A DNA stretch of 64,000 nucleotides from Escherichia phage vB_VIPECOMC06. The position numbers were made by a program, and so were the translations under genes. The notes under the pieces are model-generated. The model saw only the letters and a list, made by a program, of their open reading frames with translations. It was not told where the DNA came from and searched no databases. Shown here one piece after another: positions 1-64,000 of this stretch; within the stretch, counting starts at the first letter, position 1, and the number at the start of each line of letters is the position of its first letter. The DNA is taken from sequence record PQ416618.1. One strand, given 5' to 3'.

Positions 1-1
1 C

Positions 2-1006
2 AAAGAAGCTCGTTCATTAAAAGCAGAAATCGAAGAAGCTAACGAGCGTCTACTTAATATCGTTCTTGACGAAGACCCTACTGAGGCATTCAACAAGATA
101 GGACAAGAAGCATTCTTGATTAAATCTAAAATTGACTCATATAATAAAGTTATTAAGATGTATCATGATGGTGGTACATGTCCTACTTGTGCATCACAGT
201 TGCACCAGGGTGATCCTATTGTCTCTAAGATTACCGATAAGCTTCATGAATGTAATCACTCATTCGAGCAACTTACCTGTCACAGAGATAATCTGAGTGT
301 CCTAGTGGACGAATATAGAGCTAATGTTAAGACTAAACAGGACCTTGCATCTGATATTCGTACTAAGAAACAAGCAATGATTGCCACTATTGATAAAGCT
401 AAGAAAGTTAAAGCTGCAATAGAACAAGCCTCAGCGGAATTTATCGACCATGCTGATGAGATAGCTTTGCTTCAAAAAGAACTTGATAAAATCATTAAAA
501 CAAAATCGGATATCGTTCTTGAAAAATACCATCGTGGTATTATCACAGATATGTTAAAAGATTCCGGTATTAAAGGTGCTATCATTAAAAAATATGTGCC
601 TCTGTTCAACAAGCAGATTAACTATTATCTTAAAATCATGGAAGCTGATTATGTGTTTTCTATTGACGAAGAATTCAATGAATCTATAAAATCACGTGGT
701 CGTGAAGATTTTAGTTATGCTTCATTTAGTCAAGGTGAAAAGGCACGTATCGATATCGCATTGTTGTTTACATGGCGAGATATTGCTGAAAAGGTCTCTG
801 GTGTTAAAATCAACACTCTGATTCTTGATGAGGTTTTTGATGGTGCTGTCGATTCTGAGGCTGTTAAGGCTATAGATACCATTCTTGGAAGTTTACAAAA
901 TACTAATGTGTTCATTATCTCTCATCGAGACCATGACCCTCAACGTTATGGACAACATCTTCAAATGAGCAAAGTTGGACGATTTACGGTAATGACTGTT
1001 TCATAA
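2..1006 (+). CDS. 46: Recombination endonuclease subunit gp46 (SbcC/Rad50-like ATPase), C-terminal part; 5' end lies upstream of the window
   Basis: Frame is open from the window edge with no stop (track start 116 is an internal TTG). Rad50-type zinc hook CPTC, ABC signature FSQGEKARI, Walker B/D-loop ILDEVFDGAVD, H-loop ISH. Confidence 0.85.
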   Translation, partial: KEARSLKAEIEEANERLLNIVLDEDPTEAFNKIGQEAFLIKSKIDSYNKVIKMYHDGGTCPTCASQLHQGDPIVSKITDKLHECNHSFEQLTCHRDNLSVLVDEYRANVKTKQDLASDIRTKKQAMIATIDKAKKVKAAIEQASAEFIDHADEIALLQKELDKIIKTKSDIVLEKYHRGIITDMLKDSGIKGAIIKKYVPLFNKQINYYLKIMEADYVFSIDEEFNESIKSRGREDFSYASFSQGEKARIDIALLFTWRDIAEKVSGVKINTLILDEVFDGAVDSEAVKAIDTILGSLQNTNVFIISHRDHDPQRYGQHLQMSKVGRFTVMTVS

Positions 1007-1060
1007 ACGCTTTAACACGATGTGGTTATAATGACCACATCAAATTAAATGGAGAACAAC

Positions 1061-1249
1061 ATGGAGTATTCAACCGGACAACATCTTCTCGTTGTCCCTG
1101 AAATTAAAAAATATGTTTTGACCAATACGTTTTCAGGTGAAGAACATATTGTTACTGAACAAATGCTCAAATCTGCTTTTAAAGATGAGTATAATAAAAT
1201 AATGTCTAATCGCAATTCCGCATGGACAGTTACCGACTTCTACGAATAA
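1061..1249 (+). CDS. Small hypothetical protein in the T4 gene 45.2 position
   Basis: ATG 1061 preceded by GGAG (track start 1049 is 4 codons upstream); 62 aa; synteny between 46 and 45. Confidence 0.4.
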   Translation: MEYSTGQHLLVVPEIKKYVLTNTFSGEEHIVTEQMLKSAFKDEYNKIMSNRNSAWTVTDFYE

Positions 1250-1261
1250 GAGAGAAATAAT

Positions 1262-1678
1262 ATGTTTACTACTGCTAAAGGTTTCACTGCTGCTGATCTG
1301 AAAGTTACTTCTATCCGTACTGACGCTAACCCACATAACCATAATCGTGTTCGTAAAGCATGGGTCCTGCATTGTGATGACGCAAGTGCTAAAAAACTCC
1401 AATCTTTGCCACAAGAAACTCGTTTTATGATTTATGGTTTTATTGATAACGATGTATCTGATATGTGGATTCATCTGATGCGTAAGCACTATAAAGATTC
1501 TATTGAAGCCGGCGGAAAAATCGTTCTTGATAAAGATGGTTCTGAGCGTCTGGAAGATTTCTACTGTGTTGATGCCGACGAACAACTAATTGCAGCTGGC
1601 GAAATTGTTGCTTCTAAAATTCCAGAATATATTGAATCATTGCCTGAAGCTATTAAAAAGCAGATGGTTGCTGCATAA
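1262..1678 (+). CDS. rpbA: RpbA-like RNA polymerase-binding protein (by synteny)
   Basis: 138-aa ORF between the 45.2-like ORF and gene 45, with an RBS-like agagaaataa upstream; assignment is by position and size only. Confidence 0.4.
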   Translation: MFTTAKGFTAADLKVTSIRTDANPHNHNRVRKAWVLHCDDASAKKLQSLPQETRFMIYGFIDNDVSDMWIHLMRKHYKDSIEAGGKIVLDKDGSERLEDFYCVDADEQLIAAGEIVASKIPEYIESLPEAIKKQMVAA

Positions 1679-1720
1679 TAAATTTGTTATAAACTTTGAA
1701 TTGTCTTGAAAGGAAATAAA

Positions 1721-2407
1721 ATGAAACTGTCTAAAGATACTATCGCTATTCTGAAAAACTTTGCCTCTATTAACTCTGGTATTCTGCTGAGTCAAGGTAA
1801 ATTTATTATGACTCGTGCAGTTAATGGCACCACTTATGCGGAAGCAAATATCTCTGATGAAATTGATTTTGACGTAGCACTTTATGATTTGAATAGCTTC
1901 TTAAGCATTTTGAGTCTAGTGTCTGATGACGCCGAAATTTCAATGCACACCGATGGCAATATTAAAATTGCAGATACACGTTCCACGGTTTATTGGCCTG
2001 CCGCTGACAAGAGCACCATTGTTTTTCCTAATAAGCCAATTCAATTCCCAGTGGCTTCTGTGATTACTGAAATTAAAGCTGAAGACCTTCAACAATTGCT
2101 TCGAGTTTCACGTGGTCTTCAGATTGATACAATTGCTATTACAAATAAAGATGGTAAAATTGTTATCAATGGCTATAATAAAGTTGAAGATTCTGGACTA
2201 ACTCGTCCTAAGTATTCTTTGACTCTTACCGATTATGATGGTTCTAACAATTTTAACTTCGTAATCAATATGGCTAATATGAAAATCCAGCCAGGTAACT
2301 ATAAAGTAATGTTGTGGGGAGCTGGTGATAAAGTTGCAGCCAAGTTTGAAAGCTCTCAAGTAAGTTATGTTATTGCGATGGAAGCCGATTCTACTCACGA
2401 CTTCTAA
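1721..2407 (+). CDS. 45: Sliding clamp gp45
   Basis: 228 aa from ATG 1721 (track start 1706 is an upstream in-frame TTG); RBS aggaaa; N-terminus MKLSKDTIAILKNF and length match T-even gp45; synteny 45-44-62. Confidence 0.9.
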   Translation: MKLSKDTIAILKNFASINSGILLSQGKFIMTRAVNGTTYAEANISDEIDFDVALYDLNSFLSILSLVSDDAEISMHTDGNIKIADTRSTVYWPAADKSTIVFPNKPIQFPVASVITEIKAEDLQQLLRVSRGLQIDTIAITNKDGKIVINGYNKVEDSGLTRPKYSLTLTDYDGSNNFNFVINMANMKIQPGNYKVMLWGAGDKVAAKFESSQVSYVIAMEADSTHDF

Positions 2408-2482
2408 GTCAAAGCTTTACGTTTATTGTGATACGATTATGGAGGAGAAATCCTCCAGTTTAATGATAATGAGGAAAATTAC

Positions 2483-3445
2483 ATGATTACTATCAATTCC
2501 AAAGAACACATTCTAGAACAGAAATATCGTCCTTCTTCCATTGACGAATGTATTCTGCCTGCGTATGACCATGAAACATTCAAGTCTTTAGTATCTAAAG
2601 GAAAACTTCCTCATATTATTTTGCACTCTCCTTCTCCTGGTACAGGTAAAACAACCGTAGCAAAAGCATTATGTAATGATATCAATGCCGAAATGATGTT
2701 CGTCAACGGTTCTGATTGTAAGATTGATTTTGTGCGGGGTCCGTTAACCGCATTCGCTCGTTCAGTCTCAATGGAAGGCAAGCCTAAAGTTATTGTTATT
2801 GATGAATTTGACCGTAGTGGCCTCGCCGAATCACAACGTCACCTTCGTACGTTTATGGAAGAATTCTCTAGTAACTGTTCTATTATTATTACTGCTAACA
2901 ACATCGATGGAATTATTGAACCATTACGTAGTCGTTGTCGAGTTATCGAATTCGGACGTCCAACCGAAGAAGATAAAATCTCGATGATGAAGAAAATGAT
3001 TCATCGTATGGTTGAAATCTGTAAGAACGAAAATATCGAAATCGCTGATATGAAAGTTGTTGCAGCTCTGGTTAAAAAGAACTTCCCGGACTTTCGTCGC
3101 ACAATCGGTCAATTAGACCAGTACTCGTCTAAAGGTGTTCTTGATGCGGGTATTTTGTCTATCGTAACTAATGACCGTGGCACAGTCTCTGATGTTATCG
3201 AAGCAATGAAGAACAAAGATATCAAACAGCTTCGTGCATTAGCTCCAAAATATGCCGCAGATTATTCATGGTTCATCGATAAATTAGTTTCAGAATGTTA
3301 TGACCAAGTTGCACCTGGTAAAAGTATTATTTCGCTTTATGAAATTGCAGGCGAAAACAATAAGTTTCATGGATTAGCAAGTAATATTGAATTACATGTT
3401 ATGTATATGCTTCTTCAACTGACCTGCGAACTGACTTGGAAATAA
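2483..3445 (+). CDS. 44: Clamp loader large subunit gp44 (AAA+)
   Basis: 320 aa; Walker A GTGKTT, Walker B VIVIDEFD, sensor SRCRVI; co-linear with T4 gp44. Confidence 0.9.
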
Positions 3446-3446
3446 T

Positions 3447-4010
3447 ATGAACTTATTTGATGATGACGTCCAGCTTAACGAGCACCAAATTGCATGGAAG
3501 TCTAATGACGCTGATGCGATTCAAAAATGTGCTGATATGTTTAAAGAAAAACCTGAGAATGAATTCTTTAAAATCATTAATGCTATTAATGAAAAGAAAT
3601 CTATGTCAATTGCTCAGGTCGACTACTCAAAATTTATGGTTGAGAACTCATTATCCCAGTTCCCAGAATGTATGCCAGCTGTTTACATGATGAACTTAGT
3701 CGGTTCTGAATTAAGTGATGAAGCGCACTTCAACTATATGATGGCGGCAATTCCGCGTGGTCGTCGATTCTCTAAATGGGCTAAACTAGTCGAAGACACT
3801 TCAGAGTTACTAGTTATCAAACTGTTGATGAAACATTACACAATCAACATGAATGATGCTACAGAGTATAAGCGGCTCCTTGAAAAAAATAACAAGTTGC
3901 CAATAGTCCTTAAAGAACTGAAGGCCATGGTCACTGATGAGTTTCTCAAAGAAGTTACAAAAAATGTGAAAGAACAAAAACAATTTAAAAAATTAGCATT
4001 GGAATGGTAA
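3447..4010 (+). CDS. 62: Clamp loader small subunit gp62
   Basis: 187 aa; ATG 2 nt after the gp44 stop; synteny 44-62-regA. Confidence 0.85.
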
Positions 4011-4012
4011 AA

Positions 4013-4381
4013 ATGATTGAAATTAAATTGAAGAACCCTGAAGATTTTCTGAAAGTCAAAGAGACTTTGACCCGTATGGGCATCGCTAATAACAAGGATA
4101 AAGTCCTTTACCAGTCTTGTCATATCCTCCAAAAGCAAGGTAAGTACTATATCGTCCACTTTAAAGAAATGCTGCGTATGGACGGACGTCAGGTTGATAT
4201 TGATGGTGAAGACTATCAGCGACGTGATTCGATTGCTCAGTTGCTTGAAGAATGGGGATTGATTGTTATTGAAGACTCTGCTCGTGAAGATCTGTTTGGC
4301 CTGACTAATAACTTCCGTGTTATCTCTTTTAAACAGAAAGATGACTGGACTTTGAAAGCAAAATATACAATTGGTAATTAA
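4013..4381 (+). CDS. regA: Translational repressor RegA
   Basis: 122 aa from ATG 4013 (track start 4004 is 3 codons upstream and overlaps the gp62 stop); sequence MIEIKLKNPEDFLKVKETLTRMGIANNKDKVLYQSCHILQ is T4 RegA-like. Confidence 0.85.
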   Translation: MIEIKLKNPEDFLKVKETLTRMGIANNKDKVLYQSCHILQKQGKYYIVHFKEMLRMDGRQVDIDGEDYQRRDSIAQLLEEWGLIVIEDSAREDLFGLTNNFRVISFKQKDDWTLKAKYTIGN

Positions 4382-4387
4382 AGCAAT

Positions 4388-4401
4388 GGGACTTCGGTCC
4401 C
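4388..4401 (+). terminator. CUUCGG-tetraloop hairpin (gggacTTCGgtccc) after regA; RNA stabiliser or weak terminator
   Basis: Perfect 5-bp GC stem with UUCG loop 7 nt after the regA stop; weak U tail. Confidence 0.5.
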
Positions 4402-4462
4402 ATTTGGAGTATAATAAGTTCATCAACAAACAAAAGACAATAACTCGTCTAAAGGAAATTAA

Positions 4463-7174
4463 ATGAAAGAATTTTACTTAACGGTTGAACAGATTGGTGA
4501 TTCAATTTTTGAACGTTACATCGATTCTAATGGCCGTGAACGTACTCGTGAAGTAGAATATAAACCATCACTGTTTGCTCATTGTCCAGAAAGTCAGGCT
4601 ACGAAATATTTCGATATCTACGGTAAGCCGTGTACTCGTAAGTTGTTCGCCAATATGCGTGATGCCTCCCAATGGATTAAACGCATGGAAGATATCGGAC
4701 TTGAAGCACTTGGCATGGACGATTTCAAATTGGCGTATTTGTCTGACACTTATAACTATGAAATCAAATACGACCATACAAAAATTCGTGTGGCTAACTT
4801 CGACATCGAAGTAACATCTCCAGATGGGTTCCCTGAGCCGGCACAAGCAAAACATCCTATTGATGCTATCACCCATTATGACTCAATTGACGACAGGTTC
4901 TACGTATTTGATCTATTGAATTCTCCATATGGTAATGTAGAAGAATGGTCTATCGAAATTGCGGCTAAGCTTCAAGAACAAGGTGGTGATGAAGTTCCAT
5001 CTGAAATTATCGATAAAATCATTTATATGCCGTTCGATAACGAAAAAGAATTGTTGATGGAATATCTCAACTTCTGGCAACAGAAAACTCCTGTCATTTT
5101 GACTGGATGGAACGTTGAGTCATTTGATATTCCATATGTGTATAACCGAATCAAGAATATTTTTGGCGAATCTACTGCGAAACGTTTATCACCACATCGT
5201 AAAACTCGTGTTAAAGTTATCGAAAACATGTATGGTTCTCGTGAAATCATTACATTGTTCGGTATCTCTGTTCTTGATTACATTGACCTTTACAAAAAAT
5301 TCTCTTTTACCAATCAACCGTCATATTCCCTGGATTACATTTCAGAATTTGAATTGAACGTTGGTAAACTGAAATATGACGGCCCTATTTCTAAGCTTCG
5401 TGAAAGCAATCACCAACGATATATTTCTTATAACATTATCGACGTGTATCGTGTATTGCAAATTGATGCTAAGCGTCAGTTCATCAACTTGAGTTTGGAC
5501 ATGGGTTATTATGCTAAAATTCAGATTCAATCTGTGTTTAGCCCAATTAAAACATGGGATGCTATTATTTTTAATAGCCTTAAAGAGCAGAACAAGGTGA
5601 TTCCACAAGGTCGTTCTCATCCGGTTCAACCTTATCCTGGCGCTTTTGTTAAGGAACCTATTCCAAATCGATACAAATATGTAATGAGTTTCGACCTTAC
5701 ATCTCTGTATCCAAGTATTATTCGCCAAGTGAATATTAGCCCAGAAACAATAGCAGGAACGTTTAAAGTAGCTCCATTGCATGATTATATTAACGCTGTT
5801 GCTGAACGTCCTTCTGATGTGTACAGTTGTTCTCCTAACGGCATGATGTATTATAAAGACCGTGACGGTGTTGTTCCAACTGAAATCACTAAGGTCTTTA
5901 ATCAACGTAAAGAACATAAAGGTTACATGCTTGCAGCTCAACGTAATGGTGAAATAATTAAAGAGGCATTGCATAATCCTAATCTTTCTGTTGACGAACC
6001 ATTAGATGTTGATTATCGTTTCGACTTCAGTGATGAGATTAAAGAAAAGATTAAAAAGTTGTCTGCTAAATCTCTTAATGAAATGTTGTTTAGAGCTCAA
6101 CGTACTGAAGTTGCAGGTATGACTGCCCAAATTAACCGTAAATTGCTCATCAACTCGCTTTATGGTGCGCTTGGCAACGTTTGGTTCCGTTATTACGATT
6201 TGCGTAATGCTACTGCAATCACAACATTTGGTCAAATGGCTTTACAGTGGATTGAACGTAAAGTTAATGAATATCTGAATGAAGTTTGTGGCACAGAAGG
6301 TGAAGCTTTCGTTCTTTATGGTGATACAGACTCTATTTACGTATCTGCCGATAAAATTATCGATAAGGTTGGTGAATCTAAATTCCGTGATACCAACCAT
6401 TGGGTAGACTTCTTAGATAAGTTTGCACGTGAACGTATGGAACCAGCTATTGATAGAGGTTTCCGTGAAATGTGTGAATACATGAACAATAAACAACACT
6501 TAATGTTCATGGACCGAGAAGCTATCGCTGGGCCTCCACTCGGTTCTAAAGGTATTGGCGGATTCTGGACCGGTAAGAAACGTTATGCATTAAACGTGTG
6601 GGATATGGAAGGTACTCGTTACGCTGAGCCTAAACTCAAAATCATGGGTCTAGAGACTCAGAAATCTTCGACTCCTAAAGCAGTACAGAAAGCTCTTAAA
6701 GAATGTATTCGTCGTATGCTTCAAGAAGGTGAAGAATCATTACAAGAATATTTTAAAGAGTTTGAAAAAGAATTCCGTCAATTGAATTATATTAGCATCG
6801 CGTCGGTATCTTCTGCGAATAACATTGCTAAATATGATGTAGGTGGATTCCCTGGTCCCAAATGCCCGTTCCATATTCGTGGAATTCTGACGTATAACCG
6901 GGCTATCAAAGGTAATATCGATGCACCGCAAGTTGTAGAAGGTGAAAAAGTATATGTTCTGCCTTTACGTGAAGGAAACCCATTCGGTGATAAATGTATC
7001 GCATGGCCTTCCGGTACTGAAATCACAGATTTAATTAAAGACGACGTACTTCATTGGATGGACTACACTGTTCTCCTTGAGAAGACATTTATTAAACCAC
7101 TTGAAGGATTCACATCAGCAGCGAAACTCGAGTATGAGAAGAAAGCATCTCTGTTCGATATGTTCGATTTTTGA
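4463..7174 (+). CDS. 43: DNA polymerase gp43 (family B)
   Basis: 903 aa; exonuclease motif FDIEV, polymerase motifs YGDTDS and KKRY; N-terminus MKEFYLTVEQIGDS and length match the RB69-type polymerase as I recall it; RBS aaaggaaatt. Confidence 0.95.
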   Translation: MKEFYLTVEQIGDSIFERYIDSNGRERTREVEYKPSLFAHCPESQATKYFDIYGKPCTRKLFANMRDASQWIKRMEDIGLEALGMDDFKLAYLSDTYNYEIKYDHTKIRVANFDIEVTSPDGFPEPAQAKHPIDAITHYDSIDDRFYVFDLLNSPYGNVEEWSIEIAAKLQEQGGDEVPSEIIDKIIYMPFDNEKELLMEYLNFWQQKTPVILTGWNVESFDIPYVYNRIKNIFGESTAKRLSPHRKTRVKVIENMYGSREIITLFGISVLDYIDLYKKFSFTNQPSYSLDYISEFELNVGKLKYDGPISKLRESNHQRYISYNIIDVYRVLQIDAKRQFINLSLDMGYYAKIQIQSVFSPIKTWDAIIFNSLKEQNKVIPQGRSHPVQPYPGAFVKEPIPNRYKYVMSFDLTSLYPSIIRQVNISPETIAGTFKVAPLHDYINAVAERPSDVYSCSPNGMMYYKDRDGVVPTEITKVFNQRKEHKGYMLAAQRNGEIIKEALHNPNLSVDEPLDVDYRFDFSDEIKEKIKKLSAKSLNEMLFRAQRTEVAGMTAQINRKLLINSLYGALGNVWFRYYDLRNATAITTFGQMALQWIERKVNEYLNEVCGTEGEAFVLYGDTDSIYVSADKIIDKVGESKFRDTNHWVDFLDKFARERMEPAIDRGFREMCEYMNNKQHLMFMDREAIAGPPLGSKGIGGFWTGKKRYALNVWDMEGTRYAEPKLKIMGLETQKSSTPKAVQKALKECIRRMLQEGEESLQEYFKEFEKEFRQLNYISIASVSSANNIAKYDVGGFPGPKCPFHIRGILTYNRAIKGNIDAPQVVEGEKVYVLPLREGNPFGDKCIAWPSGTEITDLIKDDVLHWMDYTVLLEKTFIKPLEGFTSAAKLEYEKKASLFDMFDF

Positions 7175-7214
7175 TATAATGTCATGGACGGTAAACTAAT
7201 TAAATGAGAGAAAT

Positions 7215-7850
7215 ATGAAAACTACTCCTATTACTATCGCTATTGACGCAATCATAAAACAAGCTTCTTCTTTGGCCGCTATGGCCAAAGTAATTAGTCA
7301 AAACCCTGCTCGTTATAATGCTATTCTAGAAACTCTTCGACGCCCAGGACTTAGTAATTATGAAAGCCGAGTAATTATTACAGGTGTTGGTAAGAATGCT
7401 AATATTGCAACTAAAGCTTCTGAGACATTTGCTTCACTCGGTATCCCGAGTATGTACTTGAACACAGGGCATTATTCTCATGGTGATGCAGGATTCATTG
7501 CGCCTAATGATGTGTTGATTCATATTAGTCGTTCTGGTAAAACTGAAGAAATGATAGGTGTGGCTAAGCATCTTAAAATGATTCGTCCGAACGTCAAACA
7601 GATTCTGTTGCATTGTAACCCTGACATTCCACAAGAATACGAAGCTCTTTTTGATTATACGTTCTGTACAGGCATCGCAGTAGAGGTTGATGAGAATTCT
7701 CTGGCTCCGACCATGTCCACTACATTGTTGTTAGCGCTTATCGATACGTTTGCTATCAACCTTTCGTCTGAACGTGGATTTACCTCTAATGACTTCCTTA
7801 AGTTCCACCCTGGCGGTGCACTAGGTGCCATGTTACGAGGCGAACAATGA
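7215..7850 (+). CDS. SIS-domain sugar-phosphate isomerase, KdsD/GutQ-like (putative arabinose-5-phosphate isomerase), no CBS domains
   Basis: 211 aa; VIITGVGKNANIATKASETFASLGIPSMY...HGDAG...HISRSGKTEE and C-terminal LAPTMSTT...FLKFHPGGALG resemble the KdsD SIS domain as I recall it. Confidence 0.75.
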   Translation: MKTTPITIAIDAIIKQASSLAAMAKVISQNPARYNAILETLRRPGLSNYESRVIITGVGKNANIATKASETFASLGIPSMYLNTGHYSHGDAGFIAPNDVLIHISRSGKTEEMIGVAKHLKMIRPNVKQILLHCNPDIPQEYEALFDYTFCTGIAVEVDENSLAPTMSTTLLLALIDTFAINLSSERGFTSNDFLKFHPGGALGAMLRGEQ

Positions 7851-7990
7851 AAGCAATAACAATAGGACTTTTACTATTGATGCTTGTCATGACTATCTAC
7901 TGGAGCTTAACGGCTCCAGTATTGATTCCAACACTTGTAATCGGATGGATTATGATTGGACTACAAGCAAAGTATGAATGCTTTAACTAG
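7847..7990 (+). CDS. Small hydrophobic membrane protein (47 aa), absent from the ORF track
   Basis: ATG overlaps the stop of the SIS gene (ATGA); sequence MKAITIGLLLLMLVMTIYWSLTAPVLIPTLVIGWIMIGLQAKYECFN predicts two TM helices. Confidence 0.35.
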   Translation: MKAITIGLLLLMLVMTIYWSLTAPVLIPTLVIGWIMIGLQAKYECFN

Positions 7991-8031
7991 AATAGTGTAC
8001 AATACACCTACTTACCAATGAGGACCACAAC

Positions 8032-9717
8032 ATGAAAAAAGCTGTTATTCTTGGTGCTGGATTGGCAACTCGTTTGTATCCAATAACGCATCATATTCCT
8101 AAGGTGCTTGTTAACTATAAACAAGACACTATTCTGAGCAATTTGTATACAATTTATTCTGACCTTGGCGCAGATGAAATTATTGTAGTAGTTCATTCAA
8201 AATTTGCTGAAACTGTTCGAGCTTATTGTGAGCAAGAAGGGTTCAATGTGACTATTCGTACAGTTGATGAAGCGTATGGTTCTGCTTATGCTCTTGCTAA
8301 ATTACACAAAGATTTAGACGGCCATAATGTAATTGTTAACTGGTGTGATATTATTCCTGATTTCGGTTCATGGTCTTGGAATGTTAACGCAATCTATGTT
8401 AAGGGTGACGAATGTCGATATAATTTCGACGGTGAAAATATCACTAACGTAGGTTCAACAGGTGGTAATGTTGTAGGAATTTATCAGTTCAAAGACTGGG
8501 AATTCTATATGGGTTCTACTGATGAGGAAATTCATGAATACTGCAAAGGACGTGATTTCGTAGAATTCCTTTACGGCAGCGCATTCAATAAATCAGAGCT
8601 TATGAATCTAATTGATTTAGGTGATATGCCTAAACTTGAAAAAGCTCATGAAGTTCGTGAACTTAATCGTAGTTTTAATGCAGTTGAAATTGGTGAAGAA
8701 ACTGTAACTAAATTCGCATTAACCGAACAGGGCCGAGCTCTTCAGAAAGATGAGATTTCATGGTATCTTAAAGTGAAATCAGATTCAGTTCCTCAGTTAG
8801 TTTCTGTTAATGAAAATAACTTTGAAATGGAACGCATTAAAGGTAAGCCGGCATTTGAATATATTAAATCCAAATCAAGTCTTGCTCGTCCACAAATTGT
8901 TGATGCAATTTTAGACGCACTGAAATTCAGCACAGACACTTATTTTGTAAGTCCTGAAACTGTTCGTCGTGATTTCACTAAAGAATTCTATACGAAAGTT
9001 ATTGATCGTTGTGAAAGTATTCAACCATTGATTGATTCATTTGGTAAAATCACACATGTAAACTACACTAAGATTGGGCGTCTGAAGCCAATGTTGAAAC
9101 AAGCTTTAGAACACCTTATTCGTTATCATAACCGTTCTCAGGGACAGTACTCTGTTATTCATGGTGACCCGAACTTCAGTAATACTATGATTACTGATAA
9201 CGGTGAAGTCAAGTTTATCGACCCTCGTGGATATTTTGGCGAAACCAAGATTTACGGGCCAAAATTGTATGATGAAGCTAAAGTGCTTTATGCTGTTTCA
9301 GGTTATGATGAATTCAACGCTAATCCGACCTGGGGGCAGTTTACTATTGATGAAACAACTTGTAATGTGACTATTAACATCAATCCATTAGTTTACAAAT
9401 ATGGAAAGATGAGTTCGTTTAACGAGTATCATCATTTGGCAGTGGCAATTATCTGGATTGCATTAGGTGGTTATTTCAAGAATAATCCACTTAAAGCGGT
9501 AGCCGCATATTATAAAGGTATGGAACTTCTGACTAAGCAATTACGTAACATGGGCCGTGTACTTCAGGACGGCTCTATTAGTTATGACGTAGCAGAACCT
9601 GTAACGGCTACTCTGATTACAAAAAATCCTGGTAAATGGGTACTAACTGATAAAGAAACTGGTGTTTCCTATCGTCCAATCGGTGGCGATATCACTCATC
9701 AATGGGAACGAATCTAA
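8032..9717 (+). CDS. Bifunctional sugar-1-phosphate nucleotidyltransferase (N-terminal) / APH-choline-kinase-fold sugar kinase (C-terminal)
   Basis: 561 aa; N-terminal KAVILGAGLATRLYP (GxGTRL nucleotidyltransferase motif); C-terminal Brenner motif HGDPNFSNTMI and DPRG of the APH/ChoK kinase fold; RBS gagga. Confidence 0.75.
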   Translation: MKKAVILGAGLATRLYPITHHIPKVLVNYKQDTILSNLYTIYSDLGADEIIVVVHSKFAETVRAYCEQEGFNVTIRTVDEAYGSAYALAKLHKDLDGHNVIVNWCDIIPDFGSWSWNVNAIYVKGDECRYNFDGENITNVGSTGGNVVGIYQFKDWEFYMGSTDEEIHEYCKGRDFVEFLYGSAFNKSELMNLIDLGDMPKLEKAHEVRELNRSFNAVEIGEETVTKFALTEQGRALQKDEISWYLKVKSDSVPQLVSVNENNFEMERIKGKPAFEYIKSKSSLARPQIVDAILDALKFSTDTYFVSPETVRRDFTKEFYTKVIDRCESIQPLIDSFGKITHVNYTKIGRLKPMLKQALEHLIRYHNRSQGQYSVIHGDPNFSNTMITDNGEVKFIDPRGYFGETKIYGPKLYDEAKVLYAVSGYDEFNANPTWGQFTIDETTCNVTININPLVYKYGKMSSFNEYHHLAVAIIWIALGGYFKNNPLKAVAAYYKGMELLTKQLRNMGRVLQDGSISYDVAEPVTATLITKNPGKWVLTDKETGVSYRPIGGDITHQWERI

Positions 9718-10103
9718 TGCACCGTGTAAAAAACATGCTTAATCTTTGTTTTGATGTCGATGATTGTATAACAGAGTGGAATAACAATCGTGATTACGTG
9801 AACTTCAAACCAGACGTCGAAATGGTATCTGCCATTAATGCTCTGTATGATGCAGGGCATACCATAACGCTTTACACTGCTCGCGGTATGAAGTCAGTCG
9901 GTCCTGGTCGTATAGCAATCGACATTCTCCCAAGTCTGATTCAGAACTTGGCAAACATTGGCTTGAAGTACCATAATTTGCTAACACATAAACCAGTATA
10001 TGATTGGATTATCGACGACAAAGCTATGCGTCCTGACGAATTCAAAGCTCTTATGAATAAAGGCGAATTCGAAACATTTAAATCATATAAACCGAATCTA
10101 TAA
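9717..10103 (+). CDS. Small HAD-superfamily phosphatase
   Basis: 128 aa from ATG 9717 (TAATG overlap with the upstream stop); HAD motif I FDVDDCIT, motif II LYTAR, motif III-IV K...DWIIDDK. Confidence 0.6.
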   Translation: MHRVKNMLNLCFDVDDCITEWNNNRDYVNFKPDVEMVSAINALYDAGHTITLYTARGMKSVGPGRIAIDILPSLIQNLANIGLKYHNLLTHKPVYDWIIDDKAMRPDEFKALMNKGEFETFKSYKPNL

Positions 10104-10157
10104 TAATTTAAGTAAGACCTGCAAAAACCATCGCAACAATTAACGCGAGATGCAAAA

Positions 10158-11318
10158 ATGAATACCTTTAAAATCGGAACGAATTTTGATTTAGCTCTTC
10201 TTGATAAAATCGTAGAGCTCAATAAAACTTATCCTAATAGCTTGATAAACGAAGTATACGGCTCTACAAGAGAAATGGCTTTTGTAGCAGCCAGACCTGA
10301 TTTTAGGCTTCCTGACGTTGACAAAAAGATGTTAGAAGATTACGTTAAACGTTGTAACGAATTAGGTATTTGCTTTAACTATACACTCAACACGATAAAT
10401 CCTGGTTCAAAAAGAGAACTAGTTGAGTGGAAGAAGAAAGCTATTCAGGATTATGTTCAGTATCTTTGGTCAATAGGCGTATGGCGTATTACTATCGCTA
10501 ACCCTGTTGTTATGGAAATTGTTCGTGAAGTCAATAAAGACATTGAGATTGAAGTTTCAACAATTCTACATGTCGATGCTGTAACTCAAATCAAATACTT
10601 GCATGACCAGTATAATATCAAAAAGGTCTGCTGTGGAATTCATAAGAACCGTTCAGTTTCTTTCCTGAAGCGTGCAGCAGAGTTTTGCAATAAGAACAAT
10701 ATAATATTTGAAGTTCTTGTAAATGAGTTCTGTTCTAATGCTGGTAAAGGGTATACAACACATTGTAGTTATCGTGACTCTTGCTATATTTTCCATAGCA
10801 CCGATGTTACAGTAGATGATGCCAAATCCTTAAATGGATATCCAATGCAACACTGCATTAAAGCTCGTGATACAGACCCATTTAACTGGTTGAGAACTCG
10901 TTTTGTTCGTCCTCAAGATTTGAAACTTTATAATGATATTGGTATCACTCAATTTAAAGTTTCTGGACGTACAGGTAGCACCGACTACATTTTGAAAGTT
11001 CTTGAAGCTTATGCTTCTGAAAAGTTTGAAGGTAATTTGTTAGAACTGTGGAAGCCTTTAGAGACTATTTTCACTCTTGAAAACGAAACTGAGTTTTCAC
11101 ATACGGTAAATATTGAAACCTCTTTGTTAGATGGCTTTTTAGAAAAAAGGTGGTTCAAACATCCAGATTTCGATTGTGCTAATGAAATCTGTGGGACGAC
11201 GTGTACATATTGTGAAAGATATTATAAACGTCAGTTATCTAAAAACGGGTTATCAGAAAATTCTATATCTATTATTGATATAACTAACTCTGATGACGCT
11301 TTGAGGTACCCAGAATGA
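10158..11318 (+). CDS. Cysteine-rich hypothetical protein (386 aa), function unknown
   Basis: ATG 10158; C-terminal Cx4Cx3Cx2C cluster (CANEICGTTCTYC) plus CCG and HCSYRDSC; embedded in the sugar locus. Confidence 0.5.
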   Translation: MNTFKIGTNFDLALLDKIVELNKTYPNSLINEVYGSTREMAFVAARPDFRLPDVDKKMLEDYVKRCNELGICFNYTLNTINPGSKRELVEWKKKAIQDYVQYLWSIGVWRITIANPVVMEIVREVNKDIEIEVSTILHVDAVTQIKYLHDQYNIKKVCCGIHKNRSVSFLKRAAEFCNKNNIIFEVLVNEFCSNAGKGYTTHCSYRDSCYIFHSTDVTVDDAKSLNGYPMQHCIKARDTDPFNWLRTRFVRPQDLKLYNDIGITQFKVSGRTGSTDYILKVLEAYASEKFEGNLLELWKPLETIFTLENETEFSHTVNIETSLLDGFLEKRWFKHPDFDCANEICGTTCTYCERYYKRQLSKNGLSENSISIIDITNSDDALRYPE

Positions 11319-11550
11319 TTTCTAGAAAAACTTTTAACCACCAACTTAATGAAGAGATTTTGACTATTAAAATTAACAGCAACGAACAAATTCTTAAACA
11401 GGCCCATAAGGGCCTGTTTGAAACTAAAGCGGCTAAAGTGATTAAAGAACCTAACTAGAATACTACGCTGATGCATTTCTTCATAGTGTTCTTGGAAGTA
11501 TCGATGCCGAAGCTTTACGTTATATCAACATCGCTAAGAAATTCAAATAA

Positions 11551-11573
11551 GCTTTATGAATTGAGTATATAAT
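11551..11573 (+). promoter_or_regulatory. Candidate MotA-dependent middle promoter for gene 42 (MotA-box-like aGCTTTA, 11-nt spacer, -10 TATAAT)
   Basis: GCTTTA at 11551-11556 and TATAAT at 11568-11573, about 20 nt upstream of the gene 42 ATG. Confidence 0.3.
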
Positions 11574-11591
11574 AACTGTATTGAGGTAAAC

Positions 11592-12308
11592 ATGGGAAAA
11601 CATAACACAATGAAATATATTAAAGCCGCAGATTTTCAATCCGCATTTAAAGCAGTCAATCGTGAAATTTTAGAAAACCCGGAATTCGTAACTGATTCTC
11701 GTATTGGACGTTGTAATGAAATTGGGTCTATGACAGTAGTTGTTGACACTCCATCTTCATTCAAAATGACCGATCCACGTATTAACCGCATCTCTTATGA
11801 ATATGCTGAAGATTTCTGGAAGTTTATGATTTCTGGTGGTACTGATGCAGAAGAAGCATTTAAGGCATATCCTAACGTTGCTAAATTTATTTCTAAACCT
11901 AAATCAGACGCTTTGCCTGCAAACTTCAACACTTTCTATGGTCCACGAATTGCGGCCCAGTTACCAGCTCTTTTAAAAGAACTTAAAGAGAAACCTAACT
12001 CCCGAAGAGTTGTGTTCCAAATTCTTGAAAGTTCAGATCAGGCTTTGCTTGATTCAGACGAAACACTTGAATATCCATGTACTGACTCAGTGACTTATTA
12101 TATTCGTGATGGTAAGCTTTATACCCACTGTCATATGCGTTCACAGAACTGTGCTGTTGTTATGCAGTTGGATTTTTATCTCCAAGGAAAATTACTTCAT
12201 TATATCGCTAAAGAATGTGGTGTAGAAGTTGGTGATTATACTCATACCATGGTAAGTGCCCATGTGTTTGAACGTGATTTTGATTATGTTAAAGGATTCC
12301 TTGACTAA
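11592..12308 (+). CDS. 42: dCMP hydroxymethylase (thymidylate-synthase fold), gp42-like
   Basis: 238 aa; TS-family features (SRR motif, catalytic Cys in EYPCTD); distinct from the canonical td at 59116; position matches T4 gene 42. Confidence 0.7.
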   Translation: MGKHNTMKYIKAADFQSAFKAVNREILENPEFVTDSRIGRCNEIGSMTVVVDTPSSFKMTDPRINRISYEYAEDFWKFMISGGTDAEEAFKAYPNVAKFISKPKSDALPANFNTFYGPRIAAQLPALLKELKEKPNSRRVVFQILESSDQALLDSDETLEYPCTDSVTYYIRDGKLYTHCHMRSQNCAVVMQLDFYLQGKLLHYIAKECGVEVGDYTHTMVSAHVFERDFDYVKGFLD

Positions 12309-13207
12309 TGGCTATTTTCCGCGTACCTATCTTGAGTATGCGGTCTTATGAAACTGGACAGTATGCTATCCTTAAGGATGGCAACTTCCAACTTCATTTG
12401 CACCGTGCTAATCCAGGTGATGTGATTACATATCCACGTAATGCATCTGATATTAAAGAATGCGAACGTCTTTTCCCAGAATTTAAGTTTGTTCCATTAT
12501 GGTATAAAGATAACGCGTATAACACTCGTAAATATTTCTGGTCTGAAAATGAATTTGTGGTTGATTCATTAATTGATTATTATGATTGTGATTTTCTAAT
12601 CACAGATATCACTGGATATGACGGCGCTTTTGATGTGGAATTCAATTTCAATATCACTGCAGACCCTAATAAACCACGTTTTTATATTGACGAATTCTTA
12701 AAAACCGACATGTTGTCTGTTAATCGTTCACTTCAAACTACTGTGTTGAATGAACGTCAAAAAGAAGTGCTGGTTAACGCAGGTGCAGATGGTAATAAGA
12801 TTATCGTAACCCAGAAAGTTATACGTCCTTCCATCATGCAGCGTCTTGTAGGTGATTTGGCTCCTATTCATCTAGATGGTATTTTTCATCCATTTCGAAT
12901 TAGTGACCCATGCTATCGTTTTGAACAAGTGGTTGAATGCGCAATTCAATTAGGCCAACCGCTTTATATAACCGATCCAAATAATAGCTTCGACAGAAAT
13001 AAGTATCCTGAAGAAGCGCTGATTCGAATTTTTAATCCAACTAAAACTGAGTACTATCAAATTCTTAAAGGACGTCCGAAGATTCAATATTTCGAAAATC
13101 CTGAAGAAGTATTCCATCCAGGTCTTGGTGAGTTCATCTACTTTAATGCTTTAATTTCTTCGCCGTATAATATACCTAAATATGAAGATGTCGTAATCGA
13201 GGAATAA
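12308..13207 (+). CDS. Hypothetical protein (299 aa) occupying the T4 beta-gt position
   Basis: TAATG-coupled to gene 42; no motif I can assign. Confidence 0.5.
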   Translation: MAIFRVPILSMRSYETGQYAILKDGNFQLHLHRANPGDVITYPRNASDIKECERLFPEFKFVPLWYKDNAYNTRKYFWSENEFVVDSLIDYYDCDFLITDITGYDGAFDVEFNFNITADPNKPRFYIDEFLKTDMLSVNRSLQTTVLNERQKEVLVNAGADGNKIIVTQKVIRPSIMQRLVGDLAPIHLDGIFHPFRISDPCYRFEQVVECAIQLGQPLYITDPNNSFDRNKYPEEALIRIFNPTKTEYYQILKGRPKIQYFENPEEVFHPGLGEFIYFNALISSPYNIPKYEDVVIEE

Positions 13208-13208
13208 A

Positions 13209-13757
13209 ATGGCTAAAATTATTTTAGTAGATGGCCCGGATAATGCCGGTAAAACAACTTTCATTAATGACATAATGGAAATTAGTGAAAGATATGTAAA
13301 GATTGATTTCCCTAAACGAACAGTTGATGGACGTTTCGATGTTAAGTCTCGAAATGAAGTTGGCTGTTTCGAAACGATGTTGAATTATTTAGACCCTACT
13401 AAGATTTATCTGTTAGACCGTGGATATATTAGTAACTGGGTTTATGGACGTATTCGACAAGATGCGGACTCGGTTCTTGACGTTTATGAACAGGATTATG
13501 TTCGTCTTTGCCAAAACCATGATGTGTTCACAATTATTTTAACACGTAACGAAATGACTGAAAGTTTTGAAGACGACCTTATTACTTTGTCTTCATTCGG
13601 TTTTAATACAGTCATTTCATATTTTGAAGAGTTTGCAATTCATAACAAAATTCAAACGTATCAATTACTTAATCATGATGGTGCTAACAAAGTTATAGGA
13701 TTTAATGCAAGCGAACGTAATAATTTGATTACAGAAATTATCAAATGGGCTCGTTAA
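13209..13757 (+). CDS. P-loop nucleotide/nucleoside-monophosphate kinase-like protein
   Basis: 182 aa; Walker A GPDNAGKTT near the N-terminus; translationally coupled to the upstream ORF. Confidence 0.5.
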   Translation: MAKIILVDGPDNAGKTTFINDIMEISERYVKIDFPKRTVDGRFDVKSRNEVGCFETMLNYLDPTKIYLLDRGYISNWVYGRIRQDADSVLDVYEQDYVRLCQNHDVFTIILTRNEMTESFEDDLITLSSFGFNTVISYFEEFAIHNKIQTYQLLNHDGANKVIGFNASERNNLITEIIKWAR

Positions 13758-13778
13758 GAGCCTGTTTAAAGTTTTAAA

Positions 13779-13803
13779 TGCTGTATAACCGTTAGTATAT
13801 AAT
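13779..13803 (+). promoter_or_regulatory. Candidate MotA-dependent middle promoter for uvsX (TGCTgtA box, 12-nt spacer, -10 TATAAT)
   Basis: MotA-box-like tgctgta at 13779-13785 and TATAAT at 13798-13803 upstream of uvsX; T4 uvsX is middle-transcribed. Confidence 0.3.
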
Positions 13804-13856
13804 CGTCTTATCTTTTAAACATGAGTAAAATATAATGATGCCTATGGAAAAATACA

Positions 13857-15029
13857 ATGTCTGATTTAAAATCTCGTCTGATTAAAGCTTCTACTTCTAA
13901 AATGACTGCAGACTTGACTAAGTCTAAGCTGTTTAATAATCGTGATGAAGTCCCTACTCGTATTCCGATGTTGAATATTGCATTAGGTGGTGCACTGAAT
14001 GCCGGGTTGCAATCAGGCTTAACTATTTTTGCTGCTCCTTCTAAACACTTTAAAACGTTGTTTGGACTGACCATGGTTGCAGCGTATATGAAGAAATATA
14101 AAGATGCAATTTGTTTGTTCTATGATTCAGAATTTGGTGCTTCAGAATCTTATTTTCGTTCAATGGGTGTTGATTTAGACCGTGTAGTTCATACCCCGAT
14201 TCAATCTGTCGAACAACTTAAAGTTGATATGACTAATCAGCTTGACGCGATTGAACGCGGTGATAAAGTTATTATCTTTATCGATTCAATCGGTAATACT
14301 GCATCTAAGAAAGAAACCGAAGATGCGTTGAACGAGAAAGTTGTAGGTGATATGTCTCGTGCTAAGGCACTTAAATCTCTGTTCCGCATTGTGACTCCTT
14401 ATCTGACTATTAAAGATATTCCATGTGTTGCAATCAACCACACAGCAATGGAAATCGGCGGACTATATCCTAAAGAGATTATGGGTGGTGGTACAGGTAT
14501 TCTTTACTCTGCTAACACTGTGTTCTTTATCTCTAAACGTCAGGTTAAAGAAGGTACAGAATTGACTGGTTATGACTTCACACTGAAAGCAGAAAAATCT
14601 CGTACAGTTAAAGAGAAATCTACTTTCCCGATCACGGTTAATTTTGATGGCGGTATTGACCCATTCAGTGGCTTGTTAGAAATGGCAACTGAAATTGGTT
14701 TTGTAGTTAAGCCTAAAGCTGGTTGGTATGCTCGCGAATTCCTTGACGAAGAAACAGGCGAAATGATTCGTGAAGAAAAATCATGGCGTGCTAAAGCTAC
14801 TGATTGTGTAGAATTCTGGGGGCCGTTGTTTAAACATAAGCCTTTCCGTGACGCAATTGAAACTAAATATAAACTAGGTGCTATCTCTTCTATTAAAGAA
14901 GTTGATGATGCTGTTAACGACCTTATTAATTGCAAAGCAACAACTAAAGTTCCGGTTAAAACTTCTGATGCTCCGTCTGCAGCAGATATAGAAAACGACC
15001 TTGACGAAATGGAAGATTTCGATGAATAA
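13857..15029 (+). CDS. uvsX: Recombinase UvsX (RecA-like)
   Basis: 390 aa; RecA core with acidic C-terminal tail; N-terminus MSDLKSRLIKASTSK matches T-even UvsX. Confidence 0.95.
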   Translation: MSDLKSRLIKASTSKMTADLTKSKLFNNRDEVPTRIPMLNIALGGALNAGLQSGLTIFAAPSKHFKTLFGLTMVAAYMKKYKDAICLFYDSEFGASESYFRSMGVDLDRVVHTPIQSVEQLKVDMTNQLDAIERGDKVIIFIDSIGNTASKKETEDALNEKVVGDMSRAKALKSLFRIVTPYLTIKDIPCVAINHTAMEIGGLYPKEIMGGGTGILYSANTVFFISKRQVKEGTELTGYDFTLKAEKSRTVKEKSTFPITVNFDGGIDPFSGLLEMATEIGFVVKPKAGWYAREFLDEETGEMIREEKSWRAKATDCVEFWGPLFKHKPFRDAIETKYKLGAISSIKEVDDAVNDLINCKATTKVPVKTSDAPSAADIENDLDEMEDFDE

Positions 15030-15363
15030 TCTCGATGATTTAAATCTAGAAATCGTTGATGAATCCCCTTCTTCGGAAGGGGAAGACATTCGCAAAGAAC
15101 GAGTGTTTAATGAATCTCTTAAAATTATCCGTTCAGCAATGGAAAATGTCATTCAAGAGATTCTGATTACACTTGAAGATGGTTCTCATCATATAGTCTA
15201 TATTACAAAACTAGACTGGGTTGATGGTAAAATCGTAATGGACTTTGCAGTTCTTGACCAGGACAGAAAAGCAGAACTTGCACCACATGTTGAAAAATGT
15301 GTTACAATGCAAGTACAACAAGCTTTTAATGAACGGGCCAAGAAAAAATTTAAATTCTTTTAA
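15022..15363 (+). CDS. 40: gp40-like head vertex assembly chaperone (by synteny)
   Basis: 113 aa from ATG 15022, overlapping the uvsX stop (track start 15001 is an upstream TTG); lies between uvsX and 41. Confidence 0.5.
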   Translation: MNNLDDLNLEIVDESPSSEGEDIRKERVFNESLKIIRSAMENVIQEILITLEDGSHHIVYITKLDWVDGKIVMDFAVLDQDRKAELAPHVEKCVTMQVQQAFNERAKKKFKFF

Positions 15364-15372
15364 GGAGTTATC

Positions 15373-16815
15373 GTGGTAGAAATTATTTTGTCTCATCTAG
15401 TATATGACCAGGCTTATTTTTCTAAGGTCTGGCCTTATATGGATTCTGAGTATTTTGAGCGTGGACCGGCAAAAAACGTCTTTAAAATTATAAAGAGCCA
15501 CGTTAACGAATATAATGCAATGCCGTCTATCAATGCATTAAAGGTGGCTTTAGATAACAGTTCTTTAACTGAAGCCGAATATAAAGGAACTTCAGACCTA
15601 ATTGAAAAATTGGCTGATACTCCTGAAGACCATGAATGGTTGGTTAAAGAAACTGAGAAATATGTCCAGCAAAAAGCGATGTATAATGCTACATCCAAAA
15701 TCATTGAGATTCAGTCTAATGCTGAACTACCTCCAGAACAACGTAACAAGAAAATGCCTGATGTAGGAGCTATTCCTGATATTATGCGTCAAGCACTTTC
15801 AATTTCGTTTGATAGTTATGTTGGACATGACTGGATGGAAGACTACGAAGCACGCTGGCTTTCTTATCTGAACAAAGCACGTAAGGTCCCGTTCAAATTA
15901 AACATTCTGAATAAAATCACTAAAGGTGGTGCTGAAACCGGTACACTGAATGTTTTAATGGCTGGTGTTAACGTTGGTAAATCTTTAGGCCTTTGTTCAC
16001 TTGCTGCAGATTATCTTCAAACAGGTCATAACGTTCTTTATATTTCCATGGAAATGGCTGAAGAAGTTTGTGCTAAGCGTATAGATGCAAACATGCTTGA
16101 CGTATCGCTCGATGATATCGATGATGGTAACGTATCTTATGCTGAATATAAAGCTAAGATGGAAAAATGGCGTTCAAAAACAACATTAGGACGTTTAGTA
16201 GTTAAACAGTATCCTACTGGCGGAGCTAATGCTAATACATTCCGTGCATTGCTTAATGAATTGAAACTCAAGAAGAACTTTGTGCCGTCTGTAATCATGG
16301 TTGATTACTTAGGTATTTGTGGGTCTTGTCGTATCAGAGTTTACACTGAAAATAGCTACACATTAGTTAAAGCTATCGCAGAAGAACTTCGGGCATTAGC
16401 AGTAGAATCTGAAACAGTTCTATGGACTGCAGCTCAAGTAGGACGTGCAGCATGGGATGCTTCGGATATGAACATGAGTGATATTGCAGAATCAGCAGGT
16501 TTACCAGCAACGGCAGATTTCATGTTGGCTGTAATTGAAACCGAAGAACTTGCACAAGCTGAACAACAACTTATCAAGCAAATCAAATCACGATATGGCG
16601 ATAAGAATAAGTGGAATAAATTCCTGATGGGTGTACGTAAAGGCAACCAGAAATGGGTTGAGATTGAGCAAGAAGGCATGAACACACCTAACACAGTAAA
16701 TGAAAACGCAGGTGCTCAGATGCGTCAGGCAGAGGTGAATCGTACGGAACGCGTAGGTAAAGCCAAAGCAACACGTGCTGACCTAGATAGCTTAGCCAAT
16801 GAGTTAAAATTTTAA
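15373..16815 (+). CDS. 41: Replicative helicase gp41 (DnaB family)
   Basis: 480 aa; Walker A GVNVGKS; N-terminus MVEIILSHLVYDQAYF; GTG start with SD aaggag 6 nt upstream. Confidence 0.95.
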   Translation: MVEIILSHLVYDQAYFSKVWPYMDSEYFERGPAKNVFKIIKSHVNEYNAMPSINALKVALDNSSLTEAEYKGTSDLIEKLADTPEDHEWLVKETEKYVQQKAMYNATSKIIEIQSNAELPPEQRNKKMPDVGAIPDIMRQALSISFDSYVGHDWMEDYEARWLSYLNKARKVPFKLNILNKITKGGAETGTLNVLMAGVNVGKSLGLCSLAADYLQTGHNVLYISMEMAEEVCAKRIDANMLDVSLDDIDDGNVSYAEYKAKMEKWRSKTTLGRLVVKQYPTGGANANTFRALLNELKLKKNFVPSVIMVDYLGICGSCRIRVYTENSYTLVKAIAEELRALAVESETVLWTAAQVGRAAWDASDMNMSDIAESAGLPATADFMLAVIETEELAQAEQQLIKQIKSRYGDKNKWNKFLMGVRKGNQKWVEIEQEGMNTPNTVNENAGAQMRQAEVNRTERVGKAKATRADLDSLANELKF

Positions 16816-16820
16816 TAAAA

Positions 16821-16838
16821 AGGAGACTTCGGTCTCCT
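16821..16838 (+). terminator. CUUCGG-tetraloop hairpin after gene 41 (aggagacTTCGgtctcct)
   Basis: 7-bp stem with UUCG loop 5 nt after the gp41 stop; short U tail; immediately followed by an early promoter. Confidence 0.55.
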
Positions 16839-16844
16839 TTCGGG

Positions 16845-16874
16845 GTTTACATCTTCCTCTAGGCATGATATGAT
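16845..16874 (+). promoter_or_regulatory. T4-type early promoter (-35 GTTTAC, extended -10 TGaTATGAT)
   Basis: GTTTAC 16845-16850, 18-nt spacer, TGn+TATGAT 16866-16874; precedes ORF 16904. Confidence 0.55.
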
Positions 16875-16903
16875 ATACTTACACTAACCAAGAGGAGAAC
16901 AAA

Positions 16904-17221
16904 ATGGAAACCATCGATTGTAAAGCAGAATTTAAGATTTTTTATCACGGTTCAAGCAGTTCAGCTAACATCGAAAACATGCTTTGTCCTCCTGAGGAAA
17001 CAGGAGTTCTGTCTGAAACTGGACGTAAGAAAAACTTGGATCGTGTATTCTTTACTGAAGATATCGGTTTAGCAAAGATTTATGCAGGACGAGCAGCACG
17101 CTCTTATGGAGGTGAACCACGTCTCTATCGAGTAATTTCTCCGGTAGACGTAGTTCAAATGAATAATACTAAAGGTGCTACAGTTTATCACGCTGAATGG
17201 GCATTTTGCGAGGAAATATGA
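16904..17221 (+). CDS. Hypothetical early protein (105 aa)
   Basis: ATG with RBS agaggag; preceded by an early promoter. Confidence 0.5.
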   Translation: METIDCKAEFKIFYHGSSSSANIENMLCPPEETGVLSETGRKKNLDRVFFTEDIGLAKIYAGRAARSYGGEPRLYRVISPVDVVQMNNTKGATVYHAEWAFCEEI

Positions 17222-17406
17222 ACAAATTAACTAAAGTTACTTTTATCGGTTGGTTTAAAAGCGGCGAGATGTTCACTAAAGATATCATGTTATCAGGTGA
17301 TCGCGAAGAAATCGAGTGGGTTGCGGTACAACTCGCTGAAGTGAACAGTGCACTTGTTAAAGCATTTGTCGATGATAAGAAAGTTTTTGAAGCAGATTTT
17401 CGATAA
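17218..17406 (+). CDS. Hypothetical protein (62 aa)
   Basis: ATG 17218 overlaps the upstream stop (ATGA) with RBS gaggaaat; track start 17197 would overlap the previous gene by 25 nt. Confidence 0.4.
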   Translation: MNKLTKVTFIGWFKSGEMFTKDIMLSGDREEIEWVAVQLAEVNSALVKAFVDDKKVFEADFR

Positions 17407-17419
17407 TTTTAAAATAACT

Positions 17420-17449
17420 GTTTACAAGCATCGCATACTGTGTTACTAT
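17420..17449 (+). promoter_or_regulatory. T4-type early promoter (-35 GTTTAC, extended -10 TGtTACTAT)
   Basis: GTTTAC 17420-17425, 18-nt spacer, TACTAT 17444-17449. Confidence 0.55.
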
Positions 17450-17477
17450 CTTTCTATCAACTACAGAGGAAATTGAA

Positions 17478-17846
17478 ATGAAAAAATTAATCGCTTTAGC
17501 AATGGTATTTGGATTAACCGGATGTGGTGCCCATGGCTTTATCCCTAATAACGTCGGCCAATTGATTTACAATCCGAATGTTAAACAGTATGACCAACCT
17601 AAAGTTGAAGTGGAAGACCCGGTTACTGTAGGTAATCGAATGATTCAAGCTGATGCCCATGCTCAACGTTATCGTGACTCTGATACTGTAGCATTGTCAA
17701 AAGAACAACGCGTTAAAGAACATTGTCTACAGGCTACTGAAATCGCATTCATTCGCTATGTTGAAACAACTGGTAAAGAGCCTACCCAGAAACAAATCGC
17801 AAATAACTACGTCCAGTGTATTGAACGTTTAAACAAATTTAACTAA
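17478..17846 (+). CDS. Putative lipoprotein (122 aa)
   Basis: Signal peptide MKKLIALAMVFGLTGC with lipobox LTGC. Confidence 0.5.
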   Translation: MKKLIALAMVFGLTGCGAHGFIPNNVGQLIYNPNVKQYDQPKVEVEDPVTVGNRMIQADAHAQRYRDSDTVALSKEQRVKEHCLQATEIAFIRYVETTGKEPTQKQIANNYVQCIERLNKFN

Positions 17847-17907
17847 TTGGTTTATACCAAAGTTAAAATAAGATATTATAAACATAACAAATCAAGAGGA
17901 AATTAAC

Positions 17908-18156
17908 ATGGAATTATTCGTAGCTAGTTCAGTAGCTGTTTTAATCGCAGGTATTGGTTCAATCATCATTTACATGTTGCCTTGGGTAATCGCACTTATT
18001 CGTGGCACAAAAAGCACAACAGCAATCTTTTTTGTATCTTTACTCTTTAACTGGACGATGATTGGTTGGATTGGAACTTTAATTTGGTCTATCGTTGCCG
18101 AAAAGAAATCTGCTCAGCAGCCTCAACAAGTAATTATTATTCGCGAAAAAGAATAA
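17908..18156 (+). CDS. Small inner-membrane protein (82 aa)
   Basis: Two predicted TM helices (VAVLIAGIGSIIIYMLPWVIALI; AIFFVSLLFNWTMIGWIGTLIWSIV); RBS agagga. Confidence 0.5.
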   Translation: MELFVASSVAVLIAGIGSIIIYMLPWVIALIRGTKSTTAIFFVSLLFNWTMIGWIGTLIWSIVAEKKSAQQPQQVIIIREKE

Positions 18157-18160
18157 ACTT

Positions 18161-18190
18161 GTTTACATTATAGATGGACTATAGTATAGT
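18161..18190 (+). promoter_or_regulatory. T4-type early promoter with palindrome straddling the -10 (ggacta / tagtcc)
   Basis: GTTTAC 18161-18166, 18-nt spacer, TATAGT 18185-18190; inverted repeat 18176-18181 / 18190-18195. Confidence 0.55.
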
Positions 18191-18219
18191 AGTCCTATCA
18201 AATCAACTAAGGAGTTAAA

Positions 18220-18513
18220 ATGAAAAAGTTATCATTGGCAGCAATCTTACTTGCAGTATCATGTGCACCGGCTCCAGTTACGGCAGGTTATGATAAAGAC
18301 CTCTGTGAGTGGTCAATGACTGCAAATCAAGAAGATGTTGAACAACAAATCTTCTCTGATATCATGAACATCACTAAACGAGACCGTCCTAATATGGTTA
18401 ATAAAGTTGTTGAACAACTTAAGTCTGGCGGTATCATGCAGTACAATTATGTTTTGTATTGTGACCCTAATTTCGATAACAAAGATATCGTAACCGAAAT
18501 CACAGGTGAATAA
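18220..18513 (+). CDS. sp: Spackle-like periplasmic protein (superinfection exclusion / lysozyme inhibitor), signal peptide
   Basis: 97 aa; signal peptide MKKLSLAAILLAVSCAP; size, position upstream of 61 and GYDKDLCEWSMTA resemble T4 Sp as I recall it. Confidence 0.5.
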   Translation: MKKLSLAAILLAVSCAPAPVTAGYDKDLCEWSMTANQEDVEQQIFSDIMNITKRDRPNMVNKVVEQLKSGGIMQYNYVLYCDPNFDNKDIVTEITGE

Positions 18514-18514
18514 T

Positions 18515-19165
18515 ATGATTTATTATATGCACAAAAATGCGCCATTTAAATATGGTAAATTTCCTAATGCACAATGTTATAATATAACGCCGAACGAAAA
18601 TAATAACGGATATCATATTGGTGTAATTTTTGTAATTGTTAAAGATAACGAAATCGTTGCCTGGGCAGATTTTAAAGGTACAACGTATGATGTTAATCCA
18701 GTGCCTTTCACATATTACAATATAATGGATTTGGCATATGATTATAATTGGTTTAATCACGACGCGTTGGCTCATATTGAAGGTGTAGGATTTGACATCT
18801 CTTATTCTAGCTATTCATTATGTCCTATGAGCCGAGCTCACGGTAAAGATGCATCATATCTTTCATTTCGGAAACGTGTAAACTTCAAACGTAGTACAGA
18901 GTATGTCGGTGGACTCTTTGTTAAAGATAATAAAATAACCCGTATTAGTTATCCTTTAAGTGTAGGTCAAAAAGATGTTGATGTTGATTTAGACTTAACC
19001 GAAAATAACATTAATCATATTGCTTCTGTATATTTTGATATCGATGAAAAAATTGTAGTGTGTGGATACGAATTACCACCTGAAGAAAAGGCCGAAACAA
19101 TTGAAGTCGAATTAGAAATTTCTGTTGATGACCAAATATTTAATGCATTTATGAATCGAGGTTAA
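18515..19165 (+). CDS. Hypothetical protein (216 aa)
   Basis: ATG 18515 with RBS aggtga, just after the sp stop (track start 18506 is an upstream GTG). Confidence 0.5.
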   Translation: MIYYMHKNAPFKYGKFPNAQCYNITPNENNNGYHIGVIFVIVKDNEIVAWADFKGTTYDVNPVPFTYYNIMDLAYDYNWFNHDALAHIEGVGFDISYSSYSLCPMSRAHGKDASYLSFRKRVNFKRSTEYVGGLFVKDNKITRISYPLSVGQKDVDVDLDLTENNINHIASVYFDIDEKIVVCGYELPPEEKAETIEVELEISVDDQIFNAFMNRG

Positions 19166-19166
19166 A

Positions 19167-19364
19167 ATGACTACTGCAATTTGCACTGGTTCTAAAATTA
19201 GTGTTTTTACAAGTTTTGAAGATTATGAAGTTGTTTCAAAACACCAATACCATATTAGCGTAAAAGCTAATGATGGTGTAATTTGGAATATTCCACAGTA
19301 TGAAGGCACCACATATGAAGTCACAGATATAAATGGTGACAAAGCAATCTTTGTAATTGATTAA
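19167..19364 (+). CDS. Hypothetical protein (65 aa)
   Basis: ATG 2 nt after the upstream stop; translational coupling. Confidence 0.45.
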   Translation: MTTAICTGSKISVFTSFEDYEVVSKHQYHISVKANDGVIWNIPQYEGTTYEVTDINGDKAIFVID

Positions 19365-19383
19365 ATATACTCAGGAGGTACCT

Positions 19384-19851
19384 ATGGGTATTATTAACAC
19401 TGCAATAGATTCTGTTTATGCATATAAGTTTATTCGACTAATGCAAAAACCTTTTATCGAATGGAAAGCATACGAAGCCAAAATCATCGATGAACGTGGA
19501 AGCGTTCTTAAACGTCCTTCTACTCCCGAAGAGAAAGCGGCGTATACACCTTTTCATGCTTCAGTTCGTTCAATGAAGCGAATGATGAGCACTGTTCCGG
19601 GTCTTAATGGAATGGCCTCAATGATGTCTGCCTGGAGTGCTGTAGCATCCCGCTATAACATTACAGAAGAACAACAGAAAGAAATATTTAAAGAACTCCC
19701 TTTATTTGAGGATATGGTTGCTGGTGATTCAGGTGGCAGCCCCCAAGCTATTGCATCAGGAACAACTACAGGTGCAGTCGTAAATAAAGGTCCAGAACAA
19801 ATTCCTTCCAAGAAAAGAAAGCGAATTAAAGTAAATATTAATAAGTTGTGA
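19384..19851 (+). CDS. Hypothetical protein (155 aa)
   Basis: ATG 19384 preceded by strong SD aggaggta (track start 19357 is an upstream TTG). Confidence 0.5.
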   Translation: MGIINTAIDSVYAYKFIRLMQKPFIEWKAYEAKIIDERGSVLKRPSTPEEKAAYTPFHASVRSMKRMMSTVPGLNGMASMMSAWSAVASRYNITEEQQKEIFKELPLFEDMVAGDSGGSPQAIASGTTTGAVVNKGPEQIPSKKRKRIKVNINKL

Positions 19852-19857
19852 TATGAT

Positions 19858-19877
19858 GGCCTTATTAATTTAAGGCC
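19858..19877 (+). other. AT-rich hairpin (ggcctta-ttaatt-taaggcc) immediately upstream of the gene 61 SD
   Basis: 7-bp inverted repeat 7 nt after the upstream stop and 4 nt before GGAG of gene 61; no U tail. Confidence 0.4.
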
Positions 19878-19890
19878 TCTGGAGAATACT

Positions 19891-20913
19891 ATGGCTGAAT
19901 GGATAGATAATGAATTTGCTTATCGTGCGTTTTCTCACCTACCTCGTTTTAGACAAATCAATAATTCAAGCACATTTAAATTAACATTTCGATGTCCAGT
20001 TTGTGGCGACTCCCAGACAGATGCAATGAAAGCTCGCGGATGGTATTATGGCGGTACTCCTGGTAATGTACATTGCTATAATTGTCAATACCACAATACA
20101 ATTTCCGGATACTTAAAAGAGTATGATGAAGAGCTTTATCGCGAATATCTAATGGAAGTTCGTAAAGAAAAAGCTAGAATGGAACCAAAGATTGAAAAGG
20201 TTCCTGAACATAAACCAGAGCCGGAGAAAAAGACTATAAATTCTTTGCCGTCTTGTTCTCGTCTGGACAAGCTGCCTGAAGAGCATCCTATTGTGAAATA
20301 TGTTAAGTCTCGATGCATTCCTAAAGAATCATGGAACAGATTATGGTTCACATTAGAATGGCCTAAATTGGTCAACAAGATTCAACCCGGCACATATAAG
20401 AAAGAGATTCCTGAACCGCGTTTGGTTATTCCTATTTTTAATAAAGACGGGAAGGCTGAGTCATTCCAAGGACGTGCACTTCGTAAAGATGCTCCTCAGA
20501 AATATATCACTATTAAAGCGTTTGAGTCTGCAACAAAAATTTATGGTGTTGAACGTGTTAAGGAAGGAGACGTCTGGGTAATGGAAGGCCCTATTGATAG
20601 TTTATTCATACCCAATGCAATAGCTATTACAGGCGGCTCGATAGATTTAGATGTGGTACCATTTAAAGAACGTCGGGTATGGGTAATGGATAATGAACCT
20701 AGGCATCCGGATACTATAGCTCGCATGAAGCGATTAGTTGATGCAGGCGAACGTGTCATGTTCTGGGACCGAGCTCCGTGGAGATCAAAGGATGTGAATG
20801 ATATGGTGATGAAAGAAAATGCAACACCACAAGAAATTTTAGAATATATGAAACAGAATATTTCAAGTGGGTTGCATGCTAAAATGAGATTATCTCGTTA
20901 TTCGAAGATTTAA
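19891..20913 (+). CDS. 61: DNA primase gp61
   Basis: 340 aa; zinc ribbon CPVCGDS...CYNC; TOPRIM-like C-terminal region; matches T4 gp61 in length. Confidence 0.9.
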   Translation: MAEWIDNEFAYRAFSHLPRFRQINNSSTFKLTFRCPVCGDSQTDAMKARGWYYGGTPGNVHCYNCQYHNTISGYLKEYDEELYREYLMEVRKEKARMEPKIEKVPEHKPEPEKKTINSLPSCSRLDKLPEEHPIVKYVKSRCIPKESWNRLWFTLEWPKLVNKIQPGTYKKEIPEPRLVIPIFNKDGKAESFQGRALRKDAPQKYITIKAFESATKIYGVERVKEGDVWVMEGPIDSLFIPNAIAITGGSIDLDVVPFKERRVWVMDNEPRHPDTIARMKRLVDAGERVMFWDRAPWRSKDVNDMVMKENATPQEILEYMKQNISSGLHAKMRLSRYSKI

Positions 20914-21107
20914 ACAAGCCCTATAATAGCAAAGGCCAAATCAACTACAGTATCCAATGGAACAGAAGGAACTATAATACCATGGGCAACTAACAATGGT
21001 GCAATCCCGAAGTTCCACGAAATAATGCCACCTACAACTATTGCAGCGATAGCAGTTTTCTTTTTATTGCCTTTAATAGCGTTGATTAACGATGGAAGTT
21101 TAAACAT
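20910..21107 (-). CDS. Small membrane protein (65 aa) on the opposite strand, convergent with gene 61
   Basis: Strong SD (revcomp ctaaGGAGat) 5 nt upstream of the ATG at 21107; two hydrophobic segments; its stop overlaps the gp61 stop. Confidence 0.4.
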   Translation of the reverse strand: MFKLPSLINAIKGNKKKTAIAAIVVGGIISWNFGIAPLLVAHGIIVPSVPLDTVVDLAFAIIGLV

Positions 21108-21196
21108 AATATCTCCTTAGTTACCTTATTATTTATTACGCTTTATAAAATTAATGTTAGAATTAACTCTCTTATACTGAATTGAAAGGAAAAATA

Positions 21197-21718
21197 ATGG
21201 CGCACTTTAACGAATGTTCACAACTTATTTCTGGTGTTGATAAAGCAGAAGAAGCTTATTTTAATGCTCTGATTCACGAAGATAAAGACCCACTGCAGGT
21301 AATGCTTGATATGCAGAAATCTTTACAAGTTCGTCTGGCAAATGACAAGCCTGAACATAACAAACATCCTGATGAATTGGCCACTGCTGGTGATGTTGTT
21401 GATTGGCTGCGTAATCAGAAAGATTATATTGATGATGAATTCCGTGAACTGTTGACTTCACTTGGCGGTATGAGCAATGGTGAAAAAGCCGCTAGCTCTG
21501 TATGGAAACCGTGGAAGGCACAACATGCTGAATATCGAAATCGTCGTATCGATGAACTGTCTCCTGAAGACCAGCTTGAAATTAAATTCGAGATGATTGA
21601 TATCCTCCACTTTGTCCTGAACATGTTCCAAGGTCTGGGTCTTTCTGCTGAAGAAATCTTTAAACTGTATTACTTGAAAAACCAACACAACTTTGAACGT
21701 CAGGATAATGGTTACTAA
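21197..21718 (+). CDS. 56: dCTP pyrophosphatase gp56-like (MazG-like all-alpha NTP-PPase)
   Basis: 173 aa from ATG 21197 (track start 21182 is an upstream TTG); acidic EExxE-type motifs DDEFRELL and EMIDILHF; adjacent to soc and 61. Confidence 0.6.
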   Translation: MAHFNECSQLISGVDKAEEAYFNALIHEDKDPLQVMLDMQKSLQVRLANDKPEHNKHPDELATAGDVVDWLRNQKDYIDDEFRELLTSLGGMSNGEKAASSVWKPWKAQHAEYRNRRIDELSPEDQLEIKFEMIDILHFVLNMFQGLGLSAEEIFKLYYLKNQHNFERQDNGY

Positions 21719-21724
21719 TTAAGT

Positions 21725-21732
21725 TATAAATA
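21725..21732 (+). promoter_or_regulatory. T4 late promoter TATAAATA upstream of soc
   Basis: Exact TATAAATA 32 nt upstream of the soc ATG. Confidence 0.7.
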
Positions 21733-21763
21733 CACCTGTAATTAAACAACAAAGGAGTTAATT

Positions 21764-22000
21764 ATGGGTGGTTATGTAAACATCAAAACCTTTACGCATC
21801 CTGCCGGTGAAGGCAAAGAAGTTAAAGGTATGGAAGTTTCTGTACCGTTTGAGATTTATTCAAACGAACATCGGATTGCAGATTCTCATTACCAAATCTT
21901 TCCGTCAGAAAAGGCAGCATATTCTACTGTAGTTTCTGATGCAGCTGATTGGAAAACTAAGAATGCTGCAATGTTTACCCCTACACCGGTAAGCGGTTAA
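21764..22000 (+). CDS. soc: Small outer capsid protein Soc
   Basis: 78 aa; GYVNIKTF and HYQIFPSEKAAYSTV match T4 Soc as I recall it; late promoter upstream, strong terminator downstream. Confidence 0.8.
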   Translation: MGGYVNIKTFTHPAGEGKEVKGMEVSVPFEIYSNEHRIADSHYQIFPSEKAAYSTVVSDAADWKTKNAAMFTPTPVSG

Positions 22001-22006
22001 TAATTT

Positions 22007-22040
22007 AAGGAATCCTTCGGGATTCCTTTTTTTTTTTTTT
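22007..22040 (+). terminator. Rho-independent terminator after soc (UUCG-loop hairpin plus 14-T tract)
   Basis: aaggaatccTTCGggattcctt followed by a 14-T run. Confidence 0.85.
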
Positions 22041-22049
22041 GTTTCTACA

Positions 22050-22079
22050 GTTTACAACCACTAAAAACTGTGTTAAGAT
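22050..22079 (+). promoter_or_regulatory. T4-type early promoter (-35 GTTTAC, extended -10 TGtTAAGAT)
   Basis: GTTTAC 22050-22055, 18-nt spacer, TAAGAT 22074-22079. Confidence 0.5.
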
Positions 22080-22108
22080 AATTCTTACTTACTCAAGAGG
22101 AGAACAAT

Positions 22109-22336
22109 ATGTTAAATCGTTGGATTAAACCTAATAACACATTAGGTGCTTTGATTGCTCAAGAAGTTTCGTTGAAATACGGTCTTGGATATTACGATGA
22201 TGTAGTCGTACACTCATTCATGATGGATGGTGAAGACGTCAAATTTAATGCCGAAATCCGTTGGGATGATGGTGGTGTTCGTTTTGTTCGAGGAACAATT
22301 AATGCTTACGATGCTGAAGAAGTTGTTTGCTGTTAA
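22109..22336 (+). CDS. Hypothetical early protein (75 aa)
   Basis: ATG with RBS agaggag. Confidence 0.45.
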   Translation: MLNRWIKPNNTLGALIAQEVSLKYGLGYYDDVVVHSFMMDGEDVKFNAEIRWDDGGVRFVRGTINAYDAEEVVCC

Positions 22337-22349
22337 ACCAGGCGAAGGT

Positions 22350-22550
22350 ATGATGCCTATTCCCGATGCACACGAAAAAAGTTGGGAATATATCGGTGAC
22401 GGAATGGTGGAAGAAGTTGTTCGTCCAAAAACAAAACAGGTTAATGTTTCAAGCTCTTCAAGTTATAATCATTCATACGTATCGTCTTGGCCCGGTGATT
22501 CTGGGTCAAGTTATTCTGATTGTGGTTCAAGCTCAGGGAGCTGCGAATGA
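22350..22550 (+). CDS. Hypothetical Ser-rich protein (66 aa)
   Basis: ATG 22350 after the upstream stop with an SD-like gaagg; the longer track version 22227..22550 overlaps the preceding ORF. Confidence 0.35.
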   Translation: MMPIPDAHEKSWEYIGDGMVEEVVRPKTKQVNVSSSSSYNHSYVSSWPGDSGSSYSDCGSSSGSCE

Positions 22551-22726
22551 ACAGAGTGATAAGATGGTTTAAAAGCTGGGACGATGGTGTCGGTCCGGAA
22601 GATTGGCTGGATGTTCTTGAAGAGAATATGGCTAAAGAATTCCAGAAACACGAAGAGAAGCTCATCGAAGATGAAGGCGAACGTATTGTAAAACTTTATA
22701 TGGGTGAACCATTGAGGAAATTATAA
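22547..22726 (+). CDS. Hypothetical protein (59 aa)
   Basis: ATGA overlap with the upstream stop; the longer track version starts at 22520. Confidence 0.35.
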   Translation: MNRVIRWFKSWDDGVGPEDWLDVLEENMAKEFQKHEEKLIEDEGERIVKLYMGEPLRKL

Positions 22727-23190
22727 TGGATGCTATGTTATTTAAAATGTATTTGCTTGAAGCCAAGTCGTTTAAACATATACCAGTAGAAGATAAGACT
22801 CCACTAGAAATAGCTATTCTCATTAACAAAAGTCTAAATAATCCGCAATATATCGTAGAAGAATTCTGTAAATTGCAGATTCCTAAAGGTTACAAAATTC
22901 GTGTAGAGCGAGTTGGAGCTATTACTCATTCTAAAAATTCTCCGTTTAGTCTTGAAGAAGGCATAAAGGACTTAGGTTATGAATCTACGGAAAATGCCGT
23001 TTATGTTAATCCTGAAAAGCGTTTAGATTTGTTTGAAAAGCGAGACCATAAGTATTTTGCTAAAAAATACTTTATTACATCATTAGCAGATTTAACCCAT
23101 TTGCAACGAGCTATTTGGAAATTTTTTAAGACAAAAGGTGTATCGCTAGAAACATTCTCTGAACCTGCTAGTTTTTATCTCGGTGAATAA
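22726..23190 (+). CDS. Hypothetical protein (154 aa)
   Basis: TAATG coupling with the upstream ORF. Confidence 0.5.
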   Translation: MDAMLFKMYLLEAKSFKHIPVEDKTPLEIAILINKSLNNPQYIVEEFCKLQIPKGYKIRVERVGAITHSKNSPFSLEEGIKDLGYESTENAVYVNPEKRLDLFEKRDHKYFAKKYFITSLADLTHLQRAIWKFFKTKGVSLETFSEPASFYLGE

Positions 23191-23371
23191 TATGGACTTG
23201 ATGAGTATGTTTGATGAGCCTGAAGTTGAGGCTCCTAAAGTGCATCGTAGTGAACTTGTTGATGAACTAGATAGTATTATACAACGTCACGGCTTTAGTT
23301 TACCTGTTGAAGCCCTGAAAGACCTTGCCTCTTATTATGATGACCCTCCACCATGGAGTCCTTGGAAATGA
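23183..23371 (+). CDS. Hypothetical acidic protein (62 aa)
   Basis: Overlaps the upstream ORF by 8 nt. Confidence 0.4.
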   Translation: MNNMDLMSMFDEPEVEAPKVHRSELVDELDSIIQRHGFSLPVEALKDLASYYDDPPPWSPWK

Positions 23372-23531
23372 AAGAGAAATTTAAAGAGAAATTCTTACTA
23401 GAAATCAAGGAAAAAGACTTTGAGACATGGTATCGAATGGTGAAAGGGTTGACATTGCTTTTTAAAGCATCGTTATTCATGTTAGAACAACCTGGACCTG
23501 ATGGACCTTTAGTAGGAAAGCTTAAAAAGTA

Positions 23532-23560
23532 GTTTACATTCCCTCCTCTCGTGTTATGAT
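23532..23560 (+). promoter_or_regulatory. T4-type early promoter (-35 GTTTAC, extended -10 TGtTATGAT)
   Basis: GTTTAC 23532-23537, 17-nt spacer, TATGAT 23555-23560. Confidence 0.5.
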
Positions 23561-23662
23561 AGGCTTATCTTTAAATGGAGGTCTATCATGACATGTCAAT
23601 CTGAACTTCAAGAACGCGAATACCTAACAAAATCATTCATTTAAAAATATTGAATTTTTAGT

Positions 23663-23690
23663 GTACAATCTCTTCCGATGATGATACTAT
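23663..23690 (+). promoter_or_regulatory. Early promoter variant (-35 TGTACA, extended -10 TGaTACTAT)
   Basis: TGTACA 23663-23668, 16-nt spacer, TACTAT 23685-23690; precedes the ADP-ribosyltransferase gene. Confidence 0.45.
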
Positions 23691-23718
23691 ACCTTTATCA
23701 ACCATAGGAGAAACCTAA

Positions 23719-24327
23719 ATGTTTATGCCGTATAATGAATGTGAAATTGAAGAAATGGTTCGTCGTGCTCAATGCCCGGACTATCAGGATGAACTTCAGT
23801 ACAAAATAGATGAGCAATTCAGTGACATTGAACAAAGTGTACTGTGGCAATGTATGGAAAACAAGCCAGACAGCATCCAACAAGATTTAAGTGCAATTGT
23901 TCGTAGAAATTGGTCTTCTTCTGTTCCTGAGACAATGTATCGTGGAATCTCTAAGAAAACTATGGCCACACTCGATGATAAAGGCATTGGTAGTATTATT
24001 AAATTTGACAGAGTAATGAGCTTCAGCCCAGTGTTCAGTGTAGCACGTAACTTCGCTTCATATAATTTTTATGGAACATTTAATATGTTCTGCATCAAAG
24101 ATGCACCATTTGCTTTCAACTTCCGTGAACATATGCTTAACATGATTCTGGCTGCACCATCTTGCGAGTTCAATGGAGCTTTCCCTGAAGCTACAAGACG
24201 GTCTAATGCTAGACTTATATCTGACGAATGTGAATTTATGCTCCCTATAGGGACTACACTGCGTGTAGATTCTATTATTCAAGATGGACGTTATACAATC
24301 TGGAATCTGTCTATTGTAGGTTACTGA
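23719..24327 (+). CDS. ADP-ribosyltransferase, ModA/ModB-like (R-S-E class)
   Basis: 202 aa; catalytic triad elements in order: Arg (YRG), S-x-S (SFSPVFS), E-x-E (SDECEF); position matches T4 modA/modB. Confidence 0.55.
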   Translation: MFMPYNECEIEEMVRRAQCPDYQDELQYKIDEQFSDIEQSVLWQCMENKPDSIQQDLSAIVRRNWSSSVPETMYRGISKKTMATLDDKGIGSIIKFDRVMSFSPVFSVARNFASYNFYGTFNMFCIKDAPFAFNFREHMLNMILAAPSCEFNGAFPEATRRSNARLISDECEFMLPIGTTLRVDSIIQDGRYTIWNLSIVGY

Positions 24328-24402
24328 CTGGATTGGAATAACCAGATGGAACTCAGAACCATTATAACACATAAAAAATTAAAGCATTTTACGAAAAAAG
24401 AG

Positions 24403-24430
24403 TGTACACTACCTGAGGGCATGATATTAT
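24403..24430 (+). promoter_or_regulatory. Early promoter variant (-35 TGTACA, extended -10 TGaTATTAT)
   Basis: TGTACA 24403-24408, 16-nt spacer, TATTAT 24425-24430. Confidence 0.45.
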
Positions 24431-24479
24431 AAGCTTATCAGCTAAACGACCTAACGTCCGTAAGACAGAGGAAAATATT

Positions 24480-25226
24480 ATGTTATCAAATAATAAAATT
24501 AACAAAATCAATCGTCGTCTTGACCACACCAGAGCTTCTGCGAAGAGACGCTCTAAGGATTTTAACTTAGACTTTAATTACCTTAAAAACATTCTTGATC
24601 AAAAGGTCTGCGCTTACTCAGGTGAATCTTTCAATAACTCTGTTGAAGGTGAGAAATTATCCTTAGAACGTTTTAATAATGATATAGGCTACATTAAAGG
24701 TAATGTTATCCCAGTTAAGAAAAAATATAACACGGCTCGTTCTGATTTAACATTAGAAGAGCTTATTGAGAAACGTGATGCCATTGCAAGACGTATCGCT
24801 AATCCTTCTGCCCGTAAAGTAGAGAAACTTAACCTCGACGAGAAGAAATGGGCCCAAATTAAAAAGGTTTATGGTACTATTTTAAAAATCCGAGCAAAAC
24901 GTGAAAATCGTGTTAAGCATATGGCGAACATGATGAAAAATCAACCTTTATCTAACGAATCTAAACTTAGAATTGTTGCTTTGAAAGCACGCATTAATGG
25001 CTCACATCAAGCAGAAGGCCATGAACTTACTAAACTCAACGTTCTTCTTAAAGGCTCTGACTGGAAAACTAAAACTAAATTAACTGACGCTGAATCGCTT
25101 TTCGATACATATGATAAAGTTATCCAAGGTCTGCAACGTTTTGAAAAGATCGGTTTCATTGGTAAATTAAAATTGAAACGTGGCTTACCACTTAGCGCAT
25201 CATTATTCCAACTGATTAAAGGTTAA
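24480..25226 (+). CDS. Hypothetical basic protein (248 aa) in the T4 srd position
   Basis: Lys/Arg-rich; Srd-like assignment is by position and size only. Confidence 0.45.
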   Translation: MLSNNKINKINRRLDHTRASAKRRSKDFNLDFNYLKNILDQKVCAYSGESFNNSVEGEKLSLERFNNDIGYIKGNVIPVKKKYNTARSDLTLEELIEKRDAIARRIANPSARKVEKLNLDEKKWAQIKKVYGTILKIRAKRENRVKHMANMMKNQPLSNESKLRIVALKARINGSHQAEGHELTKLNVLLKGSDWKTKTKLTDAESLFDTYDKVIQGLQRFEKIGFIGKLKLKRGLPLSASLFQLIKG

Positions 25227-25228
25227 TT

Positions 25229-25540
25229 ATGGTTTATGTATATGCAATAGTTTATCGAGATATGGAAGGATTTACTGTCCCGGTTCCACTTGATGAGCAT
25301 CGTCCTGCAGTATTTTTTAGAAAGGATATTGCAGATAAAGTTTTCGATACTTTGAAAACACAGTATAAAACAGATTTAAAAATGGGAGTTCTAAGAATGG
25401 TCGAAACTCCGCGTAAGTTCTGGTTTAATAAGCTTGAAATGAAACACGTTAAACTGGATGCGGAGACGCAAAAATTGTATCAACGAATCCTGGACACAGG
25501 CCGTATTGTTAGTATTCCAATTGCAGGGACTTTACGATGA
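25229..25540 (+). CDS. Hypothetical protein (103 aa) in the dda.1 position
   Basis: ATG 3 nt after the upstream stop; its stop overlaps the dda ATG (ATGA). Confidence 0.45.
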   Translation: MVYVYAIVYRDMEGFTVPVPLDEHRPAVFFRKDIADKVFDTLKTQYKTDLKMGVLRMVETPRKFWFNKLEMKHVKLDAETQKLYQRILDTGRIVSIPIAGTLR

Positions 25541-26850
25541 CATTTGATGATTTGACTGAAGGCCAGAAAAACGCCTTCAACGTTGTTATGAACGCTATTA
25601 AAGAAAAGAAACATCACGTAACTATTAATGGGCCTGCTGGTACAGGTAAAACAACCCTTACTAGATTCATCGTTGAAGCCCTTATTTCTTCTGGAGAATC
25701 AGGTATTATTTTAGCAGCCCCTACACATGCCGCTAAAAAGGTTCTAAGCAAACTTGCTGGACAAGAAGCATCGACTATTCATAGCATTCTTAAAATCAAC
25801 CCAACTACATACGAAGAAAACGTATTGTTTGAACAGAAAAAGGTTCCCGACTTAGCCTTGTGCCGTGTACTGTTATTTGATGAAGCATCAATGTGCGACC
25901 GTTCTCTGTTTAAAATAATGTTAGCTAGTATCCCTAAATGGTGTACAGTAATTGGAATCGGCGACCGATGCCAGATTCGTCCAGTAGACCCAGGCGAATC
26001 AACTGCGTATCTAAGTCCTTTCTTCACTCACAAAGACTTCGTGCAATGCAACCTTACAGAAGTTAAACGTAGCAATGCGCCAATTATTGATGTTGCGACT
26101 GATATTCGTAATGGCAAATGGATTTATGATAAAGTAGTTGATGGACATGGTGTTCATGGATATACAGACCTTAAATCGTATATGATGAACTATTTTAATG
26201 TCGTTAAAACTCCTGAAGACCTTTTCGAAAATCGAATGATGGCATTCACAAATAAGTCGGTGGACAAGTTAAATTCAATTATTCGCCGAAAACTTCTTGA
26301 AACAGAAAAACCATTTATTAAAGACGAAGTCATTGTTCTACAAGAGCCATTTACTAAGACATATAAGCTAGATGGTAAAAATATGACCGAAATGCTTTTC
26401 AATAACGGTCAATTCGTTCGTATTCGAGATGCTGTAGAAACGTCTACATTCGTTAAAGCACGTGGTGTTTCGGGCGAATATATGATACGATACTGGAATC
26501 TTACAGTAGAAACATATGGGGATGATGAAGAATACATCCGTGAAGATATAAAGGTTATTTCTTCTGAAGAAGAGCTTTATAAATTCAATTTGTTTTTGGC
26601 TAAGACAGCAGAAACATACAAATTCTGGAATAAAGGTGGTAAAGCTCCATGGAGCGAATTCTGGGATGCTAAACGTATGTTCACTAAGGTGAAGGCACTA
26701 CCAGTATCAACCTTCCATAAGGCTCAGGGTATGTCTGTTGACACGGCCTTTGTTTATACACCGTGTATCCATTATGCCGATTCAGAATTAGCTAAACAGT
26801 TATTGTATGTCGGCACAACTCGTGGCCGGTTTGACGTCCATTTTATTTGA
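25537..26850 (+). CDS. dda: Dda DNA helicase (SF1B)
   Basis: 437 aa; Walker A GPAGTGKTT; N-terminus MTFDDLTEGQKNAFN matches T4 Dda. Confidence 0.9.
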   Translation: MTFDDLTEGQKNAFNVVMNAIKEKKHHVTINGPAGTGKTTLTRFIVEALISSGESGIILAAPTHAAKKVLSKLAGQEASTIHSILKINPTTYEENVLFEQKKVPDLALCRVLLFDEASMCDRSLFKIMLASIPKWCTVIGIGDRCQIRPVDPGESTAYLSPFFTHKDFVQCNLTEVKRSNAPIIDVATDIRNGKWIYDKVVDGHGVHGYTDLKSYMMNYFNVVKTPEDLFENRMMAFTNKSVDKLNSIIRRKLLETEKPFIKDEVIVLQEPFTKTYKLDGKNMTEMLFNNGQFVRIRDAVETSTFVKARGVSGEYMIRYWNLTVETYGDDEEYIREDIKVISSEEELYKFNLFLAKTAETYKFWNKGGKAPWSEFWDAKRMFTKVKALPVSTFHKAQGMSVDTAFVYTPCIHYADSELAKQLLYVGTTRGRFDVHFI

Positions 26851-26859
26851 GAGAAAATT

Positions 26860-27537
26860 ATGAGCACTGATGTTATTATAGATTTTGAAACATTCGGCAA
26901 TACATCAAAAGCGGCTGTTATTGACCTTGCGGTTATTGCATATAATTCCGGCCCTGAAGTTGTTGAATCATTTGAAGAACTTGTTCAACGAGGTAAGCGA
27001 ATTAAATTTAATTTAGCTTCTCAGAAAGGGAAGCGAGTTTTCGCTAAATCCACTATGAAATGGTGGAAAGAACAATCGGCTGAAGCACGTAAAAACTTGG
27101 CTCCGTCTGAAGACGATGTCACTACGCTTGAAGGCATTAAAATCTTTTTAGATTATTGTCGAGCTAATAAAGTTGACCAATGGAAATCACAGATGTGGTG
27201 CCGTGGTATGAGCTTTGACTTCCCGATCTTGGTCGATTTGATTCGTGACCTCTATCGTGATGAAGGTGTTCTTGAACCAGATATTGATACTGATAAATTA
27301 GAACCGGTTAAATTCTGGGCTCAACGTGATATTCGTACGGCAATCGAAGCTTACTCGTTGACACGAGGATTAAGTATGTGTCCATTACCGATGGGTACGC
27401 TAAAAGGATTCATTGCCCATGATAGTATTCATGATTGTGCTAAAGATATTTTGATGTTAAAATATGCTCAGCGTTATGCGCTTGGCCTTGAAGATGTCCC
27501 TGAGAATCCTGACCCGTTAAGTGTAAAACAGCGATAA
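26860..27537 (+). CDS. dexA: Exonuclease A (DexA), DnaQ-like 3'-5' exonuclease
   Basis: 225 aa; DEDD exo motif I IIDFETFG; directly downstream of dda as in T4. Confidence 0.8.
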   Translation: MSTDVIIDFETFGNTSKAAVIDLAVIAYNSGPEVVESFEELVQRGKRIKFNLASQKGKRVFAKSTMKWWKEQSAEARKNLAPSEDDVTTLEGIKIFLDYCRANKVDQWKSQMWCRGMSFDFPILVDLIRDLYRDEGVLEPDIDTDKLEPVKFWAQRDIRTAIEAYSLTRGLSMCPLPMGTLKGFIAHDSIHDCAKDILMLKYAQRYALGLEDVPENPDPLSVKQR

Positions 27538-27542
27538 AACCA

Positions 27543-27572
27543 GTTTACAACCAAGGATGGTTGGAGTATAAT
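27543..27572 (+). promoter_or_regulatory. T4-type early promoter (-35 GTTTAC, -10 TATAAT)
   Basis: GTTTAC 27543-27548, 18-nt spacer, TATAAT 27567-27572. Confidence 0.55.
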
Positions 27573-27601
27573 GAATTCAATTAAACAAAGAGAGAGAAAT
27601 T

Positions 27602-28057
27602 ATGATTACTATTGGTGAAATTAAGTATGTATCGCCTGTATCTCGTTCTAAAGCTGCAGGACGATTGGTTGAAGTGGTGGGACTTCGCACAAATGGCATG
27701 GGACGCATTAAAGAAGTTAAAGTTCGAATCATTCATAACTCCGGGCAAAAAGATGTTCAGTTCGCTTATGTAAGTCCTAAATTCTTGGAAACTCCTGCGA
27801 GCGCTCATTCTGCTTCTACCGAACCTAATGTACAGTTCAAATGGGCCCTTTGCAAAGGCGTTGAATTTATAACCGATAAAGAATTTGATTACATCGACGA
27901 ATACGGTTATCCAAGCAAAACTGATACTATGTGTGGCTTCATTAGTGACCAATGGGTTGAAGATGGTGAAAAGCTATACAATATCGTATTCTTAGGTGAC
28001 TTCCGAGTTGTTAAAGAATCTGAAATCACTCGCTATGTGTCTCCTCGTAAAGCTTAA
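27602..28057 (+). CDS. Hypothetical protein, paralog 1 of a tandem pair (151 aa)
   Basis: Shares motifs with the next ORF (KAAGRLVEV / KVAGKLVEV; KLYNIVF; WVEDG). Confidence 0.5.
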   Translation: MITIGEIKYVSPVSRSKAAGRLVEVVGLRTNGMGRIKEVKVRIIHNSGQKDVQFAYVSPKFLETPASAHSASTEPNVQFKWALCKGVEFITDKEFDYIDEYGYPSKTDTMCGFISDQWVEDGEKLYNIVFLGDFRVVKESEITRYVSPRKA

Positions 28058-28066
28058 GGAATTATT

Positions 28067-28486
28067 ATGAATATTGTAAATCTCTCTACAGGTGATTACG
28101 TATATGTATCTGTTGCTTCTCACTCTAAAGTTGCCGGGAAGTTGGTTGAAGTTCTTTCTGTGAGTGATCCGGTTTTTGGACGTAACCAAGTTAAAGTTCG
28201 TGATGCTAATGGTAATATTGGTTACGTTAAAAGCCAATTCATTGAACCAGAAGAAAAAGCGTTCAAATGGGGACTATGCAGATCAGTTTCTGTTGAAAAA
28301 GACCATGAATTCACTATTGCTGCGGCAACTGATGGAACACCGTGGAAAACTAAGCAAATCGCCGGATTTATTAGCGACCGTTGGGTAGAAGATGGTGTTA
28401 AGCTTTATAACATCGTTTTCGCTGGACAGTTCATGGTAGTTCCTGAATTCCAAATTAAAAAATATAGCCCAGCTGCTTTCGCATAA
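28067..28486 (+). CDS. Hypothetical protein, paralog 2 of a tandem pair (139 aa)
   Basis: Clear sequence similarity to ORF 27602..28057. Confidence 0.5.
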   Translation: MNIVNLSTGDYVYVSVASHSKVAGKLVEVLSVSDPVFGRNQVKVRDANGNIGYVKSQFIEPEEKAFKWGLCRSVSVEKDHEFTIAAATDGTPWKTKQIAGFISDRWVEDGVKLYNIVFAGQFMVVPEFQIKKYSPAAFA

Positions 28487-28490
28487 AGTT

Positions 28491-28519
28491 GTTTACTTCT
28501 CCTCCGGTTTTGATATTAT
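28491..28519 (+). promoter_or_regulatory. T4-type early promoter (-35 GTTTAC, extended -10 TGaTATTAT)
   Basis: GTTTAC 28491-28496, 17-nt spacer, TATTAT 28514-28519. Confidence 0.55.
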
Positions 28520-28545
28520 AACCATATCAACCAGAGGAGAATAAT

Positions 28546-29070
28546 ATGTTAGTTTACCGCGTAGAACGTAGTTTTTGTACTCAACGTGAATCATTACCAG
28601 GAATTGCTATCGAAGATGGTAAAGCCGTCAGAATTTGGGAAACCTCTTGGAATAAAGAACCTCGCTCGCCATACGGTTGGTCGGGCACCGACAACTCTGA
28701 AGAAACATGGGAGTTCCTTGATAAGCATGGAATAATCTCAGGTAACTTCTACCATCACGGCGACAACTATAATGTCCCTAATCGTCCTACAGTAAATGAA
28801 GACAAACTCCTTGAACAAAATATCTTAAGATACCATAGAATTGAGCACACATTTGAATTGAGTGAAGATTGGGCTCAAGGGTTCTATTTTGGATTTGAAA
28901 GTGTTGACGCGGTTTATGCATGGTTTGATGACCAGATGGATGTTGAACTCTTGAAAGCTAAAGGATACTACATCGCGATCTATGAAGCACCTGATTTCAT
29001 CCTCGGAAGTTGTCAATTAATGTTTAGACGTTCATTGGCAGAACAAGTTGATTTTATTTTGCTAAAATGA
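28546..29070 (+). CDS. Hypothetical protein (174 aa)
   Basis: RBS agaggag; early promoter upstream. Confidence 0.5.
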   Translation: MLVYRVERSFCTQRESLPGIAIEDGKAVRIWETSWNKEPRSPYGWSGTDNSEETWEFLDKHGIISGNFYHHGDNYNVPNRPTVNEDKLLEQNILRYHRIEHTFELSEDWAQGFYFGFESVDAVYAWFDDQMDVELLKAKGYYIAIYEAPDFILGSCQLMFRRSLAEQVDFILLK

Positions 29071-29099
29071 TGTACAACAACTACGGTCTATGATACTAT
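29071..29099 (+). promoter_or_regulatory. Early promoter variant (-35 TGTACA, extended -10 TGaTACTAT) with palindrome ggtcta / tagacc around the -10
   Basis: TGTACA 29071-29076; TACTAT 29094-29099; inverted repeat 29085-29090 / 29099-29104. Confidence 0.5.
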
Positions 29100-29127
29100 A
29101 GACCTATCAAAACAAGAGGAGAATATT

Positions 29128-29355
29128 ATGAAACGTCAAATCATTAAAAACGTGACTACTGATTCAAACATCGATGAGTTTGAAGATGTTCTGTTTAATC
29201 CTGATTTAGTTGTTGTACAGAAAAACTGGACCGAATTTTTATGCTACACTGAAGTGGTTTACGTTTATGAAAAACTCGGTGATGAAATGCCTATCTATGG
29301 TATCTTCCGTGAAATCACTGAAAACGGTACAACTTATTGGAAGGAAACTTACTAA
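29128..29355 (+). CDS. Hypothetical protein (75 aa)
   Basis: RBS agaggag upstream. Confidence 0.45.
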
Positions 29356-29765
29356 TGGCTAATAAATTCCGCGTTAACTCATGGTACCAATTTATAGATA
29401 AACGTGCCCAAGAAGAGTTTATTAAAGACCACACTGATAACGGGATTTATGCACGACGTCTTGGCATGGAACCATTTAAAGTATTAGATGTTGACCATCT
29501 TGGTCGTCCTACTAAAATTGTGACATCTACTGGCACGGTTGGATACGCAACAGGCGGTGATATTCTTGATGAAAACTTTATCTGGCTCTCTACTAGTGAA
29601 GCAGAGTTTTTTGACGAAGTGGGAAATCCATATCAAGCGTCTGAAGAGCAAGATTCTGGTGAACTTGACGAATTGACTGAATTTCCTGTGATGACGATTA
29701 CTATCGAAAATAACGACCAGGCATGGTCTTTGTATCAAATGTTGAAAGCACATTTTAAGGAATAA
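29355..29765 (+). CDS. Hypothetical acidic protein (136 aa)
   Basis: ATG 29355 in a TAATG overlap with the upstream stop (track start 29337 is an upstream TTG). Confidence 0.45.
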
Positions 29766-29767
29766 TA

Positions 29768-29947
29768 ATGCCGTTATACGACTATAAATGTCAATCTGAA
29801 GATTGTGGTCATGAATATGAAAAAATTAAAAGGATCTCTGAACGAGAAAACGATGTTTGCCCTGAATGTCATCGTCTGTCTACTCGTCGGGTTTCTGCTC
29901 CTAAACATGTAAATGGTGGTTTTTACGACTTACTTAAGAAGGGTTAA
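29768..29947 (+). CDS. FmdB-like zinc-ribbon protein (59 aa), absent from the ORF track
   Basis: MPLYDYKCQSEDCGHEYEKI...CPECH: Cx4C ... CxxC zinc ribbon; starts 2 nt after the upstream stop and ends 2 nt before the next ATG. Confidence 0.45.
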   Translation: MPLYDYKCQSEDCGHEYEKIKRISERENDVCPECHRLSTRRVSAPKHVNGGFYDLLKKG

Positions 29948-29949
29948 TT

Positions 29950-30375
29950 ATGGCTTTTAAAGGTTTTGAAGTTGGTAAGAAATATCGTATTATCAAAGGA
30001 CAGGAAGATAATTTCTTGAGAATGCTTAATACGACTGGTAAACGTCTTAATACTAATCTGCATACTACTTTATTGTCCAAAGATTTTATTGTAGAAGAGA
30101 TGATTGGTTACGGCGTTTCGATTATTGCTGTAGAAGCCGTAGGCGATTATGGCCGAACTATTCATAGTATGCAAGGTGATATTCTGCTTTATGGTGCAGA
30201 ATTTAAATTCTTTGAAGAAGTTCCGGAACCAGATACAGCTGTCGATTTCAAAAAAGGCTCTGTAGAATTTGTTGATGGTTCGGTGATCGTATCAGGTGAT
30301 GTGGTCATTACAGTTAAAAGTGAACAAGGGCGTTTGGCTGCAATTGATGCACTTCAGAAAATTAAATTTAAATAA
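29950..30375 (+). CDS. Hypothetical protein (141 aa), upstream of gene 39
   Basis: Followed by a clean intrinsic terminator. Confidence 0.5.
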   Translation: MAFKGFEVGKKYRIIKGQEDNFLRMLNTTGKRLNTNLHTTLLSKDFIVEEMIGYGVSIIAVEAVGDYGRTIHSMQGDILLYGAEFKFFEEVPEPDTAVDFKKGSVEFVDGSVIVSGDVVITVKSEQGRLAAIDALQKIKFK

Positions 30376-30392
30376 GGGCTTCGGCCCTTTTT
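30376..30392 (+). terminator. Rho-independent terminator (gggcTTCGgccc plus TTTTT)
   Basis: GC stem with UUCG loop directly after the stop, followed by a 5-T run. Confidence 0.8.
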
Positions 30393-30438
30393 GCTTTAGA
30401 TTTCGGATGATAGAATACCTTCATAACGAGGAGACAAC

Positions 30439-32256
30439 ATGATTAAAAATGAAATTAAGGTATTGTCAGATGTAGAACATATTAAGAAACGCAGTGGCAT
30501 GTATATTGGTTCTTCGGCCAAAGAAGCCCACGAGCGTTTTTTGTTTGGTAAATATCAACAAGTTGAATATGTTCCTGGTCTGGTTAAATTAATCGATGAG
30601 ATTATTGACAACTCGGTTGATGAAGCTATTCGTACATCATTTAAGTTTGCAAATAAAATCGATGTGCAAATTAAAAATAATCAAGTTTCGGTGGAAGATA
30701 ACGGACGTGGTATTCCTCAAGGTTTAGTTACTGACCAAACAGGTGAACAAATTCCTGGGCCTGTAGCAGCCTGGACTATTCCAAAGGCTGGCGGCAACTT
30801 TGGCGATGACTCTGAACGCAAGACTGGTGGTATGAACGGCGTCGGGAGTAGTTTAACTAATATCTTCTCTACGTTGTTTACAGGCATCACGTCAGATGGC
30901 GAAAATGAAATCACCGTTAACTGTTCAAACGGAATGGAAAACAAATCATGGTCTTCTAAGAAATCTAAAGGTAAAGGCACTAAAGTAATCTTCACTCCTG
31001 ATTTCTCTTCATTTGAAGAACATAATTTATCTCAAATTTATTTAGATATTACTTTAGACCGACTTCAAACGTTGGCAGTCGTTTATCCTGATATCAAGTT
31101 CACATTTAATGGTAAAAAGGTTGATGGTAATTTTAAACGATTTGCTAAACAATTTGGCGAAGATAACATCATTCAAGAAAATGATAAAGTCTCTATAGCA
31201 TTCACAACATCACCAGACGGCTTCCGTCATTTAACTTATGTGAATAACATCCATACTAAAAATGGCGGTCATCATGTTGAATGTGTAATGGATGATATCT
31301 GCGAACATCTTTTGCCGGGTATTAAAAAGAAATATAAGGGTATTGAAGTCACTAAAGCTCGTGTTAAAGAATGCCTCACAATGTTGATGTTTATTAGAGA
31401 CATGAGCAACATGCGTTTTGATTCTCAGACTAAAGAACGTTTAACGTCAACGTATGGTGATATTCGTAATCATATCCAATTAGATGCTAAGAAAATTGCT
31501 CAGGCACTTCTTAAAAACGAAGCCTTGATTATGCCTATTGTTGAAGCAGCATTAGCTCGTAAATTGGCAGCAGAAAAGGCTGCAGAAACTAAAGCAGCTA
31601 AAAAGGCAACTAAAGCTAAGGTTCATAAGCATATTAAAGCTAACCAATGCGGTAAAGATGCAGATACGACATTGTTCTTAACAGAAGGTGATTCAGCAAT
31701 TGGTTATCTCATTGATGTTCGTGACCGTGAACTACACGGCGGATTCCCATTACGTGGTAAGGTGATGAATAGCTGGGGTATGTCATATGCTGATATGATG
31801 AAGAACAAAGAGCTCTTTGATATCTGTGCTATCACAGGTCTTATTCTTGGTGAAAAGGCAGAGAATACAAACTATCGTAATATTGCAATTATGACCGATG
31901 CCGATCATGACGGTCTTGGAAGTATTTATCCGGCTTTGCTTGCTTTCTTTAGTAATTGGCCTGAATTGTTTGAACAAGGACGTATTCGCTTTGTTAAAAC
32001 TCCTGTAATTATTGCACAAATTGGCAAAACTCAAAAATGGTTTTATACTGTAGCTGAGTATGAAGAAGCTAAAGATACACTGCCTAAGCATAGTATTCGA
32101 TACATCAAGGGATTGGGCTCCCTTGAAAAGTCAGAATATCGTGAAATGATTCAGAACCCTGTGTACGACGTAGTTAAACTTCCTGAAAATTGGAAAGAAC
32201 TCTTTGAAATGTTGTTGGGTGATGATTCAGAACTTCGTAAAGAATGGATGTCCTAA
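30439..32256 (+). CDS. 39: Topoisomerase II large subunit gp39, unsplit form (GyrB-like GHKL ATPase plus TOPRIM)
   Basis: 605 aa; GHKL motif EDNGRGIP, TOPRIM LTEGDSAIG; continuous through the region that is a separate gene 60 in T4. Confidence 0.9.
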   Translation: MIKNEIKVLSDVEHIKKRSGMYIGSSAKEAHERFLFGKYQQVEYVPGLVKLIDEIIDNSVDEAIRTSFKFANKIDVQIKNNQVSVEDNGRGIPQGLVTDQTGEQIPGPVAAWTIPKAGGNFGDDSERKTGGMNGVGSSLTNIFSTLFTGITSDGENEITVNCSNGMENKSWSSKKSKGKGTKVIFTPDFSSFEEHNLSQIYLDITLDRLQTLAVVYPDIKFTFNGKKVDGNFKRFAKQFGEDNIIQENDKVSIAFTTSPDGFRHLTYVNNIHTKNGGHHVECVMDDICEHLLPGIKKKYKGIEVTKARVKECLTMLMFIRDMSNMRFDSQTKERLTSTYGDIRNHIQLDAKKIAQALLKNEALIMPIVEAALARKLAAEKAAETKAAKKATKAKVHKHIKANQCGKDADTTLFLTEGDSAIGYLIDVRDRELHGGFPLRGKVMNSWGMSYADMMKNKELFDICAITGLILGEKAENTNYRNIAIMTDADHDGLGSIYPALLAFFSNWPELFEQGRIRFVKTPVIIAQIGKTQKWFYTVAEYEEAKDTLPKHSIRYIKGLGSLEKSEYREMIQNPVYDVVKLPENWKELFEMLLGDDSELRKEWMS

Positions 32257-32278
32257 GCTCCTTCTGGAGCTTCATTTT
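32257..32278 (+). terminator. Hairpin plus U-rich tail after gene 39 (gctccTTCTggagc, ttcatttt)
   Basis: 5-bp stem directly after the gp39 stop with a T-rich tail. Confidence 0.5.
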
Positions 32279-32298
32279 AATTTTAATAAGGCTTAATT

Positions 32299-33399
32299 AT
32301 GAAAGTTATGTTTATCCCATCTCGTGCAGTCCCATTTAATCCTGACCGTGTACAAGGTGGTCTTGAAGCAGTACATTTAAATGTGTTGAAATATCTTGTG
32401 TCCATCGGTGCTGATATTGATTATATCGGCTTTGATAATGACACGTTTGGTGACTGGAAAGTTACACACCATCCTGTTGGTCATCTGACTAAATTTAGCC
32501 TAGGTATGAGTTATACTATGGCTCGTAAGATTGTTGAACTAGCCGGCATTCATGAATACGATTTTGTTGTTACTATGGAACCGACTAAACTAACCGTTCA
32601 GGCAATTAAAGACGCAGGTCTCTCTAAAGTTCATAAGAATTTTATGGCAACACCATTTGAACCGGTATCTCGTGGCATTGTTCAAATTTGGGACCAGACT
32701 ATTCAAATTCATAAGAATGGCGGCAAGAGTTATGCTCCTACTAAAGCCTTCCGTGAATTTGAACGTAAATATTGTTATATGACTTCAGGTCTGACTGACA
32801 AAATTGATTATGATTATTGGCGAGCAAATCCGTTGTTTGAAGCCGAAGATTATCCGGTTATTTGTTTGAATGAGAAACCTGAAGTTCTTCCGGCGACTGA
32901 TCTGATTATTAGTGCACAACGTTATGACACTAAAATGCGTCGTACTGATGTTGCTCTTGAAGCGATTAAAGCACTAGGCGAAAATGGTGTAGGATACTGT
33001 CCTAGTAAATGGGCACCACCAGCTAAATATCCTGTTATTATTGATGCTCCACACAGTGAAATCATGGAACGTCTTAAAACAGCTAAAGCGCTTATTAATA
33101 CATGTCCTGACACAGGTACGGTAGAGAATAGTTCTATTGAAGCCATCTCTAAAGGTGTCCCTGTAATCCAGTTAGTTTTTAAGGATTATCCTCATGCGAC
33201 ATTCGAATACGACCCAGATACTGTGCGTGTAGAAATTGATTCCTCTACTCCTAAGAAAGAAGTAGTTGCGCTTTACACAAAAGCTGTATTAGAATTCACT
33301 GACACATACGAAGCTCGAGTTAAACGTGCTGAAGCAGTATGGAAGAAGTATAACCGAGATGCAGTTGTTGCGATGTGGGATAAAATCTTCACAGCGTAA
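32299..33399 (+). CDS. GT-B fold glycosyltransferase (GT4-like); candidate DNA hydroxymethylcytosine glycosyl/arabinosyltransferase
   Basis: 366 aa; C-terminal GT4-like E-x7-E motif with G-x-P-V-I (VENSSIEAISKGVPVIQ); N-terminal MKVMFIP...GG.E typical of a GT-B N-domain; not recognisably T4 alpha-gt or beta-gt. Confidence 0.65.
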   Translation: MKVMFIPSRAVPFNPDRVQGGLEAVHLNVLKYLVSIGADIDYIGFDNDTFGDWKVTHHPVGHLTKFSLGMSYTMARKIVELAGIHEYDFVVTMEPTKLTVQAIKDAGLSKVHKNFMATPFEPVSRGIVQIWDQTIQIHKNGGKSYAPTKAFREFERKYCYMTSGLTDKIDYDYWRANPLFEAEDYPVICLNEKPEVLPATDLIISAQRYDTKMRRTDVALEAIKALGENGVGYCPSKWAPPAKYPVIIDAPHSEIMERLKTAKALINTCPDTGTVENSSIEAISKGVPVIQLVFKDYPHATFEYDPDTVRVEIDSSTPKKEVVALYTKAVLEFTDTYEARVKRAEAVWKKYNRDAVVAMWDKIFTA

Positions 33400-33491
33400 A
33401 TCCTGAATTGCCTGGGGCACTATTACACATAAGATGATAGATTATATGGTCTTTAGTAATAGTGCCCTAGGAATCTACTGAAGAGAATATT

Positions 33492-33692
33492 ATGAGAACA
33501 TATAACGTGGACTTGGAACTTTTTGATAAAGCAGTGCTCCGGGAATTCCGGCTTATCCAAAGATTTTTTGATATCGAGTCAGCAGAGTTCTTTAAAGAAC
33601 GCTTTAAAGAAATTCGATATAAAATACAAACCGATACAGCTACTAAAGAAGAACTTCTTGAAGTAGCAGAAATTTTTAAACGTAACTTGTGA
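33492..33692 (+). CDS. Small protein in the rIIA.1 position (66 aa)
   Basis: ATG with RBS gaagaga; immediately upstream of rIIA. Confidence 0.4.
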   Translation: MRTYNVDLELFDKAVLREFRLIQRFFDIESAEFFKERFKEIRYKIQTDTATKEELLEVAEIFKRNL

Positions 33693-33704
33693 TGAGAGAA
33701 AAAT

Positions 33705-35918
33705 ATGATTATTGAAACGGCTAAAGAAACGATTATTGGTTCAGGTGGTAAGAGCACAGCATTTACTATTCAAGGCAATAGCAAAGTTTATAAGATTTTG
33801 TCTAATGACCTTTATACAAACAAAGAATTGGCTTGTGTACGTGAATTAATCACAAACTGTATCGATGGTCAAATTCTTAATGGTTGCACTGATAAGTTTA
33901 TTGTTCAGGCTCCAGGTCGTTTAGACCCACGTTTTGTAGTTCGAGACTTTGGTCCTGGTATGAGTGATTTCACCATTCGAGGTAATGACGAAGAGCCAGG
34001 AATCTATAACTCATATTTTGCTTCAACTAAAACATCGAGTAACGATTTCATTGGTGGATTCGGACTCGGCTCTAAAGCTCCACTAGCATATACCGATACG
34101 TTTAACCTTACGTCTTATCACAATGGTGAAGTTCGTGGTTATGTAATTTATCAAGATGACACAGGTCCACAGATTAAGCCAACCTTCGTAGATAAGATGG
34201 GTCCTGATGATCGGACCGGCGTTGAAGTAGTTGTGCCTGTTAACCCAGAAGATTTTGAAAAGTTCGCATCTGAAATTGCATATGTTATGCGTCCTCTCGG
34301 TGATATTGCAGAAGTTCGTGGTGTTAAAGATATCAAATACTTCCCGGAATTCGATGATGTTTATTTAGCCAAGGAAGCTCCATGGGGTGAACGTGGTAAT
34401 ATCATGGCTGTTTATGGTGGTATTGTATATCCAATCGGAAGTGTTATTAAAGAACAAACATGGATGATGACGCGATGCACTACAGCTTATATTAAATTCC
34501 CTATGGGTGAACTAGATGTAGCCCCGTCTCGTGAAGCATTGTCATTTGATAAACGTACAGTAGCAAATATCCATAAACGCGTTGCAGAAATCGATGCTAA
34601 ATTGTTCGCTGAAGATTCTAAGAAATGGATTGATTGTAAATACCCACGTCATGTGTTCCGTGAAATTGATTCTCTTGGCTATACCGCTCGCAAATACATG
34701 GAAAAGGCTGGGTCTAATATTGAATCACTGAAATACTCTAAAGAACAACTAACTTATTCCGAGTTGTACAAACGTTTTAAAATGGGACCTGAGTGGTGTA
34801 ATCTTGGCGTCGTATACGATATCGTTGAATCCCCTCGTCTTCGTCGTATTCGTGAAAGCGGTAGCTCAACGGCAACCATTTCAATTAACAGTCTGATTGG
34901 CATTAACATTAAAAATGTTGAAATTGTTATTGACGACGTTAAGGGACGCGTTCCATTAATGCGAGCTCTTAATTCAATTGAAATGTCTAAAGACGAGGTT
35001 AAATTAACCGGTAAAGTTCCACGCGGTTTTGGTAAAAGCGTACTATTCGTTGACCCTACAGACGAAGATGCAATGAAACTTCTGGAACGCCTTAAAGTTA
35101 TCTTTGATGGCGACAACATTAACATGTACAAGACTTCAGAGCTTTTACAAATCGTTAAGCCATGGATTGAAGTCAAGAAACGGACTAATGAGCCTCGTCC
35201 TAAATCCCCGAGTGCTCATCGATTCTTTAAGAATGAAAACGATGTTTGGGTATCAGAAGACCTCTTTATTCCGGCAAGTGAAGCAGATGAAATCCAAGGT
35301 TATGCTATAGTTCGTAATCGTTCTAATGCTGAATGTCTTGACGCAGATAAAGGTTGGTTGAACTATGACTCCAATTTCTTGACTCGTATTGCTGATTTGT
35401 CAGGTATTAAAGAGTTCACTGTAGTCCGTCCACAGATTGCTAAGAAAGTTCGTAAACTTGGTGAAGTAGAATGCTTGTTCGAAAAATCAATTAATGACTA
35501 TATTACGCTAATTGATAAAGTGGATTATGATGAGTATGTATCACCAAGTCGTAGAGCACAGCCTTATTTGAATCATATTACTCGTAATGAAGAGCTTAAC
35601 TTCCTTAGTAAATATTTTAGCTCTAAGAACAAAGAAATCAGTAAAGATTTTGCAAAACTTTCAACAGTAAATAATCGTTGGGGTTGGAATCGATTCTCAG
35701 GTGCTACTAACAGAGATCTGAATAAGAAGTTAGAATTGTGTGCTAAAATTTTCGATAAGCTTAAAGATAATGCTTACGATAATGATGATAAAATGGTTAT
35801 TGAATTTGAAACCAATTATCATATTGTGTCAGAATACATGGGACGACGTGGTACTCTTTCTAAAGAACAGGTCGCTCAAATCGTTAAATTCATGAAGGCC
35901 GTGGAAGCGGCCAAATAA
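33705..35918 (+). CDS. rIIA: rIIA protein
   Basis: 737 aa; N-terminus MIIETAKETIIGSGGKS...RELITNCID...RDFGPGMS (GHKL-like) matches T4 rIIA; followed by rIIB. Confidence 0.9.
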   Translation: MIIETAKETIIGSGGKSTAFTIQGNSKVYKILSNDLYTNKELACVRELITNCIDGQILNGCTDKFIVQAPGRLDPRFVVRDFGPGMSDFTIRGNDEEPGIYNSYFASTKTSSNDFIGGFGLGSKAPLAYTDTFNLTSYHNGEVRGYVIYQDDTGPQIKPTFVDKMGPDDRTGVEVVVPVNPEDFEKFASEIAYVMRPLGDIAEVRGVKDIKYFPEFDDVYLAKEAPWGERGNIMAVYGGIVYPIGSVIKEQTWMMTRCTTAYIKFPMGELDVAPSREALSFDKRTVANIHKRVAEIDAKLFAEDSKKWIDCKYPRHVFREIDSLGYTARKYMEKAGSNIESLKYSKEQLTYSELYKRFKMGPEWCNLGVVYDIVESPRLRRIRESGSSTATISINSLIGINIKNVEIVIDDVKGRVPLMRALNSIEMSKDEVKLTGKVPRGFGKSVLFVDPTDEDAMKLLERLKVIFDGDNINMYKTSELLQIVKPWIEVKKRTNEPRPKSPSAHRFFKNENDVWVSEDLFIPASEADEIQGYAIVRNRSNAECLDADKGWLNYDSNFLTRIADLSGIKEFTVVRPQIAKKVRKLGEVECLFEKSINDYITLIDKVDYDEYVSPSRRAQPYLNHITRNEELNFLSKYFSSKNKEISKDFAKLSTVNNRWGWNRFSGATNRDLNKKLELCAKIFDKLKDNAYDNDDKMVIEFETNYHIVSEYMGRRGTLSKEQVAQIVKFMKAVEAAK

Positions 35919-35927
35919 GGAAACATT

Positions 35928-36863
35928 ATGTACAATATCAAATGCTTGTCCCAAGAAGAACAGTTAGAAGCTTACGACCTGGTCAAATCAGGCAAATGGA
36001 CCCGTAAAGAAATTGCCGATTACTTCGACATTTCAACAGATACTCTTCGTAAGATTGTTAAGAATTTTAAAGCTGAAGAGAAAGCAGCTGAATTTGAAGA
36101 CGAAGAACAGGTCCCAGAAAATAATGAACCTATTATTACAGGTCATCGTCCAGAAATCGTATGGAACGCGTCATCTAAATTTATTTCAATCATTGAAGGA
36201 CGCGTAGCATACAATGCGACCCCATCAAGTCATGCAAATTTTGAAGAAATTAAAGCTAATTTGGTCGCAGGAAACCTTAGTAAAGCTGTCGAACTTATTA
36301 ACATCAAGAAAGCTATTAGTAAGTTTGTTGACGGTAATGTTGTTATTGAAGGTGGTAGTTTATTTTATCAAGGTATAGAGATTCGTTCTGGCCTGGTTAA
36401 TCGTATTATTGATTCTATGGAAAAAGGCGAAGACTTTAAATTCTATCTGCCATTCCTTGAAAACCTGTTAGAAAACCCAAGCGAAAAAGCTGTACAACGT
36501 TTATTCGACTTCTTGGTTGCAAATGATATTGAAATCACTGAAGATGGGCATTTCTATGCATGGAAAGTAGTTCGTAAAGACTATTTAGATTGCTATAGCG
36601 GCACATTTGATAACTCGCCTGGTAAAATTGTTTCAATGCCTCGTACTCGTGTTAACGATGATGATACACAAACTTGTTCCCGTGGTCTACATGTTTGTGC
36701 TAAATCATATATTCGTTACTTTGGTTCTAGCTCAGATAAAGTTGTTAAGGTTAAAGTTCATCCACGTGATGTTGTATCTATCCCAGTTGACTATGGTGAT
36801 GCTAAGATGCGTACTTGTCGTTATGAAGTAATTTCAGACGTTACTGAATTATTTGCAGAATAA
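35928..36863 (+). CDS. rIIB: rIIB protein
   Basis: 311 aa; MYNIKCLSQEEQ... and the conserved C-terminal half (PRTRVNDDDTQTCSRGLHVC) match T4 rIIB. Confidence 0.9.
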   Translation: MYNIKCLSQEEQLEAYDLVKSGKWTRKEIADYFDISTDTLRKIVKNFKAEEKAAEFEDEEQVPENNEPIITGHRPEIVWNASSKFISIIEGRVAYNATPSSHANFEEIKANLVAGNLSKAVELINIKKAISKFVDGNVVIEGGSLFYQGIEIRSGLVNRIIDSMEKGEDFKFYLPFLENLLENPSEKAVQRLFDFLVANDIEITEDGHFYAWKVVRKDYLDCYSGTFDNSPGKIVSMPRTRVNDDDTQTCSRGLHVCAKSYIRYFGSSSDKVVKVKVHPRDVVSIPVDYGDAKMRTCRYEVISDVTELFAE

Positions 36864-36868
36864 TAATT

Positions 36869-36890
36869 GGGGACTTCGGTCCCCTTTTTT
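36869..36890 (+). terminator. Rho-independent terminator after rIIB (ggggacTTCGgtcccc plus T6)
   Basis: 6-bp GC stem with UUCG loop, then TTTTTT. Confidence 0.85.
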
Positions 36891-36904
36891 CTTTAGGGGT
36901 AATT

Positions 36905-37192
36905 ATGATTCATCCATTTGACGTATCAGAATCCAAAATTGCTAATCTTCGTGGTCATCATAAGTGTAAATCAGTTTATTGTGCTAAATTGGTAAAACAT
37001 CCTGGTGATGCACACTACGGCTGGTTAGAATGCGACGAAGTTGTTATTGAAATTCCGCCTGTAGATGCAGAATATCTTGAAGAAGGTGACCGCATTTATT
37101 TTGGCGAACTACACATTAGAGGTATCTATGGTAAAGACGAACTTGGGACTGTTGAGACTGAAGAATCTTCCGACATTTATCCTGTCGAATGA
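36905..37192 (+). CDS. Hypothetical acidic protein (95 aa)
   Basis: ATG after the terminator; overlaps in another frame with the long track ORF 37065..37685. Confidence 0.45.
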   Translation: MIHPFDVSESKIANLRGHHKCKSVYCAKLVKHPGDAHYGWLECDEVVIEIPPVDAEYLEEGDRIYFGELHIRGIYGKDELGTVETEESSDIYPVE

Positions 37193-37208
37193 GTTTTTGA
37201 CTAGTGAA

Positions 37209-37685
37209 ATGAAGGTGAAGATTGCTGACACTGCTCGGTATTCCCTGAGCCAAAATCCTGGCCAAAACAAAGAAGATGTAGTTCGACGTTGTAAGGTTGC
37301 GGTCTTTGCAGAGTATGTAGTAGCAAATTGGCTAGACGGGTATGTTAATAAAGGTATTGAAGACGTAGAAGACCCGTACACGTATGCATGGGACGTGTTA
37401 GCCCATCCCAAGTATTGTGGAATTCGTGTAGAAGTCAAGACGCACCAGATAGATTCTAAATGGATTTCGGTTACCACAGGATACAGTGGTGATTATCCGG
37501 GTGGTAATGGAATCAATATAGGGCCCTTCTTGAACCATCGAGTCGCAGATTGCATTATTATATTAGATGTCAAAGAAACCTCACCTGACGTCTTCTCTTA
37601 TTCTATAAAGTTCGTGGGAGACCATGAAGACCTAAAGAAAATCGTCCGCAAGAGCAACTACAACGGGTGGTATCTTCAACTTTAA
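37209..37685 (+). CDS. Hypothetical protein (158 aa); possible PD-(D/E)xK-like motif; start uncertain
   Basis: First ATG after the upstream stop in this frame; D...EVK pattern (AWDVLAHPKYCGIRVEVKT); the track extends to 37065, overlapping the previous ORF. Confidence 0.35.
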   Translation: MKVKIADTARYSLSQNPGQNKEDVVRRCKVAVFAEYVVANWLDGYVNKGIEDVEDPYTYAWDVLAHPKYCGIRVEVKTHQIDSKWISVTTGYSGDYPGGNGINIGPFLNHRVADCIIILDVKETSPDVFSYSIKFVGDHEDLKKIVRKSNYNGWYLQL

Positions 37686-37696
37686 TTTCATAAAGT

Positions 37697-37726
37697 GTTT
37701 ACAACTAAGTAGGACTATGATATAGT
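37697..37726 (+). promoter_or_regulatory. T4-type early promoter with palindrome aggacta / tagtcct straddling the -10
   Basis: GTTTAC 37697-37702, 18-nt spacer, TGaTATAGT 37718-37726; inverted repeat 37711-37717 / 37726-37732. Confidence 0.55.
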
Positions 37727-37752
37727 AGTCCTATCTAAAAGAGGATAACATC

Positions 37753-38016
37753 ATGAAATTTAAATTTTTCTACGCAAAACATAAAGTAACAGGCGAATTT
37801 GTTTCAATGTACAACACTGCAGATGACGAAGGGATGATTTATACCCATTTGGGACTATCTCATTGGGACTCGGACGTGCCTTATATGTCATCTGAAGCCG
37901 AAATAACTCGTCTGGTTAATGGACATATGAACGACCATTTTGGTGTTATTCTTTCTAAAGACCTTAAAGAGGTTATCAACAAAGGATATATGGAACTCGC
38001 GGAAGTTGAGATATGA
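37753..38016 (+). CDS. Hypothetical protein (87 aa)
   Basis: RBS agaggat; early promoter upstream. Confidence 0.45.
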   Translation: MKFKFFYAKHKVTGEFVSMYNTADDEGMIYTHLGLSHWDSDVPYMSSEAEITRLVNGHMNDHFGVILSKDLKEVINKGYMELAEVEI

Positions 38017-38205
38017 GCTCTAAAACGTGGATCGGAATATGGCTGCTTAGTATCCCTATGATTTGTATAATATTTTCAATTGCATTGAGGTACTTATGAA
38101 AAATGCACTTATTGTACTAAGAACAATTTGCGATACAGGTTTTTACATCGCATGTTCGTTCACTGGAACATGGTTGGCTTTAACATATTTTAATGTAATT
38201 TAATT

Positions 38206-38235
38206 GTTTACAACAAGGTAGGATTATGGTATAGT
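38206..38235 (+). promoter_or_regulatory. T4-type early promoter with imperfect palindrome aggatta / tagtcct around the -10
   Basis: GTTTAC 38206-38211, 18-nt spacer, TGgTATAGT 38227-38235. Confidence 0.55.
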
Positions 38236-38263
38236 AGTCCTACTGGAACATGAGGAACACAAA

Positions 38264-38464
38264 ATGGCTAAGCTTTTTAAAGATGTTGAAATTGGTGAAA
38301 AATTTGTTCTGAATAATGGTCAGCAGCTTATTCGTGTAGCTTCTATCGCCGGACAAACTCATAACTGTATCGCCCCAACGTGTTGGACTCGATTCTTTAT
38401 TGAAGATGACACTGAATGTTTAACTGTTGAAGAGCTTTTTGAACGTTCTGATATAGCCGAATAA
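38264..38464 (+). CDS. Hypothetical protein (66 aa)
   Basis: RBS gaggaac; early promoter upstream. Confidence 0.4.
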   Translation: MAKLFKDVEIGEKFVLNNGQQLIRVASIAGQTHNCIAPTCWTRFFIEDDTECLTVEELFERSDIAE

Positions 38465-38540
38465 AATTGTACAAACTCTCGAGAGCAGAGTATAATGCTC
38501 TCATGGATTACAAAAACATTAATCAATTGAGGAAATTAGC

Positions 38541-38987
38541 ATGTCCAAATATTTAACTCGTAAAGACCTTCTGGCAGTTGGCGGTGAAGTTGTTGCAGTA
38601 GTTCGTAATGGCGAATACGGTTCTGAAGTTTCTAAAGAGTTTCGTTCTCGTGAAGGTTTTTACTTCTTTGTTAAAGGTTCATCTGATTGGCGTCAAGTAG
38701 CAGCACGATTCTTTGTAGGACGTCAACGTTCTAAACAAGGGTTGGATGCAATTCTTTCTCACATTCGTCAAGGCCGTTCGCAACTAGCCCGTACTATGGG
38801 CACTAACAATATTGAATATGATGTAATCTTTGTTGCAGCTAAGAACATGAAACCCCTGACTACTGGTTACGGTAAAGGACAATTGGCTCTGGCATTCACT
38901 CGCAATCATACATCAGAATATCAAACACTCACTGAAATGAACCGTCTTCTGGCAGATAATTTCAAATTCATTCTGCAGAGTTACTAA
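38541..38987 (+). CDS. ndd: Ndd-like (nucleoid disruption) protein, by position and size
   Basis: 148 aa between rIIB and 52; RBS gaggaaat; motif region [11 protein letters not shown]...[18 protein letters not shown] resembles T4 Ndd as I recall it. Confidence 0.45.
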
Positions 38988-38994
38988 TTTATAC

Positions 38995-39027
38995 AGGCCT
39001 ATTAAGCTAGGCCTTTAATTTATTTTT
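38995..39027 (+). terminator. Rho-independent terminator after the ndd-like gene
   Basis: aggccta-ttaagc-taggcct hairpin followed by ttaatttattttt. Confidence 0.6.
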
Positions 39028-39039
39028 GAGGTAATTAAA

Positions 39040-39189
39040 ATGGTAGCATGGATTATTGCATTGCTGTGTTGGTCGTTTTTATTCGTTAACACTTTAGTTA
39101 CAGGCGAAACAACAGTATTTCAACAGGCTGTGTCACAAGGTACCTTAGCGGTCTTAGCTCTTCTTAACGTATTAAAAGGCGAGCAATGA
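39040..39189 (+). CDS. Small hydrophobic peptide (49 aa), not in the ORF track
   Basis: MVAWIIALLCWSFLFVNTLV...; ATG 12 nt after the terminator; ATGA-coupled to the next small ORF. Confidence 0.3.
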   Translation: MVAWIIALLCWSFLFVNTLVTGETTVFQQAVSQGTLAVLALLNVLKGEQ

Positions 39190-39326
39190 TTAAGAAAATC
39201 TTAGCAGGAGCCTTCGGGCTCTTGTTGTTGCTTACTGTTCTGTACTACGGTGTGATGTTTGGGCTAATCCAAGTAGTGCTTTTCATTTCGGATGTTATAA
39301 TGGTTATTCGTTCATTAGTATGGTGA
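39186..39326 (+). CDS. Small hydrophobic peptide (46 aa), not in the ORF track
   Basis: MIKKILAGAFGLLLLLTVLYYGVMFGLIQVVLFI...; ends 4 nt before the gene 52 ATG. Confidence 0.3.
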   Translation: MIKKILAGAFGLLLLLTVLYYGVMFGLIQVVLFISDVIMVIRSLVW

Positions 39327-39330
39327 AAAT

Positions 39331-40656
39331 ATGCAATTGAATTCTCGTAATCTAAAAAGTATTATTGATAACGAAGCCTTAGCATATGCGATGTACACCG
39401 TTGAAAACCGTGCAATCCCAAACATGATTGATGGATTTAAGCCGGTTCAACGTTTTGTGGTTCATCGTGCGTTAGATTTGGCTCGTGGTAATAAAGAAAA
39501 ATTTCATAAACTTGCGTCAATTGCAGGCGGTGTTGCAGATTTAGGTTATCATCATGGCGAATCTTCTGCACAAGATGCAGGTGCATTGATGGCTAACACA
39601 TGGAACAACAACTATCCACTGTTAGATGGCCAAGGCAACTTTGGTTCTCGAACAGTCCAAAAAGCTGCAGCATCTCGTTATATTTTTGCTCGTGTAAGTA
39701 AAAATTTCTATAACGTATATAAAGATACTGAATATGCTCCAGCTCATGAAGATAAAGAACACATTCCACCAAAATTCTATCTTCCTATTATTCCGACAGT
39801 TCTTTTGAATGGTGTCTCTGGTATTGCAACCGGTTACGCAACAAATATTCTGCCTCATAGTTTTAAAACAGTCAAAAAGGCTGTATTACAAGCTCTTCAA
39901 GGTAAAAATGTCACTAAGCCAAAAGTTGAATTCCCGGAATTCCGTGGTGAAGTACATGAAGTTGATGGGCGTTATGAGATTCACGGAACATATAAGTTCA
40001 CATCTCGCACTCAAATGCAGATAACTGAAATCCCATATAAATTCGACCGTGAAACGTATGTGAGTAAGGTTCTTGACCCGTTGGAAGACAAAGGTCTAAT
40101 CTCATGGGAAGATGATTGCGGTGAACACGGCTTTGGGTTTAAGGTGAAGTTCCGTAAAGAGTACTCGCTTCCTGATGATGAAGAGCTACGTCATGAAAAA
40201 ATCATGAAAGATTTTAGTCTCATCGAACGTCGTTCACAAAACATCACAGTGATTAATGAAAAGGGTAAATTAGCGGTCTATGATAACGTAGTGGACTTAA
40301 TCAAAGATTTTGTTGAAGTCCGTAAGACTTACGTTCAAAAACGTATTGACAACAAAATCCTTGAATCTGAAAAAGCATTTAAACTGGCTTTTGCTAAGGC
40401 ACACTTCATCAAAAAAGTTATTACAGGTGAAATTGTGATTCAGGGCAAGACTCGTAAAGCTTTGACTGAAGAGCTAGCACAAATCGAAATGTACAAAGAA
40501 CATGTCGATAAACTGGTAGGCCTTAACATCTTCCATATCACTTCCGACGAAGCACGTAAACTGGCAGAAGAAGCTAAAGCTAAGAAAGAAGAAAATGAGT
40601 ATTGGAAGTCTACCGATGTTGTGACAGAGTACACTAAAGACTTGGAGGCACTTTGA
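39331..40656 (+). CDS. 52: Topoisomerase II medium subunit gp52 (GyrA-like)
   Basis: 441 aa; GyrA N-terminal-like region with ...AASRYIFARVS; T4 gp52 length. Confidence 0.9.
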   Translation: MQLNSRNLKSIIDNEALAYAMYTVENRAIPNMIDGFKPVQRFVVHRALDLARGNKEKFHKLASIAGGVADLGYHHGESSAQDAGALMANTWNNNYPLLDGQGNFGSRTVQKAAASRYIFARVSKNFYNVYKDTEYAPAHEDKEHIPPKFYLPIIPTVLLNGVSGIATGYATNILPHSFKTVKKAVLQALQGKNVTKPKVEFPEFRGEVHEVDGRYEIHGTYKFTSRTQMQITEIPYKFDRETYVSKVLDPLEDKGLISWEDDCGEHGFGFKVKFRKEYSLPDDEELRHEKIMKDFSLIERRSQNITVINEKGKLAVYDNVVDLIKDFVEVRKTYVQKRIDNKILESEKAFKLAFAKAHFIKKVITGEIVIQGKTRKALTEELAQIEMYKEHVDKLVGLNIFHITSDEARKLAEEAKAKKEENEYWKSTDVVTEYTKDLEAL

Positions 40657-40732
40657 GTGCCCTAGCCTTAGGATTTCTCGGTGCAATAGCTGCACTAGTG
40701 ATTTGGCTGTATCGGTTGGACAAACATGATTA

Positions 40733-40752
40733 GGGAGCTTCGGCTCCCTTTT
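40733..40752 (+). terminator. Rho-independent terminator after gene 52 (gggagcTTCGgctccc plus TTTT)
   Basis: 6-bp GC stem with UUCG loop followed by ttttg. Confidence 0.7.
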
Positions 40753-40773
40753 GTGCATTTTTCTCACAAAACA

Positions 40774-40802
40774 GTTTACATGTGCTTCAAACATGATATT
40801 AT
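40774..40802 (+). promoter_or_regulatory. T4-type early promoter (-35 GTTTAC, extended -10 TGaTATTAT) for motA
   Basis: GTTTAC 40774-40779, 17-nt spacer, TATTAT 40797-40802. Confidence 0.55.
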
Positions 40803-40841
40803 AGACCTATCAAAACAAAACAACCAAATTGGAGAAATAAA

Positions 40842-41474
40842 ATGTCTAAAGTTACTTACATCATCAAAGCTTCTGAAAACGCTCTGAATGAAAAAACTGC
40901 TGCAATAATGGTTTATATCATTAAGAACAACTTCACCACTGCTGCCAATGTCCGTGAAGCTCTGGAAGCGGAATACAATGCATCAGTTGTTAACTCTAAC
41001 ATTGGTGTATTGATTAAGAAAGGTTTAGTCGAAAAATCCGGTGATGGACTTATAGCAACAGGCGAAGCAATGGATATTATCCAAAAAGCTGCAGACCTCT
41101 TTGCCCAAGAAAATGCTCCAGAACTTCTTCAGAAACGTAACACTAGAAAAGCACGTGGAGTTACTCCTGAAATGCATGAATTAGCAAACTTTGTTTTTGA
41201 AAATATTAAAGATAAAGTTGAAGTTAAAGAAATTGGTGAAAACCGTAGTAACTTGGAAGTTCGATTTGCAAAACGAGTTCTAGGTATTCGTCAGATCGAA
41301 ATTCGTCGAGATGGTTGTCTTAGAATATTTGCATACAACATGTCAGAAACTGAATCAAAACTGTTTACTTCTCTTGAAAATGATGTTAAAATTAAGATCG
41401 GTGGTAAATATACTTACATTGACTTCCCTAATGTATCCAAAGAAATCATTACCCTTGTAACTAACGTACTGTGA
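40842..41474 (+). CDS. motA: MotA middle-transcription activator
   Basis: 210 aa; MSKVTYIIKASENALNEKTAAI...NSNIGVLIKKGLVEKSGDGLI matches T4 MotA as I recall it. Confidence 0.85.
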   Translation: MSKVTYIIKASENALNEKTAAIMVYIIKNNFTTAANVREALEAEYNASVVNSNIGVLIKKGLVEKSGDGLIATGEAMDIIQKAADLFAQENAPELLQKRNTRKARGVTPEMHELANFVFENIKDKVEVKEIGENRSNLEVRFAKRVLGIRQIEIRRDGCLRIFAYNMSETESKLFTSLENDVKIKIGGKYTYIDFPNVSKEIITLVTNVL

Positions 41475-41484
41475 GGAATACATA

Positions 41485-41829
41485 ATGAATAAGCTGAATA
41501 TTATTAACGAACTTCGTAAATGTGCAGAACCTACTCAGGAAGGATGGGATATTTGGTACCACGGGGCTTATTTAGGGACAATTGTAAAGATTAAAGCTGG
41601 GTTATATTTAATTATTCGCGAAAATTCTGAATTCCCTAATGGAGTAGCTCCTGGCGGTATACGTAAAAACTACATGGCAGCGATCAGTTCATTTGTTGAT
41701 GCAGCTTACGAAATCTATAAAGAAGATTATAAAGAATATCAGCAGTCACAACCGGTTATTCGTTCGATTGGTGTAAATAAACAAGCACAAAAATCTATTT
41801 GGCAACGTATTAAGGAATGGTTTAAATGA
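41485..41829 (+). CDS. Hypothetical protein (114 aa)
   Basis: RBS gaggaata; translationally coupled to the next ORF. Confidence 0.45.
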
Positions 41830-42287
41830 AATCATTTAAAGAACGTTTAGAGCTATTAGATTTGGCCTTGTCTCGTGAGACTCCTGAAAGTCTAGCAGAA
41901 AAATTCCAGTCCTATGGTTATAATTATTCTGCTGATGATATAATGAATGAAGTTCCTGAAATCTGTTGGCAAACGTGTTATTGGAATAATGACCAAAAAG
42001 TTCAACGTGTTATAGTATGTGCAGCTAATAGGTTTAAATTGAAGAGTGGTGGAACTCTGGTTATTCCTGGAGTTCGTCATTACTCTAAAGATATGGCTGA
42101 AGTACTTGATATAGTTGGTCCTCAATTAGTCTCTCAACAAGTTTGTGGTGACGATCAAGGCTTTATCGACCAATACTCTAATTATTGGACTCGTGAAGAA
42201 GCAATGATTATTGCAACGTATGCTGGACAGGTACGTATTGAACGTGGCGGAAGCGAGAAAGAACTTTATTCAGAGGACCTTTATTAA
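41826..42287 (+). CDS. Hypothetical protein (153 aa)
   Basis: ATGA overlap with the upstream ORF. Confidence 0.45.
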
Positions 42288-42568
42288 TGAATATTAAACA
42301 ACTCCAGAAAGATGCTATTGAATCACGTATCCAAGATATCAAACGTCTTAATCATATGATGGAAGAAAACTATGGTATGTATGCTAATCAGCCTGGTTGG
42401 GACGCTTTAGACCATCCTTATTTGGTCAATTTATGTAAAGGTGATACGTTAGCAATTATTCGTGATGGGCTAAAACCTTTCTTGCGTGATATGTATATTA
42501 AAATGAACGAAGAAATTATTAGCTCGTTGCAATATCAATTAAGGAAATTAGATGATGAGAATAATTGA
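42287..42568 (+). CDS. Hypothetical protein (93 aa)
   Basis: TAATG overlap with the upstream ORF. Confidence 0.45.
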   Translation: MNIKQLQKDAIESRIQDIKRLNHMMEENYGMYANQPGWDALDHPYLVNLCKGDTLAIIRDGLKPFLRDMYIKMNEEIISSLQYQLRKLDDENN

Positions 42569-42779
42569 TTCTAAAGCAGATTATTTTAATTCTGTTAATG
42601 ATAAGAATAAAGCTTTAATTCGCCACTTTATTACTGAGATGGGATACACTGACTCTAAAGATTTGAAAGAGCACATTATCGAATGTTCTGTGGCTAAAAA
42701 GTTTTCTTTTACCGATAAATGTTTAAACGAGGTTATAAAGCATTATGAACAATCTTGTAGCAAAACACGATTTCAATAA
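42552..42779 (+). CDS. Hypothetical protein (75 aa)
   Basis: Overlaps the upstream ORF by 17 nt. Confidence 0.4.
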   Translation: MMRIIDSKADYFNSVNDKNKALIRHFITEMGYTDSKDLKEHIIECSVAKKFSFTDKCLNEVIKHYEQSCSKTRFQ

Positions 42780-42853
42780 GGCTTCTGTTCATAAGGACAA
42801 GAAGAAATCAGAACTTCAATCTAAACGCAAACAAAAACATAAGGGTAAAGACT

Positions 42854-43153
42854 ATGCTTACTAAAATCAAAGAAAATCCTGCCACTGAACTTGTTATTCG
42901 TTGTGAAGAACTTGCAGAGCTTTATCAGGTTAACCGAGAAGTGTATCGTAGTGTTATCATAGATATGGAAGATGAAGTCTGCTCTCGACTTGAGTTTAGT
43001 GTTGATTTCAGTCATTTTAAACCTGGTGAAATCACTATTGTATTTGGTTCTGACTACACCGAAGAACAGGCTCTTAATGCCCTAGAATATGAAATATCAT
43101 TCTTCGACATACAGGACTACATTGATAGTTATAAGGAACAATATGAGTCATAA
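42854..43153 (+). CDS. Hypothetical acidic protein (99 aa)
   Basis: ATG with upstream aagggtaaag. Confidence 0.45.
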   Translation: MLTKIKENPATELVIRCEELAELYQVNREVYRSVIIDMEDEVCSRLEFSVDFSHFKPGEITIVFGSDYTEEQALNALEYEISFFDIQDYIDSYKEQYES

Positions 43154-43304
43154 TCTTCAGAACGTAGTAGAGGCCGAACGTGAGCGTGAGGCTTTAGTCT
43201 ATAATGAACTATTAGCTCAGTTCTTAGCCTTACACTCGTATGAACAGGAAGACTATACCAATTACGTTAAAAGCGTAGAAAAAGCCGTTTACAATCAACA
43301 CTGA
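43143..43304 (+). CDS. Hypothetical protein (53 aa)
   Basis: Internal ATG of track ORF 43089..43304, overlapping the upstream stop region. Confidence 0.3.
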   Translation: MSHNLQNVVEAEREREALVYNELLAQFLALHSYEQEDYTNYVKSVEKAVYNQH

Positions 43305-43350
43305 TAATGGTACTATATCCATATCAACTAAGTGGAATGAATAAAACGTT

Positions 43351-43623
43351 ATGAATAAAGACATTGAAATCGTACGTGAAATTATTACTATTGCTTCTAT
43401 TTTGATTAAATTCTCTAGGGAAGATATTGTTGAAGACCGAGCAAGTTTCATCGGATTCTTGAATGAGATTGGAATTAAAAAAGATGGTCGGCAGCTAAAT
43501 CAGAATTCGTTCAGAAAACTAATTACAAATTTAACTGCCGAAGAAAAGAAAACACTGATTAGTGAATTCAACGAAGGTTTTGAAAATATTTATCGTCATT
43601 TAGCGATGTATTCTAACAACTAA
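43351..43623 (+). CDS. asiA: Anti-sigma-70 factor AsiA
   Basis: 90 aa; MNKDIEIVREIITIASILIKFSREDIVE... closely matches T4 AsiA as I recall it. Confidence 0.85.
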   Translation: MNKDIEIVREIITIASILIKFSREDIVEDRASFIGFLNEIGIKKDGRQLNQNSFRKLITNLTAEEKKTLISEFNEGFENIYRHLAMYSNN

Positions 43624-44283
43624 TTATTTGGCCCTTCCTAGTATTCGGATCGCTTGGTTGCATATAGCCGCTAAGCGATCTTCCTCAAGTATATTACTCC
43701 CCTTATACCAATACATCGTCACAGTTCCGGCATAGATGTTATCCAAATTAAAGTATGGACAACTATACATATAAGAAAGTTCAGCAGTCTTAGATTTTGT
43801 AGGCAAAAATGCAAATTCTGATTTAGATGAGAAATGACGGCCACTTAAATGAATTATATATTCATTGGCCGTTTTATCCACCGGGAATCCGCCAAGGGAC
43901 TTTTCAGAAATTGTGCTAGGTAGTTTGCCTTCATAAGCTATAAGGTCGACGAAATAATTTAAGTTTTTAGGTCTGAAAGAATACACAGCACTAAAATCTG
44001 CACCAGATGAGATATGAACTATTTGCAGTTGTTCTAGAGCCGCAGATTCAAAACGTAAAGCTCGTTCTTTTTGGATTATTTCAGTATAAGTATCATACTT
44101 AGCTCTTACGTAATAATCCAGCAAAATACTTCCTTTGTACCATATTAGTGCCATTAGGAACAAAAGAATAATTACCGCTACTCGTGACATTAAAACCTTT
44201 CCAGTAGCGTTATCTTTGAAAATACGATCTAGCAACCCAAATAGAATATCACTAGGCGAAGATGATACTTTTGGTGTTGCCAT
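43624..44283 (-). CDS. t: Holin T
   Basis: 219 aa; single N-terminal TM segment and large periplasmic domain; matches T4 holin T; convergent with asiA with no intergenic gap. Confidence 0.9.
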   Translation of the reverse strand: MATPKVSSSPSDILFGLLDRIFKDNATGKVLMSRVAVIILLFLMALIWYKGSILLDYYVRAKYDTYTEIIQKERALRFESAALEQLQIVHISSGADFSAVYSFRPKNLNYFVDLIAYEGKLPSTISEKSLGGFPVDKTANEYIIHLSGRHFSSKSEFAFLPTKSKTAELSYMYSCPYFNLDNIYAGTVTMYWYKGSNILEEDRLAAICNQAIRILGRAK

Positions 44284-44292
44284 AATACCTCC

Positions 44293-44844
44293 TTACTTAA
44301 AGATATTTATAATCGCTTTGACAATAGATTTGTTTTCAAGGTCAGGGAATTTGGGGAATTCACCGCCAAGATGTTCATGTTTTTCTAAAAGGGCAAAGAA
44401 TTTTTTGAGCTCTTTAAATTTTCGTTTTTCTTCTCTATTAGCAACCTCTGCGTCAATAAGAGAACTTAAAACACTGAATAATTTATAGAGTTCATGAATT
44501 TTCTTATCACGTTGAACTACGCGTTTATATGCTTCATCTTCCTTCCACCCGTCGTCGGTCCAAATGTCAAATTCGCCAGGTTCTTCTGTAGTAACATTTT
44601 GAAGAGCCCCTGGAGTGTCAATAACAATTTTTTGCTTATCATAAGTCCATACTGTTTTTCCGCGATGGTCTTCAACATAAACCCATTCTTGCTCGCGTTC
44701 GTCAAATATAACAGCATAGCCTTCTTTATGGTCTAAAGGTTTTTTTGGTGTCGAATGAGCCGGAAATCCTACGCCTTTTAATGGTTTATAATTTTCTTCT
44801 TTGTAAAATTCTTTAGTGTCAAAATAATAGTGATAGAGTTTCAT
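44293..44844 (-). CDS. 38: gp38 tail-fibre assembly chaperone (T4 type)
   Basis: 183 aa; MKLYHYYFDTKEFYKEENYKP... T4-type gp38. Confidence 0.85.
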   Translation of the reverse strand: MKLYHYYFDTKEFYKEENYKPLKGVGFPAHSTPKKPLDHKEGYAVIFDEREQEWVYVEDHRGKTVWTYDKQKIVIDTPGALQNVTTEEPGEFDIWTDDGWKEDEAYKRVVQRDKKIHELYKLFSVLSSLIDAEVANREEKRKFKELKKFFALLEKHEHLGGEFPKFPDLENKSIVKAIINIFK

Positions 44845-44853
44845 ATTATAAAA

Positions 44854-44867
44854 GGGACCGAAGTCCC
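44854..44867 (-). promoter_or_regulatory. Hairpin (gggacuUCGGuccc on the - strand) between the SD and AUG of gene 38: structured, split ribosome-binding site
   Basis: GGAG (revcomp of 44870-44873) lies about 25 nt from the gene 38 AUG with the 14-nt hairpin in between. Confidence 0.55.
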
Positions 44868-44873
44868 TTCTCC

Positions 44874-47800
44874 TTATGCTAAACGAACGATATAGTTAAA
44901 AGCAACGTTTTTAACTGTGTTTTCTGTATTTCCTGTGGCATTTACAGTTATTGTATGTCCATGGGAACCAATTGCAACAGTATGAGAATGAGCACCAATA
45001 CCTACCGTATGGGTATGAGCACCAATACCAACAGTGTGGGCATGGTTACCCGTAGCGCTAGTAGTACCAGACCAACTATGGGTGTGGGCACCGTCTGAAG
45101 AAGTTTTGGCCATATTCGACGATGCAGTAGCACCGCTCACGGATCCAGTGATTTTAGCGTTACCGTTTGGACCAGCACTATTGTATCCATCATAGAATAT
45201 GCTAGCGGGTACGCCGCCTTGTATCTGAGGGCCTGAACGCGCGTGTTGGTGAGCACCGGCGGAACTAGTATTACCACTCACTGTATGGTTATGGTTGCCA
45301 GTGGTATTACTGGTCTTAGTACCATAATCAAAGCTTGAAGTCGTTTTGCTACCGTAATCAAAACTAGAAGTGGTCTTAGTACCCAAATCTGTGTTTGATG
45401 CACTTGCACTATGGCTATGTGACTTAACACCGTCTGCTTCTGTACTTAATACAGCACGCCCAGATGGTTTACCCTTGATAGTTTGACCACGCATATCAGG
45501 CAGAGAACCGGAAGGATACACAGCGGCTAACTTAGGATACAAGCCAGCATCAAATGTTTGACCTTCCATTATGGCATAACCTTCAGGAGGTGTATCAGTA
45601 GGCCAAGGAATCGGAGCACCAATTGGATAACTTGAGACAATATCCGTCTTAAGGTTATTTATTGTGGTATTCAAGTTAGCAAAGTTACCAGAACCACCAG
45701 TAATATTACCATCAGTTCCTAGTTGGGCATTTCCGACTTTAAAGGGTTTAGTGATTGACACGAAATTATCACTTATAACAAGACCGTGTCCATACGATTG
45801 GCTATAAAGTGATAAATCATTTCCAGAACCACCAAGACCAACATACCAAGATCTAGTTCCAGCTTTAGAACCCTGCAAATAATTAGCAGAAGAAGATGAA
45901 GGAGAATCTAGAGTAAGCGCTGCATTACGTTCATTAATAGTTACTGGACATATCATTTTAATAGTTTTAAGACTATTACTTACTTGTAATAATCCTGTAC
46001 CAGATCCAGAATCTCCTAAATGAACATCGTGCGACATTTTAACTGTGCCAGTGTTCAGTTCTATTGTCAATGGTCTAAGATTACTTATACCGCCTGATTC
46101 TCCAGCATCTTTAGGAGTCGGGATAATATATAATGATGCTTCTGAACGACGGAAAATTGCCCCGTATTCAGCATTCCAAATTCTTAATGCATCAGCTGTT
46201 CCGCCGATTTTAACTTGACCAGTAATAGAAGAACCACCAGTTAAATTAAGCCCATTATTCATGGTCACAGCACCTTCATGTGTACTCAATCCTCCCACAT
46301 AAAGGTTGCCAGTGGCGGTCAATGTTCCTTTTGCATTTAAAGAACCTGAAACTTGCATTAATACAGGGCCTATAGTTTCGTCACCTGTAGGCGCACCACG
46401 TTGAGAATAAAAATGGTATCCTTGTCCGTCACTAACTTCAAATACAGTTTCACGATATTTATCACCAGTGGTGTTAAATGCATTACCCCATGCTTTAACA
46501 GTTACATAACTCTTATTCTGACCTGCTCGAGTACCACCTTCCCACATGATTTGCTTAGTGCCATCAATACCTGAAGCTGCTTTAAAAACTAGAGAAGCAT
46601 TAGTTCCATCACCATTAAAATATAATCCATTATTAAGTTTTAATGTTTGAACAGAAGCGATGGTACCATCAGCACGTAAATTTAATGAATTTGAACCAGT
46701 TTTAAGATCTAAAATTCCTGGTTCAACAAGAAGTCCATCGCCCATGCTAACAGACATACGACCCGTGCCGCGGAAATAGTGATACATTTTAGAATTACTG
46801 CTATAACCAATATGAGTCTGCCCATCGCCGTTATTATTACCATCAACATCGGTGCGTGCGGTAAACATTGCTTGGTTGTTATTTGGAAAATCCCAAGTAG
46901 AACCGGAATCTCGACTATAACCAACCGTCAATTTTTTAGTACTATTAATACCATTATTCAAAATGGTAGCGGTTGAAATACTGTTAGCCATTAAGTCAAT
47001 AACGCCATCACGGACCCATTTAATACCAGTATCGTTATCGCCAATTGCAATACCAATGGAAATGGCAGACTCTAAAGGATAACGCCCATTTGTACCATTA
47101 TCAGGAAGACCTACTGAAATAGATTTACCTGCGGTAATACGCCCGGAAGTATCAAACGCCCATTGGAAATATTGAGCACCAGTCCCTGTCCACCAAGAAA
47201 TTTCGTGTGGTTTACCTGAACGAGCATCAGCAATTTCATGGAAAATAGCAGAAGAAACATGTCCGCGGAATTTACGAAGGTAGTTTATACCATTAGTATC
47301 CAAATCCGTTTCGGTTGGAGTATAGCGCCAAGTCGGTAATGAAACTAAATCATATGCAGTATCAATATTAGTGTCCCAAGATTTAGTGCTCACATTGATA
47401 TTTTTGGTAATAACTTTAGGACCAATTAAAGAACCAGCTTTAGTTTCAATATTACTTTGAGTAACTAAATATCCATTAGCTACTAATAAATTTCCGGAAT
47501 CAACTTGAAAATTACCATTACGGTTAAAGGTCCAATATTTCGAAGTGCCTGTTTCATCAATATAATGCATCTTCATTGAGCCTTCATTAACTAAGGTCCC
47601 TAATGAGAAAGTACCATCTTTATAACGTTGCTTAATTAACGGGTTATATTCTGAAGTAGCGGTTGATGCGGAAATATCCATGAAAATAGGGGCTTTTGCC
47701 GTGTGTTGACCAGCCCAAGAACCAACTCCGGTGGCCTTATAAGCAAATTCGATATATCCACCAGATGCAACATTTTGTGAGCCTATTAAATTAAATGTAC

Positions 47801-48014
47801 CTGTCTGAGTATAGTTACCTACATGAGTTACATTACCGTTAATATCCCCGCCTTTAGCAAAACCCAGATCAATGATATTTCCTAAATCATCTTTAGTAAA
47901 AATTGTTCTATCTTTTAAGTTTATAGCCAATTCACCTTCGGCTAATACTGAAGCAGCAGGGCGTGCACCTGCGGTTTTGCTTCTTTTAAATTGTATTTGT
48001 TTTAAAGTAGCCAT
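44874..48014 (-). CDS. 37: Long tail fibre distal subunit gp37
   Basis: 1046 aa; N-terminus [43 protein letters not shown]; C-terminal HxH repeats and ...[17 protein letters not shown] end as in T4 gp37. Confidence 0.95.
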
Positions 48015-48022
48015 AAGTCCTC

Positions 48023-48688
48023 TTAATAATAGCCGAAATCTTGAACAGAATCCTTAATTACGATTTGGTCGAAACGAGGAACATGATTAGCCTCAGACGC
48101 CGGATTCTGTGAGAAAAAGTTTGGTGCTGTTAAAGTACCAGTCATGGTGTCGCCTTTACGCAATACACGGGAATTTGCGTTATCCGTAACAATATTTATT
48201 CGTCCATCAACATAGTCCTTTCTAGTAAGGTCATTCGCTGCTACAGGAGCAGTAGCGTTAGAACGGACAGGACCAGTTGCATAAATACCACCTTTAGTGC
48301 TGATATCACCAGTACGAGTGTTAACAACAACAGTTCTACCTGCAGATCCTTGTGATGATTTAAAACCAATGCCATACCATGAAACAATATCAATATTTGC
48401 TGTATCAAAAGTAGCAGCATCGCCATTGCCAGGATAAATACCACTTTGATTTGTGTTATTTACGGCATAAGGTACTTGCACACCATTATTAAATGTTACT
48501 CGAGCGGCATACGTACCACCATTAGCTTTAGAAACAAAATCGTTATCAGCCGCTTGTGGTTTATTATATTCTGAATAGAGTTTAAACGTTTTATACAGGA
48601 CGTCATCACCTGCTGGCATTAAAGGGAAATTACCTTGATGCCATATAACGGCACCGCCAGTTGTACTACCAGCTTTTAAATCGGCCAT
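48023..48688 (-). CDS. 36: Long tail fibre distal connector gp36
   Basis: 221 aa; RBS AAGGAG; late promoter upstream; synteny 34-35-36-37. Confidence 0.85.
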
Positions 48689-48712
48689 AGTTGTCTCCTT
48701 ATATGTATACCA

Positions 48713-48720
48713 TATTTATA
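48713..48720 (-). promoter_or_regulatory. T4 late promoter TATAAATA (- strand) for gene 36
   Basis: Plus-strand tatttata, about 25 nt upstream of the gene 36 ATG. Confidence 0.7.
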
Positions 48721-48745
48721 CAAAAATGGGAGACCGAAGTCTCCC
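48721..48745 (-). terminator. UUCG-loop hairpin plus U tail after gene 35 (- strand)
   Basis: gggagacCGAAgtctccc (plus-strand representation) directly after the gp35 stop, followed on the - strand by auuuuug. Confidence 0.6.
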
Positions 48746-48750
48746 TAAAT

Positions 48751-49878
48751 TTATTCTGATGCTTCTTTAAATTCTTGTCCAAATACCTTACCAGTATCAG
48801 TTGAAGATTGAGTAGGTAATGTCATTATGTCTGTGGCACTTAAAGATTCTGAAACATAATTTACACGAATACCATTTATACCAAACTCAGCAGGTTTTGA
48901 AACGCTTCCATTATATGATACTTCAGTGAATATAACGTTTCTTAATCCACCTTGCCCGACTGGAGCTGTACGATAACAATAAATCGTGAACCCGTCAGCA
49001 CCAGCAGGAATTTCTATGTAGTCTTCATATATCTTCCATTCACCTGCAGCCCCATCAAAGTTTATATCCTTAAATGAAATAGGTGAAGTAGAAGGAGATT
49101 TAAAGAAACGAATAGAAAGTCGTGTCGTCCCTTGTGCTAACAAATCAGCATCGGCCATTAGTTGGAATTTCATATAAAGGAAATCTCCAGGCTTCAATTT
49201 ATACCCAGCGAGAGGTGTAATAAGGGACGTTGTAGGCATCCTTTTAATTTCATTATTAGTACCTCCAACAGCAGATAAAAATGTGTCTGTCGATTCGTAC
49301 GTACGACTAGGGAAGCCGGTAGCACCAATATCATCGATCGTGTCGTACACAACATCAAGTGGTGTACTATAGTCGGTTGAAGTTTTCTTATTACTATACT
49401 TAATATGTTCTAGTGCTATAGCATTCTTACCAGAAATATAAAATGCAGAATAAGAAATGTCCACTATATTTAAAACTTGTTGAGCTAATGGAATAACAGA
49501 ACTCCCAGCTTTAGTAAACCATGCAAGAACTTCAGGTGGAAAGTTCGTTTTAGCGTTAGTAACAAGAGCAAATATAAAATTTGAAGCATATGTGTCCATG
49601 AAAGTAACAAATGCACTTGACGTGGCGTCGTTTTCAGTAGAGAAATTATATGACTTAGATTCAACTACTGCACCTGTTGTAGGATTTATTACACGAACGT
49701 TTAATCCAACGGAAAAAACCTGGGACCCAAGTGGATTATCTTGGAACTTAATATAAGCAGGAGATGTTGATAGCGGACAAGAGCCCGCTATACTTAATTT
49801 AAATCGTACTGAATTGCTTTCCGATAAAAATGGCGTTTGGACATATCCTTGTCCAAACTTAGCCATAAATTTTTCCAT
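48751..49878 (-). CDS. 35: Long tail fibre hinge connector gp35
   Basis: 375 aa; between 34 and 36. Confidence 0.85.
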   Translation of the reverse strand: MEKFMAKFGQGYVQTPFLSESNSVRFKLSIAGSCPLSTSPAYIKFQDNPLGSQVFSVGLNVRVINPTTGAVVESKSYNFSTENDATSSAFVTFMDTYASNFIFALVTNAKTNFPPEVLAWFTKAGSSVIPLAQQVLNIVDISYSAFYISGKNAIALEHIKYSNKKTSTDYSTPLDVVYDTIDDIGATGFPSRTYESTDTFLSAVGGTNNEIKRMPTTSLITPLAGYKLKPGDFLYMKFQLMADADLLAQGTTRLSIRFFKSPSTSPISFKDINFDGAAGEWKIYEDYIEIPAGADGFTIYCYRTAPVGQGGLRNVIFTEVSYNGSVSKPAEFGINGIRVNYVSESLSATDIMTLPTQSSTDTGKVFGQEFKEASE

Positions 49879-49886
49879 AATACCTC

Positions 49887-52800
49887 TTATTCAACCCATT
49901 CAAATTTAACAGATTTATTCACAGGGTCTGGAATAATGCGGACATTACCAATCCTTAAGAAATCACGAATAGTAAGATTCCCCATTGTAGCATTATCAGA
50001 TGGTAAAGCGCCAATATCAGAAGGTTGAGGAGGGTTTCCACCATCAAATACCTGAACAAAACTCGACCAAGAATTTTTAGTTTTCTGCCATGTACGTGTC
50101 CAACGGGTTGTACGTGCTTCTGGAGTTGTTGGATAAGTAATCCAATCTTGGTAAAGCGAATCAAGTGTGTTACCAAACTGAGTCAATGTACCAGGAGATT
50201 TAACTTCTTCGCCACGTTCTAAGTATGGAAGTCCAGTCACTTCATTAGTTTTTTCAACCATTTTAAAATAACCTGGGAACTGGTTATAAGTGGCTGAATC
50301 GTTAATATCGATTGACCAGAATCCTACAGTATCAGATGTTGGTGCACGTGTATATAAATCAGATGTTTTAGTACCTTGAGAACGAATTCTCGAGTTAACC
50401 GTTAAACCACCTGAATTTATAGTAGCACCTTTAGCAATGATTAAGCTTTCACCAATCGTTACTTGACCAGATGTATTGTTAATAGCTAAAGGACGTAATC
50501 CATTAAATCCACCAGTCTGATCACCTGATGCAGTAAGCATAAAATAGGTATTAACAGCATCATTACGAATAAAGAATCCGTAATTACCACTAATAGCTCT
50601 AAAAGCATTCGATGATTTGCTGATGAATTCACCATTAGCAGTAACTGAACTACCAAATGTTGCAACGCCGTTCGCGTTCAAAGAACCTGAAGCGTTGACA
50701 TTTATCGGCATCACAGTACCATTGATACTAAACGTTATATTCCCAGCTTTATTGCGTTGAGAATAAAAGTGATTAGACGTTTCATCACCAACTTCAAATA
50801 CAGTAGAACGTGTTGTATCTGAACCGCCACCAAACTGATTTCCCCATACACGGATGCTCATTGACTGTGCTGGGTTAGTTCCAGTTTGAGGTCCTTTTTC
50901 AAAAATCAGACGAGTTGCTGTTCCAGCGTTAGAAATAGTTAATGTACTATTTGCCGAAACTGAACCACCAAACGTAGCAGTACTAGATGATACAAGAGGG
51001 GCACTCAGATTCGTTTGTTGGGTTAATGTTAGTGAACCATTAACCGTCTGTGCAATGTCCCTACGAATGAACTGAGATGAATCTAGGCCATCCAATAAAT
51101 TCGTGTCAGCAGCTTTTGCTTTTAATGGCAAGTAATTTGCTAATACACGGTTTAATTCATATGGTGATACTGCATAGCTATTTTTCTCATATAGCTCTAA
51201 GTTCTGTGTAGAACCGACTGTATCATTACCAACGAATGTAATTGAACCGGATGAAGTTTTAACGAATCCACGAATTGCTGTAGTAGCAGCCCATGTTGGT
51301 TCGTTCTGGACAATCCATTTTAAATTCTTAGGAGATACAGCAGTGTTCGCTGACGTTCCAGTCACAGTTTCAGTCTGGGTTGCAACCTTGATTACACCTT
51401 CAGACGTTTCAGTGGACTTAGTCCCTAAAAGCTTTTTAGGAGTAATAAGAACATCATCTAAAGTTCCTGCATTAGATTCTGCCTGGGTCGCTACGCGAAG
51501 TGTACCACGTTGTGTTTCATTTGCTTTAGAAATATCAAGAGTATAATGGTTCCACAAGGTTCCTTCTTCAATAAGTCCGGAATCAGAATTAACACTGGTA
51601 CGGTCAGAAGAATCAAAATGAGTTTTAATTTTCAGTGGAGTCGAGATACGAGTATCATCAGTTCCAGTATCAAATTCAACTTGCGTAGCAATTTCGGCTA
51701 TGCCGGATAATCCTTCCGTCGCTCTCCTATCATTTAACGTCTTAGGCGTTACTGCACGTGTATAATCAGTCCCAGCATTAGTTTCTGCTTGCGTAGCAAT
51801 TTCAATTAAACCAATACGTCCATCAGTAGAAGTTTTCTTATGTAGTGTTTCAGGAGTTACTACAGCATGAGAGTATCCAGACTGAGATTGTCCAGCAATT
51901 ACTTCACTATCAATAGCTAAAATTACTGCACCTTGTTGAGCATACGTTGCTTTATATTGGTCAAGGGCTTTAGGAGAAATAGTTAAATTATTTACGGTTT
52001 TATTATAAACGTTAGTGCCTGCGGCCCCACGAGTTTCGGCAGGAGTAGCAGAAGTAGTCGATACATATTTAACTATACCAGACAGCGTTTCAGAGCCCTG
52101 ACGTGCCTGTAATTTCTTAGGCGTAATAATCGTTGTGTCATCAAGACCAGCATCGGTTTCAGTCTGAGTAGCAATTTCAGCAAGACCGCGACGAGTTTCA
52201 GTTGCTGTACGCTCATTTAGTTTTTTAGGCGTAACAATAGTATCGTCCACAAATGATGCTGTGGAGTTCTGGTTAACTTGTGCTGTTGTAGCAATTTTAG
52301 CGATACCACGTCGAGCTTCAGTTGCTGTACGATTTGCCAACGTTTCAGGAGTAATAGCAACTTCTTTAGCCGGAGTATTCTCTAAATCAACATTTGCTTG
52401 CGCTTGAGTAGCAAGAGCAATAACACCTAAACGAGCTCGTGTAGCATCAGATCCAGCATCAACACGTTCTACCGTAGGGACATTCTGTTGCACAACCCAA
52501 TAATGAGTGTCAGAATCAGTGTCTTCGATATACGCTAATTCTAATACAGGAACATATGAAGTAGTGCCATTGAATTCTAGTTCAGTAACAGAGACCCATT
52601 GAGCATCAGGTGGATATTCAGAACGTTTAGGGAACTGAAGTAATGCGACAGAAGAAGCAATTGTATCACCTTCGGCAGCTTTAATTTTTACTGTTTGGCC
52701 TTTACGCATGTAGTTCATTGAAATTTTAACAGTGTCACCACTCAAAATTCCAGTAGGCAGCGTAAGATTAATAGTTCCGGTTGTAGCGTTATTTGTGCCA

Positions 52801-53762
52801 AAAATAAGAACTTCTTCGTTTGGACGAATATTTGAATCTGCACGGATAATACGAAGACGCGATTTCTGGTCGCCTTCCCATATACGCCATAAACTATTTG
52901 CAGCATCAAAAACAAAAAACGCGTCAGAGTCATTTCTGCCTTCGGCAATATGAGTCCCTACTTCACCAATAGACGTTGTATCATCAAATGTTTTAACAAT
53001 TGTATGATACAGTGGGTTTAATCTATCTAAATCGACTAGGCTGATTATATCACCATTGTTAGCATTACGTGGAAGTGTAATGTTGATTGGTGCTGCACTA
53101 GTAAAACGACGAACTATAAAATCATTTGCTTGTGCTTGATATGGTGTCGCAGGTGTAACAGTGATTGATTCTTTACCGTAATCAATGATATACATCTGCC
53201 ACAAACGATTACTAAACACAAACACTAGTTGTGAACGTGGTCGCGTCATTAAAACTGAACGAACTTGTTCGCCTCTAAAGTTTAAAATACTCTGCACAGA
53301 CGCGTTAATCTGTACTTTAACTGTCCCGGTTCTTCCACCAATATCAGCCAAAACAACAGTATCACCATCAACCGGCGCATTTGGCAATGTGAAAACCATA
53401 TCATTGCCGGCACCGGTGTTAACCGAAATCGAATCACCTGAAGAAAGTTGATAAGTCCCAGAAGCGACAGTTATCCATTGTGCATCTGTACGAACTGCAC
53501 GCCATTGTAAAAGGTTAAATGTCCCGGAAGGAGACACGATATCATTTATTGCTTGATATAAACGGTTGTCATAAAGAACAACAAATCCTTTGTTATATCC
53601 ACGCGTAGAATCATATACTTGAACGGTGTTTTCTTGTACCAGGAAGTCAACGTTTACGCCATCAGTACCTACTGTACGGTCGGCTAATGCTACGTTAACA
53701 ATCTTGTCGCCACCGGCGTCCAGACCGTCTTCGGCTCTGAACTTACGTTTGATGTCGGCCAT
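49887..53762 (-). CDS. 34: Long tail fibre proximal subunit gp34
   Basis: 1291 aa; internal ~30-aa repeats (TPKKLNERTATETRRGLAEIATQ...); late promoter upstream. Confidence 0.9.
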   Translation of the reverse strand: MADIKRKFRAEDGLDAGGDKIVNVALADRTVGTDGVNVDFLVQENTVQVYDSTRGYNKGFVVLYDNRLYQAINDIVSPSGTFNLLQWRAVRTDAQWITVASGTYQLSSGDSISVNTGAGNDMVFTLPNAPVDGDTVVLADIGGRTGTVKVQINASVQSILNFRGEQVRSVLMTRPRSQLVFVFSNRLWQMYIIDYGKESITVTPATPYQAQANDFIVRRFTSAAPINITLPRNANNGDIISLVDLDRLNPLYHTIVKTFDDTTSIGEVGTHIAEGRNDSDAFFVFDAANSLWRIWEGDQKSRLRIIRADSNIRPNEEVLIFGTNNATTGTINLTLPTGILSGDTVKISMNYMRKGQTVKIKAAEGDTIASSVALLQFPKRSEYPPDAQWVSVTELEFNGTTSYVPVLELAYIEDTDSDTHYWVVQQNVPTVERVDAGSDATRARLGVIALATQAQANVDLENTPAKEVAITPETLANRTATEARRGIAKIATTAQVNQNSTASFVDDTIVTPKKLNERTATETRRGLAEIATQTETDAGLDDTTIITPKKLQARQGSETLSGIVKYVSTTSATPAETRGAAGTNVYNKTVNNLTISPKALDQYKATYAQQGAVILAIDSEVIAGQSQSGYSHAVVTPETLHKKTSTDGRIGLIEIATQAETNAGTDYTRAVTPKTLNDRRATEGLSGIAEIATQVEFDTGTDDTRISTPLKIKTHFDSSDRTSVNSDSGLIEEGTLWNHYTLDISKANETQRGTLRVATQAESNAGTLDDVLITPKKLLGTKSTETSEGVIKVATQTETVTGTSANTAVSPKNLKWIVQNEPTWAATTAIRGFVKTSSGSITFVGNDTVGSTQNLELYEKNSYAVSPYELNRVLANYLPLKAKAADTNLLDGLDSSQFIRRDIAQTVNGSLTLTQQTNLSAPLVSSSTATFGGSVSANSTLTISNAGTATRLIFEKGPQTGTNPAQSMSIRVWGNQFGGGSDTTRSTVFEVGDETSNHFYSQRNKAGNITFSINGTVMPINVNASGSLNANGVATFGSSVTANGEFISKSSNAFRAISGNYGFFIRNDAVNTYFMLTASGDQTGGFNGLRPLAINNTSGQVTIGESLIIAKGATINSGGLTVNSRIRSQGTKTSDLYTRAPTSDTVGFWSIDINDSATYNQFPGYFKMVEKTNEVTGLPYLERGEEVKSPGTLTQFGNTLDSLYQDWITYPTTPEARTTRWTRTWQKTKNSWSSFVQVFDGGNPPQPSDIGALPSDNATMGNLTIRDFLRIGNVRIIPDPVNKSVKFEWVE

Positions 53763-53792
53763 TCGTTTTTCCTTTATTGTTTCAATAATACT

Positions 53793-53800
53793 TATTTATA
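53793..53800 (-). promoter_or_regulatory. T4 late promoter TATAAATA (- strand) for gene 34
   Basis: Plus-strand tatttata, about 31 nt upstream of the gene 34 ATG. Confidence 0.7.
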
Positions 53801-53803
53801 CCA

Positions 53804-53833
53804 GTTTACGCTTTCAAATGAGTATGTTACTAT
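53804..53833 (+). promoter_or_regulatory. T4-type early promoter for rnh (-35 GTTTAC, extended -10 TGtTACTAT)
   Basis: GTTTAC 53804-53809, 18-nt spacer, TACTAT 53828-53833; divergent from the gene 34 late promoter. Confidence 0.55.
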
Positions 53834-53865
53834 AGACAAGTTGACTAACTGAACAAGAGGTTCAT

Positions 53866-54783
53866 ATGGATTTAGAAATGATGTTGGATGAAGATTACAA
53901 AGAAGGTATTGCACTTGCCGACTTTAGTAACATTGCATTGGCAGCTGCATTAAACAACTTTGAAGACGGCGATAAAATTACTGTTCCGATGGTTCGCCAT
54001 GTAATCTTGAATTCAATTCGTAAAAACGTAGTGATGTTCCGTAAGCAAGGCTATACAAAATTTGTATTGTGTATGGATAATGCTACTTCAGGTTATTGGC
54101 GTCGTGACTTTGCTTACTATTACAAGAAAAATCGTAAAACCGATCGTGAAGCTTCAAAGTGGGATTGGGAAGGATATTTTACTGCACTCCGTCAAGTTGT
54201 TGATGAGATTAAGAAATACATGCCATACGTTGTAATGGATATTGACAAGTATGAAGCGGATGACCATATCGGTGTATTAACTAAATATTTGTCATTAGCT
54301 GGACATAAGGTATGTATTGTTGCATCAGATGGTGACTTTACACAATTACACAAATATCCTAACGTTAAACAGTGGTCGCCACCACAGAAAAAATGGGTTA
54401 AAATTAAGAACGGTTCTGCTGAAATTGATTGCATGACTAAAATTCTTAAAGGTGACCGTAAAGACGGCGTTGCATCTGTTCGAGTTCGTGGCGACTTCTG
54501 GTTTACCAGAGTTGATGGTGAACGAACTCCGAGCATGAAAACAACGATTATTGAAGCAATTGCCAATGACCGTTCTCAAGCTGAAGTATTATTAAGTGCG
54601 GAAGAATATAAACGGTATCAAGAAAATTTGGTTCTCATTGATTTTGATTATATCCCTGATAATATTGCTTCAACCATTATAGAGTATTATAACTCATATA
54701 AACCACAACCTAAAGGCAAGATTTATTCATACTTTGTAAAATCTGGTCTTTCTAAATTAACAAGTGTAATTAATGAATTCTGA
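53866..54783 (+). CDS. rnh: RNase H (5'-3' exonuclease, FEN family)
   Basis: 305 aa; T4 RNase H length and position; acidic catalytic clusters (MDIDKYEADD, ASDGDF). Confidence 0.85.
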   Translation: MDLEMMLDEDYKEGIALADFSNIALAAALNNFEDGDKITVPMVRHVILNSIRKNVVMFRKQGYTKFVLCMDNATSGYWRRDFAYYYKKNRKTDREASKWDWEGYFTALRQVVDEIKKYMPYVVMDIDKYEADDHIGVLTKYLSLAGHKVCIVASDGDFTQLHKYPNVKQWSPPQKKWVKIKNGSAEIDCMTKILKGDRKDGVASVRVRGDFWFTRVDGERTPSMKTTIIEAIANDRSQAEVLLSAEEYKRYQENLVLIDFDYIPDNIASTIIEYYNSYKPQPKGKIYSYFVKSGLSKLTSVINEF

Positions 54784-54790
54784 GGTAAAC

Positions 54791-55060
54791 ATGGCTAAGA
54801 AAGAAGCAGTTGAATTTAATCAAGATGTGCATGGTGAAGAACTGGCTAAACTAGTCAAGGAAGCTTCCGATAACAAACTTAAAATTTCTGGTTATAATGA
54901 ACTGATTAAAGACATTCGTACTCGTGCTAAAGAAGAGCTTGGCGTCGATGGAAAAATGTTTAATCGTTTGTTAGCTCTTTATCATAAAGATGCTCGTGAT
55001 CAATTTGAAGCTGAAAACGAAGAGGTAGTCGAGCTTTATGACACAGTTTTCACTAAGTGA
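54791..55060 (+). CDS. dsbA: DsbA-like dsDNA-binding protein (late transcription accessory)
   Basis: 89 aa from ATG 54791 with RBS tgaggtaaac (track start 54773 lies inside rnh); between rnh and 33 as in T4. Confidence 0.6.
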   Translation: MAKKEAVEFNQDVHGEELAKLVKEASDNKLKISGYNELIKDIRTRAKEELGVDGKMFNRLLALYHKDARDQFEAENEEVVELYDTVFTK

Positions 55061-55376
55061 TATTAAACCGGTTGATGAGGCCGGTTTATCTGAACAAGAA
55101 TTAGCGGTAAAACACGATAAAGATGATATCGCTAAATTGCTTGACCGACAAGAAAACGGATTCATTATCGAATCCATGGTTGAACAATTTGGTATGTCTT
55201 ATTTAGAAGCAACAACTGCTTTCTTGGAAGAAAATTCTATTCCAGAAACACAATTTGCTAAATTTATTCCTACAGGAATTGTTGAAAAAATTACAAGCGA
55301 AGCAATTGATGAAAACATGCTTCGCCCATCAGTTGCTCGTGGTGAAAAAACTAATACGTTAGATTTCTTATTATGA
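55038..55376 (+). CDS. 33: Late transcription co-activator gp33
   Basis: 112 aa (T4 gp33 length); overlaps the dsbA 3' end; upstream of 59. Confidence 0.7.
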   Translation: MTQFSLSDIKPVDEAGLSEQELAVKHDKDDIAKLLDRQENGFIIESMVEQFGMSYLEATTAFLEENSIPETQFAKFIPTGIVEKITSEAIDENMLRPSVARGEKTNTLDFLL

Positions 55377-56056
55377 AATACGTTGTGTATAAAACTACCA
55401 ATAAAATAAATGGTAAAATTTATATAGGCGTACACAAAAAACATAAAGAGAAAGATTGGTATATTGGGTCTGGCCGCGCTATATTAGCGGCCAAAGCTAA
55501 ATACGGACTAAAAAATTTTTATACTGAAGTTCTTTATGAATATGATAATGACAAGGACGCCTATAAAAAAGAAGCAGAATTGGTTAATGAAGATTTTGTT
55601 TTGCGAACTGATACTTATAACCTGGTTCCAGGTGGTAAAGGTGGCCCTGGTAAAAAACAAAGTGATGAAGCTAAAAGGGCTATTTCACTTTCTAAAATAG
55701 GGAAACCTAGATCTGAAGAGACTAAGGCTAAAGTATCTAAAACCAGATTAGAAAGAAAAATACCATCACCTAATAAGGGTAAGAAACTATCTGAAGCTCA
55801 TAAATTAGCTTTGAGTAAAGTCCGAAAAGGGCGAAAAACGAATAAGCCGATGCCTGATTCAACCAAAGAAGCTCTTAGAATAGCAAATTCAAAGCCGCAT
55901 TCTAAAGAAAGAACTATTAAAAAACAAAAACCTATAATTATTGATGGTATAAAATACTCATCATGTACAGAAGTTTCGGATGTTTTTAATATTTCTGCAT
56001 CTCTAGTTACGTATAGACTTAAATCTTCAAAATGGCCTGGATGGAACTATGATTAA
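55373..56056 (+). CDS. GIY-YIG homing endonuclease (Seg-like) with NUMOD3-type DNA-binding repeats
   Basis: 227 aa; GIY-YIG core YVVYKTTNKINGKIYIGVH; four K-x-x-x-S-x-x-K-like repeats; overlaps the gp33 stop (ATGA) and the gp59 start. Confidence 0.7.
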   Translation: MKYVVYKTTNKINGKIYIGVHKKHKEKDWYIGSGRAILAAKAKYGLKNFYTEVLYEYDNDKDAYKKEAELVNEDFVLRTDTYNLVPGGKGGPGKKQSDEAKRAISLSKIGKPRSEETKAKVSKTRLERKIPSPNKGKKLSEAHKLALSKVRKGRKTNKPMPDSTKEALRIANSKPHSKERTIKKQKPIIIDGIKYSSCTEVSDVFNISASLVTYRLKSSKWPGWNYD

Positions 56057-56702
56057 AATACGCATGCCTCCTGACGGAGAACGTTATATTAATGGTAAAT
56101 CAGTATATAAACTATACTTGATGTGCAAAAACCACTTTGGTGGTCGGTATGACGTAATCAAATATAACTGGTGCATGCGTGTTTCGGATAATGCGTATCA
56201 AAAACGCCGAGATAAATATTTCTTTGAAAAACTAGCAGAGAAATATAAATTGAAGGAACTCACCTTGATATTTATAAGCAACTTAGTTGCTAACCAAGAC
56301 GCATGGATTGGTGAGATATCAGACGCTGATGCATTAGTTTTCTATAGGGAATATATTGGACGTCTCAAACAAGCCAAGGAGACGTTTGCTGAAGATGTAC
56401 GTAACATCTACTATTTCAGTAAGAAAGTGGAAGTTAGTGCGCTTCAAGAGATATTTGATTATAATAACAACGTTCAGTCGAGCTACATATTCAAATTGCT
56501 ACAAAGCAATATAATTTCATTTGAGACTTTCTTATTGTTGGACTCATTTTTGAATATTATAGATAAGCACGACGAACTTACTGACAATTTGGTCTGGCAA
56601 AATTATTCTACCAAATTAAAGGCATATCGAAAAATACTTCAAATCGATGGAAATGCTGCTAAGAAATTGTTCATAGAAACAATCAAATCATGTAGGTATT
56701 AA
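56049..56702 (+). CDS. 59: Helicase loader gp59
   Basis: 217 aa; MIKIRMPPDGERYINGKSVYKLY... matches T4 gp59. Confidence 0.9.
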   Translation: MIKIRMPPDGERYINGKSVYKLYLMCKNHFGGRYDVIKYNWCMRVSDNAYQKRRDKYFFEKLAEKYKLKELTLIFISNLVANQDAWIGEISDADALVFYREYIGRLKQAKETFAEDVRNIYYFSKKVEVSALQEIFDYNNNVQSSYIFKLLQSNIISFETFLLLDSFLNIIDKHDELTDNLVWQNYSTKLKAYRKILQIDGNAAKKLFIETIKSCRY

Positions 56703-56731
56703 GCTTTATTTCTTGTGTGTTAAAATTACTT

Positions 56732-56739
56732 TATAAATA
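56732..56739 (+). promoter_or_regulatory. T4 late promoter TATAAATA upstream of gene 32
   Basis: Exact TATAAATA about 80 nt upstream of the gene 32 ATG. Confidence 0.6.
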
Positions 56740-56749
56740 AATCATACCA

Positions 56750-56819
56750 GCTACGAGGTATAAGTGTCGTAGCAACCAACTGTAAATAAATTAAATAATC
56801 TAAATAAAGGTAATAATCC
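56750..56819 (+). promoter_or_regulatory. Gene 32 autoregulatory leader: hairpin/pseudoknot followed by an unstructured (U)UAAA-repeat tract
   Basis: Stem gctacga / tcgtagc (56750-56773), then tgtaaataaattaaataatctaaataaaggtaataatcc up to the ATG. Confidence 0.6.
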
Positions 56820-57719
56820 ATGTTTAAACGTAAATCTACTGCTGACCTCGCTGCTCAAATGGCTAAACTGAATGGTAACAAAGGTTTCTCTTCAGAAGAT
56901 AAAGGCGAATGGAAGCTGAAACTCGATGCATCTGGTAATGGTCAAGCGGTAATTCGTTTCTTGCCAGCAAAAACTGATGATGCACTACCATTTGCAATTC
57001 TTGTTAACCACGGTTTCAAGAAAAACGGTAAATGGTATATTGAAAATTGCTCTTCTACACATGGTGATTATGACTCTTGTCCTGTATGTCAGTACATTAG
57101 TAAAAATGACCTGTACAATACTAACAAAACTGAATATTCTCAACTGAAACGTAAAACTTCTTATTGGGCTAATATTCTGGTTGTTAAAGACCCTCAAGCT
57201 CCAGATAACGAAGGTAAAGTATTTAAATATCGTTTCGGTAAAAAGATTTGGGACAAAATTAATGCAATGATTGCAGTTGATACTGAAATGGGTGAAACTC
57301 CAGTTGATGTTACTTGCCCGTTTGAAGGTGCTAACTTCGTTCTTAAAGCTAAGCAGGTTTCTGGTTTTAGCAACTATGACGAATCTAAATTCTTGGGTCA
57401 ATCTGAAATTCCTCGTATTAATGACGAAGCATTCCAGAAAGAACTATATGACCAGATGGTAGACCTTACTACTTTGACGGCTAAAGACCAGTTCAAATCC
57501 TTTGAAAAATTAAATGAATCTTTCGCTAAGGTTCTTGGTACTGCCGCTCTTGGTGGTGCAGCAGCCGCAGCAGCTTCTGTTGCTGATAAAGTTGCTTCTG
57601 ACCTTGACGATTTTGATAAAGACATGGAAGCCTTTAGTTCTGCAAAAACTGAAGATGACTTCATGAGTTCCTCGTCTTCTGACGATGGCGACCTCGATGA
57701 CCTGTTAGCTGGTCTATAA
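56820..57719 (+). CDS. 32: Single-stranded DNA-binding protein gp32
   Basis: 299 aa; [19 protein letters not shown]...; zinc site ([10 protein letters not shown]); acidic C-terminus. Confidence 0.95.
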
Positions 57720-57725
57720 TAAATT

Positions 57726-57747
57726 GGGAGACTTCGGTCTCCCTTTT
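57726..57747 (+). terminator. Rho-independent terminator after gene 32 (gggagacTTCGgtctccc plus TTTT)
   Basis: 7-bp stem with UUCG loop, 6 nt after the stop, followed by ttttg. Confidence 0.75.
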
Positions 57748-57774
57748 GAGTATCTGTAAATTGCCGAAAAAGTT

Positions 57775-57803
57775 GTTTACTTTTCCTTTAAACATGATAC
57801 TAT
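57775..57803 (+). promoter_or_regulatory. T4-type early promoter (-35 GTTTAC, extended -10 TGaTACTAT)
   Basis: GTTTAC 57775-57780, 17-nt spacer, TACTAT 57798-57803. Confidence 0.55.
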
Positions 57804-57832
57804 AGACTTATCAACAACATGAGGAAATCAAA

Positions 57833-58219
57833 ATGGAAATCGGAAAATCTTATATCATTAACCCTTTATTTAAAGACGACTTTGCTAACGAGTGCCGTTG
57901 CAATGCAATGATGCTAAATTTAATAGAGAAGCACGGACCTAGTTTTGTTGTAGATGAAATGGAAAGTGATGATTGTGCTGGTGACTGTGTGGTACGTGTA
58001 ACTATGGAAGACGGCACTGAATACATGGCCGGTGGCCCACTTGAGACGTATTTTGAGATTTACTCTGAAGAATTCAAATACTTTACTGAGGTAACTTTAG
58101 AAAAGCCTCAACCTACTAACGAAGGTATAACTTTAGGTGTAACAAAAATCCATTGTATCGTAGATGAAACCAACGTCGACGAAATCATCAAACTTTTGCA
58201 AAAAACTTTTAAAAAGTAG
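57833..58219 (+). CDS. Hypothetical protein (128 aa)
   Basis: RBS gaggaaat; early promoter upstream. Confidence 0.45.
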   Translation: MEIGKSYIINPLFKDDFANECRCNAMMLNLIEKHGPSFVVDEMESDDCAGDCVVRVTMEDGTEYMAGGPLETYFEIYSEEFKYFTEVTLEKPQPTNEGITLGVTKIHCIVDETNVDEIIKLLQKTFKK

Positions 58220-58248
58220 TTTACAACAAGATAGGGCTATGTTATAGT
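58219..58248 (+). promoter_or_regulatory. T4-type early promoter with covarying palindrome agggcta / tagccct around the -10
   Basis: GTTTAC 58219-58224, 18-nt spacer, TGtTATAGT 58240-58248; inverted repeat 58232-58238 / 58248-58254. Confidence 0.55.
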
Positions 58249-58280
58249 AGCCCTATCAAATAAAAGTGAAGGAGAATAAA

Positions 58281-59976
<1,696 letters not shown>

Positions 59977-59977
59977 A

Positions 59978-60232
59978 ATGATTTTACGTTTTATTAATTC
60001 ATATGGCACCACAATTTTTGAAATGAAAAATCCTACCGAACTGGATATCCCTTCACCGAATAGTGAAATCACAGTTAAAGGTGAACGATTCATTTGTTAT
60101 TCACATGAACGAATTTATGAATATCGTGAATTTTGTGGTGGCTACGGCATGGAAAAAGAACCGTTGGTTTATTTCGATATCACGGTCTTGACACCTAAAG
60201 AATACGAAGAAATTATTGCTGAGGATAATTAA
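59978..60232 (+). CDS. Hypothetical protein (84 aa)
   Basis: ATG 2 nt after the td stop. Confidence 0.4.
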   Translation: MILRFINSYGTTIFEMKNPTELDIPSPNSEITVKGERFICYSHERIYEYREFCGGYGMEKEPLVYFDITVLTPKEYEEIIAEDN

Positions 60233-60319
60233 CGCTTCAGTTTAAAAGTGTATAATAAATTAACGGGATAAATACTATCCCGTTTGGAGTAATGTCTATC
60301 AACCTATACTGAGGAATAT

Positions 60320-62575
60320 ATGCAAGTAATTAAGAGCAGTGGGGTATCCCAAAATTTTGATGCACAGAAAATTATTCAAGTCTTAACTTGGCAGTGTGAA
60401 GGAACACAAATCGACCCGTATGAATTGTATGAAGAAATTAAGACCCATCTGGTTGATGGGATGAGCACCAAAGATATCCAGAAGATTTGTATTAAAGTTG
60501 CAGCTAACTCGATTTCTGTCGAAGAACCTGATTATCAGTATGTCGCCGCCAAAGGGCTAATGTTTGCACTCCGTAAAGATGTATACGGACAGTTTGAACC
60601 GCCTGCTTTTATCGACCATATTTCTCACTGTGTTAATGAAGGCAAATACGACCCTGAGTTGTTGTCTCAATATTCAGCAGAAGAAATCATTTATCTCGAT
60701 TCACAGATTAAACATGAACGAGACTTTGACCTGACTTATGCTGGTGCTATGCAGCTTAAAGAAAAATATCTAGTTAAAGATAAAACAACTGGGAAGATTT
60801 ATGAAACTCCACAGTTTGCTATCATGGCTATTGGCATGGCCTTACACCAAGACGAAACTCATGACCGTTTGAAACATATTATTCGTTTTTATGATGCCGT
60901 TTCTACTCATCAAGTTTCATTGCCAACCCCAATTATGGCAGGTGCTCGTACTCCGACTCGCCAGTTCTCTAGTTGTGTAGTTATTGAAGCCGGTGATTCG
61001 TTAAAATCTATTAACAAAACTTCAGCATCAATTATTGAATATATTTCTAAACGAGCTGGTATCGGTATCAACGTTGGTATGCTTCGTGCAGAAGGTTCTA
61101 AGATCGGTACGGGTGAAGTTCGACATACAGGTGTTATTCCATTCTGGAAACATTTCCAAACTGCAGTAAAATCTTGTTCTCAAGGTGGTATTCGTGGTGG
61201 TGCTGCTACAGCGTATTATCCGATGTGGCACTTAGAAGTAGAGAACCTATTAGTTCTGAAAAATAACAAAGGGGTGGATGAAAACCGTATTCGACATATG
61301 GACTACGGAATTCAGATTAATGACCTTATGATGGAACGCCTTGGTAAAAATGATTATATTACTTTATTTAGCCCTCACGAAATGTCAGGCGAACTATACT
61401 ACTCGTTCTTTGAAGATCAAGATAAATTCCGTGAGCTTTATGAGAAAGCTGAAAAAGACCCGACAATCAGAAAGAAAAGAATCAAAGCACTAGAACTCTT
61501 TGAATTGTTCATGACTGAACGTTCTGGCACTGCTCGAATTTATCCACAATTCGTTGATAACACGAATAACTACACTCCGTTTATTCGCGAAAAAGCTCCA
61601 ATTCGTCAGAGTAACTTATGTTGTGAAATCGCTATTCCGACTAATGACGTGAATGGTCCTGATGCTGAAATTGGTTTATGCACATTATCTGCTTTTGTAT
61701 TAGATAAATTTGATTGGCAAGACCAAGATAAAATTAATGAACTTGCTGAAGTACAAGTACGTGCACTCGATAACCTGTTAGACTATCAAGATTATCCGGT
61801 TCCAGAAGCTTTAAAAGCTAAAAAGCGTCGTAACTTGGGTATTGGTGTGACGAACTATGCTGCATGGTTAGCTTCTAACTTTGCTTCATATGAAGACGCT
61901 AACGATTTGACTCATGAATTGTTTGAGAGATTGCAATATGGCCTTATCAAAGCTTCAATCAAACTCGCCAAAGAAAAAGGATGTTGCGAGTATTATTCAG
62001 ACACTAAATGGTCTAGAGGCGAATTACCTATCGACTGGTACAATAAAAAGATTGACCAAATCGCAGCCCCGAACTACGTCTGTGACTGGGAAGAACTTCG
62101 AGCTGAACTCAAAGAACATGGAATTCGTAACTCAACGTTGTCTGCACTCATGCCTTGTGAGTCAAGCAGTCAAGTATCGAACTCTACAAACGGGATTGAG
62201 CCCCCACGCGGTCCAGTAAGTATTAAAGAATCTAAAGAAGGCAACTTCCGACAGGTTGTTCCTAATATAGAACATAACATGAGTCTTTACGACTACGCGT
62301 GGAAACTTGCTAAGAAAGGTAATAAACCTTATTTGACCCAAGTTGCTATCATGTTGAAATGGGTGTGCCAATCTGCTTCTGCTAATACTTACTATGACCC
62401 TGCAGTATTTGAGAAAGGTAAAGTGCCAATGTCAGTAATGCTTGACGATCTACTTTACTTCTGGTACTTTGGTGGAAAAAACCTCTACTATCATAACACT
62501 CGTGATGGGTCAGGTACAGATGACTATGAATTAGAAACACCTAAAGCTGAAGATTGTTCTGCTTGTAAGCTTTAA
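60320..62575 (+). CDS. nrdA: Ribonucleotide reductase large subunit NrdA (class Ia)
   Basis: 751 aa; N-terminal ATP-cone-like region, active-site region NLCCEIAIP, C-terminal redox cysteines ...CSACKL. Confidence 0.95.
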   Translation: MQVIKSSGVSQNFDAQKIIQVLTWQCEGTQIDPYELYEEIKTHLVDGMSTKDIQKICIKVAANSISVEEPDYQYVAAKGLMFALRKDVYGQFEPPAFIDHISHCVNEGKYDPELLSQYSAEEIIYLDSQIKHERDFDLTYAGAMQLKEKYLVKDKTTGKIYETPQFAIMAIGMALHQDETHDRLKHIIRFYDAVSTHQVSLPTPIMAGARTPTRQFSSCVVIEAGDSLKSINKTSASIIEYISKRAGIGINVGMLRAEGSKIGTGEVRHTGVIPFWKHFQTAVKSCSQGGIRGGAATAYYPMWHLEVENLLVLKNNKGVDENRIRHMDYGIQINDLMMERLGKNDYITLFSPHEMSGELYYSFFEDQDKFRELYEKAEKDPTIRKKRIKALELFELFMTERSGTARIYPQFVDNTNNYTPFIREKAPIRQSNLCCEIAIPTNDVNGPDAEIGLCTLSAFVLDKFDWQDQDKINELAEVQVRALDNLLDYQDYPVPEALKAKKRRNLGIGVTNYAAWLASNFASYEDANDLTHELFERLQYGLIKASIKLAKEKGCCEYYSDTKWSRGELPIDWYNKKIDQIAAPNYVCDWEELRAELKEHGIRNSTLSALMPCESSSQVSNSTNGIEPPRGPVSIKESKEGNFRQVVPNIEHNMSLYDYAWKLAKKGNKPYLTQVAIMLKWVCQSASANTYYDPAVFEKGKVPMSVMLDDLLYFWYFGGKNLYYHNTRDGSGTDDYELETPKAEDCSACKL

Positions 62576-62627
62576 GTCTTTTGATTATAATTTACTCATG
62601 GATGAGTTAAACTAAGTGAGAAATATA

Positions 62628-63806
62628 ATGAGTACAGTTTTTAACACACAACAAGTCGATGTTTTGAATGAGCCGATGTTCTTTGGTTCTGGTCTTGGTA
62701 TTGCGCGTTATGATATTCAACGCCATAAAGTTTTTGAAGATTTGACCGAAAAACAATTGTCATTTTTCTGGCGCCCCGAAGAGGTAAACTTGATGTTGGA
62801 CTCTGCGCAGTTCAATAAGCTTCCTCAGTTCCAACAGGACATCTTTACAAACAACCTTAAGTATCAATCATTATTAGATTCTATCCAAGGCAGAGCCCCA
62901 TCTGCGGTACTTATGGCACTGATTTCTGACCCTTCATTAGATACATGGGTTGCAACATGGACATTCAGTGAAACTATTCACTCTCGTTCGTATACTCATA
63001 TTATGCGAAATCTTTATACAGACCCATCTAAGGTATTTGATGAAATTGTATTAGACGAAGCAATCATGAAACGAGCTGAATCAATAGGTAAATATTACGA
63101 TGATGTTCTAGTTAAAACACGTGAATGGGAAAATGCTAAAGAAATTTTTAAATGTTTTTCCGAAAATGAATATGATTTGGATGCATATTCAAATAGTCTT
63201 ATGCATGTGGAAGAATGTAAACGTGCATTAATGAAGTCTCTTTATCTCTGCTTACACGTTATTAACGCCTTAGAAGCTATTCGTTTTTATGTATCTTTTG
63301 CATGTACTTTCAACTTCCATAAGAACATGGAAATCATGGAAGGTAATGCAAAGATTATGAAGTTCATCGCTCGTGACGAACAACTCCACCTTAAAGGCAC
63401 TCAGTACATTATCCGTCAACTTCAATCTGGTACTGATGGTGATGAGTGGGTTCAAATTGCTAAAGAATGTGAACAAGACGCAGTTGACATTTTTATGGAA
63501 GTAAATAGACAAGAGAAGGAATGGGCTGCACACCTCTTTAAAGACGGTACATGCCCGGGTATCAATACGCAGAGTATGTGTGCTTTTGTTGATTACTTGA
63601 CTGTGTCTCGTATGAAACAGTGCGGTTTGCCATGCCCAATAACTGATGCTCCGACCAAGCATCCGTATCCTTGGATTCGTGAATATCTGAACTCTGATTT
63701 AGTTCAATCAGCTCCTCAGGAAGTTGAAATCAGTTCTTATCTTGTCGCACAAATTGATAATGATGTAGACCAAAATGTAATCAATTCATACAAAAAATAT
63801 TTCTAA
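62628..63806 (+). CDS. nrdB: Ribonucleotide reductase small subunit NrdB, uninterrupted
   Basis: 392 aa from ATG 62628 (MSTVFNTQQ...; track start 62616 is an upstream GTG); di-iron/tyrosyl radical protein; continuous ORF. Confidence 0.9.
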   Translation: MSTVFNTQQVDVLNEPMFFGSGLGIARYDIQRHKVFEDLTEKQLSFFWRPEEVNLMLDSAQFNKLPQFQQDIFTNNLKYQSLLDSIQGRAPSAVLMALISDPSLDTWVATWTFSETIHSRSYTHIMRNLYTDPSKVFDEIVLDEAIMKRAESIGKYYDDVLVKTREWENAKEIFKCFSENEYDLDAYSNSLMHVEECKRALMKSLYLCLHVINALEAIRFYVSFACTFNFHKNMEIMEGNAKIMKFIARDEQLHLKGTQYIIRQLQSGTDGDEWVQIAKECEQDAVDIFMEVNRQEKEWAAHLFKDGTCPGINTQSMCAFVDYLTVSRMKQCGLPCPITDAPTKHPYPWIREYLNSDLVQSAPQEVEISSYLVAQIDNDVDQNVINSYKKYF

Positions 63807-63810
63807 GGAC

Positions 63811-63824
63811 GGGACTTCGGTCCC
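63811..63824 (+). terminator. CUUCGG-tetraloop hairpin after nrdB (gggacTTCGgtccc)
   Basis: 5-bp GC stem with UUCG loop 4 nt after the nrdB stop; weak U tail. Confidence 0.5.
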
Positions 63825-63832
63825 ACTTTATT

Positions 63833-64000
63833 ATGAAAGATATTGCCGCCGAATATTCCTTTATTAAATATACAGAATTGGAGCTATTAGAAGATGCAAC
63901 AATTAAAACAGTTGATGTCCCTAATAAGAAAAATGTCATATACGCTATTGCTATAGATGACGAACTTGTGTATATTGGTAAAACCAAGAATTTAAAGAAA
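63833..64000 (+). CDS. denA: Endonuclease II (DenA, GIY-YIG family), N-terminal part; 3' end beyond the window
   Basis: ATG 63833; MKDIAAEYSFIKYTELE...VIYAIAIDDELVYIGKTKNLKK (GIY-YIG-like); follows nrdB as in T4. Confidence 0.6.
   Translation, partial: MKDIAAEYSFIKYTELELLEDATIKTVDVPNKKNVIYAIAIDDELVYIGKTKNLKK

Follow-up and report, generated by a model that had tools for sequence, protein, structure and literature searches.

We analyzed a 64,000-nucleotide stretch of Escherichia phage vB_VIPECOMC06 (PQ416618.1; hereafter, the window), which by sequence belongs to an RB69-like Mosigvirus. The six open reading frames (ORFs) of sugar and nucleotide metabolism that an earlier note had described between 7215 and 13757 were all found intact and uninterrupted on the plus strand. 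Across this cassette, DNA identity was 98.4% to phage F2 and 97.8% to RB69, and each protein was 97-100% identical to its HY126 counterpart. The features of interest are:

7215-7850, plus strand: SIS-only D-arabinose-5-phosphate isomerase (predicted by homology; ribulose-5-P to arabinose-5-P), ortholog of RB69 gp55
7847-7990, plus strand: intact 47-aa ORF, ATGA-coupled to the isomerase (phrog_3610, unknown function, 9.5e-26)
8032-9717, plus strand: predicted bifunctional kinase/uridylyltransferase, ortholog of HY126 AfhE and RB69 gp52:53 (domains and homology)
9717-10103, plus strand: predicted HAD-type phosphatase yielding arabinose-1-P from arabinose-1,5-bisphosphate, orthologous to HY126 AfhF and RB69 gp51 (homology)
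10158-11318, plus strand: Peptidase-U32-family Fe-S protein, RB69 gp50 (Pfam Peptidase_U32, 6e-11, over the gathering score)
11315-11547, plus strand: frameshifted remnant of the 79-codon ORF049c (a 47-codon ORF at 11315-11458, the remainder in another frame)
11592-12308, plus strand: predicted flavin/O2-dependent 5-hydroxy-dCMP synthase of the thymidylate synthase (TS) superfamily, RB69 gp48 type (sequence comparison)
12308-13207, plus strand: GT-B fold glycosyltransferase (GT), putative first (base-proximal) arabinosyltransferase, ortholog of RB69 gp46:47 (fold model)
13209-13757, plus strand: predicted thymidylate-kinase (TMK)-like P-loop nucleotide kinase, RB69 gp45 (PHROG 761 'thymidylate kinase', 5e-45; weak TIGR00041 match)
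21197-21718, plus strand: gp56 dCTPase; by eliminating dCTP, it restricts incorporation to the modified nucleotide (97% identical to RB69 gp56; Pfam dUTPase_2, 1e-6)
32299-33399, plus strand: putative second arabinosyltransferase, ortholog of RB69 ORF003c/gp3 (99.2% identical to RB69 ORF003c; phrog_8302)

The translational coupling described previously was confirmed: ATGA overlaps join the isomerase to the 47-aa ORF and the U32 gene to the next ORF, TAATG overlaps join the fused enzyme to the HAD phosphatase and the TS homolog to the GT, and a 1-nt gap separates the GT from the kinase. The 47-aa ORF, which is also annotated in HY126 and Bas46, and the frameshifted ORF at 11315-11547 had no place in the earlier description. 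As that description had it, the gene 43-uvsX interval of T4 contained no match for the isomerase, fused enzyme, phosphatase, U32 protein, GT, or kinase. However, the cassette does not stand in place of imm, since imm is present at 17908-18156 of the same window; it is relocated, not lost or replaced.

The first gene would supply D-arabinose-5-P from host ribulose-5-P. Its product matched Pfam SIS (1.7e-10), TIGR00393 KpsF/GutQ (2e-32), and KdsD (1e-30), the latter two falling short of their curated cut-offs since the protein has no CBS half, as well as PHROG 5670 'arabinose 5-phosphate isomerase' (2e-116). It was 100% identical to the HY126 protein, and in PMC13326640 (NAR, 2026) the isomerase function likewise rests on homology. 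The fused enzyme, a single 561-codon ORF as in the corrected RB69 sequence and 97% identical to the HY126 protein, showed an N-terminal NTP_transferase domain (residues 3-99, 8.5e-10), a match to LicC (1jyk, 2e-5), and sub-threshold APH-type kinase matches (Fructosamin_kin, EcKL, RIO1) at residues 344-409. The phosphatase matched the TIGR01689 EcbF/BcbF capsule-biosynthesis HAD phosphatase family (4e-13) and PHROG 1238 (1e-42), and shared 99.2% identity with its HY126 counterpart and 89% with that of Entb_45. Profile matches upheld the previous calls of isomerase, fused nucleotidyltransferase/kinase, HAD phosphatase, and P-loop kinase.

The note had placed the phosphatase before the kinase, with free arabinose between them, but the reported order is the reverse. 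In HY126, the kinase of AfhE acts first (arabinose-5-P to arabinose-1,5-bisphosphate) and the HAD phosphatase AfhF then strips the 5-phosphate; both activities are given in PMC13326640 from He et al. (2026). By orthology, the C-terminal APH-fold half of the fused enzyme would add a 1-phosphate to arabinose-5-P, the HAD phosphatase would take the 5-phosphate off the resulting arabinose-1,5-bisphosphate, and the N-terminal half, as a sugar-1-P uridylyltransferase, would convert arabinose-1-P to UDP-arabinofuranose. Free arabinose is not on the pathway. The broader proposal, i.e., a phage-encoded route from ribulose-5-P to an NDP-arabinose whose sugar is then placed on a modified cytosine in DNA, is supported.

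Regarding the base, the note considered gene 42 to be kept and 5-hydroxymethylcytosine (hmC) to be the acceptor. Sequence comparison indicates that the product of 11592-12308 is not a dCMP hydroxymethylase. It lies two residues from RB69 gp48 and three substitutions from the crystal structure PDB 9iqc, whose sequence is exactly that of the HY126 enzyme, but shares only 24.8% identity with T4 gp42, against 62-86% between the flanking core genes and their T4 counterparts. At ThyA positions, it has N169, D177, E143, and A80, whereas T4 gp42 keeps D169 and W80. The N169/D177/E143 signature was common to all cassette-type homologs tested (11/11), N169 is absent from T4 gp42, and ThyA D169N is the published hydroxylase signature (PMC13326640). 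Indeed, gp48 together with gp159 places 5hodC in E. coli DNA, and 18O2 labelling and FMN support a flavin/O2 mechanism for gp48 (PMC13326640). In the corresponding scheme, gp56 would deplete dCTP and supply dCMP, the TS-like enzyme would use flavin and O2 to form 5-hydroxy-dCMP, and kinases would raise this to the triphosphate, which the polymerase would insert as a 5-hydroxy-dC nucleotide instead of C.

These observations leave the model of the earlier note, in which NDP-arabinose made via free arabinose (phosphatase, then anomeric kinase) is transferred onto hmC from a conserved gene 42 hydroxymethylase, hardly tenable. Its mention of arabinosyl-hmC in RB69, reported by Thomas et al. (2018), was a good lead, but the base is 5-hydroxycytosine (PMC13326640, PMC13390438): NMR and MS of RB69 DNA gave Araf-Araf-5-hydroxy-dC, and in RB69/Mosigvirus DNA the arabinose is ether-linked to 5-hydroxycytosine with no methylene (PMC13326640), which already refutes the model for RB69. 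The modification, ara-5hoC, was independently confirmed in PMC13390438, where the 2018 assignment is termed erroneous. Although the TS homolog shares the dCMP-specifying N177D change with T4 gp42, it has D169N and lacks W80, and gp48 makes 5hodC with oxygen from 18O2. Similarly, phosphatase-first wording persists in Table 1 of PMC13326640, but its text adopts the kinase-then-phosphatase order after He et al.

We conclude that the region is very probably an arabinosyl-5-hydroxycytosine (ara-5hoC) DNA hypermodification cassette; nothing contradicting the cassette as a whole turned up in our analysis. The pathway is already published, the module having been flagged in 2018 and characterized in 2025–2026. 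The 5hoC chemistry, the hydroxylase, AfhE, and AfhF were established experimentally in RB69, HY126, or DLP3 and would extend to this phage through the 97-100% identity. The isomerase role, the order and substrates of both transferases, and the role of the TMK-like kinase are predictions from fold or homology only.

The 299-aa protein in the beta-gt slot, an unknown in the note, indeed had no Pfam family match and no similarity to T4 beta-gt, but its AF2 model was a confident GT-B fold (pLDDT 94.5), with best Foldseek matches to MshA (3c4q), a BH4 glucosyltransferase (5ze7), and sucrose-phosphate synthase (6kih). This enzyme would link the initial arabinose to the hydroxyl at C5, and the ORF003c homolog would attach the second, as proposed for ORF003c/gp3 (PMC6024577, PMC13326640). 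The GT family and a counterpart of the kinase, whose RB69 gp45-type relatives have fold matches to TMK in Table 1 of PMC13326640, occurred in every cassette variant examined. Since the data of that study fit first glycosylation at either the nucleotide or the DNA level, the first arabinose could conceivably be added before replication, with the GT-B enzyme acting on 5-hydroxy-dCMP, the TMK-like kinase on the bulky product, and the polymerase inserting arabinosyl-5ho-dCTP. On this reading, the product would be too bulky for the general gp1-type dNMP kinase, hence the adjacent TMK-like kinase, whose role would otherwise duplicate that of gp159; individual GTs showed no activity on 5hoC DNA (PMC13326640); and the TS, GT, and kinase genes form a contiguous, coupled run in the window and are present in every variant examined, the kinase lying elsewhere in Bp7, Marfa, and phiP4-3. 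Nevertheless, all T-even glycosylations known so far are post-replicative and the later arabinoses, according to PMC13326640, go onto DNA, and we consider pre-replicative addition unlikely. Insertion of the 5-hydroxy-dC nucleotide itself remains our preferred reading.

One conserved part of the cassette, the Fe-S U32 gene, is without an accepted role. Described in the note as a Cys-rich unknown, its product is a Peptidase_U32 member with 10 Cys invariant in the subfamily, an AF2 model (pLDDT 91.7) closest to the U32 protein 5d88 in the PDB, and 87% identity between genera, a conservation equal to that of UvsX. Alignment by hhalign was poor with UbiU, UbiV, and TrhP; with RlhA, the E. coli 5-hydroxycytidine synthase, it reached 81% probability (E 1.2e-5) over RlhA residues 46-258 only, and the essential E161/C169/C176 of RlhA aligned with invariant E190/C203/C209 of the subfamily. 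The U32 gene is paired with a chorismate mutase through a 4-nt overlap in no fewer than six further phage lineages, among them Kanagawa-, Winkler-, Teguna-, and Bragavirus, the catalytic set of the mutase being intact, and in Thanatos-1 the two have moved together. Chorismate mutase yields prephenate, which U32 hydroxylases use as O donor or cofactor. In other large phages, U32 relatives (50-58% identity) adjoin dCMP deaminase, TMK, NT5C, and dNK. Because of this family membership, the RlhA essential residues, the mutase pairing, and the dNMP-gene neighbors, we propose that the U32 protein may be an accessory prephenate-dependent, O2-independent pyrimidine C5 hydroxylase forming 5-hydroxycytosine. 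Counting against this are the probability of no more than 81% with RlhA, the poor alignments with UbiU, UbiV, and TrhP, and the reductase label of PMC13326640 given below. In addition, a recognizable chorismate mutase is absent from the window and from all Mosigviruses. The slot it occupies in other genera is that of ORF049c, which carries a 4-nt deletion here relative to Bas46 and RB69 and is broken by different indels in HY126; ORF049c did not resemble a chorismate mutase (no Pfam match; hhalign 0.2%).

Participation in the sugar arm, or else in a redox side-reaction, would agree with the label 'sugar or heterocycle reductase' in Table 1 of PMC13326640, the Bas46 record in BASEL ('enzyme involved in UDP-arabinose biosynthesis'), the position of the gene between sugar-arm and base-arm genes, and the likeness of its TIM-barrel fold to sugar-active enzymes. 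However, the only likeness to sugar-nucleotide enzymes is the generic TIM barrel, UDP-Araf is made by three enzymes in the published route with no need of U32, Acj61, PspYZU05, and Bp7 have the whole sugar arm but no U32, prephenate from the partner has no known role in pentose activation, and the distant relatives lie among dNMP-metabolism rather than sugar genes; we find such a role quite improbable. A prephenate-dependent hydroxylase might instead act on a polynucleotide (host or phage RNA, or residual cytosines in replicated DNA) rather than dCMP, considering that both characterized pyrimidine-directed U32 proteins (RlhA, TrhP) act on RNA polymers and that RlhA is the closest E. coli relative. 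This, too, appears quite unlikely: the phage protein, with 386 aa to the 653 aa of RlhA, is missing that enzyme's long C-terminal extension, the alignment being confined to RlhA residues 46-258, and its gene neighborhood, a matter of context only, comprises the dCMP hydroxylase and, among distant relatives, enzymes acting on dNMPs. Returning to the proposed accessory hydroxylation of pyrimidine, Bp7, a Dhakavirus of E. coli, also speaks against it: this phage carries the cassette and hydroxylase signature but no U32, from which it follows that U32 can be dispensed with, at least under aerobic conditions, and that the host-oxygen pattern has exceptions. The U32 absences in Acinetobacter and Pseudomonas phages represent few independent lineages.

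RB69-like phages use such a gene cluster to replace DNA cytosine with arabinose-decorated 5-hydroxycytosine. Were the U32 protein to hydroxylate independently of O2, 5-hydroxycytosine could continue to be made in an anoxic host.

The window derives from a Mosigvirus, a genus of T4-like phages, and the 7-kb region that holds its sugar and base-modification genes shares 98.4% DNA identity with phage F2 and 97.8% with RB69. The cassette is confirmed as real, partly misinterpreted in the earlier note and already published, i.e., it is the known arabinosyl-5-hydroxycytosine (ara-5hoC) pathway of RB69, HY126, and Bas46 (Afh enzymes; RB69 gp45-gp55, gp3, and gp28). Gene order and content are the same as in those phages, the proteins are 97-100% identical, and the window carries the hydroxylase signature, the AfhE-type fusion, the AfhF-type HAD phosphatase, two GT-B transferases, and the dCTPase. 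Differences are at strain level only, with ORF049c frameshifted in the window by a 4-nt deletion, and the genes 46:47 and 52:53 are single ORFs here, as they are in the corrected RB69 sequence. The six ORFs originally named are all intact on the plus strand with the coordinates unchanged; they are listed with three further genes of the pathway, the last two of which lie outside the range first considered.

7215-7850, plus strand: SIS isomerase
8032-9717, plus strand: fused nucleotidyltransferase and kinase (NT-kinase)
9717-10103, plus strand: HAD phosphatase
10158-11318, plus strand: peptidase-U32 Fe-S protein (U32; RB69 gp50)
11592-12308: TS homolog of the RB69 gp48 type
12308-13207, plus strand: 299-aa putative glycosyltransferase (GT)
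13209-13757, plus strand: thymidylate-kinase-like (TMK-like) kinase
21197-21715: dCTPase (gp56)
32299-33396: proposed second arabinosyltransferase, the RB69 ORF003c ortholog (99.2%), between gene 39 and rIIA

The translational coupling claimed for several of these genes was borne out by ATGA overlaps between the isomerase gene and a 47-aa ORF and between the U32 gene and the next ORF. TAATG overlaps join the NT-kinase to the HAD gene and the TS homolog to the GT, and a 1-nt gap separates the GT from the kinase. The 47-aa ORF (7847-7990; phrog_3610), ATGA-coupled to the isomerase gene, is conserved and annotated in HY126 and Bas46, and no discussion of it was found in the literature covered. 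A promoter and terminator scan of 7000-14000 showed no enrichment over shuffles. Directly upstream of the hydroxylase gene, within 11545-11591, lies AAGCTTTATGAATTGAGTATATAAT, a candidate that resembles a T4 middle promoter, with a MotA-box-like GCTT ~12 nt before TATAAT.

In T4, the interval from gene 43 to uvsX holds imm.1, imm, 42, beta-gt, and segA, and no cassette protein except the TS homolog matched anything in it. The cassette had been thought to replace imm; however, imm (17908-18156; Pfam Imm_superinfect, 1.5e-15) and imm.1 (17478-17846) have been relocated downstream of gene 41 and are still in the window at 17478-18156, whereas the T4 pair is next to gene 43. The logic of T4 hmC glucosylation (gp42, gp56, and the alpha- and beta-glucosyltransferases) is shared with the cassette, as is the neighbourhood between gene 43 and uvsX: in each, a TS-superfamily enzyme modifies dCMP, a dCTPase keeps dCTP out, and the new hydroxyl receives its sugar from GT-B enzymes. 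The cassette differs from T4 in using flavin- and O2-dependent hydroxylation rather than folate-dependent hydroxymethylation, and a phage-made donor, UDP-arabinofuranose, rather than host UDP-glucose.

The nature of the modified base also has to be revised. Arabinosyl-hmC was reported for RB69 by Thomas et al. (2018), who flagged the present eight-gene module as a likely source of UDP-arabinose (PMC6024577). By NMR and MS, Lee et al. (2026) placed the arabinose in an ether linkage straight to C5, on 5-hydroxycytosine (PMC13326640), and a second paper calls the hmC assignment erroneous (PMC13390438). The product of RB69 gp48, the TS homolog, is 5-hydroxy-dCMP; its oxygen derives from 18O2, and an FMN-like flavin is present in the enzyme (PMC13326640). 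D169N (E. coli ThyA numbering) is the published predictor of hydroxylase activity, and this substitution was scored together with N177D. The window enzyme has N169 (ThyA numbering), D177, and E143, with A in place of the folate-site W80, whereas T4 gp42 retains D169 and W80; thus, the window enzyme lacks the residues that define a gp42-type dCMP hydroxymethylase. The N169/D177/E143/A80 signature is common to the window enzyme and all 10 other cassette-type homologs aligned, from phages whose hosts include Acinetobacter, Pseudomonas, Shewanella, Serratia, Yersinia, Proteus, and Klebsiella, and from the E. coli Dhakavirus Bp7. The window protein is 2 residues away from RB69 gp48 and 3 from the HY126 enzyme, with which PDB 9iqc is identical. 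In contrast, its identity to T4 gp42 is 24.8%, while the adjacent polymerase, UvsX, and gp41 are 62, 68, and 86% identical to their T4 counterparts. The literature, the residue tests, and the identity tests together rule out both an hmC acceptor and the claim that gene 42 is kept here as a T4 ortholog. Replacement of C by arabinosylated 5-hydroxycytosine in virion DNA has been shown for RB69, NP, HY126, and Bas46, and from the DNA identity of about 98% we infer that the virion DNA of the window phage would carry the same base instead of C.

The proposed NDP-arabinose pathway holds in outline and falls short in the order of its middle steps, as well as in the base and the "gene 42" identity. 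The three-enzyme UDP-arabinofuranose arm (SIS isomerase, AfhE-type fusion, and AfhF-type HAD) is complete in the window and 97-100% identical to that of HY126, the AfhE- and AfhF-type proteins being 97% and 99% identical. The earlier note had placed the phosphatase before the kinase. This is the reverse of the order published for HY126, at least as PMC13326640 relays it from He et al. (2026): the kinase domain of AfhE converts arabinose-5-P to the 1,5-bisphosphate, AfhF, the HAD enzyme, then removes the 5-phosphate, and the nucleotidyltransferase domain forms UDP-arabinofuranose in the last step.

Profile searches upheld the isomerase as a SIS-only relative of KdsD/GutQ (Pfam SIS, 1.7e-10; TIGR00393, 2e-32; PHROG 'arabinose 5-phosphate isomerase', 2e-116); its SIS catalytic domain is homologous to theirs and its top NCBIfam matches are KpsF/GutQ and KdsD. 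At 211 aa, compared with about 320-330 aa for KdsD/GutQ, the protein amounts to the SIS half only: the TIGR00393 match covers profile positions 2-153 of 268, the KdsD-profile match stops at position 202 of 328, and the C-terminal tandem CBS domains are absent. Because the CBS half is missing, it does not reach the equivalog cut-offs, scoring 107 bits against 505 and 80 bits against 481. The 8032-9717 protein has an N-terminal sugar-1-P nucleotidyltransferase domain, while matches to APH-type kinases at its C-terminus were sub-threshold; weak matches to MurU and LicC were also seen. An APH-fold kinase paired with a small sugar-1-P nucleotidyltransferase is likewise found in AmgK/MurU and LicA/LicC (anomeric or choline kinase plus nucleotidyltransferase), although in the window the two are fused in one polypeptide. 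Moreover, on the relayed account of the HY126 enzymes, the AfhE-type kinase takes a sugar 5-phosphate to a 1,5-bisphosphate, so that a dedicated HAD phosphatase is then needed, which resembles the GmhB step of heptose activation. The HAD call was itself sound, the 9717-10103 protein belonging to a capsule-biosynthesis HAD phosphatase family (4e-13). The fused NT-kinase has distant homologs (26-28% identity) in jumbo Vibrio phages, in Synechococcus phage S-SRM01, and in a Chryseobacterium phage, which hints that related sugar-nucleotide pathways exist beyond the T4-like phages. In Klebsiella phage Marfa (locus L021, 5909-9991), the annotation shows no SIS isomerase gene from the polymerase to the NT-kinase, so that the phage may rely on host KdsD/GutQ for arabinose-5-P.

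The 12308-13207 protein matched no sequence family. Its structural model has a GT-B fold (pLDDT 94.5), with MshA, a retaining UDP-sugar transferase, as the top match, followed by BH4 glucosyltransferase and sucrose-phosphate synthase. A tblastn search of the T4 interval including b-gt gave no match at E <= 1e-3, and with T4 beta-gt the protein has the general GT-B fold alone in common. One putative GT-B arabinosyltransferase adjoins the hydroxylase and a second lies near rIIA and gene 39. The P-loop kinase noted at 13209-13757 was recovered as thymidylate-kinase-like (PHROG). By their own account, the authors of PMC13326640 cannot distinguish addition of the first arabinose at the nucleotide level from addition at the DNA level. 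Since the TS, GT, and TMK-like kinase genes occur in every cassette variant examined and are tightly coupled in the window, it is possible that the first glycosylation is pre-replicative and served by a dedicated kinase.

The "Cys-rich unknown" protein at 10158-11318 proved to be a member of Peptidase U32 (Pfam, 6e-11; 42.4 bits vs. a gathering cut-off of 22.4). A sequence search against the PDB found no match; the top structural match of its model (pLDDT 91.7) is the U32 protein 5d88. The characterised U32 proteins RlhA, TrhP, and UbiU/V are Fe-S proteins that carry out O2-independent hydroxylation and need prephenate, which is the oxygen donor for UbiU/V; the product of RlhA is 5-hydroxycytidine, so its base chemistry, 5-hydroxycytosine, is the same as that of the cassette. 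Of E. coli's four U32 paralogs, RlhA alone gave a usable alignment (hhalign, 81% probability, E 1.2e-5, 203 columns), and UbiU, UbiV, and TrhP were set aside as closest paralog on account of poor alignments. E161, C169, and C176, which are essential in RlhA (PMC5727448), align to E190, C203, and C209 of the phage protein, which are invariant in 40 subfamily members, as are the further cysteines C158, C177, C192, C233, C340, C345, C349, and C352, putatively for Fe-S binding. The phage protein thus has in common with RlhA, TrhP, and UbiU/V the U32 domain, the Glu and the two Cys that are essential in RlhA, and additional conserved cysteines toward the C-terminus. It differs in being shorter (386 aa) and single-subunit, and in its Cys spacing, the C-terminal cluster of the subfamily reading Cx4Cx3Cx2C. 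It is encoded by a phage, shows little similarity to the E. coli proteins, and has a deoxynucleotide as its likely substrate. Between Mosigvirus and Kanagawavirus the protein is 87% identical, equalling UvsX in conservation and exceeding the polymerase. In PMC13326640, RB69 gp50 is entered just as a 'sugar or heterocycle reductase', without discussion, and the words U32 and RlhA are absent.

In several related phages the U32 gene is accompanied by a chorismate mutase. In Entb_45, a 79-aa chorismate mutase sits between U32 and the TS homolog with a 4-nt overlap on each side, and homologs in 56 phage records always adjoin U32 and/or the TS homolog. Six diverse phage chorismate mutases scored above the Pfam CM_2 threshold and keep the residues matching R11, R28, K39, E52, S84, and Q88, the catalytic set of the E. 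coli chorismate mutase. In the rearranged locus of Shewanella phage Thanatos-1 (L016, 423-6240), the NT-kinase, HAD-like, TS, GT, and kinase genes are followed by U32 and chorismate mutase, which have moved as a pair with the 4-nt overlap kept. The cassette is also present in Acinetobacter phage Acj61 and Pseudomonas phage PspYZU05, where the HAD gene runs directly into the TS homolog and both U32 and chorismate mutase are missing. Acinetobacter accounts for 57 of 368 NT-kinase records and none of 221 U32 records. In Klebsiella phage Marfa, U32 is present and chorismate mutase absent.

In the window, the corresponding slot (11315-11547) is occupied by a frameshifted copy of RB69 ORF049c, in which a 4-nt deletion leaves 47 codons with the remainder in another frame. 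ORF049c is intact (79 aa) in RB69 and Bas46 and broken in HY126 by different single-base insertions; it appears to be decaying, or error-prone, in some Mosigviruses. We considered whether it is a diverged chorismate mutase of the AroQ type, defined by a CM_2 domain and catalytic Arg, Arg, Lys, Glu, Ser, and Gln, and the 11315 ORF does not qualify: the window ORF, its frameshift-repaired form, and RB69 ORF049c had no Pfam match, and hhalign against the profile of the phage chorismate mutases returned 0.2%. No recognisable chorismate mutase was found in the window or any Mosigvirus, true ones being confined to other genera; therefore, the Mosigvirus U32 protein would rely on host prephenate.

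Escherichia phage Bp7 (Dhakavirus; L020, 5971-10151) carries the NT-kinase, HAD, TMK-like kinase, TS(N169), and GT genes in that order, and its cassette includes neither U32 nor chorismate mutase. Since Bp7 has the cassette and hydroxylase signature without U32, U32 is accessory. A strict rule by which U32 occurs in phages of facultative anaerobes and not in those of aerobes fits Acinetobacter and PspYZU05 and is broken by Bp7, an E. coli phage. The relation to host oxygen is thus weakly supported and not strict, the absences from aerobe phages representing few independent lineages. In Bp7, imm is still next to the polymerase, and this phage offers a natural 'U32-minus' comparator in the same host species.

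About 250 metagenomic relatives of U32 (48-58% identity) occur in large phage-like contigs, where they adjoin dCMP deaminase, thymidylate kinase, NT5C, and deoxynucleoside kinase. Examples at 50-58% identity (L005, 7001-8086; L008, 7001-8083; L006, 7001-8098) come from contigs that reach 466 kb and carry a DnaE-type polymerase, with a UDG also among the neighbours. L006 has in addition a second U32-like gene, a radical SAM enzyme, and a nucleoside 2-deoxyribosyltransferase. An ORF of ~250 aa follows the distant U32 gene in L008 (8080-8826, overlapping it by 4 nt) and L005 (8175-8939); its matches to NAD-dependent epimerase/dehydratase families are all sub-threshold. These neighbourhoods may represent a different, previously uncharacterised nucleotide modification pathway.

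The family, essential residues, conservation, chorismate mutase partner, dNMP-related neighbours, and joint absences suggest a role for U32 in the base pathway. Arguing from homology and genomic context, we tentatively propose, giving the idea somewhat less than an even chance, that U32 (RB69 gp50) hydroxylates pyrimidines at C5 in a reaction that depends on prephenate and not on O2, and that in many related genera it is partnered by the phage chorismate mutase. In the literature covered, with He et al. (2026) and Mahler et al. (2025) falling outside it, we found no published assignment of such a role. U32 would supply 5-hydroxy-dC nucleotides under conditions in which the TS-like hydroxylase, which depends on O2 and flavin, is unable to act, so that these gut-associated phages would have an aerobic and an anaerobic route to the same modified base; its value would lie in serving a phage that replaces all cytosine in hosts that are often anoxic. 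Such dual routes would parallel those of E. coli, where TrhO/TrhP serve ho5U and UbiIHF/UbiUV serve ubiquinone, a U32 protein likewise standing alongside an O2-dependent enzyme for the same product. Alternatively, considering that RlhA and TrhP act on polynucleotides, the substrate of U32 could be a polynucleotide rather than the predicted deoxynucleotide.

RB69-like phages owe their evasion of restriction enzymes and CRISPR to the cassette, which is also the reason why RB69 cannot exchange DNA with T4; since this is already published, its confirmation in the window adds just another member. What remains of value is the U32 gene, which is conserved at the level of UvsX and has no accepted function. 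It bears on a paradox: the published hydroxylase requires O2, yet the phages replace every cytosine in their DNA, and their hosts are gut bacteria that are often without oxygen. If U32 is an anaerobic hydroxylase, this paradox would be resolved, and it would be the first U32 hydroxylase with a small, soluble substrate. Prephenate-dependent hydroxylation, which has not been achieved in vitro for RlhA, TrhP, or UbiU/V, could then become reconstitutable. The relatives beside dCMP deaminase and dNMP kinases suggest a wider, unrecognised class of viral anaerobic nucleotide hydroxylases and, should the proposed role prove true, it would bear on the selection of therapeutic phages for the anoxic gut.

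Follow-up and report, generated by a model that had tools for sequence, protein, structure and literature searches.

The characterized systems closest to the gene considered here are those of U32 proteins of Escherichia coli. RlhA (YdcP) synthesizes 5-hydroxycytidine at C2501 of 23S rRNA and needs both prephenate and Fe-S biogenesis for this hydroxylation (PMC5727448). The ho5U34 modification of tRNA is formed by two routes, one through the U32 protein TrhP (YegQ), which requires prephenate and acts without O2, and the other through the unrelated, O2-dependent TrhO (PMC6599085). Similarly, UbiU and UbiV replace the flavin monooxygenases UbiI, UbiH and UbiF in the O2-independent hydroxylation reactions of ubiquinone synthesis (PMC10990095, PMC6747719), a pathway in which prephenate has been demonstrated to be the oxygen donor (PMC10990095). 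The U32 members characterized so far bind a [4Fe-4S] cluster via four cysteine residues (PMC6747719).

A C5-hydroxylated cytosine is also known from phages. The DNA of RB69 contains arabinosylated 5-hydroxycytosine (5hoC), not hydroxymethylcytosine, and that of DLP3 contains tri-arabinosyl-5hoC (Lee et al., NAR 2026, PMC13326640). RB69 gp48, a thymidylate synthase (TS) homolog, turns dCMP into 5-hydroxy-dCMP with O2, as seen by 18O2 labelling, and with flavin, and UDP-arabinose is attributed to an isomerase, a bifunctional kinase/pyrophosphorylase and a HAD phosphatase (PMC13326640). The window analysed here, 64,000 nucleotides of Escherichia phage vB_VIPECOMC06 (PQ416618.1), is DNA of an RB69-like T4-type phage (Mosigvirus), and its U32 gene belongs to a same-strand cassette between the genes for DNA polymerase gp43 (4463-7174) and UvsX (13857-15029). 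The features of this cassette, in window coordinates, are as follows.

7215-7850, plus strand: SIS-domain arabinose-5-phosphate isomerase of the UDP-arabinose pathway, ortholog of RB69 gp55 (Pfam; PMC13326640)
8032-9717, plus strand: bifunctional NTP-transferase/kinase, AfhE-like, RB69 gp52:53 (Pfam; PMC13326640)
9702-10103, plus strand: HAD-like phosphatase, AfhF-like, RB69 gp51 (by position and PMC13326640; no Pfam match)
10158-11318, plus strand: U32-family putative Fe-S protein of 386 aa, ortholog of RB69 gp50 (ORF050c), proposed C5-hydroxylase (ORF, Pfam, PHROG, AF2)
10437-11015, plus strand: Peptidase_U32 Pfam domain, part of the predicted TIM barrel (Pfam; hhalign to RlhA)
10731-10856, plus strand: mid-domain cysteine set C192-x10-C203-x5-C209-x23-C233, including HCSYRDSCYIFHS (conservation; RlhA alignment)
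11175-11213, plus strand: C-terminal cysteine set C340-x4-C345-x3-C349-x2-C352 (conservation)
11315-11458, plus strand: 47-aa ORF occupying the chorismate mutase position of other genera (a 79-aa Mosigvirus ORF, here frameshifted)
11592-12308, plus strand: TS homolog, O2/flavin-dependent 5-hydroxy-dCMP synthase, ortholog of RB69 gp48 (Pfam Thymidylat_synt; PMC13326640)
12308-13207, plus strand: putative DNA arabinosyltransferase 1, RB69 gp46:47 (PMC13326640 Table 1; no Pfam match)
13209-13757, plus strand: thymidylate-kinase-like nucleotide kinase, RB69 gp45 (PMC13326640 Table 1)

The TS homolog starts about 270 bp downstream of the U32 gene and shares 98.7% amino acid identity with the HY126 enzyme. 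An earlier note on this DNA had called it a hydroxymethylase; it is in fact a 5-hydroxy-dCMP synthase, an activity that has been shown experimentally for RB69 gp48 (PMC13326640).

The U32 gene begins with ATG and is 98% identical to RB69 ORF050c at the nucleotide level. Its product matches PHROG 5757 (E 2e-266) and is 98-100% identical in amino acids to its orthologs (RB69 gp50, Bas46_0144, HY126 XAN60477, PHROG 5757), with 99-100% for many Mosigvirus records, those of HY126 and Bas46 among them; both the superfamily and the ORF are already known, and the protein is not categorically new. Its codons differ from those of HY126 at 24 synonymous and 2 nonsynonymous sites and from those of Bas46 at 22 and 2, a pattern that points to purifying selection. 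Promoter and terminator scans gave nothing beyond chance level.

The protein contains 13 cysteine residues (66, 72, 158, 159, 177, 192, 203, 209, 233, 340, 345, 349 and 352), and this fraction of 3.4% exceeds that of every other ORF when the 48 window ORFs with 150 aa or more are compared (median 1.1%), a richness that exceeds chance. The motifs that the earlier note had described all lie exactly where it placed them: CCG at residue 158, HCSYRDSC at 202 and the C-terminal Cx4Cx3Cx2C cluster, CANEICGTTCTYC, at 340. In a comparison of 237 homologs, reaching down to below 45% identity, C192, C203 and C233 are almost invariant, position 209 is Cys or His, and conservation reaches 87% or more at C340, C345, C349 and C352, whereas Cys 66, 72, 159 and 177 are lineage-specific. 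Among the 90 homologs with at least 45% identity, all four C-terminal cysteines are invariant. The mid-domain set (C192/C203/C209/C233) probably provides the ligands of a [4Fe-4S] cluster, with non-canonical spacing, and the C-terminal set (C340/C345/C349/C352) is probably a second metal site, either Fe-S or Zn. The metal centre suggested in the earlier note is therefore plausible, and most likely of the Fe-S type, given the U32 membership and the two conserved sets of four cysteines.

The same note had found no family match by eye. The protein nevertheless matches Pfam PF01136 (Peptidase_U32) with 42.4 bits against a gathering cutoff of 22.4 over residues 94-286, and the AF2 model (pLDDT 93.8) has as its top fold match 5d88, which assigns it the U32 TIM-barrel fold at the level of a prediction. 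That structure is of Mk0906, the only crystallised U32 protein, which is 14% identical, spans 247 aa and lacks the C-terminal cysteine cluster. The homology search and structure prediction recommended earlier thus yielded the family and the fold, but sequence profiles did not reach the solved structures: searches of PDB sequences by sequence and profile returned nothing meaningful. A single weak PDB match, to BIM1, looks spurious.

Alignment by hhalign with the four E. coli paralogs gave probabilities of 83.6% for RlhA (residues 53-285), 14% for TrhP, 5% for UbiU and 0.3% for UbiV, and a profile of the 237 sequences scored TrhP at 47.8, RlhA at 45.5, UbiU at 29.4 and UbiV at 1.0 bits. By both measures, the closest of the four are the two RNA pyrimidine C5-hydroxylases, RlhA and TrhP. 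RlhA and the phage protein have in common the U32 TIM barrel and the signature around two cysteines; the phage HCSYRDSCYIFHS aligns to the RlhA signature LCVAYSGQCYISHA, with HCSYRDSCY opposite LCVAYSGQCY. However, the canonical cysteine motif is CX6CX15CX3/4C (CX6CX15CX3C in both RlhA and TrhP), whereas the mid-domain spacing in the phage protein is CX10CX5CX23C, and it aligns clearly to the canonical ligands at C203 and C209 only. UbiU and UbiV also depart from the canonical motif (PMC6747719). The additional C-terminal CX4CX3CX2C set distinguishes the phage protein from RlhA and has no counterpart in TrhP or UbiU.

RlhA is a protein of 653 aa with a DUF3656 domain and acts on rRNA, whereas the phage protein, at 386 aa, is proposed to act on a deoxynucleotide. 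Pfam detected no DUF3656 in it, and the NCBIfam RlhA model gave no match. Similarly, the Peptidase_U32_C domain (PF16325) of TrhP, whose substrate is a tRNA uridine, is absent, again with no NCBIfam match. UbiU and UbiV form a heterodimer that acts on the aromatic ring of a lipid; their sequence similarity to the phage protein is weak, with UbiV unmatched, the UbiU NCBIfam model reaches 19.4 bits where its cutoff is 440, and the cluster contains neither a second U32 gene, as a paired partner, nor an SCP2 gene, as UbiT. Judged from these comparisons, the phage protein represents a distinct, mostly viral subfamily outside all characterized U32 subfamilies. This subfamily, with its variant cysteine motif and extra cluster, appears to be undescribed in the literature searched, and so does a U32 protein acting on DNA precursors, the substrate class proposed below.

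We consider it moderately probable that the phage U32 protein is a prephenate-dependent, O2-independent C5-hydroxylase of dCMP and the anaerobic counterpart of the TS homolog. It would convert dCMP to 5-hydroxy-dCMP without O2, the hydroxyl group coming from prephenate, and would act as the anaerobic partner of the neighbouring O2- and flavin-dependent synthase, in the pattern of TrhP/TrhO and UbiUV/UbiIHF. The proposed product, like that of RlhA, is a C5-hydroxylated cytosine. The proposed pair follows the same dual-route logic as TrhP and TrhO, and its aerobic member is flavin-dependent, like UbiI/H/F; the genes for TrhP and TrhO are unlinked in E. coli, whereas the phage genes share one operon and their products would supply DNA synthesis. 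In this way, arabinosyl-5-hydroxycytosine DNA could be formed by phages of facultative anaerobes where O2 is absent, for instance in the gut. The part of the earlier note that placed the gene in base modification or redox chemistry agrees with this explanation.

Prephenate is the product of chorismate mutase, and the shikimate pathway begins with DAHP synthase. A chorismate mutase gene directly follows the U32 gene in most other T4-like genera. The 79-aa gene between the U32 gene and the TS homolog in Enterobacter phage Entb_45 matches Pfam CM_2 with 40.9 bits against a cutoff of 27; tblastn found this gene in 56 phage records, whose hosts span about 15 genera, and in each it adjoins the U32 gene or the TS homolog; four further, divergent copies exceed the Pfam cutoff. 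The invariant residues of the phage enzymes are R8, R25, K36, E49, S71 and Q75, and their spacing is that of the catalytic AroQ residues, as in E. coli chorismate mutase. The gene order in Shewanella phage Thanatos-1 is TS homolog, GT, kinase, U32 and chorismate mutase, so that the latter two are still paired though separated from the TS homolog. This recurrent pairing with genes for prephenate supply also appears undescribed in the literature searched. In full text, phage U32 proteins were not linked to hydroxycytosine or to chorismate mutase (He et al. 2026 and Mahler et al. 2025 lay outside the search), and the Thanatos and Durham collection papers contain no analysis of the U32 gene. A preprint on transposon mutagenesis of phages, LC53 and Bas46 among them, reports nothing on whether it is essential.

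In the window, the slot of the chorismate mutase gene is occupied by the 47-aa ORF, and it is decaying; HY126 carries a different frameshift in the 79-aa ORF. Neither the 47-aa ORF nor the intact 79-aa version of Bas46 showed similarity to chorismate mutase by Pfam or BLASTP, and tblastn found no chorismate mutase anywhere in the 64-kb window. RB69-like phages, including that of the window, thus appear to have lost the partner enzyme while the U32 gene is strictly conserved, and prephenate would therefore be supplied by the host PheA/TyrA. Many other phages would supply it through their own chorismate mutase or a DAHP synthase-chorismate mutase fusion. A genome of RB69 size holds about 6 x 10^4 cytosines (a rough estimate from 167,560 bp and ~37.5% G+C), and to spend one prephenate on each of them would burden metabolism heavily, which counts against the proposal. 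So large a demand for prephenate would also make sense of a chorismate mutase that is encoded by the phage and presumably free of regulation. The non-canonical cysteine spacing, a window devoid of chorismate mutase and the existence of JS98-type phages with no U32 gene may likewise be held against a dCMP hydroxylase.

The linkage extends beyond the T4-like phages. A scan of IMG/VR yielded 50 U32 loci, 16 T4-like and 34 non-T4-like. The TS homolog was present in all 16 T4-like loci, and chorismate mutase occupied its slot in 14 of them. The non-T4-like proteins are 34-55% identical and lie on contigs of up to 294 kb; none of the 34 loci contained a TS homolog of the 5-hydroxy-dCMP type, and a Pfam-confirmed CM_2 was found near the U32 gene in 13, either as a separate gene, of 107 aa and just downstream or of 84 aa and upstream, or fused to DAHP synthase. 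Among 106 de-duplicated nearest neighbours, DAHP synthase (7) and CM_2 (6) were the commonest families, followed by Pol III alpha, RecA, dCMP deaminase, thymidylate kinase, dUTPase and UDG. The surroundings seen in metagenome assemblies are consistent with this (dCMP deaminase, thymidylate kinase, UDG, NT5C, dNK and guanylate kinase). It is tempting to extend the proposal to a two-route founding step of 5hoC synthesis, by the TS homolog and the U32 protein, with the latter as the sole pyrimidine hydroxylase in many uncultivated large phages without a TS homolog; this extension is tentative, its chances falling somewhat short of even.

These loci also bear on the target of the enzyme. A prephenate-dependent U32 hydroxylase might act on cytosine in DNA, dCTP, dUMP or another nucleotide position, and the evidence from the family, the cysteines and chorismate mutase applies to such targets too. 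The large-phage U32 genes adjoin those for dCMP deaminase, dUTPase and thymidylate kinase with no TS homolog of the 5-hydroxy-dCMP type, and dUMP or other substrates are therefore possible there; moreover, the substrates of RlhA and TrhP are polymers. However, the phage protein has PF01136 only and no nucleic-acid-binding extension of the Peptidase_U32_C or DUF3656 kind, its neighbours are enzymes of mononucleotides, and 5hoC, made at the dCMP level, is the only known C5-hydroxylated base in T4-like phages (PMC13326640). We regard a target other than dCMP as unlikely.

The distribution of the gene speaks to a role in the sugar branch, in which the protein would be a reductase, an epimerase or a similar enzyme acting on arabinose-phosphate or UDP-arabinose. 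The gene lies inside the cassette, flanked by the HAD phosphatase and the TS homolog, which suggests such a role, and so do several labels: the Bas46 record names a 'putative enzyme involved in UDP-arabinose biosynthesis', the cluster containing the U32 gene includes an 'epimerase' in the Durham collection paper, and RB69p050 is entered as 'Sugar or heterocycle reductase' from a 5d88 match, with neither experiment nor discussion, in a table of Lee et al. (PMC13326640). The difference from RB69 gp50, Bas46_0144 and HY126 XAN60477 lies not in the sequence but in the published labels, which depart from the function proposed here. In Acinetobacter phage Lazarus, of the DLP3 genus, the isomerase, NTP-transferase/kinase and HAD genes are followed directly by the TS homolog and the U32 gene is absent, and the clusters of JS98 (E. 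coli) and PspYZU05 (Pseudomonas) keep the sugar genes but lack it too. The gene is thus not present wherever the UDP-arabinose pathway operates, and the protein is dispensable for that pathway and for arabinosylation. Because a genus with arabinosyl-5hoC has the same cassette without it, the protein is in all likelihood not a step of the sugar pathway, and the sugar step or epimerization that the earlier note had also considered is not supported. In addition, the formation of UDP-arabinose in HY126 is accounted for by AfhE and AfhF, as cited in PMC13326640. Distant homologs adjoin prephenate and nucleotide genes instead, with only two NTP_transferase and one GLF among the 106 neighbours. We know of no U32 member that acts on sugars, and a sugar-branch enzyme is highly improbable.

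The gene is also accessory, since some E. coli phages do without it; JS98 has the TS homolog and no U32 gene. The TS homolog was found in 373 phage-database records, including 57 from Acinetobacter and 20 from Rhizobium phages, and the U32 gene in 221, whose hosts are all Enterobacterales or Shewanella, a contrast between aerobic and facultatively anaerobic hosts that draws on few independent lineages, with phylogeny as a confounder. This distribution bears on the idea that the protein is an Fe-S electron-transfer partner of the flavin-dependent TS homolog, such as a flavin reductase, and does not itself hydroxylate. The two putative metal clusters fit such a partner, as do the requirement of the adjoining TS homolog for reduced flavin and the term 'heterocycle reductase' in the published table (PMC13326640). 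However, RB69 gp48 functions in E. coli without gp50 (PMC13326640), and the Acinetobacter phages have no U32 gene. An electron-transfer role would also leave unexplained both the linkage to chorismate mutase and DAHP synthase and the U32 genes of phages that lack the TS homolog. To our knowledge, the U32 family offers no precedent for it, and we judge it just as improbable as a sugar-branch role.

A phage hydroxylase of the TrhP or RlhA type, acting on tRNA or rRNA during infection, would accord with the best E. coli matches, and T4-like phages do encode tRNAs. However, the C-terminal domains of TrhP and RlhA are missing, no NCBIfam equivalog matches, U32 genes in the Straboviridae occur only in phages with the 5-hydroxy-dCMP synthase cluster and always within it, and the neighbours elsewhere are enzymes of DNA precursors, all of which makes an RNA substrate slightly more improbable still. 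The published discussion of RNA pyrimidine hydroxylation pathways draws no tie to gp50 (PMC13326640). A peptidase or collagenase is hardly credible, in spite of the family name and the GenBank labels on orthologs ('peptidase', 'putative protease' and 'collagenase-like protease'), since the name is historical, the characterized members are hydroxylation factors (PMC10990095, PMC6599085, PMC5727448), the cysteine clusters are conserved and the context is one of nucleotide and prephenate metabolism. The protease, sugar-enzyme, RNA-hydroxylase and flavin-reductase readings were set aside on this evidence from domains, context and distribution.

An O2-independent dCMP hydroxylase would have consequences for the U32 family. 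In vitro hydroxylation has so far been shown for no U32 protein (PMC10990095), because the substrates are ribosomes, tRNAs or lipids; a member acting on dCMP would be the first of these enzymes to use a small, soluble substrate and would offer a tractable model of prephenate-dependent hydroxylation chemistry. It would also tie DNA hydroxylation to the shikimate pathway for the first time, would account for the genes for chorismate mutase and DAHP synthase in phages, and would correct a widespread misannotation as a 'peptidase' or 'UDP-arabinose enzyme'. The published phage route to 5hoC requires O2 and the hosts in gut and sediment are often anoxic, a situation to which the U32 gene is a candidate answer. 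If so, therapeutic phages with and without the gene are predicted to show O2-dependent differences in restriction evasion. In large phages without the TS homolog, the U32 proteins would found further hydroxylated or glycosylated DNA bases, which points to DNA modifications in large phages of anaerobes.

The gene at window 11592-12308, a thymidylate-synthase homolog that the earlier note took for a hydroxymethylase and that many GenBank records label dCMP hydroxymethylase or thymidylate synthase, is instead the ortholog of RB69 gp48, i.e., a 5-hydroxy-dCMP synthase; the RB69 enzyme has been shown experimentally to be O2/flavin-dependent (PMC13326640). Three further stretches of the window bear on the comparison with RB69 and other relatives:

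8032-9717, intact ORF of 561 aa, split in the RB69 GenBank record (ORF052/053)
12308-13207, intact ORF of 299 aa, split in the RB69 GenBank record (ORF046/047)
11315-11592, gap between U32 (the Peptidase_U32-family protein) and the thymidylate-synthase homolog, with a 47-aa ORF and seemingly non-coding DNA

The two RB69 splits have been attributed to sequencing errors by Lee et al. (PMC13326640), and the single ORFs of the window agree with this account. The 47-aa ORF is a frameshifted copy of a gene that is intact in the close relative Bas46 (79 aa) and that carries a different frameshift in HY126, a further RB69-like phage; it could represent a gene in decay or sequencing variability. In other genera, the same slot is occupied by chorismate mutase.

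Elsewhere, U32 lies among other enzymes, at the following comparison loci:

L048 4411-5430, DAHP-synthase-chorismate-mutase fusion, IMG/VR contig of a large uncultivated phage
L051 4336-5373, the same fusion, also an IMG/VR contig of a large uncultivated phage
L052 4353-5384, as L051
L062 7100-8194, as L051
L001 1-9939, U32 neighbourhood on a phage-like 466-kb JGI contig with a DnaE-type polymerase
L002 5135-9098, L003, L019 5314-8077 and L020/L021 4251-8056, GP88-U32 module

The four fusions, each encoded adjacent to U32, are shikimate-pathway enzymes carried by phages. In L001, U32 is preceded by a dCMP deaminase. Thymidylate kinase and UDG are also encoded close by, as are a radical SAM/SPASM protein and a protein of 402 aa that gives a weak glycosyltransferase-like match (QTMAN_N, E 5e-4); this gene set hints at another DNA base, hydroxylated or glycosylated. 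The GP88-U32 module repeats the order PF17338 (GP88), methyltransferase or guanylate-kinase protein, conserved protein of ~265 aa (47% identity between L002 and L020; no Pfam match) and U32. Beyond it, L002 encodes NT5C, an NMN transporter, dNK, radical SAM, a second U32-like protein and nucleoside deoxyribosyltransferase. The module may be an undescribed modification system for nucleosides or nucleotides.

In Shewanella phage Thanatos-1 (L015 1-3240), the order is thymidylate-synthase homolog, GT, kinase, U32 and chorismate mutase, unlike the arrangement in enterobacterial phages. The pentose-cytosine modification of Thanatos is already published, and its starting base is probably 5-hydroxycytosine, too. 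The cluster of Dhakavirus JS98 (L008 3476-8589) comprises the thymidylate-synthase homolog, an AfhE-like protein (bifunctional NTP-transferase/kinase), a HAD phosphatase, a kinase and a GT. It contains no U32, no chorismate mutase and no SIS isomerase; this naturally minimal version is a handy comparator for oxygen dependence.

Follow-up and report, generated by a model that had tools for sequence, protein, structure and literature searches.

A small gene that runs against its neighbours beside the primase gene is already on record in T-even phages: RB69, T4T and hundreds of further genomes carry it as an annotated hypothetical protein, and it forms a PHROG of its own (phrog_2024, unknown function). 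A literature search for RB69ORF029w, RB32ORF030w, dam.1, T4Tp032 and phrog_2024 returned a single mention of the ORF, in the supplement of Nolan et al. 2006 (supplement of PMC1524935), where RB69ORF029w was listed with a predicted membrane span (a single TMHMM span at residues 21-41) and was negative in SignalP; no relevant ribosome-profiling or small-protein study of T4 was found. With respect to gene layout, the closest described systems are the T4 late genes located within early regions, soc and t, which have in common with this ORF an 8-bp late box, a spacing of about 12-24 nt, a strong Shine-Dalgarno (SD) sequence and an ATG, and which like it are short single-gene units. Geiduschek and Kassavetis listed 50 T4 late promoters, 32 of them perfect and 9 with A at -13, the commonest variant in their list, and T4 late transcripts may have either polarity (PMC2988020). 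Position -13 is poorly conserved in T4 relatives according to Nolan et al. (PMC1524935), who listed no late promoter at the RB69 counterpart of the site described below (supplement of PMC1524935).

Here we describe the copy of this ORF in Escherichia phage vB_VIPECOMC06 (PQ416618.1), which was found in a stretch of 64,000 nucleotides that was analyzed as a whole and is referred to as the window (cf. Table 1). The 2.3 kb around the ORF are 97-98% identical to Mosigvirus genomes (RB69/HX01 group, T4-type), and by its sequence the window is assigned to an RB69/HX01-like Mosigvirus. The gene order on the + strand is spackle, three small ORFs, gene 61, gene 56 (dCTPase, ATG at 21197) and soc; the small ORF sits on the other strand between genes 61 and 56, with all adjoining genes on the + strand and a spacer of 89 nt to gene 56. 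It begins at the first ATG past the upstream stop in the ORF listing, and at its other end it overlaps by 4 nt with gene 61, which ends at 20913, so that the two stop codons interlock. Of the 25 CDS in the corresponding 10 kb of RB69, all but RB69ORF029w (24) lie on the early strand. The original prediction of a 65-aa - strand ORF with AAGGAG at 5 nt and a stop overlapping that of gene 61 describes what is present in the sequence, and its interpretation as a gene for a small membrane protein that lies on the opposite strand and converges with the primase gene is supported by the data given below. It was overstated in one respect, namely that such an antisense gene is unusual, since T4 late transcripts are known in either polarity (PMC2988020) and the ORF had already been annotated in relatives.

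Table 1 Positions of the small ORF, its signals and protein segments, and other genes of the window considered in the text
Feature	Position	Strand	Remarks
Gene 61 (DNA primase)	19891..20913	+	phrog_47, E 1e-101; converges on small ORF
TTAA common to the converging stops	20910..20913	.	gene 61 TAA on +, small-ORF TAA on -
Small-ORF CDS, 65-aa membrane protein	20910..21107	-	stop codon included; RB69ORF029w / T4T Dam.1 / phrog_2024 family
C-terminal tail, codons 44-65	20913..20978	-	conserved P47, D/E52, G63; alignment, AlphaFold
Conserved transmembrane helix (predicted), codons 18-41	20985..21056	-	hydropathy, Hessa sums, AlphaFold, TMHMM; W31-N32 and P37 invariant
Shine-Dalgarno AAGGAG	21113..21118	-	5-nt spacer ATATT, then ATG 21107..21105; read from sequence
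Putative gp55-type late promoter box AATAAATA (-13 to -6)	21130..21137	-	24 nt before ATG
MotA-type middle promoter of gene 56 (cGCTTTA, 12 nt, TAGAAT)	21130..21170	+	equals RB69 Pm:16038 (supplement of PMC1524935), mapped onto the window
Holin gene t, canonical T4-type, 219 aa	43624..44283	-	phrog_860, E 6e-102; perfect TATAAATA box at 44311

Several features of the surroundings were recorded as well. The ORF list gives a TTG at 21182 as the start of gene 56, and annotated relatives use the ATG at 21197, which yields 173 aa. When the stretch 20913..21764 is set against T4, the Mosigvirus version is found to be without dam, which in T4 lies between the small ORF and gene 56, and without the homing endonuclease gene segF, which in T4 lies between 56 and soc. 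The imm gene (PF14373; region 17908..18513, + strand) directly adjoins spackle, as in RB69; no imm is annotated beside sp in the T4 stretch that was examined. A strong intrinsic terminator (22007..22028, + strand; 9-bp stem, then T10) is located just past soc and is the only terminator-like site in 19500..22300.

The product of the small ORF (MFKLPSLINAIKGNKKKTAIAAIVVGGIISWNFGIAPLLVAHGIIVPSVPLDTVVDLAFAIIGLV, 65 aa) matched phrog_2024 over its full length (residues 1-65 on profile positions 1-65, E 1.9e-27), and positional homologues from five other lineages all matched the same profile with E values of 1e-22 to 1e-31. By sequence it is a member of the RB69ORF029w / T4T Dam.1 / phrog_2024 family: RB69ORF029w (NP_861719), T4T Dam.1 (ADJ39749) and RB32ORF030w agree with it in family, length, position and orientation, and the window copy is simply another member that shows no difference of substance from RB69ORF029w or Dam.1. 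The RB69 protein differs from it at one of 65 residues, and several published Mosigvirus genomes encode a protein that is 100% identical. A tblastn search with the window protein retrieved about 690 phage records (692), 148 of them at 95% identity or more, with 54% identity for the T4 homologue; with the Karamvirus homologue as the query, 934 records were found, including many Klebsiella phages. The concern that the ORF might be poorly conserved or disrupted in relatives, which would have told against the original prediction, did not materialize, since at least 685 of the 692 records retain at least 80% coverage. In phage T4_ev240 (LR597657.1; locus L022, 1410..1470) an A-run is one base short (GGTAATAAAAACGTATAG), which puts the homologous ORF out of frame past codon 16; the missing base reflects either an error in sequencing the homopolymer or a real loss, and a real loss would suggest that the gene is dispensable.

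Homologues were found in Tequatrovirus (including T4), Mosigvirus, Gaprivervirus, Karamvirus and Klebsiella T4-like phages, always on the opposite strand, with gene 56 (or, in phages that have it, dam) on one side and the 3' end of gene 61 on the other; position and orientation were confirmed in RB69, NBG1, T4, T4T, a Gaprivervirus, Karamvirus CkP1 and two Klebsiella T4-like phages. Among the genera checked, only Tevenvirinae carry the small ORF, and in Krischvirus RB49 there is no ORF at the locus, genes 61 and 56 being only 14 nt apart. When 1.84 billion representative proteins were searched with a profile, two clusters only were retrieved, both from the phrog_2024 family itself, and a word-indexed protein search gave close relatives only. 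The 4-nt stop overlap with gene 61 recurs in T4, CkP1 and the Klebsiella phage kv_tblp2. It is absent in Gaprivervirus, where a 118-nt gap contains a terminator-like site (locus L005, 1692..1810), and in Roth76, where an 18-nt gap contains a GGGGC/GCCCC hairpin (locus L019, 1950..1970).

The length of the ORF is weak evidence for its reality, because antisense ORFs of 60-90 aa occur by chance in the AT-rich window and are numerous in its ORF listing. What identifies it as real is that it is intergenic, not placed inside another gene, that it matches phrog_2024 over the full length, that its homologues are conserved and that they show a pattern of selection. Within Mosigvirus and Tequatrovirus pairwise dN/dS was 0.04-0.22, compared with 0.36-0.63 among the Gaprivervirus-like phages, and the variable sites within clades were distributed 25/5/35 over codon positions 1/2/3, with an excess at position 3 (P = 5e-4). 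Since dN/dS within genera is low and codon position 2 is almost invariant, the small ORF is a real coding gene under purifying selection on its amino-acid sequence. A 31-aa ORF on the + strand (21025..21120), antisense to the small ORF, was set aside as the mirror image of a hydrophobic ORF.

Upstream of the gene, an 8-bp box and an SD precede the ATG in the same layout as that seen at soc, the holin gene t and two tail-fibre genes, each of which is preceded in the window by the perfect late box; for t the spacing of box, SD and ATG hardly differs from that of the small ORF. Out of 11 one-mismatch sites of the type [ACG]ATAAATA in the window, only the one at 21137..21130 leads to an SD and an ATG, and the transcript predicted from it would start near 21124 on the - strand, with a leader of about 17 nt. 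In every lineage examined, a late box (judged by the consensus NATAAATA) precedes the start codon by 12-24 nt, and it is kept across genera while its flanks diverge; an SD, AGGAGG or AAGGAG, is found at the same place in all homologous loci. The box reads GATAAATA in T4, AATAAATA in T4_ev240, CATAAATA in Gaprivervirus-like phages, TATAAATA (perfect) in kv_tblp2 and ATTAAATA, with two mismatches, in Karamvirus CkP1, whereas Roth76 has both GATAAATA and CATAAATA. In most lineages the first base is A, G or C and not T, which counts against the late reading and distinguishes the small ORF from soc and t. It also differs from these two genes in that it opposes the flanking early genes and that, in the phage of the window, it is without a terminator of its own. 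No sigma-70-like promoter was found upstream of the small ORF on the - strand. Because the late box is conserved and no sigma-70-like promoter was detected on that strand, expression late in infection is likely, and the guess of the original prediction that the gene may be late-expressed fits the sequence to this extent. On the + strand, the 89-nt spacer also contains the middle promoter of gene 56, which is arranged back to back with the putative late box and overlaps it. According to a feature note of the T4 record, the T4 gene 56 transcript primes the replication origin oriA, so that the spacer may be a busy regulatory hub.

Taken together, we consider it probable, at roughly 0.7, that the small ORF is a real Tevenvirinae gene with its own late transcription and a single-pass inner-membrane product, to which an accessory role in the envelope is attached with low confidence. 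According to this model, the gene would be transcribed alone and in the opposite sense to the early and middle genes around it, from the gp55-type promoter at 21137..21130, and the resulting mRNA would carry the short leader together with a strong ribosome-binding site. No early or middle promoter points into it, from which we infer that the protein should appear only late. Earlier in infection, read-through from gene 61 to gene 56 would cross the ORF in antisense, as should be expected because no terminator was found that separates these two genes. The 65-residue product would then most likely insert in the inner membrane as a single-pass protein, with a Lys-rich, cytoplasmic N-terminus, a span at residues ~18-41 and a conserved 22-residue acidic C-terminal tail at the periplasmic face.

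The topology was deduced from simple scales and from an AlphaFold model built with 19 family sequences, which contains helices at residues 3-11, 15-41 and 51-62 (mean pLDDT 82). In each of the six homologues tested, the first hydrophobic stretch could plausibly span the membrane (Hessa, hydropathy), and it is directly preceded by the Lys-rich segment K12-K17 (KGNKKK). For the second segment of these six proteins, the summed Hessa insertion energies were +3 to +14 kcal/mol; the two hydrophobic segments of the original prediction are therefore a true feature of the window's sequence, but only the first is a plausible span across the family. The N-terminal flank has a net charge of +5 and the C-terminal part of -2 in the window, T4 and Gaprivervirus-like homologues, and this bias is weak or absent in three more distant ones. 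According to these data, the protein probably has its N-terminus inside, crosses the membrane once and leaves a short C-terminal tail on the outside, and the helix 51-62 is predicted to be a short amphipathic helix at the periplasmic face. In the family alignment W31, N32, P37, G43, P47 and G63 do not vary, and A41 and D56 hardly do. The protein carries the core motif, W-N-[F/Y/L] followed by P four residues on, G six later, P four later and an acidic residue five later, and two Klebsiella-phage homologues keep W-N, P, G, P and the acidic residue at 52. Comparison of the model with the PDB gave no match and with BFVD only members of the family itself, and a profile search against PDB sequences gave no match either. 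Similarly, searches of Pfam and NCBIfam (E up to 10) and PADLOC (E up to 1) with the ORF and 18 family members yielded only scattered insignificant matches. A relation to Imm (PF14373), which is likewise a small inner-membrane protein from this group of phages and is encoded 3 kb away (17908..18156), was considered and rejected: hhalign gave a probability of 0.5%, there was no Pfam match and the likeness to a loop of Imm was judged to be a matter of chance. The two proteins show no homology, and imm lies on the early strand, whereas the small gene would appear late.

A protein that is small, probably late and embedded in the membrane could be a second holin, a pinholin or an antiholin-like protein that sets the time of lysis together with the T holin. 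The window sequence has two hydrophobic stretches, like the 65-95-aa class II holins (for the classes see PMC12283622), with which it is also comparable in size, as it is with pinholins (S21, Pfam Phage_holin_2_1), and a few records label its homologues 'holin'. These labels were found to be unsupported, as the sole structural match so named is a member of the same family that was labelled by its depositor. Furthermore, no match was obtained at E up to 10 with the curated holin families in Pfam, NCBIfam and PHROGs, and the second stretch is not kept as a span, in agreement with the single span given by TMHMM for RB69ORF029w. The protein has neither two transmembrane domains in the N-in/C-in orientation of class II holins nor the highly charged, hydrophilic C-terminal cytoplasmic tail of holins; its charged domain is N-terminal and its C-terminus (...AFAIIGLV) is hydrophobic, which is the reverse of the typical arrangement. 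Moreover, the phage possesses the canonical holin gene t with a perfect late promoter (cf. Table 1), and RB49 is without an ORF at the position in question. We conclude that the small protein is not the phage's holin, and that a contribution to lysis timing as a second one is unlikely. A paper on 'holins' of coliphage ASEC2201 proved to be unrelated, as it concerns S21-type holins of a Drexlerviridae phage (PMC12283622).

It was also considered whether the N-terminal 43 residues might be a long cleavable signal peptide, the removal of which would release a 22-residue acidic, hydrophobic peptide at the periplasmic face. In every lineage the hydrophobic core is followed by P-x3-[A/T]-[H/Q]-G, which fits the -3/-1 rule of signal peptidase I, and T4 RI has reportedly likewise been re-interpreted as having a cleavable signal peptide (PMC8385771). 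However, a core of 19-23 residues (compared with about 7-15 in typical cases) and an n-region of 17 residues are long for a cleaved signal, RB69ORF029w is SignalP negative and TMHMM positive (supplement of PMC1524935), and the AlphaFold model shows one continuous helix through residues 15-41. Cleavage is disfavoured because the hydrophobic core is long, and this explanation appears quite improbable.

The interlocking stop codons raise the question of what happens to the transcript past the small ORF. A terminator search found none downstream of the gene in the window, and no stable RNA fold was detected in 20830..20935 on the - strand (z = -0.24); because no terminator was found after the small ORF, a late transcript should run antisense into gene 61. 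The RNA might then be the important product, shutting the primase off late, and the peptide merely incidental; the interlocked stops, present in four lineages, would oblige the transcript to enter gene 61 there. This is very improbable in our estimation, since (i) purifying selection acts on the amino-acid sequence, (ii) the strong SD is conserved and (iii) the overlap is not, as indicated by the 118-nt spacer with its terminator-like site in Gaprivervirus and the hairpin in Roth76. Finally, no evidence was found for the 'toxin-like' label of the original prediction, and we see hardly any chance that the product is a host-killing peptide resembling type I toxins and kept under control by antisense transcription on the early strand. 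The peptide is small and hydrophobic, and its gene is wholly covered by early/middle antisense read-through, but no type I toxin or holin family matched it, the best hit being a non-significant Ldr_toxin match (E 0.1) of one out of 18 members, PADLOC gave no relevant match, no promoter-like site for a dedicated antisense sRNA was found within the ORF beyond chance, and late host killing would be of no obvious use to a strictly lytic phage.

Returning to the late, single-pass inner-membrane protein as the preferred explanation, its role may, with low confidence, be an accessory and probably dispensable envelope function in the late or lysis phase, for example in membrane state or lysis timing. 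A review of lysis inhibition names only rI, rII, rIII, rIV (=sp) and t as r genes (PMC6832632), and because this list omits the small-ORF locus, it provides no hint of a link with lysis inhibition. It seems rather doubtful, though conceivable, that the T-even phages as a group share a late inner-membrane protein that has been overlooked and may be an unrecognised late component of the envelope, such as a modulator of T-holin triggering, of the stability of lysis inhibition or of membrane integrity in the long lysis-inhibited state.

The T4 homologue (66 aa) is encoded between dam and gene 61 at 17738..17938 (+) of NC_000866.4 (locus L002, 3239..3439), yet it is omitted both from this RefSeq record and from the original 1984 record X01416, while T4T (HM137666) names it dam.1 and the recent T4 assembly OZ209057 gives it as a hypothetical protein. 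Two T4 omics studies, of the transcriptome and the proteome, count only the features of NC_000866.4 (PMC9697503; bioRxiv 10.1101/2024.04.04.588121), and such studies cannot report the small ORF because that record omits it. The practical value of the finding is thus one of annotation: T4, the best-studied phage, carries a conserved, selectively maintained gene that is missing from its reference record. Otherwise an ordinary conserved hypothetical gene, it could, once added to the T4 record, reveal one more late membrane player.

Follow-up and report, generated by a model that had tools for sequence, protein, structure and literature searches.

The window analysed here, a stretch of 64,000 nucleotides from Escherichia phage vB_VIPECOMC06 (record PQ416618.1), carries a single gene, at positions 23719–24327 on the forward strand, whose product is very probably an arginine-specific mono-ADP-ribosyltransferase of the ModA/ModB family encoded in the early region; its sister gene has been lost through a 508-bp deletion flanked by ACAAA. 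To judge from its sequence the gene is already known and not new, since its product is 98% identical to the annotated ModA of RB69 (AAP75920.1, record AY303349; BLASTP). What is new is confined to one observation: a defined deletion of 508 bp that took away the upstream paralog, and how this deletion is distributed.

Genome setting of the mod gene

The window is best placed among the Mosigvirus-type T4-like coliphages. Over the 2.6 kb around mod it shares 98% nucleotide identity with the Mosigvirus-type phages AV117, ST0, NHEP29 and PHB12, and it is collinear with phage F2 (NC_054913), in which an ADP-ribosylase gene lies at the same coordinates and the neighbouring genes within a few bases of theirs. 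The genes run in the order primase, dCTPase-like, soc-like, mrh, two small ORFs, mod, srd, dda.1 and dda. Of these, srd (24480–25226; gene-order comparison and a Srd family match) lies directly 3′ of mod, and dda (25537–26850; gene-order comparison) follows dda.1. The early cluster of T4 reads mrh, srh, modA.4, modA.3, modA.2, modB, modA, srd, dda.1, dda, and the window, T4, RB69 and VR5 all share the order mrh ... mod, srd, dda.1, dda. The closest counterparts of the window gene, RB69 ModA and ST0 gp097 (YP_009608386.1), are 97–98% identical to it at the amino-acid level by BLASTP and equal in length bar the start codon; together with F2 gp096 (YP_010068860.1) they occupy the same slot, between modA.2-like small ORFs and srd.

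In several records the homologs of modA.2 and modA.4 (23183–23532 in the window) are called ‘molybdenum ABC transporter periplasmic molybdenum-binding protein ModA’: this label on small phage ORFs is a propagated name-collision error from bacterial modA. The Srd anti-sigma homolog, for its part, matches its own family at E 1.4e-99, and its N-terminal part (to about residue 160) resembles, more weakly, PHROGs of the HNH and endonuclease VII types (E 1e-11 to 4e-18), which suggests that Srd may derive from a nuclease-like domain.

The taxonomy line of F2 (NC_054913.1) reads Tequatrovirus (‘Tequatrovirus efftwo’). A stretch of F2 of about 50 kb, the counterpart of approximately the first 49.5 kb of the window, is mostly 96–98% identical to it. 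Because the kin of the window near mod are Mosigvirus (ST0, PHB12), and because RB69 ModA is 98% identical, the genus label of F2 looks inconsistent. The two sequences differ at the very start: window positions 1–1062 begin inside a gene for a gene 46-like SbcC-type nuclease subunit (PHROG 77, E 2e-97), the corresponding place in F2 (1–428) holds a homing endonuclease on the opposite strand, and the alignment runs only from window position 1063 on. This looks like presence or absence of a homing endonuclease. Further segments of the window (27573–27820, 28549–29090 and 45036–46397) are unaligned or 87–93% identical to the otherwise 96–98% identical F2; located in MotB-like regulator genes and in the distal long-tail-fibre gene, they are typical mosaic or host-range regions.

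Sequence and predicted fold of the Mod protein

The reading frame is intact in the ORF listing of the window, running from an ATG at 23719 to a TGA at 24325–24327, and its 202-aa product is putatively a Mod-family NAD+:protein-arginine ADP-ribosyltransferase on the combined grounds of homology, fold and dN/dS. A Shine-Dalgarno-like AGGAG can be read 8 nt 5′ of the ATG (23706–23710, forward strand), and because of this spacing the ATG at 23719 is preferred over that at 23725, the start used in the RB69 annotation. An earlier note, made from the letters alone, had described the order YRG, SFSPVFS, SDECEF as the R / S-x-S / E-x-E signature of a Mod-like enzyme, and all three motifs do occur in 23719–24327 in that order. 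YRG comprises residues 74–76, with the codon of R75 at 23941–23943; the R75-G76 codons (23941–23946), which hold the arginine motif, align with R73-G74 of T4 ModB and R72-G73 of T4 ModA. SFSPVFS comprises residues 101–107, and the codons of S101-F-S103 (24019–24027), the S-x-S/T motif, include the S101 that is invariant across the family alignment. SDECEF comprises residues 168–173, within which the E-x-E motif E170-C-E172 (24226–24234) aligns with E171 and E173 of ModB and with E163 and E165 of ModA.

Membership of the T4 ModA/ModB family is, from these and the following comparisons, a secure assignment. A search against profiles of the ART family had been proposed as a check, and a profile search returned PHROG 832, ‘RNA polymerase ADP-ribosylase’, at E 9e-39. 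By tblastn the window Mod matched 1078 phage records, the majority labelled ModA/ModB or NAD--protein ADP-ribosyltransferase. BLASTP aligned it with T4 ModB at 32% identity over 210 columns (111 bits, E 9e-35, residues 3–200) and with T4 ModA at 34% identity over 178 columns (75 bits, E 8e-21). The gene is already annotated, in near-identical form, in about 150 related genomes, with 93–99.5% identity among sampled records; the nearest mod-gene relative is that of NHEP11, at 99.5% amino-acid identity.

A word-indexed protein search had given only 12 close homologs, and the family alignment was built from an exhaustive representative search (30 homologs). In the 38-homolog alignment, which reaches down to 20–30% identity, R75, G76, S101 and Y118 are invariant, and conservation reaches at least 90% at K49, L57, F112, T120, E170 and E172. 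The residues aligned with R75 and E172 matter in T4: the R73A,G74A double mutant of ModB is inactive (PMC10468400), R73 of ModB binds NAD and E173 is essential (bioRxiv 10.1101/2025.07.11.664405, citing Tiemann 2004), and the ModA change E165A abolishes ADP-ribosylation (PMC11404850).

The protein is confidently predicted to be a single domain of about 200 aa with the R-S-E ADP-ribosyltransferase fold. An AlphaFold2 model made with this homolog alignment has a mean pLDDT of 95.7 and a pTM of 0.89. Its top Foldseek matches in the PDB are R-S-E ADP-ribosyltransferases (probability 1.00, E 3e-6 to 5e-5, TM 0.4–0.5): C. botulinum C3, CDTa, iota toxin Ia, Vis, Certhrax, HopU1, Tre1 and VahC. Among predicted viral structures (BFVD) it matches a ModB model from Serratia phage CBH8 (TM 0.85) and a ModA model from Shigella phage Sf22, a Tequatrovirus ModA (TM 0.86). 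In their canonical layout, enzymes of the R-S-E class (the cholera-toxin/C3-like clade) carry the arginine on the first strand of the core and S-x-S on the core strand that follows, with E-x-E directly preceding a later strand. The window Mod model shows this arrangement in its DSSP assignment: R75 falls in strand 72–76, S101–S103 in strand 100–103, and E170–E172 just before strand 173–175. No solved structure of a Mod protein appears to exist, and a preprint describes ModB as being without a crystal structure (bioRxiv 10.1101/2025.07.11.664405).

The R-S-E assignment made from the letters is thus borne out by the PHROG 832 match, by homology to T4 ModA and ModB, by the aligned catalytic columns and by the predicted fold; the earlier note had named failure to predict an ART fold as grounds for rejection, and such a fold is predicted, with a pLDDT of 95.7 and Foldseek matches to solved ARTs. 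The likeness to the C3-like and binary-toxin R-S-E enzymes consists in a shared fold class and an active site built on the same R / S-x-S / E-x-E scheme, but sequence identity to the window Mod is only 9–16%. The C3-like toxins and effectors are, moreover, secreted, whereas Mod would be a phage early protein that acts inside the infected cell and has no delivery or immunity partner.

If the protein works as the rest of the R-S-E class does, NAD+ would be held jointly by R75, in the first strand of the core, and by the S101-F-S103 strand. E172 would be the catalytic glutamate, promoting cleavage of the nicotinamide-ribose bond and release of nicotinamide, and E170, the first glutamate of E-x-E, would guide the ADP-ribose to a host-protein arginine. 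By the same reasoning, and from work on T4, Mod may reprogramme host transcription, translation or both.

General-purpose libraries were silent on this protein. A Pfam-A scan gave no significant match to the window Mod; its one sub-threshold entry, MukF_M (E 0.047), was rejected as an identity and taken as noise. NCBIfam returned no match for the window Mod, nor for T4 ModA or T4 ModB, and a sequence search of the PDB gave only spurious weak matches (ArdA, E 0.07; trigger factor, E 2). The Pfam-A and NCBIfam blanks reflect the content of the libraries, because homologs bear a precomputed PF26816 assignment and because T4 ModA and ModB are missed too. Taken at face value, the lack of a significant match in Pfam-A, NCBIfam and the PDB sequences would suit a chance occurrence of the motifs, or a Mod that is a catalytically dead relic. 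Either seems to us extremely improbable. Three motifs this short could by themselves turn up by chance, but here they are placed in homologous columns of the family alignment; family homology is strong, the catalytic residues are invariant or nearly so, and the ADP-ribosyltransferase fold is predicted with confidence. Nor does the gene look like a relic: the ORF is full-length and 98% identical to its orthologs, and dN/dS against ST0, PHB12, RB69 and F2 is 0.06–0.15, indicating purifying selection.

Loss of the upstream paralog

The earlier note had counted one such gene here and two in T4. For the window this is right: a five-protein Mod HMM matched a single ORF among the 378 six-frame ORFs that reach 50 aa or more, and the F2 annotation over window positions 1–50,000 lists one ADP-ribosylase. 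For T4 the figure holds for ModA and ModB but falls short of the full set of ADP-ribosyltransferases, which is three with Alt (PMC10468400), a gene lying outside the window; neither the Mod HMM run on the ORFs nor the F2 annotation gave an Alt-like ORF in the window. PHROG 832 seems to include Alt as well; its profile has 1480 positions and is matched by Mod at 1251–1438, and Alt too targets Arg265 of RNA polymerase alpha; it differs in being large (~680 aa), packaged in the head, injected, and encoded elsewhere in the genome.

A tandem pair of mod genes is found in ST0, RB69, VR5 and most close relatives; in RB69 the upstream gene (193 aa) is annotated ModB and the downstream gene ModA. Where RB69 and ST0 have this second gene, immediately upstream, the window, F2 and PHB12 have a deletion of 508 bp. 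Relative to ST0 the missing segment lies between two copies of ACAAA (ST0 locus positions 3628 and 4136), and alignment with ST0 places the junction in the window at a single ACAAA (23627–23631, forward strand).

Of the upstream paralog, which bears the name ModB in RB69, a stub survives at 23588–23644 on the forward strand, recognised by alignment with ST0 and PHB12 and by translation. Its 18 codons consist of the start of the gene (its ATG at 23588 and first 14 codons), followed by the gene's last bases out of frame; it reads MTCQSELQEREYLTKSFI and then a stop codon, and ST0 gp096 and RB69 ModB start with MTCQSELQEREYLTN. The GGAGG ribosome-binding site of the deleted gene is still present. 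Further upstream, at 23533–23560 on the forward strand, is a promoter-like site of the sigma-70/T4-early type (TTTACA, a 16-nt spacer, TATGAT, and a TG before the −10), which a consensus scan scored at 10 of 12 consensus matches plus the TG. Its sequence is identical in ST0, PHB12 and F2. In relatives it stands 5′ of the upstream mod paralog; here it lies about 160 nt 5′ of the surviving gene. We infer that the site functions as a promoter, and mod would be transcribed early, most likely from it.

These comparisons point to a derived single-gene state: the window has only one mod gene, very probably because a 508-bp deletion took the paralog at the ModB position. In this event the loss of a segment flanked by microhomology (ACAAA) removed the upstream tandem paralog, leaving the frameshifted stub.

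Distribution of the deletion

Carriers of the deletion were counted with a 60-nt query spanning the junction, for which an end-to-end match was required. The junction was matched without interruption in 14 of 146 related phage records, representing 11 distinct phages: phi25-307, F2, PNJ-9, PNJ-6, p000v, SSE1, S143_2, ZQ3, EP02SG, HY126 and PHB12. In the remaining 132 the match is confined to the part right of the junction, and among the matches listed this part lies inside an annotated upstream ADP-ribosylase. The deleted segment itself is found at 90% identity or more in 139 records. Counting carriers by subtracting the match counts of the two genes was rejected as unclean, the upstream paralog being present also in other genera. 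That the junction occurs in 14 of the 146 records indicates that the single-gene state is real, a derived minority allele and not an assembly artefact. In other T4-like genera (Klebsiella and Enterobacter phages, CC31 and JSE) tblastn gives one match to the window Mod per genome, so a single mod gene is not unusual across the family.

NHEP11, whose mod gene is nearest to that of the window, is annotated with two ADP-ribosylase genes, and the carrier F2 differs from the window in the mod gene by a dS of about 0.2. It would follow that the deletion was either passed between phages by recombination or arose more than once at the ACAAA repeats.

One carrier is unusual in a further respect. The retained Mod of ZQ3 (Escherichia phage vB_EcoM-ZQ3) is 185 aa long and lacks 17 residues, APFAFNFREHMLNMILA, which correspond to window residues 128–144 (about 24100–24150), a core strand and helix. 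With the upstream paralog deleted and these 17 aa of the core gone from the retained Mod, ZQ3 may be without any functional Mod enzyme, unless the gap is a sequencing error.

The retained Mod might, as a further reading, be a generalist of broad specificity, able to act on the targets of either paralog, which would have allowed the upstream one to be lost. Since the deletion is found in 11 distinct phages (14 records) with differing mod-gene backgrounds (dS about 0.2 between the window and F2), it is tolerated in nature, and the retained protein does have detectable similarity to both T4 enzymes. A search for compensating substitutions common to the deletion carriers found none, however: no amino-acid change sets them as a group apart from the two-gene phages. 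The mod genes of T4 are, moreover, non-essential in the laboratory (PMC2988021), so loss of the upstream paralog needs no compensation, and the carrier ZQ3 has its 17-aa internal deletion in the very gene that would have to do the work of two. We therefore think a generalist improbable. We are just as doubtful that the Mod of one-paralog Mosigvirus phages is an ancestral-type generalist acting on RNA polymerase alpha and on translation proteins, perhaps with RNAylating activity; if it were, these phages would be natural one-enzyme versions of the two-enzyme system of T4. The preferred reading remains a ModA/ModB family member whose sister gene was lost by deletion; as natural variation in an early region that is not essential, the deletion is nothing out of the ordinary.

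ModA or ModB

Which of the two T4 enzymes the window Mod resembles in function bears on its likely target. T4 ModA modifies Arg265 of RNA polymerase alpha (PMC2988021); T4 ModB ADP-ribosylates S1, EF-Tu and trigger factor, and RNAylates S1 and L2 (PMC10468400). The window gene is the downstream member of the pair, directly 5′ of srd, as modA is in T4, RB69 and VR5, and it shares with T4 ModA this place, a length of about 200 aa, and R-S-EXE in aligned columns. The T4 modB gene, in contrast, occupies the upstream place in its pair, which in the window is the place of the lost gene. Because the window gene is the positional ortholog of T4 modA and its product is 98% identical to RB69 ModA, Arg265 of alpha would be the most likely target; we put the chances at about even, because the sequence does not separate ModA-type from ModB-type specificity.

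It is possible, although on balance unlikely, that the retained Mod is functionally ModB-like, modifying S1, EF-Tu and trigger factor, and possibly RNAylating with NAD-capped RNA, but leaving alpha alone. Closer kinship to T4 ModA than to T4 ModB was not borne out by BLASTP: the window Mod scores only 75 bits with the former and 111 bits with the latter. T4 ModB even fits the window Mod better than it fits the RB69 protein named ‘ModB’ (111 versus 91 bits). The N-terminal helix motif of the window Mod, FSDIEQSVLWQCMENK, has an almost identical counterpart in T4 ModB (FxDxEQSVLWQCME in both), whose R73 and E171/E173 are aligned as well, and it is divergent in T4 ModA. This motif is, however, the consensus of the family, which T4 ModB has kept and T4 ModA, a divergent outlier, has lost, so the higher ModB score may reflect only faster evolution of ModA. 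T4 ModB differs from the window Mod in a longer acidic insert before E-x-E. The position of the gene next to srd also argues for modA, and used as a BLASTP query T4 ModA detects downstream paralogs and not upstream ones.

Other comparisons favour neither enzyme. In a neighbor-joining tree with 100 bootstraps, run for the assignment of ModA/ModB orthology, the clade of the window Mod (the Mosigvirus downstream paralog plus the Dhakavirus ‘ModA’) has 100% support, but the window Mod groups with neither T4 enzyme, the deep nodes having bootstraps below 50. Similarity of the predicted fold to the ModA and ModB models is equal (TM 0.86 and 0.85), and isoelectric point and charge gave no signal separating the Mod paralogs, all of which are acidic (pI 4.5–5.9). 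A ModA-type enzyme directed at alpha remains the reading we prefer, the basis for calling it ModA being where the gene lies and how databases label it. In Mosigvirus genomes the two names are positional, without support from sequence-based orthology, and annotators should treat them as such.

Discussion

In itself the gene adds nothing new, and the modest value of the locus lies in its surroundings. In T4, deletion of modA left the shut-off of early transcription unaffected (PMC2988021) and inactivation of ModB cut the burst 4- to 12-fold (PMC10468400). Interest in ModB has risen since the attachment of RNA to ribosomal proteins was shown (PMC10468400). The distribution of the deletion provides ready comparison pairs: phages without the paralog at the ModB position (the window, F2, PHB12, p000v, SSE1 and others) can be set beside phages that keep it (ST0, AV117, NHEP11). 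Paired phages of this kind, about 98% identical in the mod region, could show what each Mod paralog contributes outside T4.
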